DNA of 26,212 bases from NCBI GenBank assembly GCA_031425655.1, contig JANPJS010000256.1, forward strand, positions 1 to 26,212, read 5' to 3'. Every line of letters begins with the position of its first letter. Within the stretch, counting starts at the first letter, position 1. This document shows positions 1 to 26,212 of this stretch, one piece after another. This DNA is from Abditibacteriaceae bacterium. GTDB taxonomy: Bacteria > Armatimonadota > Abditibacteriia > Abditibacteriales > Abditibacteriaceae. The notes beneath the pieces are model-generated. The model had not been told where the DNA came from. It did not search any database and saw only the letters and a list, made by a program, of their open reading frames with translations. The translations under genes and the position numbers were made by a program.

Positions 1-16
1 GCAGGCGAATGGCTGC

Positions 17-46
17 GCCTATCATAACCCCACTGCGTAAGGTGAA
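17..46. mobile_element. Right terminal inverted repeat of an IS/MITE that extends off the left edge (TTACGCAG-type end)
   Basis: ACTGCGTAAGGTGA (32-45) is the exact reverse complement of 12507-12520, within the left TIR of the MITE at 12506-12705. Confidence 0.6.
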
Positions 47-135
47 ATAGTTACTCGCTGCGAGAAAAGCTTCTGGCAGAAATTCTGGGGACATTCGAGA
101 AGTCAAGTTAAAGTTGGCTAATACAGGAGATTTTA

Positions 136-2312
136 ATGAAACGAGCTGACAACGGGGCCGATCATGTCTCGCCCTTGAACGTGTTCGTCGTCTGGCAGCC
201 GCAGCTATCTGCTAATAGAGACGATTCGCCGGGGCAAAGTCTGGCCGACCAGATTTACTGCACGTTTTGTCGCAACGATGAGAAGCCTCTGACACGCGGC
301 CTGGGCATTCCCGTCTACTTCCGCAGCGTCGCGTCGGAGGCCGATGCGCCGCCGCGCGAAATTGACCTGAACAGCGCCGAACATTGTGCTATCGTCGTGC
401 TCATAGACGATGAAATGATTGCCGAATCCGCGCGATGGGACGATTATCTCGCCCAATTGGGGCAAAGCTGCCGGGATTCGGAAGGCCGTCATCGGATGAT
501 CCCGGTCGGTCTCACGCCCAATTCCACGAAATATCTGCCCGGCATGGCGGCGGCGAACCTGATCCGTTACTACGAAATCAAAGAGCGTCCGACCGGCGCC
601 GAGGAGAATGTCTCGCCCGCGCTCACGGCGCGCGAACGTGAACTGCACGGCAAAGAAGCGGAGTTTTCAACATGGCTGCTGTATGCCGTGAGCCGCTTTT
701 TGCAGGCGAACCCGGACGAGGCGCCGGAGGATGCTGAAAACGCGAGGGTTTTCCTGCTGGCAAACGAGCAGGTGCGCTTATTCATCAGTCACGCCAAGCA
801 GGGCGGGCTTGAATACGCGCAACAACTCAAACAGCAAATCGAGGAACTCCCAACCAAAGCCTTTTTCGACCGCGTAGACATTGAACCGGCCACTGAATTC
901 GATAAGGCACTTGAGGATGGGGTTCGCACCTCCATTTTCGTGGCGCTGCACACCGACGCCTATGCCACGCGGGAGTGGTGTCGCCGCGAAGTGCTTTTCG
1001 CCAAGCAATTCCAGCGCCCCTTCGTCGCGGTCAACGCCGTCGAGTCCGGTGAATATCGCGGCTTTCCTTATTTAGGCAACGTCCCGGTGCTGCGCTGGAC
1101 GGGGCGCAATGCCATGCAAATCGTCAAATTCGCTCTGCTGGAAAACCTCCGCTTCGAGTTCGCGCGCCGCCGCTTGCAACGCTTGCAAAAAATAGGATTG
1201 CTGCCCTCCGATGCCATACGGCTGCTGCGTCCTCCCGAATTGCTCGATTTCATCGCGTTGAAAAACGCTCCCAAAGATGCGCCGTTCGTGTATCCCGATC
1301 CGCCGCTGGGCGGCGAAGAACTCGATATTTTGCGAGAGTTTTGGACGCAGAACACCTTCGTTACTCCCATCACGCGTGAGGGCAAACCCGATCTCTCATC
1401 GCGCGCCATTGCCCTTTCGCTCTCGCAAAGTGCAGGTTTCGCCGAACTGGGTTTTGGAACACGCCACGAGAAGGATTTGCTGGTGGAAGTGGGGCGTCAT
1501 CTGCTGGCCTGCGGAGCGCAACTGGTCTATGGCGGGCATTTGAAGGATGGGGGATGGACGCGCGTTCTCTTCGACCTCGTTGGCTCCTACAGTCGCATTG
1601 ATCCCAACGCAAAAAAATCCTCGATTTTGTGGCCTGGGATTGGTCGCTTGGCGCCAGCGCCGGCACCGTCGCCTCGTTTTTCGATGTCGGCCAGATTAAA
1701 AAAGTGCCGCTTCCTGCCGATGTGGTCGCCCGCTATGAGCTTGACGTGAGCCGACCACTTGAGGAATCCGCGCTTTCCGAGGCCGACAAAGCCTATATCC
1801 GCGCCCGCTCGCTTTCCGCAATGCGCGAAACCATGAACGACTGCATACAGGCGCGCATCATCATGGGCGGCAAAATGCGCGGCTACAGCGGCAAATATCC
1901 GGGCATCGTGGAAGAAGTCGCCGGCTGTTTGCGGCGCGGCAAGCCGGTTTATTTACTCGGCGGATTCGGCGGCGCAGCCGCGGCGTTGGCCCAACTGGCA
2001 CAAGGAGACACGCCAATCGAGCTTACTGATGAATTTCAATCGCAAAACGCCACCTATCGGGACATGGCGGAACTCTACAACGCAAGGCACGCTGCCGACA
2101 TAGCGCCTGAACTGGCGCCGATTGATTATGCTCGCTTGACGGATGAATTACAGGCGCAGTTAGCCGCCGCTTTGTTGACCGAGGACGTGGAAACCGGTTT
2201 AGCCAAAAACGGGTTGACCATCGCTGAAAACCAACGCCTTTTCGCCTCGGTTGACGTGGACGAAGTCGTTCATCTGGTGCTGAAAGGAATCAGCTATGCC
2301 CTGCTCAGGTAG
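136..2312 (+). CDS. TIR-like + TIR + SLOG (LD_cluster2-like) multidomain protein, split by a -1 frameshift at A7 (1611-1617); about 725 aa if joined
   Basis: SD GGAG before ATG136. TIR motifs LFISHAK...FFDRVDI...AYATREWCRREV include the catalytic-type Glu. SLOG motifs IALSLS...LVYGGHL lie in ORF 136-1749, and ARSLSAMRE...ARIIMGGK...YPGIVEE...KPVYLLGGFGGAA lie in ORF 1629-2312. One extra A joins them as AKKILDFVAWDW. Confidence 0.8.
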
Positions 2313-2324
2313 CAAGCCGGGTTA

Positions 2325-2529
2325 TCTGTCATCGTCAACAAACGGTCGGCTGCACACAGCTTGCAAGGACGACCGAGTTGTCCACTATTTTCCGGCACAC
2401 AGGCCAACATGCGGTCAAACACCTGGGGCTTGACACCGGTGAGCCGCTGGAACTCCTCCAGCTTACGATCCTTAATCTGTTCGTATTTCACACCTCACAG
2501 TTTGACACCCTATTTATGAAAGAGGTCTA
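2325..2529 (-). mobile_element. Truncated IS5-family (ISL2/IS702-like) element: left end plus transposase N-terminal fragment
   Basis: ORF from GTG2491 (SD GAGG) reads MKYEQIKDRKLEEFQRLTGVKPQVFDRML...GRPCKLCAADRLL, an HTH_Tnp_4-like start. The end sequence TA|GACCTCTTTCATAAAT is at 2529-2512. No DDE domain or right end is present. Confidence 0.75.
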
Positions 2530-3036
2530 TTGTAGGAAATACAAGTTTCCGGCACATCGGCACCATCGGCGTCTAACGGCGCCAGATAATCGAAATTGGT
2601 ATCTCGAATGCCATGTCCCGAAAAAAAGAAGACCACCTCGCTGTTCTCGTTAATATTGGCCGTGAAGGTGCGCAGCACGCGCAAGATATTAACGCGGTCG
2701 GGCTTGCGGCGCGCTTCGGAATCGTCGGTCATTAAGATGATGGACTGAGCCGGAAAGCCCATTTTCTCCTCCAAAAAGCGCGCGAAGGCTTTGGCGTCTT
2801 TGCCACAGGAGCGAAGCTTGCCCAGCGTCCAGTAATCGTCCACGCCGACAGTAATCGTCCACGCCGATGACCACGGCGGTCTTGTCAACGCCGGGCGTGT
2901 TGGTAATCGGTGTGAGCTGAAAGGCCCGGCTTTCCGCCGTGAGCGCTTTGCCGCCTTCTGCTTTAGTCAAGACGGGAGCTTGCGCTTTAAGCGGCAAGGC
3001 TAAAACAACTAACAGGCCGAAAAGTATTGAGCGCAT
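2514..3036 (-). pseudogene. Secreted caspase-like (peptidase C14) protein, frameshifted by a 19-bp tandem duplication and truncated by the IS
   Basis: Signal peptide MRSILFGLLVVLALPLKA. Removing one CAGTAATCGTCCACGCCGA copy joins AVVIGVDDY to WTLGKLRSCGKDA...FFFSGHG...YLAPLDA. The gene stops at the IS end before the catalytic Cys motif. Confidence 0.8.
2830..2867. repeat. Perfect 19-bp tandem duplication
   Basis: CAGTAATCGTCCACGCCGA occurs at 2830-2848 and 2849-2867. Confidence 0.95.
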
Positions 3037-3053
3037 CAAATATCTCCGAGAAA

Positions 3054-3272
3054 TTATCTTTTGCTTATTTTAGCACCTTTACAAGGCGGGTCAGGAGAAA
3101 CCGCATGGGCCTTCAAATCACTAAGAAGCATGAGGCCCAAGCCGGAGCCAAGGTAAAGCAAGCCGGCGAGCAAGCCCGGCGACAAACCGCTCAGTAGCAA
3201 CTTCGCAAAGGGTGTGCTGCCGCCAAACAACGCTGCTGCGCCGATGGCCTGCCAGATTCCGGGAGTGCGCAT
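3054..3272 (-). pseudogene. EamA/DMT-family transporter, N-terminal fragment only
   Basis: GIWQAIGAAALFGGSTPFAKLLL...LLAGLLYLGSGLGL matches the first two EamA helices. The ORF is only 72 aa, against about 300 expected. Confidence 0.7.
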
Positions 3273-3279
3273 GAGGAAG

Positions 3280-3329
3280 AAAAAAGCTGGCGTGAGCAAT
3301 GGACGGTGATTTGTCCCATTGCTCACGCC
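3280..3329 (-). terminator. Intrinsic terminator downstream of the efflux operon
   Basis: 14-bp perfect stem (3289-3302/3316-3329) followed on the minus strand by AGC and T6. Confidence 0.65.
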
Positions 3330-3342
3330 TAATTGCATCTTA

Positions 3343-3525
3343 AAGTCTGTGCTCAAAAAGAGTTATTCAGTCCGTTGCCATTGAGTGGCAAAAAATTGAG
3401 TGGCAAAAAATAAGGGCATCAATGGCATTTCGGATGAGAAATCCCACTTTTCCACCATTTTTTGCCACTCAATTTTTTGCCGTTGGGCCGTTTTTACCCA
3501 AATAACTTTATTCGCGCACAGACTC
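3343..3525. mobile_element. MITE-like element with TIRs and a TTA target duplication, enclosing a 25-bp inverted repeat built from a 15-mer
   Basis: TIRs at 3344-3367/3501-3524 match 20/24 (AGTCTGTGC...AGTTATT). TTA flanks both sides (3340-3342, 3526-3528). The inner IR at 3387-3411/3457-3481 is perfect. Confidence 0.7.
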
Positions 3526-4308
3526 TTAGTGGTCGTGAGGTTTGTCATCCGTATGGGCGTGCGGCTTTTCTTCCGCGTGCTCATGAGGCTTGCTTTCATC
3601 GTGCGGCGCGGCGCCGTGATTGGCACTGCCGTCATCAGGGGCGTTTCCGTGCCCTCCCTCTTTAGCGTGCTCGGCAGCGTGCGCGGCGGCAGCGGCGGCG
3701 TTGAAATTCTCATTGATAATCCAGCCGCCGCGCCGCACCGTGTCCGCCACTTCCTGCGCCTTGTTGTTGGGCAAACCGGCGACGGCCTTCAAGTCTTTGC
3801 CGATTTTGAACGGCTGCTCGTAGCTCTTGCCCTTGAACTGCGCCACGAATTTCTTGAAGTTGTCGTCGGTGTCTTCGAGCGCCTTTACGCCGCTGATCTT
3901 GAACTTGGGATCAATGCCGACGGCGATGTGCATTTCCTGTTTGTCAGGCATCGCGGCATGGGTCAGGATGACCAGGCCGAGGCGGCGCCCATCCTGATTG
4001 GCCTCGAAGACTTCCCAGTCTTTTTCGCCGCCCTTGAACTTCATGCTGATGTCTTTATTCAAGTGAAACGGCGCGTCATCGGCCAGTTTCCACGGCTTGC
4101 GCTTCAATTCGGCGCCGGGGAAAAGTTCGGCCATTTTCTCGGTTTCGTGTCCGGCGTGCGCGGCCTGTGGGTCAGCGTGTTGCGCTGAGGTTGCTTGCGT
4201 TGTGGTCGCCGTTTGAGGCGCGTCTTGCGCGTTCTTGCAGCCGGTCGCGCCAACTAAAAAAGCGGCGCTCAAAGTGACTTTTAAAACGGGGTAAATCCAA
4301 ACTTTCAT
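3526..4308 (-). CDS. Lipoprotein with an FMN-binding (RnfG/NqrC-like) fold and a His-rich C-terminal tail, 260 aa
   Basis: The likely start is ATG4308, in a TGATG overlap with the RND stop. Lipobox GATG|C. The pattern MHIAVGIDPKFKISGVKAL...FVAQFKGKS resembles FMN_bind proteins. The tail reads PHDESKPHEHAEEKPHAHTDDKPHDH. Confidence 0.7.
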   Translation of the reverse strand: MKVWIYPVLKVTLSAAFLVGATGCKNAQDAPQTATTTQATSAQHADPQAAHAGHETEKMAELFPGAELKRKPWKLADDAPFHLNKDISMKFKGGEKDWEVFEANQDGRRLGLVILTHAAMPDKQEMHIAVGIDPKFKISGVKALEDTDDNFKKFVAQFKGKSYEQPFKIGKDLKAVAGLPNNKAQEVADTVRRGGWIINENFNAAAAAAHAAEHAKEGGHGNAPDDGSANHGAAPHDESKPHEHAEEKPHAHTDDKPHDH

Positions 4309-7300
4309 CAAATCTCCTTGGGTGCGGTCGGAGCCGCTGGTAAAACAGAATGGGAAACGGGAAACGTCCGCGTGGGCGCTTCGGGCGGCGCGCTGTTTTC
4401 TTGGTTTGCGCGTTCGTCTAAGACCTGATCGGCCACCGGCTTGCCGTATTTCCAGAACAGCGCCGGCGTTACCAACTGATCGAGCAGTGTCGAGGTAATC
4501 AGGCCGCCCAAGACGACGACAGCCAACGGTTGCAGAATCTCTCGGCCCGGCTCGCCTTGCGCCAGAGCCAAGGGTATCAGTGCCAAACCTGCTGTGAGCG
4601 CAGTCATCAGGACGGGCACCAGCCGTTCCAGCGAACCGCGCACGATCATGTCGGGCGTCCAGCCCTCGCCTTCCTCGCGCATCAAGTGCAGGTAATGCGA
4701 GATCATCATAATGCCGTTGCGGCTGGTGATGCCAAACAGCGAAATAAAGCCGATCAGCGAGGCGATGGACAGCACGCCGCCGCTCCAATAAACCGCTAAG
4801 ACGCCGCCGATGATGGCTAAAGGAATGTTGACCATCACCTGTAAGGCCGCGCGCCAGTGGCCCAGCGCCATGTTGAGCGTCAGGAAAATCGCCACAAGGG
4901 CCAAAGCCGAGAGCGTCAGAATCAAGCGTTGCGCCGCCTGTTGCGCCTCGAACTGGCCACCATATTCGACGAAGTAACCTTCGGGCAAAACCACCTGCGT
5001 GCGAACCGCTTTTTGAGCGTCTTCCACGACCGAGTTGAGATCGCGTCCGGCGACGTTGGCACTAATCACGATGCGCCGTGCCACGTTTTCGCGCGCCACG
5101 ACGTTGGGGCCAAAACCTTCTTGAATCTGCGCCACACTCGACAAGGGGATTTTGGCGCCGCCCGGCGTGTCAATCAGCACGCTGCGAATCGCTTCGATAT
5201 TGCCCCGGTTCGCGTCGTCAAAACGCACTACCACATCATAAGCGCGCTGGCCTTCAAGAACCTGCCCGGCGACCTTGCCGAGCAGCGCCACTTCGAGAGA
5301 TTCCGCGACGGCACCGCTTTGCAAACCGTAACGCGCCAGAGCGTCGGGCAAGAGGCGCACTTGCACTTGGGGGATTTCGACTTGTTTTTCAACCGTCAAA
5401 TCCACCACGCCGGGCACGCTGGCCATCGCGCGCCGCACTTCTTCGGCTTTGGCGCGCAAGGTCGGCAAGTCCGAGCCAAAAAGTTTGACGGCCAGTTGCG
5501 CCCGCACGCCCGATAACAAGTGATCGAGACGATGTGAAATTGGCTGTCCAAGCGTAAAAGTAACGCCAGGTAGCGTGCCCAGCTTTTGGCGCATATCGGC
5601 CAACACTTCCGCTTTGGCCCGCCCTTCGTGCAATTCGACTTCGATTTCGCTGGAATGCACGCCTTCGGCGTGTTCATCCAGTTCGGCGCGGCCTGTGCGC
5701 CGTCCAACTTCACGCACTTCGGGCACCTTCATCAACAGCTTTTCCGCTGCCAAGCCCAGCACGTTGCTTTCGGTCAGGCTGGTGCCGGGACGCGCCAAGA
5801 GGTTAATGGTCATCGAACCTTCATTAAACGGCGGCAAAAACTCGCGGCCCATAAAGGGCACGGCAGCCAGTGCCAGCATAAAAAGCACACCCGCGCCCGA
5901 AAGCACGGGGCCGGGATGCTTGAGCGACCAGCGCACCAGTTTTTCATCGCGCGCTTTGAGCCAGCGAACGAGCGGTGAATCTTTTTCCTGGTGCAAAATG
6001 GCTTTGGAACGCGGCAAAAGATAGCTCGCCAAGACCGGCGTCAACGTCAGCGAAACCAGCAAGGACGCTAAGAGCGAAACGATGTAAGCCACGCCCAATG
6101 GCGCGAACAAGCGGCCTTCCATGCCCGGCAGGGCAAAGAGCGGCAAAAAAACCAAACACACGATGACCGTCGCGTAAACGATGGAATTTCGCACTTCGCG
6201 GCTGGCTTCGTAAACCACTTCCAAGGCCGGACGCGGCGTGGGGCTATGCGCGTTTTCTCGCAGGCGGCGAAAGACGTTTTCGATGTCCACGATGGCATCG
6301 TCCACCAACTCGCCAATGGCAACGGCCAAACCTCCCAGCGTCATGGTATTGACGCCGATCTCGAACTGCTTGAAGACCATCGCGGCAACCAAAAACGAGA
6401 GGGGAATTGCCGTCAGGGTGATGAAGGTGGTGCGGACGTTGAGCAGAAACAAAAACAGCACAATCGCCACCAAAATAGCCGCATCGCGCAACGCATGAAC
6501 CACGTTGCCGATGGCGTTTTTGATGAAGCTCGCCTGCTGAAACAAGCGGTCATTGACCACGATGTCTTCGGGCAAATTGCGGCGAATATCGGCCAGAGCC
6601 GTTTCAATCTTCGCCGTCAAATTGAGCGTGTTGGCGCCGGGCTGCTTTTGCACGTTGAGAATAACGGCGGTTTGCCCGTTGGCCGAAGCGTCGCCGCGTT
6701 TGACTTGCGGCGCGGCAATGACGCGTGCCACTTGCCCAACCGTGATTGGCACTCCGTTCCTCGCTTCGATTGCGGTGCGCGCAATATCTTCAGGCGACAG
6801 CGAACGCCCCAGATTTCGCACCAGATATTCGCGCCCGGAGCGTTCGACAAAGCCGCCGGTTGTGTTGAGATTACCGCCTTCGACCGCGCGCTCGACCGCA
6901 CTCAGCGATACGCCAAACTGCCGCAGTTTCGCCGGGTCAATCAGGACGTGGTATTGTTTGCGCCCGCCGCCTAAGACGATAACCTGCGACACGCCGGCGA
7001 TACTGAGCAGGCGCGGTCGCAGCGTCCAGTCGGCGACGTTACGCAGTTGCAGCGCATCGGTTTTGCCGCTTTTCGAGGTGAGGGAAATCAACATGATTTC
7101 GCCCATCACCGAAGAAATCGGCGCGAGGGACGGCACGATGTCGGGCGGCAATTGGCTGCGTAACTGGCCCATCCGCTCGTTGACGATTTGCCGGGCCACC
7201 AAAATATCGGTTTCCCAGCCAAACTCAACGTGAACGATGGAAAGTCCCGGCGCCGACGAAGAACGCACGCGCTCCACGCCGGTCGCGCCGTTGACCGAGG

Positions 7301-7511
7301 TTTCAATCGGCAGTGTGACCAGCGTTTCCACTTCTTCGGGTGCCAGACCGTGCGCCTCGCTCATAATCGTCACGACGGGGCGGTTCAAATCGGGCAGCAC
7401 GTCAACCGGCAGGCGCGATGCTGTGATTCCACCGTAAATGAGAATCAGCGCGGTCAGGGCTAAAACGACGGGGCGATAGGCCAGTGACCACGCGATAATG
7501 CGATTGAGCAT
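4308..7511 (-). CDS. Heavy-metal efflux RND transporter, CzcA/CusA family, 1067 aa
   Basis: Motifs LPVDVLPDL, APEEVETLVT, GGLAVAIGELVDDAIVDIEN, GREFLPPFNEG and ERLVPVLMTALTA, at typical RND length. Confidence 0.97.
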   Translation of the reverse strand: MLNRIIAWSLAYRPVVLALTALILIYGGITASRLPVDVLPDLNRPVVTIMSEAHGLAPEEVETLVTLPIETSVNGATGVERVRSSSAPGLSIVHVEFGWETDILVARQIVNERMGQLRSQLPPDIVPSLAPISSVMGEIMLISLTSKSGKTDALQLRNVADWTLRPRLLSIAGVSQVIVLGGGRKQYHVLIDPAKLRQFGVSLSAVERAVEGGNLNTTGGFVERSGREYLVRNLGRSLSPEDIARTAIEARNGVPITVGQVARVIAAPQVKRGDASANGQTAVILNVQKQPGANTLNLTAKIETALADIRRNLPEDIVVNDRLFQQASFIKNAIGNVVHALRDAAILVAIVLFLFLLNVRTTFITLTAIPLSFLVAAMVFKQFEIGVNTMTLGGLAVAIGELVDDAIVDIENVFRRLRENAHSPTPRPALEVVYEASREVRNSIVYATVIVCLVFLPLFALPGMEGRLFAPLGVAYIVSLLASLLVSLTLTPVLASYLLPRSKAILHQEKDSPLVRWLKARDEKLVRWSLKHPGPVLSGAGVLFMLALAAVPFMGREFLPPFNEGSMTINLLARPGTSLTESNVLGLAAEKLLMKVPEVREVGRRTGRAELDEHAEGVHSSEIEVELHEGRAKAEVLADMRQKLGTLPGVTFTLGQPISHRLDHLLSGVRAQLAVKLFGSDLPTLRAKAEEVRRAMASVPGVVDLTVEKQVEIPQVQVRLLPDALARYGLQSGAVAESLEVALLGKVAGQVLEGQRAYDVVVRFDDANRGNIEAIRSVLIDTPGGAKIPLSSVAQIQEGFGPNVVARENVARRIVISANVAGRDLNSVVEDAQKAVRTQVVLPEGYFVEYGGQFEAQQAAQRLILTLSALALVAIFLTLNMALGHWRAALQVMVNIPLAIIGGVLAVYWSGGVLSIASLIGFISLFGITSRNGIMMISHYLHLMREEGEGWTPDMIVRGSLERLVPVLMTALTAGLALIPLALAQGEPGREILQPLAVVVLGGLITSTLLDQLVTPALFWKYGKPVADQVLDERANQENSAPPEAPTRTFPVSHSVLPAAPTAPKEI

Positions 7512-7514
7512 GGC

Positions 7515-10139
7515 TTATTCTCCCCGCGCCGCTTGCGCCCGAAGCGAAGCGCCGCCTTGTGTTACGACTTGTTCGCCCTGCTTGACGCCTTCGAGAATCG
7601 CCACGCGATTGTTGCTGCTGGCACCAAGACGCACCGCGCGCCGCTCGTAACGCGCACCGCGCTTAATGAAGACGATCTTGGCGGCGCCATCGTCCACAAT
7701 GGCTCCGGCGGGAACCGTGAGAGCGAGTTTGCCTTGCCCGGTTTCGATCACGCCGCGCGCGAACATTCCGGGCCGCAACGCGCCGGTGTTATCTAAAATC
7801 GCCCGCGCGATAACGGTGCGCGATTGTGGATTGACTTCGCTGCCGACCACGCTGAGGCGCCCGCTAAAGGTGCGATTCGGCAAAGAGGGAATCGTCACGC
7901 GCACAAGGGCGCCGGGCACCACGCGCGGCAAGTCGCTTTCAAACAAGGCAGCTTCTATCGCCACACGCGAAAGATTGACGATGGTGAGGAGCGGCGCGTC
8001 GGCCTGCACCAATTCGCCGGGCGCGGCTTCGCGCGACTGCACTACGCCAGAAAGCGGCGCGCGAATCGGCACGGAGACGCTGCCATCGGGCGCGCTTTTG
8101 AACAGGGCTAAAGTCGAACGCGTCGCGTCTACATCGGCTTGTGCGGCGATGGCAGCAGCTCTGGCGCTTTGCAATGGCCCGGTATCGTTGATGCGTCGTT
8201 GATAAAGCAACGCTTCGCGCGCTAATAAATCTTGCGCCACGCGCTGAGCGCCTCGCGCTTTGGTCAGTTCGGCCCCTGCGCTTTCGACTGCCGAACGTGC
8301 CGTGCTGATTTCGCGGAGGTTAGCCAAATTCTGGTCTAAAACACGCTTTTCGCGCGCCAAAACGCTTTCCGCCAACTGCTCGGATTCTTTCTTATGCTTG
8401 ACTTCTTCGGTTGCGGTTCTCACTTGGTTGCGCGCGGTTTGCAGCGCGGTTTGTGCGGCCTGAATTTCGGCATTGCCCGCCACGTTGGTAGCGGCCAACT
8501 TTTGCTGGCGCTCAACTTCGGCTTGGGCTGCGGTTTCGTCGGCCTGAGCAGTTTTTAAGCGCGATTCGGCGCTCTGGACGGCGGTTTGTGCCGTTTCCAC
8601 GTCGCGTTTGGCGACTAAGCCTTCTTTCACCAAAATCTGCGAGCGCGAAAGCTGCGCTTGCGCTGTCGCCAACTGGCTTTGCGCGGCGGCGATTTCGGCG
8701 CGGGCCGTCGTCAAGGCGCGCCGCGCTTCCTCTAAGGGTTTGGAATTGTAGGCTCCGGCCTGCGACAGTTCACGGCGGCGCTTCAGTTCGGCTTCCCCGG
8801 CCTCAACGCTGGTTTGGGCATTGGCGAGCGTGAGTTCCGCATCATCCACCGCTTCGTGCGCTAAGGCCGCCTGGCGCCGGGCTTCTTCATACGCCGGACT
8901 CGCGTAGCTGCCAGCGCGGGCAAAGCGCAGTGTATTTTCCTGCGCCGCCCGCGCTTTTCTCAGTTCAGATTCGCGCACTCGCACTTCGCCGTTCGCTTCG
9001 ACAATAGCACGGCGCGCCACGTCCAGCGGCGCCCGCGAATAGACGCCAGCTTTCACCTGTTGCTGGGTAACCGCTTGCTGCGCGCGGGCATTTTGCAGGC
9101 GGGCTAATGCCTGACGATAGGCCGACTGCGCTTCACCGATGGCGCGGCTCTCGACTACCGCCACGATTTGCCCTTGCCGAACGTTATCGCCCTGTCGCAC
9201 GCTGAGGCGCACCACGCGCCCCGGCACAACCGAAGCCACGCGCACTACGGCATCCGGCGCCGGTGCGATTTGGCCGTTAAAAGCGATGCCGCCGGTTACA
9301 GTCGTGACCGTTGCGGGCGCAGTCTTGATGTCCAAGAGCGCAGCGGTTTCGGAGGGCAGTTGCACCTGTCCGGGCGGCAGTGTTTGTGGCGTGGCGATCC
9401 GCGTGCGCGCCGTCAAAACGATGCGAAGTGGCCCGGCTTTGGAGGTGGAGGAAACTTCGCCGACTTGAATCGCCGGACTTCCCGCAGGAGGCGCGGCAAC
9501 TTCCTTCGTCTTTTCGCCGGGGCCGTGCGAATGCCCATCAGAAGCGTCGCCGCCGGCAAACGCCCGCGCCGTTACGAGAGAAAGGGCCAACATTGCAGCA
9601 GCAGTCGGCAATCGGCGTTTGCGACTTCGTAACAGCAACGCCACCACGCCCAGCGCCAGCGCGCCCAAAATAAACGGCAAAGCGCGTTGCACTGGCGCAG
9701 TTTCAGGCGGCGCGGCAGTGGGTAATTTCAGTTCAACGGTGGTGTCAATAGAGTCGCCGCTTTTGGGCGTGATGCTCAGTTCAAGAGCATAAGTTCCGGC
9801 GGCGGGAAACGCATACACGTCACGCCCGCCGAAATTCATGCGATAAGCGCCGGGGCTTGTTCCGGGTTCGCCCGTCACCAAACCAAGCAGTTCGCCGGTC
9901 ACGGCGTTCTTCAAAAAGCCGGTGATTTTAGCGCCTTCAAGCGGCGCTTCGGCTCCGGCAGCGCCTTTAGTCAGATCAGCGATCTTGAGTTCGATTTCGG
10001 TTTCCGTCGCGCCGGGACGCAAAACGGTTTCCTGAACGTGTTCACCACCGGCGCCATGCGAGTGACCATCCGAAGCGTCGCCACCGGCCCATGCGCGCGG
10101 CGCCGTGAACAGGAGCATTAAAAACAAAAGGTATTTCAA
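7515..10139 (-). CDS. RND periplasmic adaptor (CzcB/CusB-like MFP), unusually long at 874 aa
   Basis: TTG start with SD GGGAG. Lipoyl halves VASVVPGRVVRLSVRQGDNVRQGQ and IRAPLSGVV. Beta-barrel/membrane-proximal motifs LRPGMFARG and VAILEGVKQGEQVV. Located between tolC and the RND gene. Confidence 0.93.
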   Translation of the reverse strand: MKYLLFLMLLFTAPRAWAGGDASDGHSHGAGGEHVQETVLRPGATETEIELKIADLTKGAAGAEAPLEGAKITGFLKNAVTGELLGLVTGEPGTSPGAYRMNFGGRDVYAFPAAGTYALELSITPKSGDSIDTTVELKLPTAAPPETAPVQRALPFILGALALGVVALLLRSRKRRLPTAAAMLALSLVTARAFAGGDASDGHSHGPGEKTKEVAAPPAGSPAIQVGEVSSTSKAGPLRIVLTARTRIATPQTLPPGQVQLPSETAALLDIKTAPATVTTVTGGIAFNGQIAPAPDAVVRVASVVPGRVVRLSVRQGDNVRQGQIVAVVESRAIGEAQSAYRQALARLQNARAQQAVTQQQVKAGVYSRAPLDVARRAIVEANGEVRVRESELRKARAAQENTLRFARAGSYASPAYEEARRQAALAHEAVDDAELTLANAQTSVEAGEAELKRRRELSQAGAYNSKPLEEARRALTTARAEIAAAQSQLATAQAQLSRSQILVKEGLVAKRDVETAQTAVQSAESRLKTAQADETAAQAEVERQQKLAATNVAGNAEIQAAQTALQTARNQVRTATEEVKHKKESEQLAESVLAREKRVLDQNLANLREISTARSAVESAGAELTKARGAQRVAQDLLAREALLYQRRINDTGPLQSARAAAIAAQADVDATRSTLALFKSAPDGSVSVPIRAPLSGVVQSREAAPGELVQADAPLLTIVNLSRVAIEAALFESDLPRVVPGALVRVTIPSLPNRTFSGRLSVVGSEVNPQSRTVIARAILDNTGALRPGMFARGVIETGQGKLALTVPAGAIVDDGAAKIVFIKRGARYERRAVRLGASSNNRVAILEGVKQGEQVVTQGGASLRAQAARGE

Positions 10140-11509
10140 GGATTCTCCCTTCGCGGAGTCAAAGTGGCAGGTGCAGTTTCAACAGGCGAGCCGCCGCCAA
10201 CGGCGTTTTCCAAAGCGACTTCCTGCGTTCGCGCGCCGACAAGGCTCAGCAGATATTCGCTTTGCACTTGGCGCAGCGTGCGTTGCGCTTCTAAAACTTC
10301 CAGATAAGTCGAAGCGCCCGCCGTGTAGCCGAGTTGCGTTTTTCGGAGCAGTTCCAGCGTGCGCGGCACAAGGGCCGTGCGATAGCGTTCAGCCGTCGCG
10401 CGTCGCTCTTGCCAGCGCACAAGGGCGATTTCCAGTTGTCCGGCTGCCTGCGCTCTCAAGAGAGCGGTCTGCGCTTCCTGAGCGCGGGTTTCGGCCTCCA
10501 ACGCTCGCTTTTCGCCCCGTAATGCCTTGTTGCCGAAAAGAGGAATATTGAGAACGGCGCGCACCGCCAAACCGCCGTTACTACTTAGCACAGCGGCCCG
10601 GCGCAGTTGAATTTCCACAGTGGGGCGCCGCTCGGCATTTAACTCCAACGCCTGCGCCCGACGCACCTCGACCAGCGCCTGCGCGCCTTCAATATCGGGC
10701 CGCGTGCGTGCCAAATCCAAAAGACGCGGGCGCAAAGCGGCAAAATCAGCCGGCTCGATAGCAGAAGCTGACGTTGAACCGGACGCAGGTGGGAAAATAA
10801 GACGGCGCAGCGGATCGAGCAAAATGGTTTCAGTCGGCGGTGCTATACGAAGCGGCGTTTGTGCTTCCTGACCGATTAAAACATTTAAGGCGGCACGCCG
10901 CGCCAAACGGTCAGCGCGGGCCGCTTCCAATTCGTTCTGAGCGCGCAGCACTTCCAACTCGGCGCGCTCCGCCTGCACTGCCGGCGCCTCGCCCAACTCC
11001 GCGCGCCGCCCGGTCGCCTTGGCAAACGCCTCTGCGACTTCGACTTGCGCCACATTAAGTGCTTCGGATTCCTGAGCGGCAAAAAGGTCAACCGCTGCGC
11101 TTTTCACTTGGGTTAAAAGTGCGCGTTCGGCGAGGGTTAGTTGCGTTTGGGCACGGCGCAGTTCGGCCTTAGCGACGGCCACACGCGCACGGCGCAGGCC
11201 AAAGACATCCAGCGGCTGCGCTAAAACAGTTTCTTCATCGCGCGCCTCGCGGCTGCCAAGAGCGGGCACCAGCAAGAGATGCGGCGAGGGCGAAGCGCCA
11301 CGCGCGCTCACACGCTGGCGGGCCGCTTCCACGCCTTCGCGGGCAATGGTCGCTTGCGGGCTTTTTTCCGACAGGCGCCGAACCAGTTCATCGAGCGTGA
11401 TTTCCGGTTCGGCGGGTAAAGGATTCGGCAAAGGGGAAAGGGGCGACTCCTGGGCGGCGGCATTGAGGGCCATCGTGAGCAGCAGTCCCCATAAATAGGG
11501 TCGAGACAA
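10136..11509 (-). CDS. TolC/CzcC-family outer membrane efflux protein, about 457 aa
   Basis: The likely start is TTG11509, 7 nt after GGAGG. It has a signal peptide and two OEP-like repeats (RPDIEGAQA; YTAGASTYLEVLEAQRTL). Its stop overlaps the adaptor start. Confidence 0.92.
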   Translation of the reverse strand: MSRPYLWGLLLTMALNAAAQESPLSPLPNPLPAEPEITLDELVRRLSEKSPQATIAREGVEAARQRVSARGASPSPHLLLVPALGSREARDEETVLAQPLDVFGLRRARVAVAKAELRRAQTQLTLAERALLTQVKSAAVDLFAAQESEALNVAQVEVAEAFAKATGRRAELGEAPAVQAERAELEVLRAQNELEAARADRLARRAALNVLIGQEAQTPLRIAPPTETILLDPLRRLIFPPASGSTSASAIEPADFAALRPRLLDLARTRPDIEGAQALVEVRRAQALELNAERRPTVEIQLRRAAVLSSNGGLAVRAVLNIPLFGNKALRGEKRALEAETRAQEAQTALLRAQAAGQLEIALVRWQERRATAERYRTALVPRTLELLRKTQLGYTAGASTYLEVLEAQRTLRQVQSEYLLSLVGARTQEVALENAVGGGSPVETAPATLTPRRENP

Positions 11510-11516
11510 AGGGATT

Positions 11517-11633
11517 CCTCCTGGGAATTCAGAGGGCGGACGCGCGAAAACGCCCGCGCCCGTCAGGGAGCAGTTGTGAAAAGGCCGGACGCACAAAAAA
11601 GATTAGCGCGGCGGCAGCTTAAACCACAGGAGG
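11517..11633 (-). promoter_or_regulatory. Putative anti-SD/SD pairing between the leader Pro-Pro codons and the tolC RBS
   Basis: mRNA CCUCCUG (11633-11627) is complementary to CAGGAGG (11523-11517). A GC-rich hairpin lies between them (about 11561-11534). Confidence 0.45.
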
Positions 11634-12095
11634 GGCACGACCGGCAAGGGGAAGAAAAAGGTGTTCGGAGGGCGGCGATTCCGCCTCCGGCCCATCACGC
11701 CCAAAAGGCTTGAGTTCGCGCGGCGATGGTAGGACGCTGGTGTTAGCCAGCACAGCAACCGGCGGCATAAAGAGAAATTGCTGCGACGCCGGACTCCATT
11801 TGAAGGCACTTAATAACGCCTGGTCGTGGGAGTGGTCTCGCTGTTCGGCGTGATGATCCCTGTGATGCTCCGTGCCCGCATCCGGCGCATGGCTGTGCGC
11901 CACGTCATCAAAATGTCCCGCCACATGATGATCTGCATGATGTTCCAGCGTTGCGGGTGCCGCAGTGTGTAGGAAATCCTGCCACTTGTGCGCGGTTCGC
12001 GTCAGCGACGAGGGCACCAGCAGGCAAATCACCATCAAAGCCCAGCGCGGCGCGCGCAGGAACTCTAAGATGGATGTAGGAAAAGGTCGAGACAT
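11619..12095 (-). CDS. His-rich leader-type protein with a hydrophobic N-terminus and C-terminal RAPP motif (DUF2946/CruR-like architecture), about 158 aa
   Basis: Hydrophobic segment WALMVICLLVP, then 15 His within about 57 aa, a Pro-rich linker, and the end LPLAGRAPPVV*. It is the first gene of the efflux operon. The start codon is uncertain. Confidence 0.7.
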   Translation of the reverse strand: MSRPFPTSILEFLRAPRWALMVICLLVPSSLTRTAHKWQDFLHTAAPATLEHHADHHVAGHFDDVAHSHAPDAGTEHHRDHHAEQRDHSHDQALLSAFKWSPASQQFLFMPPVAVLANTSVLPSPRELKPFGRDGPEAESPPSEHLFLPLAGRAPPVV

Positions 12096-12389
12096 CGGGG
12101 TTATAAACAAGGGGTTATCGAAAGAAACGATCACCGACTGTGGCGATTTGAAAACTCGGAGCGTTAGGGAGTGTAGCAGCTTGGGCCTCTTTGGCATCAA
12201 TATAGATTCAGTCAGCGCCTGCGAGTAAGTCAGCGGCGAGGTGCGGCCGCGCCGCTGAAATTTCTATCACCTGTATAATTTGGTGGATGCGCCAAGACCC
12301 GTGAAACCAAGCGACAAAAAATGGCTGGCCCCTAATACAAAACAGCCCGCACCCGAAGGCATGGATTGGTTCGATATTGCTATGTAGAG

Positions 12390-12415
12390 TAGCTGCCCCG
12401 ACCAGAATTCGAACC
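12390..12415 (-). other. Possible tRNA 3'-end remnant (att-like site)
   Basis: The minus strand reads GGTTCGAATTCTGGTCGGGGCAGCTA, resembling a T-loop plus acceptor-strand 3' half. No complete cloverleaf can be folded. Confidence 0.35.
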
Positions 12416-12505
12416 AGTTTCAATATGTGAAGGCTCAAAACTGCGGAACTAAATAGCAATCTACCCACTGGCTTACAGTTTTATATTGTTAATTGGTCTA
12501 ACTAA

Positions 12506-12705
12506 CTCACCTTACGCAGTAGAGTGTGTTAGGCAGGCAAATTTAAGAAGCGCTGTCATTCTGAGCTTGCGAAGAATCTCGGCCTCTGCGGTGCTTTTGC
12601 TCATGCTGAGTGAGGAGGCTCTTACGCAGAGATTCTTCGCAAGCTCAGAATGACTCAATGCCTCAGTGGTTGATCCGCCTAACACATCCCACTGCGTAAC
12701 ATGAG
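12506..12705. mobile_element. 200-bp MITE with TTACGCAG-type TIRs and a TAACTAA target duplication
   Basis: IR at 12505-12534/12677-12706 matches 25/30. TAACTAA occurs at 12499-12505 and 12706-12712. Confidence 0.8.
12555..12654. repeat. GTCATTCTGAG-type REP-like inverted doublet inside the MITE
   Basis: Perfect 26-bp IR at 12555-12580/12629-12654, 23/26 identical to the arm at 25751-25776. Confidence 0.9.
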
Positions 12706-12871
12706 TAACTAACGAAGGTTAGGTGGGGAAAAAGGCGTTTAAGCCGCCTAATCATTCAGAGGTAGCGAGTCACTAAGGAACCACCAGGAGTCGAGTGGCG
12801 TGGTGCCAGCTCACAAAGCGTATGATGCTGCTCCAACTCTCGTATCAGTGGTGAAAAGTAACTGGTTCTTT

Positions 12872-15469
12872 TCAATCCAACGCCCACAAAATGACTTCAT
12901 TAAGCGTCTTGGATTTAATCTGAGCGTGCAGTTCAAGTGCGTTTTCATCGTTGGGCATCTGCCGGGCAACACGCTCGTATAAATCTTGGGCATAACGACG
13001 TAACGGCGAGCCGATCTCTTCAAACAGCAACGCCGACGCCATAGCGCAACGCAAAGCGCACGGCCATTCGCCACGGGTTTCGGCAATTTCGCTGAGATTG
13101 TAAAGCACACGAGCCACGCCAATCGTATTTTCCAATTGCTGCTCAAATTGTAAGGCTTCTTCGTAGCATTTCTGTGCTTCTTCAAGGTGACCTTGATTTT
13201 GCGCTAATACACCTAAATTATTGAGGGCTTCGGCAATGCCGCGCCGGTCATCGTGGCGACGGCGCACAACTAAGGCTTCGTGCAAGTAATCGGCAGCAAC
13301 GGCGCGGTCGCCCGCCGGGTCTTCGCACTCGGTCGCACCTAAATTCGTTCGCACAATAGCAACGCCGATTTCATCGCCCATCTCACGGTAAAGCACAAGC
13401 GCGGCGTGAAAATATTGACGCGCATGATTCCAATCGCCTTCTCGTTTGGCAGCCAATCCCAAAATATTAGTCGCTTCAGCCTGTCCCTTGATGTCACCGG
13501 CTTGAGTAAAAAGTAACAGCGCCTGCTCGGCGCCCTGCAAAGCGGCGGCGGTTTCTAAGGTGTCAATGGAATGCCCGGCGCGCTCTCGCCAAACTTGCGC
13601 GACCAATGCAGGATCAGTGTTCACGACTTGCGGGGCCTTTTGCAGACCGATTTCAAGGCAGCGCAAGGCTTGGTTAATCAGGCCGCGCCGCTGCAAAAAG
13701 ATACCCAATGCGAGCGCCAATCGCACGCACAAAGTCGGTTCATCGTGGCCCGAACTCCAATCCAATGCGGCGCGGATGTTGTCTTGCTGCCCTTCCAATT
13801 CCTGAAGCGCCTGTGTTTCCTGCGCCGTTCGCAGCCCGGCGATGCGCTTTTCGGCGAATTCTTGAAAATAGGTGGCGTGGCGCAGGCGCACCGTCGTGTC
13901 CAGTTGCGGTGTGATCTGCAATTTTTCTTCAGCGTATTCGCGCACGGATTCGAGCATTACAAAACGCGACTGGCGCGTAGAAGCGTCGGTTTCCACACGC
14001 AGCAGCGATTGATCACGCAGTTCCTGCACGCCCTCGAAGGCATCGAAAACCTCGCAAACGGCTTCGGCATCATCCAAAGTGAAACCGCGTGCGAAAACTG
14101 CCAGTTGGGCGAAAAGAGATTGATCGTCTTCGCTCAGCAAATCATACGACCAGTCAATCGCGCCGCGCAAAGCGCGCTGGCGCGGCGGCAAATCGGGAGA
14201 GCGCGTTTGCAACACTTTGAAGCGTTGATCCAAATGGCGCACGATGTCGTGCGGCGATAAGCCGGCGATGCGCGATGCGGCCAATTCCAAAGCCAAAGGC
14301 ACGCCTTCCAGGCGACGGCAGATTTCACTGACATCAGCGAGGTTTTCATCATCGAGCGCGAAGTCGGCACGGCGCAGGCGCGCTGCTTCTTCAAATAAGC
14401 GAGCCGCCTCAACCGGTGGCAGAGGCGGCACTTCGCGCAAAATTTCAGCGCGAAGGCCTAAAGCGCGCCGAGTCGTGACTAAAAAGGTCACGCCGGGTGC
14501 TTCACGCAAAAGCTCAGTGATGCTTTGCGGCGCTTGAGGATTTTGTTCGGTATTGTCCAACACCAAAAGCAATTTACGTTCGTGGAGATAATGCCAAAGC
14601 TGTTCTTTGAGCGGTAAATTCGGCTGCGGCTGCAAGCGCAAAACCAAAGCGATGCGCGCAATTAATTCCTCGCCGGAGCGCGTTTCCTCCAGTTCTATCC
14701 ACCATACACCGTCGGAAAAGTCGCCGACGCATAACTCGGCAAGTTGCAGCGCCGAACGCGTTTTTCCCAATCCGCCAAAGCCGGTTAAAGTCAAAAGACG
14801 CGTGCGCGGCTCCAGCAAAAGCGTGCGCCAATCGGCGATTTCTGCTTCGCGTCCAATCAGAGTGAGCAGCGGAACCGGCAAATTGTGACGACGCGCATTA
14901 AGTGTGCTCAGCGGCGGAAATTCAGCGCGCGAAGCAGCATGATTGACCTGCCACAAATGCTCTTCGCCGACGCCTTTGAGACGATGCAGCCCGCAATCGA
15001 AGAGCGTAATTGCCGGCGGCAAGTGGCCGGTTGAAGATTGCGCCGTGGCATCGGAAATCAAACTTTGCCCACCGTGCCCTGCCGCCTGCACACGCGCCGC
15101 TTTGTTAGTGACCGGGCCGCGATAAGTCGGTCGTCCTTTGTCTTCGCCGATGAACGGCTCGCCCGTGTGCATCCCAATCCGCACGCGAAGCTCGCCCATC
15201 GCTTCGGGCCATTGATGCGCCGCCATAGCCTGCTGCGCTGCGACGGCGAATTGCACCGCTTGAGCGGCTTTGGAGAACGCTAAAAAGAGCGCATCGCCGG
15301 CAGTTTCGACTTCGTAACCGTCGAAGCGCTGAGCAACTTCGCGTAGCACGTCGAAGTGTTCCATGCGCGCCGCCTCGAATGCTGCGCCGTGCTTTTCCGA
15401 AAGCTCCGACGAGCCTTCGAGATCAGTAAAAACCAGCGTTACCTCGCCAGTGGGAAACTCCATTGCCAT
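12872..15469 (-). CDS. Class III nucleotide cyclase + STAND (NB-ARC-like) ATPase + TPR protein, 865 aa
   Basis: Cyclase motifs VFTDLEGS, TAGDA, RIGMHTGE and NKAAR. Walker A GFGGLGKT, Walker B LLLVLDN, GVPLALELAA, and C-terminal TPRs (AEALNNLGVLA). Confidence 0.92.
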   Translation of the reverse strand: MAMEFPTGEVTLVFTDLEGSSELSEKHGAAFEAARMEHFDVLREVAQRFDGYEVETAGDALFLAFSKAAQAVQFAVAAQQAMAAHQWPEAMGELRVRIGMHTGEPFIGEDKGRPTYRGPVTNKAARVQAAGHGGQSLISDATAQSSTGHLPPAITLFDCGLHRLKGVGEEHLWQVNHAASRAEFPPLSTLNARRHNLPVPLLTLIGREAEIADWRTLLLEPRTRLLTLTGFGGLGKTRSALQLAELCVGDFSDGVWWIELEETRSGEELIARIALVLRLQPQPNLPLKEQLWHYLHERKLLLVLDNTEQNPQAPQSITELLREAPGVTFLVTTRRALGLRAEILREVPPLPPVEAARLFEEAARLRRADFALDDENLADVSEICRRLEGVPLALELAASRIAGLSPHDIVRHLDQRFKVLQTRSPDLPPRQRALRGAIDWSYDLLSEDDQSLFAQLAVFARGFTLDDAEAVCEVFDAFEGVQELRDQSLLRVETDASTRQSRFVMLESVREYAEEKLQITPQLDTTVRLRHATYFQEFAEKRIAGLRTAQETQALQELEGQQDNIRAALDWSSGHDEPTLCVRLALALGIFLQRRGLINQALRCLEIGLQKAPQVVNTDPALVAQVWRERAGHSIDTLETAAALQGAEQALLLFTQAGDIKGQAEATNILGLAAKREGDWNHARQYFHAALVLYREMGDEIGVAIVRTNLGATECEDPAGDRAVAADYLHEALVVRRRHDDRRGIAEALNNLGVLAQNQGHLEEAQKCYEEALQFEQQLENTIGVARVLYNLSEIAETRGEWPCALRCAMASALLFEEIGSPLRRYAQDLYERVARQMPNDENALELHAQIKSKTLNEVILWALD

Positions 15470-15509
15470 GCGATTTCATTTCATCACAAAAACGCAACCT
15501 AAAAGCCAG

Positions 15510-15825
15510 CTAATTCCAATCGCCGAGTGAAACAAATCTTCCCAGTAATAAGGATGCGAGTGCGGCGCAGTTTTGATTTGCCTTGTCCGCCTTTGAGATC
15601 GGGCGGCGCCAAAACCACGCTGGAAAGCAGCGGCGTAGTGTCGTTGAATAAGCCATTGCGTGGCGAAGTGCCGATAACTCTATTTGCCCGCTTCACTTTT
15701 GGCTGTTGCTTCCTGCGCTGCTAATATGGTTCGACAAAAATCAACTTTACGTCGGCACGCGACTTTGTCTGCGCGCCGCCGATGCGCCCCTTTCCACCAA
15801 CGAAATCGCGTTCGAGGAAGGTGGC
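15510..15825 (-). pseudogene. CHAT-domain (caspase/HetF-like) protease C-terminal remnant
   Basis: Across frameshifts it reads AQEATAKSEAGK*SYRHFAT(H)GLFNDTTPLLSSVVLA...SHPYYW..FVSLGDWN*. It has an in-frame TAG at 15682-15680, an extra base in the HG codons, and the Cys-motif segment is missing. Confidence 0.75.
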
Positions 15826-15831
15826 TTTACA

Positions 15832-16566
15832 TTAACCCTGCGGCAATCGTTCTAATATGTCCAACGCATTCCCCGTCGCGGCGAACTCTGCTGTATTATC
15901 GAAAGTGCACCACACCGGAACGGCGCGGGCCGCAGCGTCAGTCAAACTTTGAGCCAGAGCCTGCAAATAGGCGACAGAATAATCCGAATAATAAATCTTC
16001 GGTGAGCCGTGCAAGCGGTAATACGCTAAGCCATTCCAGCCGCCGGGCGCCGCCGCCGAGGGCGTCAGAGCGGGATCGGCGGCCACACGCGCAATTCGAT
16101 AACGCGATAACATTTCGTCGGCTTGCGGCGTGAACCATGTCAGGTGACGCGGTTCGCACACCACAGCGCCGAAAAAGCGGTCGCGCAAGATCGTAAAAAA
16201 TTCAGCGACGGTGTCGGAATCGTATTTCAGACTTGGAGGAAGCTGCACTAAGAGCGGGCCGAGTTTCTCGCCCAGACCGGTGCATTCTTCAAGAAAACGG
16301 TCAAGCGCCGCTTCGGTGCTAATCAGGCGACTGCTGTGCGTAATCTCTTTCGGCACCTTGACGGCAAAGCGAAAATCAGCGGGCGTGCTTTCGGCCCAGC
16401 GCGCATAGGTTTTCGTCTGGTGCGGGCGGTAAAAAGAAGTGTTGATTTCTACCGCCGAAAACACCCGCGCGTAGCGTTCCAAGTGGCTGCCCGTTGCCTC
16501 AAAGTGCTGCGCATACGGCTTGGGCACTGCCCAACCCGCACATCCGATATAAAGGCTTTGTTTCAT
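15832..16566 (-). CDS. DUF72 (YecE-like) protein, 244 aa
   Basis: Motifs YIGCAGW, VEINTSFYRP, FRFAVKVPKEITH, LLVQLPPSL, EPRH, YYRLHG and FDN. Confidence 0.93.
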   Translation of the reverse strand: MKQSLYIGCAGWAVPKPYAQHFEATGSHLERYARVFSAVEINTSFYRPHQTKTYARWAESTPADFRFAVKVPKEITHSSRLISTEAALDRFLEECTGLGEKLGPLLVQLPPSLKYDSDTVAEFFTILRDRFFGAVVCEPRHLTWFTPQADEMLSRYRIARVAADPALTPSAAAPGGWNGLAYYRLHGSPKIYYSDYSVAYLQALAQSLTDAAARAVPVWCTFDNTAEFAATGNALDILERLPQG

Positions 16567-16618
16567 AAAATTATGTCGAACGCTGCTCTACCCAACCGTG
16601 GGGCGTGAATATCAATTG

Positions 16619-16652
16619 AGGGCCACCCGGCGATAAATCGCCGGGTGGCCCT
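16619..16652. repeat. Perfect REP-like palindrome
   Basis: AGGGCCACCCGGCGAT-AA-ATCGCCGGGTGGCCCT. 16622-16645 is identical to 20744-20767. Confidence 0.9.
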
Positions 16653-16727
16653 TATCCAAAGTGGTGAGGCGTGGTCTCACAGAAAGCCGCTTTCCTAACG
16701 GTTCGGCGGGGTTTCAAGCTCGCTGGT

Positions 16728-16757
16728 TTGCCCCGAACTTCGCCGTGCGAGTAGACT
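16728..16757 (+). promoter_or_regulatory. Candidate sigma70-type promoter for hisC
   Basis: TTGCCC-18 nt-TAGACT, 25 nt upstream of ATG16783. Confidence 0.35.
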
Positions 16758-16782
16758 GTGAAGCCGTTCGTTTAAGGGCATT

Positions 16783-17943
16783 ATGTCTATTGTCGCGCTC
16801 GAAAATCCCACCTCCCAAAATGCCGCGCCGGTTAAGCAGCCCGCGCCGCGCCTTGTCAAAGAAAGCGTCACGCGCCTGCGGCCTTATGTGCCGGGAAAGC
16901 CGATTGACGAAGTCAAACGCGAACTCGGTTTGCCCGACGATTTCACGATTTACAAGCTCGCCAGCAACGAAAACGTGCTTGGCCCGTCGCCCAAAGCCCT
17001 CGAAGCGATGCGCTTGGCCGGGCCGGACATCTGGCTTTATCCCGACGACACTTGCTTCAATCTCAAAAACGAACTGGCGAAGTTTTGGGGCGTTTCCAGC
17101 GATCATTTTATCGTCGGCAACGGCAGCGATGAGATCATTCATTTTCTCTCTCTGGCCCTACTCGACATCGGCGACGAAGTGATTTTCGGCGCTCCCAGCT
17201 TCGTGCAATACAAAGCCGCCGCGATGTTGGCCGATTGCGCTTATCACGCGGTTCCCCTGACTTCCGATTATCGCCACGATTTGCGTGCCATGCGCGCCCA
17301 AGTTAATGAAAATACCAAGCTGATTTTCATCGCTAACCCGAATAACCCGACGGGAACAATCGTAACGCGCCGCGAACTCGAAGAATTACTCGCCGATTTG
17401 CCGCCGCGCGTGGTTGTCGTGCTCGATCAGGCGTATTACGAATACGTCGAAGATGCGCAATCGCCCGAAGGATTGGATTTCGTGCGCGCAGGGCATAACG
17501 TCGTGCTTTTGCACACCTTTTCCAAAGCGTATGCGCTGGCCGGATTGCGCGTCGGTTACGGATTGGCGCGGCCCGAACTGACCGCTTATTTGCAACAAGT
17601 GCGCGGCCCGTTCAACGTCAATGCGCTGGCGCAAGCGGCGGCGATTGCCAGTTTGCACGACGACGAGCAAGTGAAAAGCGCGCAAAAGCTCAATCAAGCC
17701 GGCAAAACGCAGTTTTACGCCGCGTTTGAGGAAATGGGACTGAGTTACATTCCAACCGAAGCGAACTTCGTTTTAGTCAATTGCGAGCGCCAATCCAGTG
17801 AGGTTTTCACCGAATTGCTGCGCCACGGCGTGATCGTGCGCACCGGCGACCCGTTTGGTATGCCGACGTGGATTCGCGTGACTATCGGCACGCGCGAGAT
17901 GAACGAGCGATTTATTGCGGCGCTGCACGCAGTTTTGAAATAA
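16783..17943 (+). CDS. hisC: Histidinol-phosphate/aromatic aminotransferase
   Basis: Motifs YVPGKP, KLASNEN, GNGSDE, NPNNPTG, DQAYYEY and the PLP-lysine motif TFSKAYALAGLRVGY. Confidence 0.95.
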   Translation: MSIVALENPTSQNAAPVKQPAPRLVKESVTRLRPYVPGKPIDEVKRELGLPDDFTIYKLASNENVLGPSPKALEAMRLAGPDIWLYPDDTCFNLKNELAKFWGVSSDHFIVGNGSDEIIHFLSLALLDIGDEVIFGAPSFVQYKAAAMLADCAYHAVPLTSDYRHDLRAMRAQVNENTKLIFIANPNNPTGTIVTRRELEELLADLPPRVVVVLDQAYYEYVEDAQSPEGLDFVRAGHNVVLLHTFSKAYALAGLRVGYGLARPELTAYLQQVRGPFNVNALAQAAAIASLHDDEQVKSAQKLNQAGKTQFYAAFEEMGLSYIPTEANFVLVNCERQSSEVFTELLRHGVIVRTGDPFGMPTWIRVTIGTREMNERFIAALHAVLK

Positions 17944-18239
17944 GGATTTATCGCGCAAAGACGCTAAGGCGCAAAGAAAATACGGGCATTCTCAGCCAAA
18001 CATTTCTTGAAATACTTAAACCTTTGGCGCCTTTCTTTGCGCCTTGGCGACTTTGCGAGAGACAAAACGGGGATAAGGATTTATCTCGCAAAGCCGCTAA
18101 GTCGCAAAGAAAGATAGCCGCGAAAACGCACAGAAGCCACAAAACAATGGAGTTTTCGGTCTTCTTTTGTGTTTTTTGTGTGTTTTCGCGGCTATCTTTC
18201 TTTGCGACTTAGCGGCTTTGCGAGAGATAAAACGGAGAT
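17941..18239. repeat. Two tandem palindromic units (CGCAAAG..GCTAAG..GCAAAG family); the second has an additional nested IR
   Basis: Units start TAAGGATTTATC at 17941 and 18074 and end GCGAGAGA(C/T)AAAACGG. Unit 2 has a perfect 44-bp IR at 18084-18127/18182-18225. Confidence 0.9.
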
Positions 18240-18242
18240 TCA

Positions 18243-19268
18243 GTGATTATTATTTTAAAACACGGTTCGGGCGAGGAAGCTATCGCCGCCGTATCGGAAA
18301 AGTTGACGGAACACGGCTACTCGCCCAGCGTGACGCGCGGAACGGAAGAAACCATTATCGCCGCCGTCGGCTCGCCGAGCATGACCGAAAAAGCTATCGT
18401 CGCGCCGCAGTTGCAGGCTTTAGACGCGGTTGATCGCGTGCTTTTGGTGTCGAAGCCGTATAAATTGGTGTCGCGCGAATCGCATCCGCCCGACACGGTT
18501 TTCGATGTGCGCGGCGTTGCCATCGGCGGCCCGCAAATCGTAATGATGGCCGGGCCGTGCAGCGTCGAAAACCGCGAATCGCTGATGACGACGGCGACTG
18601 CCGTCAAAGCTGCTGGCGCGCAGATTTTGCGCGGCGGCGCTTATAAACCGCGCACCAGTCCGTATGATTTTCAGGGACTTGGCGAAGAAGGCTTGCAACT
18701 GCTGGTTGAAGCGCGCGAAGCGACGGGTTTACCAATTATTACCGAAGTGATGACGCCGGGATTAGTGGACACAGTCTGCGAATACGCCGACATTTTGCAA
18801 ATCGGTGCGCGCAATATGCAGAATTACGATTTACTGCGCGAAGTCGGCAAATGCCGCACGCCGGTGATGCTCAAACGCGGCCTTTCGGCGACCATTGAAG
18901 AGTGGCTCAAAGCCGCCGAATACGTTCTGGCCGGCGGCAATTTGAACGTGATGTTCTGCGAGCGCGGCATCCGCACTTACGAGCCGAGCACGCGCTTTAC
19001 GCTCGATTTATCGGCCATTCCGGCCATCAAACGCTCGTCGCATTTGCCGATTATCATTGATCCGTCGCAGGGCACGGGCCGGCGCGATATGGTAGCCGCG
19101 ATGAGCAAAGCCGCCATCGCCGCCGGCGCCGACGGCTTGATTATCGAAGTCCACCCGCACCCCGAAGACGCTCTCAGCGACGGCCAGCAAACGCTGGACA
19201 CGGGGCAATTCGCGCAATTAATGCAAGATTTAAAACCTATCGCGCAAGCGGTGGGAAGGACTCTATAA
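18243..19268 (+). CDS. aroF: 3-deoxy-7-phosphoheptulonate (DAHP) synthase, type I-beta with N-terminal regulatory domain
   Basis: GTG start after GGAG. Motifs [38 protein letters not shown] and CERGIRT. Confidence 0.95.
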
Positions 19269-19337
19269 TTTTGAGTTTTGAATTTTAAGTTTTGAGTTAA
19301 ATCCAACTCAAAACTCAAAACTCAAAACTCAAAACTC
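19269..19337. repeat. Inverted heptamer arrays (TTTTGAG)n/(CTCAAAA)n
   Basis: About 4 degenerate copies face 4 perfect complementary copies, filling the aroF-tyrA gap. Confidence 0.92.
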
Positions 19338-19339
19338 TC

Positions 19340-20212
19340 ATGCTTTTCGACACCGTTTGCATCGCGGGCGTAGGTTTAATCGGCGGCAGCTTTGGTCTTG
19401 CGATGCGCGAGCGCGGTCTGGCGCGGCGCATTATCGGTTTGACGCGCCGCGAGGAAACCGCCCGCACCGCGCAGCAGCTTGGCGTCGTGGATTTCGCCAC
19501 GACGGACTTTACCGAAGCCACGCGTGGCGCCGATTTGATATTGCTGGCGCCGCCCGTGGGCCAGATCAAACCGTTGTGCGAAAAATTAGCGCCGCTTGTG
19601 GACGCGGGCGCGATTATTACCGATGCCGGCTCGACCAAAGCCGGCATCGTGCGCGACTGCACTTTGGCGTTCGGCCAAAAAGCGATGTTCGTCGGCGGCC
19701 ACCCGATGGCGGGCAGCGAGCGCACCGGCGTAGATCACGCTAAAGCGGGCCTGTTTGAAAAAGCCATCTGGGTGCTGACGCCGACTGCCGAAACGCCGGA
19801 GTTGGCCGTTAATCGCATGGTCGAACTCATCGAATCGCTGGGCGCCGTGCCGCTTTTGCTCGATGCCTCGCTGCACGATTCCCTGCTCGCCATCACCAGT
19901 CATTTGCCGCACATCACGGCGGCGGCCTTAGTGCATTTATTCATGACGGCGCAAAACGAAAACGAATTCGCGCAGCAACTTATCGCCACCGGCTGGCGCG
20001 ATTCAACGCGCGTAGCCGCCGGCAGCCCCGAAATGTGGCGCGATATTTGTCTGGCCAACGCGCCGGCCATTGCGCGCGGCGTCGAAGACATGATCGCCGA
20101 GCTTGAAGAATTCCGCGATATGCTGCGCGATACCGACGGCCAGCGCCTGCACGATTGGTTCGATTCCGCCGCCGCCACGCGCACCAAACATGGCTATTTT
20201 CCGCGACGTTGA
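19340..20212 (+). CDS. tyrA: Prephenate/arogenate dehydrogenase
   Basis: Rossmann motif GVGLIGGS, plus TDAGSTK, GGHPMAGSE, HD...SHLPH and TRVAAGSPEMWRDI. Confidence 0.95.
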   Translation: MLFDTVCIAGVGLIGGSFGLAMRERGLARRIIGLTRREETARTAQQLGVVDFATTDFTEATRGADLILLAPPVGQIKPLCEKLAPLVDAGAIITDAGSTKAGIVRDCTLAFGQKAMFVGGHPMAGSERTGVDHAKAGLFEKAIWVLTPTAETPELAVNRMVELIESLGAVPLLLDASLHDSLLAITSHLPHITAAALVHLFMTAQNENEFAQQLIATGWRDSTRVAAGSPEMWRDICLANAPAIARGVEDMIAELEEFRDMLRDTDGQRLHDWFDSAAATRTKHGYFPRR

Positions 20213-20224
20213 CAGCTCCGAAAC

Positions 20225-20671
20225 TTAATCAAGTTGCCAGATGCGCGGTGCGGCTAATTCGGCTAAATGACCGTCCAGATCACGAAAATAGAGGCTCAGA
20301 CCGCCCTGCGGAGGCCGCACTTCGCTGATGATCTCGATATTTTGCCCTTTCAGGCGTTGGCGCCACACTTCTATATCGCTTTCCTGCACGGCGAACGCGA
20401 AATGCACACGCCCGGCGCCGTCGTGCCCCGGAATGTGTCCGCCGGGAACGTCCGCGCCTTCGGTTGAGGCGCCTTTCAGAAACAACAGCAAAACTTGACA
20501 CGGCGATTGCGACACTTTTAAAGCAATCATGCGCTCCTCGTCCAGCAAGCGCGCGAAACCAAAAAGCTGCTCGTAGAAGGCGGCGGCGCGCTCTAAATCT
20601 GCGACGTAAAGCGCGGTTTCAAGAATGCCGTTAAGTTGAGGCGCGGCGGATTGATTAGAAATTTCACTCAT
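20225..20671 (-). CDS. VOC/glyoxalase-family protein
   Basis: Motifs LETALYVADLERAAAFYEQLFG, HFAF and SLYFRDLDGHLAEL. Confidence 0.9.
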   Translation of the reverse strand: MSEISNQSAAPQLNGILETALYVADLERAAAFYEQLFGFARLLDEERMIALKVSQSPCQVLLLFLKGASTEGADVPGGHIPGHDGAGRVHFAFAVQESDIEVWRQRLKGQNIEIISEVRPPQGGLSLYFRDLDGHLAELAAPRIWQLD

Positions 20672-20675
20672 TTAG

Positions 20676-20966
20676 TAGACCTCTTTCGTATATCCGCAAG
20701 AAATATGTCGGGATTACATATTACGCAGGTGGGTTGTGGTAAAGCCACCCGGCGATAAATCGCCGGGCTGAAACACAAAGCCCCTGCGCGGCTGTGGGAC
20801 AGGCCTGTGCTACGCGGCTGTGGGAACAGTGTTTCGGTGAGCCTCGAAGAGGCTTGGTGTTTCAGCCCGGCACCACCCAAAGGGTTCCCGGATCGCCGGG
20901 TGGCACAAGCGGCACAAATCTGGCTTCAGGCGTCCGGCTTATGTGACACGCGGTGCGTAATATCTG
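20676..20966. mobile_element. Nested cluster: IS5-like end + TTACGCA-type IR shell + REP-like doublet
   Basis: 20676-20693 matches the IS end at 2529-2512 at 16/18. ATATTACGCA (20718-20727) pairs with TGCGTAATAT (20954-20963). The REP-like doublet spans 20744-20904. Confidence 0.65.
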
Positions 20967-21000
20967 CAACTTCGCGGGCCTCAACCGTTCAAAAATCCCC

Positions 21001-22074
21001 ATGAAATCGCAAACCTTTTTACTGTCGTTGTTGATCGCAGCGCCGCTTTTCGCGCAGGCACCCAAACCCGCAGCCGCGCCGACAAAGCCGGAATTCATCG
21101 CGCTGACACCCGAAAGCGCCGGGCCGGACTTCGCGGTGCAAGGCGAATACGTCGGCGAAATCACGCGCGCCGGAAAAACCGAAAAATATGCGGCGCAAAT
21201 CGCGGCGTTGGGTAACGGCTCGTTTCGCGCCAGCTTTTTGGCCGGCGGACTGCCCGGCGACGGCTGGGACGGCAAAACACTGATTATCATTGACGGCAAA
21301 ACCGAAGGCGACAAAACCAACTTCGTCGGCAAGGATTTTTCCGCCGAAATCAGCGGCGATACGCTAACCGGCGCGCATCCGCCGGACGAAAAGTTCACCC
21401 TGAAAAAAGTGCTGCGCCACAGCCCCGACGAAGGCGCCAAAGCGCCCACCGGTGCGGTTGTGCTTTTCGACGGCACGAACACCGATGCTTGGGAGCGCGG
21501 CCTGATGGACAAGCAGGGGCGCCTCATCACCGATTTGCCGAAAGAGTTTCAAAACGAAGGCTTTATCAGCGGGCGCGACAAGGTTTTCGTCGGGCCGGGG
21601 CCGGTTACCAAGCGCAGCGTCAGGAATTTCGCGCTGCATTTGGAATTTATCGAGCCGTTCAAGCCCTTTGCGCGCGGCCAATCGCGCGGCAACAGCGGCG
21701 TTTATATTCAAGGCCGCTACGAAATACAGATTCTCGATTCATTTGGTTTTAAATTGGACGACAAGCGACCTGTCGGCGATTTAAGCGGCGAAATTTACAA
21801 GCAGCGTGTGCCCGATGTGAGCATGAATTACCCGCCGCTCTCGTGGCAAACCTACGACATTGATTTTCAGGCCGCGCAGTTCGACGCAGCGGGTAAGAAA
21901 ACCAAAAACGCGGTGATTACGCTGAAACACAACGGCGTCGTGATTCACGACAAATACGAAATCACTGCCAAAACCGGCGCCGGCCAACCCGAAGGCGCCG
22001 ACGATAAACCGTTTCATCTGCAAAACCACGGCAATCCCGTGTTCTTCCGCAATATCTGGCTGGTCGAAAAATAA
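21001..22074 (+). CDS. Secreted DUF1080 (3-keto-disaccharide hydrolase-like) protein
   Basis: Signal peptide from ATG21001. Motifs VLFDG, LHLEF, GNSGVYIQGRYEIQILDS, WQTYDI and LQNHGNPVFFRNIW. Confidence 0.92.
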   Translation: MKSQTFLLSLLIAAPLFAQAPKPAAAPTKPEFIALTPESAGPDFAVQGEYVGEITRAGKTEKYAAQIAALGNGSFRASFLAGGLPGDGWDGKTLIIIDGKTEGDKTNFVGKDFSAEISGDTLTGAHPPDEKFTLKKVLRHSPDEGAKAPTGAVVLFDGTNTDAWERGLMDKQGRLITDLPKEFQNEGFISGRDKVFVGPGPVTKRSVRNFALHLEFIEPFKPFARGQSRGNSGVYIQGRYEIQILDSFGFKLDDKRPVGDLSGEIYKQRVPDVSMNYPPLSWQTYDIDFQAAQFDAAGKKTKNAVITLKHNGVVIHDKYEITAKTGAGQPEGADDKPFHLQNHGNPVFFRNIWLVEK

Positions 22075-22085
22075 AGGCGCAAATT

Positions 22086-22718
22086 ATGGCGCATACGCTG
22101 ACTTGGCCTGAAATGCTTCTCTCTCCTGACGCGGTCTATGAGGAGGGTTTGCGCTTTTTTCGCGGAAAAGGCATGATGAACACGACGCTGAGGCGTTTAG
22201 CTGCCGACTTGGAAAAAGCCGGCATTGATTACTGCGTCGTGGGCGCTGTCGCGTTGAATCGCCACGGCTACCGGCGTTTCACCGAAGACATTGATATTTT
22301 GCTGTCGCCGGAAGGTTTGCAGCAGTTTCACGAAAAATGCGTTGGGCGCGGCTATCGCCCGGCGTTTCCCGATGCGCGCCGCAAATTCCGCGCGACTTCA
22401 GCCAACGTGCCATTAGAAGTATTGGTATCAGGCGAATATCCCGGCGACGGTAAGCCCAAACCGGTGCGTTTTCCCGACCCGCAAAACGCTTTCGTGCTTA
22501 TTGACGGCGTGAAAACCCTGCCACTAACCACGTTAATCGAACTTAAACTCGCCTCCGGCATGACCGGCGCCGGGCGCCTCAAAGATTTGGCCGATGTGCA
22601 GGAATTGATTCGCCTGAAAAGTTTGGACGCCGATTTCGCGCAGCAACTCGCGCCTTATGTGCGCGAAAAGTTCGGCGAATTGCAGCGCGACGTGGCGCGG
22701 GTGCCGCGCGAAGAATAG
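22086..22718 (+). CDS. Nucleotidyltransferase-fold protein (AbiEii/DUF6036-like)
   Basis: YCVVGAVALNRHGYRRFTEDIDILL (DxD motif), LIELKLASG and KDLADVQELI. Confidence 0.75.
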   Translation: MAHTLTWPEMLLSPDAVYEEGLRFFRGKGMMNTTLRRLAADLEKAGIDYCVVGAVALNRHGYRRFTEDIDILLSPEGLQQFHEKCVGRGYRPAFPDARRKFRATSANVPLEVLVSGEYPGDGKPKPVRFPDPQNAFVLIDGVKTLPLTTLIELKLASGMTGAGRLKDLADVQELIRLKSLDADFAQQLAPYVREKFGELQRDVARVPREE

Positions 22719-22746
22719 CCTCGCCTCAACCCGTCGCAAGCGCCGC

Positions 22747-22755
22747 TGCTATACT
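22747..22755 (+). promoter_or_regulatory. Extended -10 promoter element
   Basis: TGCTATACT lies 10 nt before ATG22766 and there is no SD, consistent with a near-leaderless mRNA. Confidence 0.5.
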
Positions 22756-22765
22756 GGCACACGCC

Positions 22766-23242
22766 ATGAAGTTCTCCCTCGAAACCGTGCGCGCCGTGGC
22801 GCAAATGCTGGACGAAGCGCATCTCAGCGAAATCGTTGTCGAATCTACCGATGAAACAGCGCCGACACGTTTATTAGTGCGCCGCGAAGTCGTTTTCGCC
22901 GGAAGCGAAGGCGCCGCGCGGCCCGCGCAAGCCGAAATCGTGCTGTCTGCCGCCGAAGAGCAAGCGATTGAAGACGCCGAAATCGCTGCCAGTCAGGTTA
23001 CCATTTTAGCGCCTGTCGTCGGCTTTTTTCGACACGCGGCCAAGCCGGTTGGCGAAGGCGCAACGGTGCGTATCGGGCAAACCGTGGGCGTTGTCGAATC
23101 GCTGCGCGTGCCCAACGAAGTGACGGCGCCGGCCAGTGGCCGCGTCCTCGAACTGCTGGTGCAAGAGGGGCAAGGCGTCGAATATCACCAACCGCTATTC
23201 GTAATTGAACCGGAAGCCGAAACTTCTCCGGTGGAGGCATAA
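22766..23242 (+). CDS. Biotin carboxyl carrier-like protein lacking the biotinylated lysine
   Basis: AccB-like N-terminus and biotinyl-domain fold (APVVGFF...GQTVGVVE...EGQGVEYHQPLF), but the motif is ESLRV instead of EAMKM. Confidence 0.8.
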   Translation: MKFSLETVRAVAQMLDEAHLSEIVVESTDETAPTRLLVRREVVFAGSEGAARPAQAEIVLSAAEEQAIEDAEIAASQVTILAPVVGFFRHAAKPVGEGATVRIGQTVGVVESLRVPNEVTAPASGRVLELLVQEGQGVEYHQPLFVIEPEAETSPVEA

Positions 23243-23244
23243 CC

Positions 23245-23763
23245 ATGAATAACCTAAAACGACGCGGCCAATCTTTGGTCGGCGTGCTGGTTTCAGTCTT
23301 TTTGATGATTGGCTTAGCGGTTTTCTTCCTGATGCCGCGCGGCGGCAATGACGGCACGCCGCAAAAAAGCACGATCAAACGCAGCATGGACATGGCCGAA
23401 GGCACGGCGCTGACTTCCAACATCAGTCAGATTCAGCAGGGCATCTCGATGTATAAATCGGACAACGACGGCAAAGCGCCCGCCTCGTTAGACGAATTGA
23501 AGCGTTATTTGAAATATCCGCCGGAAATGTGGGAAAACCCGCTGGATAAAAAGCCGCTGGTTTACGATCCCGCGAGCGGAACGATTTGCGCCGAAGGGCC
23601 GGGTTGTCCGGCTCCGGGCGGCGTTGTCTCTAATCCCGTCGCGCCGGGCGCCAATCCACCGCCGCCCGTGGCGGTTTCGCCCAATCTTTCCACGCCCGGC
23701 GGCATGACCTCGAAAATCCCAGCACCCGGCGCCGGTGCCGCCGAAGCCCTCAACGACAACTAA
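23245..23763 (+). CDS. Pilin/pseudopilin-like membrane-anchored protein with a Pro-rich tail
   Basis: SD GGAGG. KRRG|QSLVGVLVSVFLMIGLAVFFL resembles a class III signal. IQQGISMYKSDNDGKAPASLDEL...NPLDKKPLVY is a GspG-like pattern. Confidence 0.6.
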   Translation: MNNLKRRGQSLVGVLVSVFLMIGLAVFFLMPRGGNDGTPQKSTIKRSMDMAEGTALTSNISQIQQGISMYKSDNDGKAPASLDELKRYLKYPPEMWENPLDKKPLVYDPASGTICAEGPGCPAPGGVVSNPVAPGANPPPPVAVSPNLSTPGGMTSKIPAPGAGAAEALNDN

Positions 23764-23768
23764 CAGCA

Positions 23769-23832
23769 AGTTTTGAGTTTTAAGTTTTGAATTACCTTCA
23801 ACTCAAAACTCAAAACTCAAAACTCAAAACTC
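23769..23832. repeat. Inverted heptamer arrays (TTTTGAG)n/(CTCAAAA)n
   Basis: Same family as 19269-19337, directly before the accC ATG. Confidence 0.92.
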
Positions 23833-23837
23833 TTCTT

Positions 23838-25181
23838 ATGTTTTCCAAGATTCTTATTGCCAATCGCGGCGAAATTGCGCTGCGCGTGATTCGCACTTGT
23901 CGTGAAATGGGCATCAAAAGCGTGGCCGTGCATTCGGTCGCCGACCGAGAAGCGCTGCACGTTCGTTTGGCCGATCAAGCGGTCTGCATCGGGCCGGCGG
24001 CGGCAAAAGAATCGTATTTGTCCATCGCCAGCGTGGTTTCGGCGGCGAATATCACGGGCGCCGAAGCGATTCATCCCGGTTACGGCTTTTTGGCGGAAAA
24101 TTCGTCGTTCGCCGAAATCTGCGAGCAGGTCGGGCTGAAATTCATCGGGCCGTCGGTTCATGCCATCGAAAGCATGGGCAACAAAGCGATGGCGCGCCAG
24201 AAAATGCACGAGGCCGGTGTGCCGATTATCCCCGGCACCGACGTGCTGAACGACGACAAAGAAGCGACGGACGCGGCGCGTAAAATCGGCTATCCGGTGA
24301 TTATTAAGGCCAGCGCAGGCGGCGGCGGCAAAGGAATGCGTGTCGTGCATGGCGAAAGCGAATTGCTTTCGCAAATCACCGCGGCGCGCACCGAAGCCGA
24401 GGCCGCGTTCGGCAACGGCGAGATTTACATGGAGAAATATCTCATTGAGCCGCGCCACGTCGAAGTGCAAATCTTGGCCGACGAACACGGCAACGTGATT
24501 CATTTGGGCGAGCGCGATTGCTCGGTGCAAACCGCGCGGCACCAGAAAATGCTCGAAGAAGCGCCTTGCACCGCGCTGAGCGACAGCACGCGCAAAAAGC
24601 TCGGCGAAGCCGCCGTCAAAGGTGCCAAAGCCGTCGGCTATGCCAACGCCGGCACCATGGAATTCCTCGTCGCGGCGACCGGCGAATACTACTTCATGGA
24701 AATGAACACGCGCATTCAAGTCGAGCATCCCGTGACCGAAATGGTGACGCGCACCGACTTGATCCGCGAGCAATTACGCGTGGCGGCAGGCGAAAAATTG
24801 GACTTGCGCCAGAAAGATGTGGAACTGCAAGGCCACTGTATCGAAGTGCGCCTCACGGCGGAAAATCCCGATAACGGATTCAAGCCCTCGACCGGCACGA
24901 TCACGCGCTTCGATGCGCCGGGCGGCCCCGGCGTGCGCGTGGATACGCATATTTATCAGGGCTACGCGGTGCCGCCTTATTACGATTCGCTGTTGGCAAA
25001 AATCCTCGTCCACGCGCCGACGCGCCCGGAAGCCATTGCGCGCATGGAGCGCGCTTTAGGCGAAACCCGCTTGGAAGGCGTGCCGACAACTTTGCCGTTT
25101 CACCTAAAAGTTTTAGCCAACGATTACTTCCGGCGCGGCGAACTTTCCACCGACTTTTTAGCACGACGAATGGGAGTGTGA
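23838..25181 (+). CDS. accC: Acetyl-CoA carboxylase, biotin carboxylase subunit
   Basis: MFSKILIANRGEIA, HPGYGFLAEN, GGGGKGMR, ERDCS, EMNTRIQVEHPVTE and PPYYDSL. The likely start is ATG23838. Confidence 0.97.
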   Translation: MFSKILIANRGEIALRVIRTCREMGIKSVAVHSVADREALHVRLADQAVCIGPAAAKESYLSIASVVSAANITGAEAIHPGYGFLAENSSFAEICEQVGLKFIGPSVHAIESMGNKAMARQKMHEAGVPIIPGTDVLNDDKEATDAARKIGYPVIIKASAGGGGKGMRVVHGESELLSQITAARTEAEAAFGNGEIYMEKYLIEPRHVEVQILADEHGNVIHLGERDCSVQTARHQKMLEEAPCTALSDSTRKKLGEAAVKGAKAVGYANAGTMEFLVAATGEYYFMEMNTRIQVEHPVTEMVTRTDLIREQLRVAAGEKLDLRQKDVELQGHCIEVRLTAENPDNGFKPSTGTITRFDAPGGPGVRVDTHIYQGYAVPPYYDSLLAKILVHAPTRPEAIARMERALGETRLEGVPTTLPFHLKVLANDYFRRGELSTDFLARRMGV

Positions 25182-25185
25182 GACA

Positions 25186-25291
25186 AGGGATGAGGGATGA
25201 GGGATGAGGGATGAAAGAAGCGCCTACGGCGCGAATTTAACGGTGCAGAGCACCGAATTTCATCCCTCATCCCTCATCCCTCATCCCTCAT
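25186..25291. repeat. Inverted heptamer arrays (GGGATGA)4/(TCATCCC)4
   Basis: Perfect 31-bp IR at 25186-25216/25258-25288 between accC and nusB. Confidence 0.95.
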
Positions 25292-25294
25292 TTG

Positions 25295-25705
25295 ATGGGA
25301 AAACGACGCAGCGGACGCGATTTGGCGTTTCGCCTTTTATTTCAAGCCGATGTCGGCAAAACGCCGCTCGTCGAAGTGTTCAAGGCTTCGCGCGAAGGTA
25401 GCGAAGCCACCGACGAAGTGTGGGAGTTCGCAACCGAACTGGCGCGCGGCGCCTGGGATAATCGTGCCGAATTAGACCCGATTATCGTTCGCTACGCCGC
25501 CGGCTGGACGCTCTCGCGCATGGCGAATGCCGACCGCAACCTCTTACGTCTGGCGATTCACGAGATTCTTCATCGTGAAGACATTCCGCAAAGCGTGAGC
25601 ATCAACGAAGCCGTGGAACTGGCGAAAAAGTATTCGACTGCCGAATCCGCGAAATTCATCAACGGCATCTTGGGCAGCTTCGCCCGCGAACGCGATGGAA
25701 AATAA
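25295..25705 (+). CDS. nusB: Transcription antitermination factor NusB
   Basis: N-terminal Arg-rich KRRSGR, WTLSRMANADRNLLRLA, VSINEAVELAKKYS and FINGILG. Confidence 0.96.
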   Translation: MGKRRSGRDLAFRLLFQADVGKTPLVEVFKASREGSEATDEVWEFATELARGAWDNRAELDPIIVRYAAGWTLSRMANADRNLLRLAIHEILHREDIPQSVSINEAVELAKKYSTAESAKFINGILGSFARERDGK

Positions 25706-25738
25706 TCGGCGCAGAAAAAGCCATGATTCTATTCCAAG

Positions 25739-25862
25739 CCAAAGCGCCGAGTCATCCTGAGCCTGCGAAGGATCTCTGCGTGTTAGATGGGATTACCTCT
25801 GATTAATCCGCAACCTGCTCTGCAGAGATCCTTCGCAGGCTCAGGATGACTCGGCGCTTTGG
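25739..25862. repeat. GTCATCCTGAG-type REP-like inverted doublet
   Basis: Perfect 41-bp IR at 25739-25779/25822-25862 with a 42-nt spacer. Confidence 0.93.
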
Positions 25863-25878
25863 GTCATAAAGGTGTGCC

Positions 25879-26212
25879 ATGCAAAAGCGCTATTACGTTT
25901 ACATCATGACGAATTCGCGGCGCACGCTTTACATTGGCGTCACCAATGATTTGATGAGGCGTGTTCATGAACATAAGCAGAAGTTAATCGAAGGCTACAC
26001 GAAACGCTACAACTTGACGAAGTTAGTTCACTACGAAGAATTTGCGGCACCGCGCGAGGCCATCACGCGAGAAAAGCAGTTAAAAGGCTGGCTGCGAAAG
26101 CGCAAAAACGAACTGATCGAATCAAAAAATTCCGGTTGGCACGACCTTGCATTGAACTGGTTTGAGCCGCCACAGACCATTAGAAACAGTTTGCAAAGTC
26201 CTAATCAAGCCG
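25879..26212 (+). CDS. Stand-alone GIY-YIG nuclease (UPF0213-like), runs off the window edge and is absent from the ORF track
   Basis: My translation is MQKRYYVYIMTNSRRTLYIGVTNDLMRRVHEHK...YTKRYNLTKLVHYEEF...AITREKQLKGWLRKRKNELIESKNSGWHDL. AAGG lies upstream. Confidence 0.92.
   Translation, partial: MQKRYYVYIMTNSRRTLYIGVTNDLMRRVHEHKQKLIEGYTKRYNLTKLVHYEEFAAPREAITREKQLKGWLRKRKNELIESKNSGWHDLALNWFEPPQTIRNSLQSPNQA

Follow-up and report, generated by a model that had tools for sequence, protein, structure and literature searches.

A histidine-rich RAPP leader ahead of a heavy-metal RND efflux operon in Abditibacteriaceae, a candidate cis-acting arrest peptide that lacks mature cysteines

A small gene in a 26,212-nucleotide stretch of DNA from an Abditibacteriaceae bacterium (contig JANPJS010000256.1 of assembly GCA_031425655.1, hereafter the window) heads an operon for heavy-metal efflux and encodes a His-rich peptide ending in the arrest motif RAPP. 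We think it rather probable that this peptide works in cis as an arrest leader of the CutF type and governs how the tolC-adaptor-RND operon behind it is translated. The proposal draws on the presence of such leaders before most heavy-metal RND operons of the family and on a predicted pairing between leader codons and the next gene's Shine-Dalgarno (SD) sequence.

The leader ORF (11619..12095, on the reverse strand like all of the leader and operon features given below) translates into 158 amino acids with a Cys-free mature part. The earlier note on this DNA had described a His-rich ORF with a hydrophobic N-terminus, a Pro-rich part and a GRAPPVV end, and the translation, which ends in LAGRAPPVV and a stop codon, bears this out. 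Fifteen His are clustered in residues 36-90 (11826..11990), 63-117 residues ahead of the Arg of the RAPP motif (11628..11639), and one more is at residue 145; 12 Pro are present in residues 99-158. The single Cys, residue 24, lies within the hydrophobic stretch, which is short (mean Kyte-Doolittle value of 2.55 over residues 19-29) and follows basic residues. Judging from hydropathy, residues 18-27 (12015..12044) are a probable Sec signal or signal anchor, and the leader is probably exported via Sec. The homologue alignment brings out a second arrest-like motif, GRDGP (11688..11702), whose Arg is 20 residues ahead of the RAPP Arg.

We have hardly any doubt that the leader is a real gene. Its start was placed at 12095 because all four full-length homologues begin at the equivalent Met; a longer form starting with the TTG at 12200, to which the frame is open, was rejected for the same reason. 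We also rejected the idea that Cys are masked by an unnoticed frameshift, since the other two frames are stop-rich and the homologues match the leader frame end to end. The sequence ahead of the leader start contains no SD. A consensus promoter scan around the leader gave 0 sites and did not flag an extended -10-like element that was noticed by eye about 75 nt ahead of the start (12170..12178). The presumed leader 5' UTR has a weak terminator-like hairpin (12130-12147, reverse strand), and such sites occur at chance rate. A search of Rfam around the leader returned a single sub-threshold plant miRNA match and nothing credible.

The protein has zero matches in Pfam and NCBIfam at E<=1. The leader search against assembled-genome contigs and the searches of metagenome contigs with TolC and the subfamily alignment gave no match. 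The ESM Atlas provided a lead to small-protein clusters without a name at 0.95-0.96, with one DUF6769 row (35% of members). An AlphaFold2 model has low confidence (pLDDT 53.6, pTM 0.19) and predicts a helix at residues 9-45. The contig of one DNA run spans positions 10470-12296 with 2 differences; it possibly comes from the source sample and so is not independent support. No RNA datasets containing the leader sequence are listed.

Downstream is a gene for a TolC/CzcC-like outer membrane factor (10136..11509; PF02321), which, to judge by the SD and by an N-terminus resembling a signal, most likely starts with the TTG at 11509, 7 nt past AGGAGG, leaving a leader-tolC gap of 109 nt. It is followed by genes for an 874-residue periplasmic adaptor with His-rich repeats near its N-terminus (7515..10139; PF16576, TIGR01730) and for a heavy-metal RND pump (4308..7511), and by a lipoprotein-like ORF of 260 amino acids with a His-rich tail, a start that overlaps the pump stop and no Pfam match (3526..4308). 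The pump scores 838 bits against TIGR00914 (CusA/CzcA; cut-off 701) and contains both of the NieA-type HME5 motifs, HAEGVH and HRLDH; it is called NieA-like by these motifs, without alignment to NieA. The clade with these motifs is only a proposed nickel exporter (PMC7060636).

In line with the earlier note, which saw no two-component, ArsR or MerR regulator adjacent, none is present among the window ORFs covered by two profile scans (of 14 and 12 ORFs). The nearest gene upstream of the leader encodes an adenylate/guanylate cyclase-NB-ARC-TPR STAND protein (12872-15469, reverse strand), in which no DNA-binding domain was matched. Palindromic MITE-like elements lie on either side of the operon (12505-12706 and 3339-3529), with 153 and 37 BLAST matches in the genome, respectively, self-matches counted. 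A caspase-domain gene (two ORFs) and an EamA fragment are just beyond the operon (2514-3356, reverse strand), and a TIR + SLOG (Thoeris-like) defence gene, apparently split into two overlapping ORFs, is at 136-2312 on the forward strand.

If the leader controls a metal pump, a RAPP ending should be conserved upstream of czcCBA homologues, as the earlier note suggested, and in the family this is largely the case. Twenty-seven family genomes were searched with TolC and the pump as queries (the leader was not used) and the upstream DNA was then read; operons were counted if the pump was at least 59% identical to either TIGR00914 pump of the genome and the available sequence reached the start of the operon. 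Twenty-two of the 26 operons so counted are preceded by an R[AG]PP leader that is intact. The other four consist of one with a PAPP end, one with a frameshifted leader that has RAPP, one with no terminal motif and one with no leader. The last of these (L047, G005:C53), the sole family heavy-metal RND operon without any leader, has genes for a response regulator and a histidine kinase directly upstream. Other RND loci of the family (<=33% identity to both pumps) have an R[AG]PP leader in 0 of 14 cases, with head coverage unproven in eight of them.

The motif is also rare within the genome. In the 1.17 million residues of its long ORFs, RAPP occurs 3 times and AAPP 96 times, and a scan of 50053 ORFs found 32 that end in R[AG]PP. 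Among 1200 ORFs of 110-260 amino acids with a hydrophobic N-terminus, five end in RAPP, and every other xAPP ending occurs at most twice. All five of these leaders have His or Cys clusters, and at least four of them head metal-handling genes. One heads the window operon, another a further CzcCBA operon that comes with a CDF protein and a heavy-metal ATPase, two more a YHS/cupredoxin and a YtkA/CusB-like cluster, and the fifth a small Cys-rich ORF where its contig ends; the four leaders other than that of the window are Cys-rich. One RAPP leader (L179, G000:C59:233-736), with a strong predicted anti-SD helix, is 25 nt ahead of an exported Cys-rich ORF that is very small and has a metallothionein-like composition.

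These distributions bear on the idea that the leader does stall ribosomes but monitors Sec activity or couples the genes constitutively, in the manner of SecM, VemP or ApdP, with the His tract as a spacer. Every product of the operon depends on Sec or on insertion into the membrane, the first descriptions of RAPP peptides were of secretion monitors (PMC12992588), and metal binding by the His tract is putative. However, a general export monitor would not be expected from five leaders that all have His or Cys clusters, four of them heading metal-handling genes, from the 14 non-metal RND loci, before which no leader was seen, or from a metal-ligand motif at a fixed distance from RAPP, as is the CXXC of CruR. 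We consider this explanation unlikely.

Beyond the phylum the picture is thinner. NieA-type pumps have five convincing leaders and three variant endings among 62 loci with enough upstream DNA, and a count of R[AGSD]PP-ending ORFs at 80 loci (7 upstream, 5 downstream, 5 antisense) indicates that the motif is not enriched there. Two ORFs from distant phyla (L136 and L146) precede NieA-type pump genes; one is Cys-free with 21 His and ends in LRPPIA and the other is His-rich and ends in PAKPPRT. The number of His per leader differs with the pump, the median being 12 before NieA-type pumps (10 loci) versus 3 before CzcA-type pumps (15 loci; p=3e-4), a difference to be read with the caveat that leader and pump are inherited together. 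The pump of another locus, L163, is presumably CusA-like.

A GGAAC-N15-18-CGTT element, which we take to be of the ECF-sigma type, is found ahead of nine of 32 leaders (L036, L037, L044, L045, L048, L049, L152, L153 and L178), where 0.007 would be expected per locus; the window leader does not have it. In these relatives, a trans-acting factor could therefore control transcription.

The lack of Cys displays a more restricted pattern. Four homologues that are 65-69% identical to the leader have no mature Cys, and one of them has no Cys at all. They have in common with the leader the start, the spacing, the sequence PFGRDGP and 12 cluster His, that is, 12 of the 15 are invariant in all five subfamily members; the non-His residues kept include W38, F41 and W100. 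When 1.84 billion representatives were searched with a profile, 63 sequences matched, and 53 of these end in R[AS]PP. Only one of the 49 profile relatives with a signal-like segment has no mature Cys, and that one belongs to the Cys-free subfamily; likewise, the window leader is the sole one without mature Cys among the 32 leaders from the genomes examined. Since four homologues keep the Cys-free state, yet just this one signal-bearing relative does so, sequence comparison indicates a narrow variant within a His-plus-CC family, and a stable one. The Cys-free, His-rich form behind the variant proposed in the earlier note is a conserved subfamily, but of limited extent.

The position of the His is suggestive in this regard. 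A CC or CxC lies 65-72 residues (median 69) ahead of the RAPP Arg in 49 of 52 relatives, and the window leader has His pairs at 76/75, 72/71 and 65/63 before its RAPP Arg, in the same zone. The terminal motif itself is not fully constant. RAPP-type ends are conserved before the heavy-metal RND operons of the family, but within the Cys-free subfamily two of the four homologues end in RAPP and two in RSPP (two of five full-length members). RSPP was only partly permissive in tested peptides (PMC12992588). A fragment, P0007, also has an RSPP end and contains two Cys.

One could argue that the window copy is a decayed leader that has lost its Cys and its regulation, as it is the only one of the 32 without mature Cys and, as described below, its RNA switch is among the weakest predicted. 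Four homologues of 65-69% identity keep the Cys-free state together with the spacing, the 12 cluster His and PFGRDGP, and because they keep the His while lacking mature Cys, decay is largely refuted and we regard it as extremely improbable.

Within the subfamily GRDGP is better conserved than RAPP, being invariant in five of five close homologues. Forty-eight of the 53 profile hits contain R[ADE]GP, 35 of them exactly at -20, but the search profile itself included the motif. The 32 leaders found without the profile show an R[ADE]GP at -18 to -21 (12 leaders), a second RAPP or RGPP (6), [DA]GPP (3), RPR[GS]P (5) or no second motif (6). L049, L041, P0008 and P0030 have lost the terminal RAPP (to PAPP, LSPP or read-through) and kept the upstream R[AD]GP. 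R[ADE]GP resembles RAGP, the arrest core of SecM, and RDGP is among the conserved C-terminal motifs selected by Fujiwara et al. 2024 (PMC10987492). We suggest from these patterns that R[ADE]GP may stall ribosomes at a second position or may act within the tunnel to help the RAPP site. The available portions of the main texts of PMC12992588 and PMC10987492 make no mention of tandem arrest motifs, and literature searches listed no paper about them; some TolC-linked rows in the accessible part of the PMC12992588 supplement show the same tandem pattern.

An indication of how the leader might act comes from the mRNA. In most relatives, the Pro-Pro codons, the tail and the stop codon are predicted to pair with the ribosome-binding site (RBS) of the next gene across the intergenic region. 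The duplex between leader end and RBS at 28 loci has a predicted energy of -19.4 kcal/mol for own pairs versus -12.1 kcal/mol for swapped pairs (sd 0.66), and the gap persists with spacers longer than 60 nt (n=24), with a single locus per genome (n=18) and with the Pro codons and SD removed from the arms. Synonymous recoding is beaten at p<=0.05 by 22 of the 28 leaders, although such p-values are overstated because the loci are kin, coming from related genomes, and all of these values are energy-model predictions. The first Pro codon is CCT in 16 of 28 leaders, versus 11% genome-wide and 46 of 288 elsewhere in leaders. At loci where the SD is CAGGAG, the pairing shifts toward the stop codon and the first Pro codon is variable.

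Masking the footprint of a ribosome on RAPP lowers the predicted opening energy of the RBS by a median of 7.5-8.8 kcal/mol. The gain exceeds 3 kcal/mol at 23-25 of the 28 leader loci versus seven of 150 ordinary gene pairs (median 0), which were a sample from 411, and three loci outside the 28-locus set have gains of 5.5, 8.7 and 12.0. Strong switches are predicted at L045 and the C16 operon, among others. Seven starts in the test were set by hand, and the footprint was fixed at 24 nt from the Arg codon. Loci with an unclear next start (L161, L163, L058 and L160), those that were not parsed (L067 and L059) and those with broken leaders (L041 and L046) were dropped.

At the window locus, the predicted anti-SD arm CCUCCUG (11627..11633) is made by both Pro codons, and its partner is the SD arm CAGGAGG of tolC (11517..11523), 7 nt ahead of the TTG at 11509. 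Folding predicts that this helix closes the 109-nt intergenic region (11510..11618). The pairing probability is 0.45-0.91 depending on the fragment folded, and the duplex outdoes synonymous recodings (p=0.013). A stall is predicted to bring only a small gain, 1.0-1.9 kcal/mol (-1.2 to +2.8 across parameter settings), because a local hairpin still holds the SD, which places the window among the weakest switches; 18 of 150 ordinary pairs reach 1.9 kcal/mol and 12 of 150 reach its duplex energy. Folding of the whole window region is not better than that of shuffled sequences (z of -0.28 and -1.27), and the long-range helix was missed by RNAalifold when 11 intergenic regions aligned with MAFFT were given to it. 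Since identity in that alignment is just 47% and its SDs do not line up, pair-swapping tests were used instead. The case for SD release at the window locus, as modelled, rests on its family. Control of the operon in cis, as the earlier note proposed, is supported by this mRNA pairing with tolC, which that note had missed, but the support is weak in the window taken by itself.

The intergenic region also contains a recurrent motif near TTTCGCGCGTC (window 11539-11549), which is present in 10 of 28 leader spacers and 23 of 4820 ordinary post-stop regions. A second clan of leaders (L036, L037, L044, L152 and L153) has spacers of 200-240 nt, and there the leader does not pair directly with the SD. 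Folding suggests a relay in which a short strand immediately past the stop codon is paired with the tail of the leader; a stall would free this strand to pair onward and pull the anti-SD off the SD (three of five folds).

The same intergenic region could be read in a CruR-like manner, with the stalled ribosome blocking Rho and its release leading to Rho-dependent termination before tolC. In favour of this, the genome encodes Rho, 109 nt is a long intergenic distance and the end of the leader is rich in C (C/G 1.35), but the excess of C over G is mild and in part forced by the Pro codons, and the co-varying anti-SD helix favours control of initiation. In addition, the logic of CruR, in which metal relieves the stall and the genes go off, fits an importer. 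Transcriptional attenuation of this type is, we think, very unlikely as the main mechanism; Rho-dependent and SD-release layers could coexist.

CruR (Bp2923 of Bordetella pertussis, DUF2946/PF11162; PMC9426467) is nevertheless an informative comparison. It has in common with the window leader a terminal RAPP, at which arrest of CruR was demonstrated, a fixed spacing from metal motif to RAPP, a long intergenic region and a poorly structured protein. It differs in having CXXC 45 residues before RAPP, in being signal-independent, in a stall that Cu relieves, in Rho-dependent termination and in an importer downstream. Membership of the leader in DUF2946 was rejected, as it has no PF11162 match (the best in the whole genome, elsewhere, is 13.9 bits with a cut-off of 23.7) and no CXXC about 45 residues before RAPP; the likeness in mechanism is to CutF.

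Another alternative has the product working chiefly in trans: in the periplasm it would bind metal and either quench or feed the pump, as has been proposed for CzcI, and RAPP would be secondary. CzcI, NieI, SilD, CusD and CopL are all placed ahead of czcCBA-type operons as the leader is. CzcI precedes czcCBA and quenches the pump (PMC10127602) and the NieA operon is headed by the gene for NieI (PMC7060636). The non-His residues W38, F41 and W100 conserved in the Cys-free subfamily would also fit such a binder. In contrast to CzcI, a periplasmic quencher without the C-terminal proline motif (PMC9973294), the window leader has RAPP and no NCBIfam match; its motif and codons are under selection and co-vary with the RBS of the next gene, and its structure model is of low confidence past the N-terminal helix (pLDDT 53.6). 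The leader has no match to CopL_fam, for which two of 12 relatives gave sub-cut-off scores of 23.6 and 14.6 bits (cut-off 40). Weighing both sides, we find it distinctly unlikely that the leader is mainly a binder acting in trans.

The reading that we prefer, a cis-acting arrest leader, can be laid out in steps. The conserved leader gene would be translated at the head of the operon, and while its N-terminus is exported through Sec the ribosome would pause at RAPP, as the motif and the literature suggest. By analogy with CruR and ApdA/ApdP (PMC12992588), the P site would contain the first Pro codon and the A site the second. Arrest at RAPP seems very likely by analogy, as all seven of the RAPP/RGPP proteins tested from S. 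lividans arrested ribosomes (PMC12992588). During the stall the His cluster, being past tunnel and membrane, would sit in the periplasm because of the lengths quoted for CutF, about 30 residues of tunnel and 17 of membrane (PMC9973294). The Pro-Pro codons would mask the tolC SD and a ribosome parked on RAPP would uncover it; since leader codons pair and co-vary with the next SD, stalling should switch the pump on. The energy models make such control through SD release likely. A divalent metal on the His cluster would prolong the stall and induce the pump, as Cu does for CutF, and we lean toward such modulation through His. Nickel or cobalt would be the most likely ligand because the pump is NieA-type, an assignment that we hold only tentatively, at somewhat less than an even chance.

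A more elaborate version has two stations, with a pause at RDGP followed by one at RAPP 20 codons on. The first pause would let the His cluster sample metal while the SD is still locked, and a second, metal-stabilised pause on the anti-SD Pro codons would unlock the nickel pump. Such a leader would sense periplasmic nickel or cobalt by His only and would descend from a His-plus-CC ancestor in which His took the place of Cys while the distance to the arrest site stayed fixed, changing the metal specificity. This version is speculative and we consider it doubtful.

CutF is the closest known system, in which metal-induced stalling turns on a detoxifying gene (PMC9973294, bioRxiv 10.1101/2025.02.05.636593 and PMC8456105). 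CutF of Rhodobacter capsulatus resembles the window leader in being a small first gene with a metal-ligand cluster, a C-terminal PP and a same-strand metal-resistance gene behind it; export, an SD-shielding RNA and a stall that turns the next gene on would also be common to both. The two differ in that CutF has CxxxC and a PPP end, whereas the window leader has no mature Cys and a RAPP end, and in that the CutF stem-loop is described as intergenic, whereas the predicted anti-SD of the window leader is within the Pro codons. SecM, ApdA and ApdP have a RAGP/RAPP arrest core and stall-dependent release of a downstream SD, but they are export monitors that precede sec genes and have no metal cluster.

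The earlier note proposed a His-based leader that gates an exporter. Neither feature is new as a class, because published catalogues contain both (PMC9973294, PMC12992588). Ozturk et al. listed 5334 CutF-like proteins, with outer-membrane efflux proteins as their commonest neighbours, and the two clusters that have His only, 14 and 17, are followed by HupE/UreJ instead of RND pumps (PMC9973294). Under the rules of that survey, the leader has PP in its last 15 residues and a same-strand gene within 1000 nt (tolC, 109 nt); at 158 amino acids it exceeds the search filter of <150. The upstream ORFs of Fujiwara et al. 2025 (PMC12992588) are likewise small secretory ORFs with a C-terminal RAPP, and the leader resembles them in having fewer than 300 amino acids, RAPP near the C-terminus, a co-oriented next gene and a signal by hydropathy. 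In the accessible source data of that study, RAPP exceeds AAPP 530 to 380 (5.5-fold) when TolC is downstream, 620 to 148 (16-fold) for RND adaptors and 50 to 7 (28-fold) for CusA/CzcA, and several Cys-free His-rich TolC-linked leaders, e.g., WP_094060735.1 and WP_134082116.1, are among the 29 rows listed. The terms TolC, efflux, RND, tandem, stem-loop and Shine are absent from its main text, as far as available, and no efflux leader is tested there. What appears to be new beyond the available parts of this work, judging from sequence, is the co-varying anti-SD within the arrest codons, the tandem motif and the replacement of Cys by His.

In conclusion, hundreds of RAPP leaders precede heavy-metal efflux pumps in the available published lists, and in the literature accessible to us a metal response has been tested only for CruR and CutF, both Cu-sensing and Cys-based, neither of which controls an RND pump. 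The R[ADE]GP motif may indicate a two-site arrest design, none of which was found described in that literature. In these leaders the direction of control can be read from the sequence, as the arrest codons are the predicted anti-SD and a stall should induce the pump. The His-plus-CC leaders and the His-only leader provide a natural specificity pair ahead of the same pump type. If the ligand is nickel or cobalt, the leader would be a protein-based sensor that acts post-transcriptionally and responds to a metal besides copper, and it would hint at what the uncharacterised class of NieA pumps transports.
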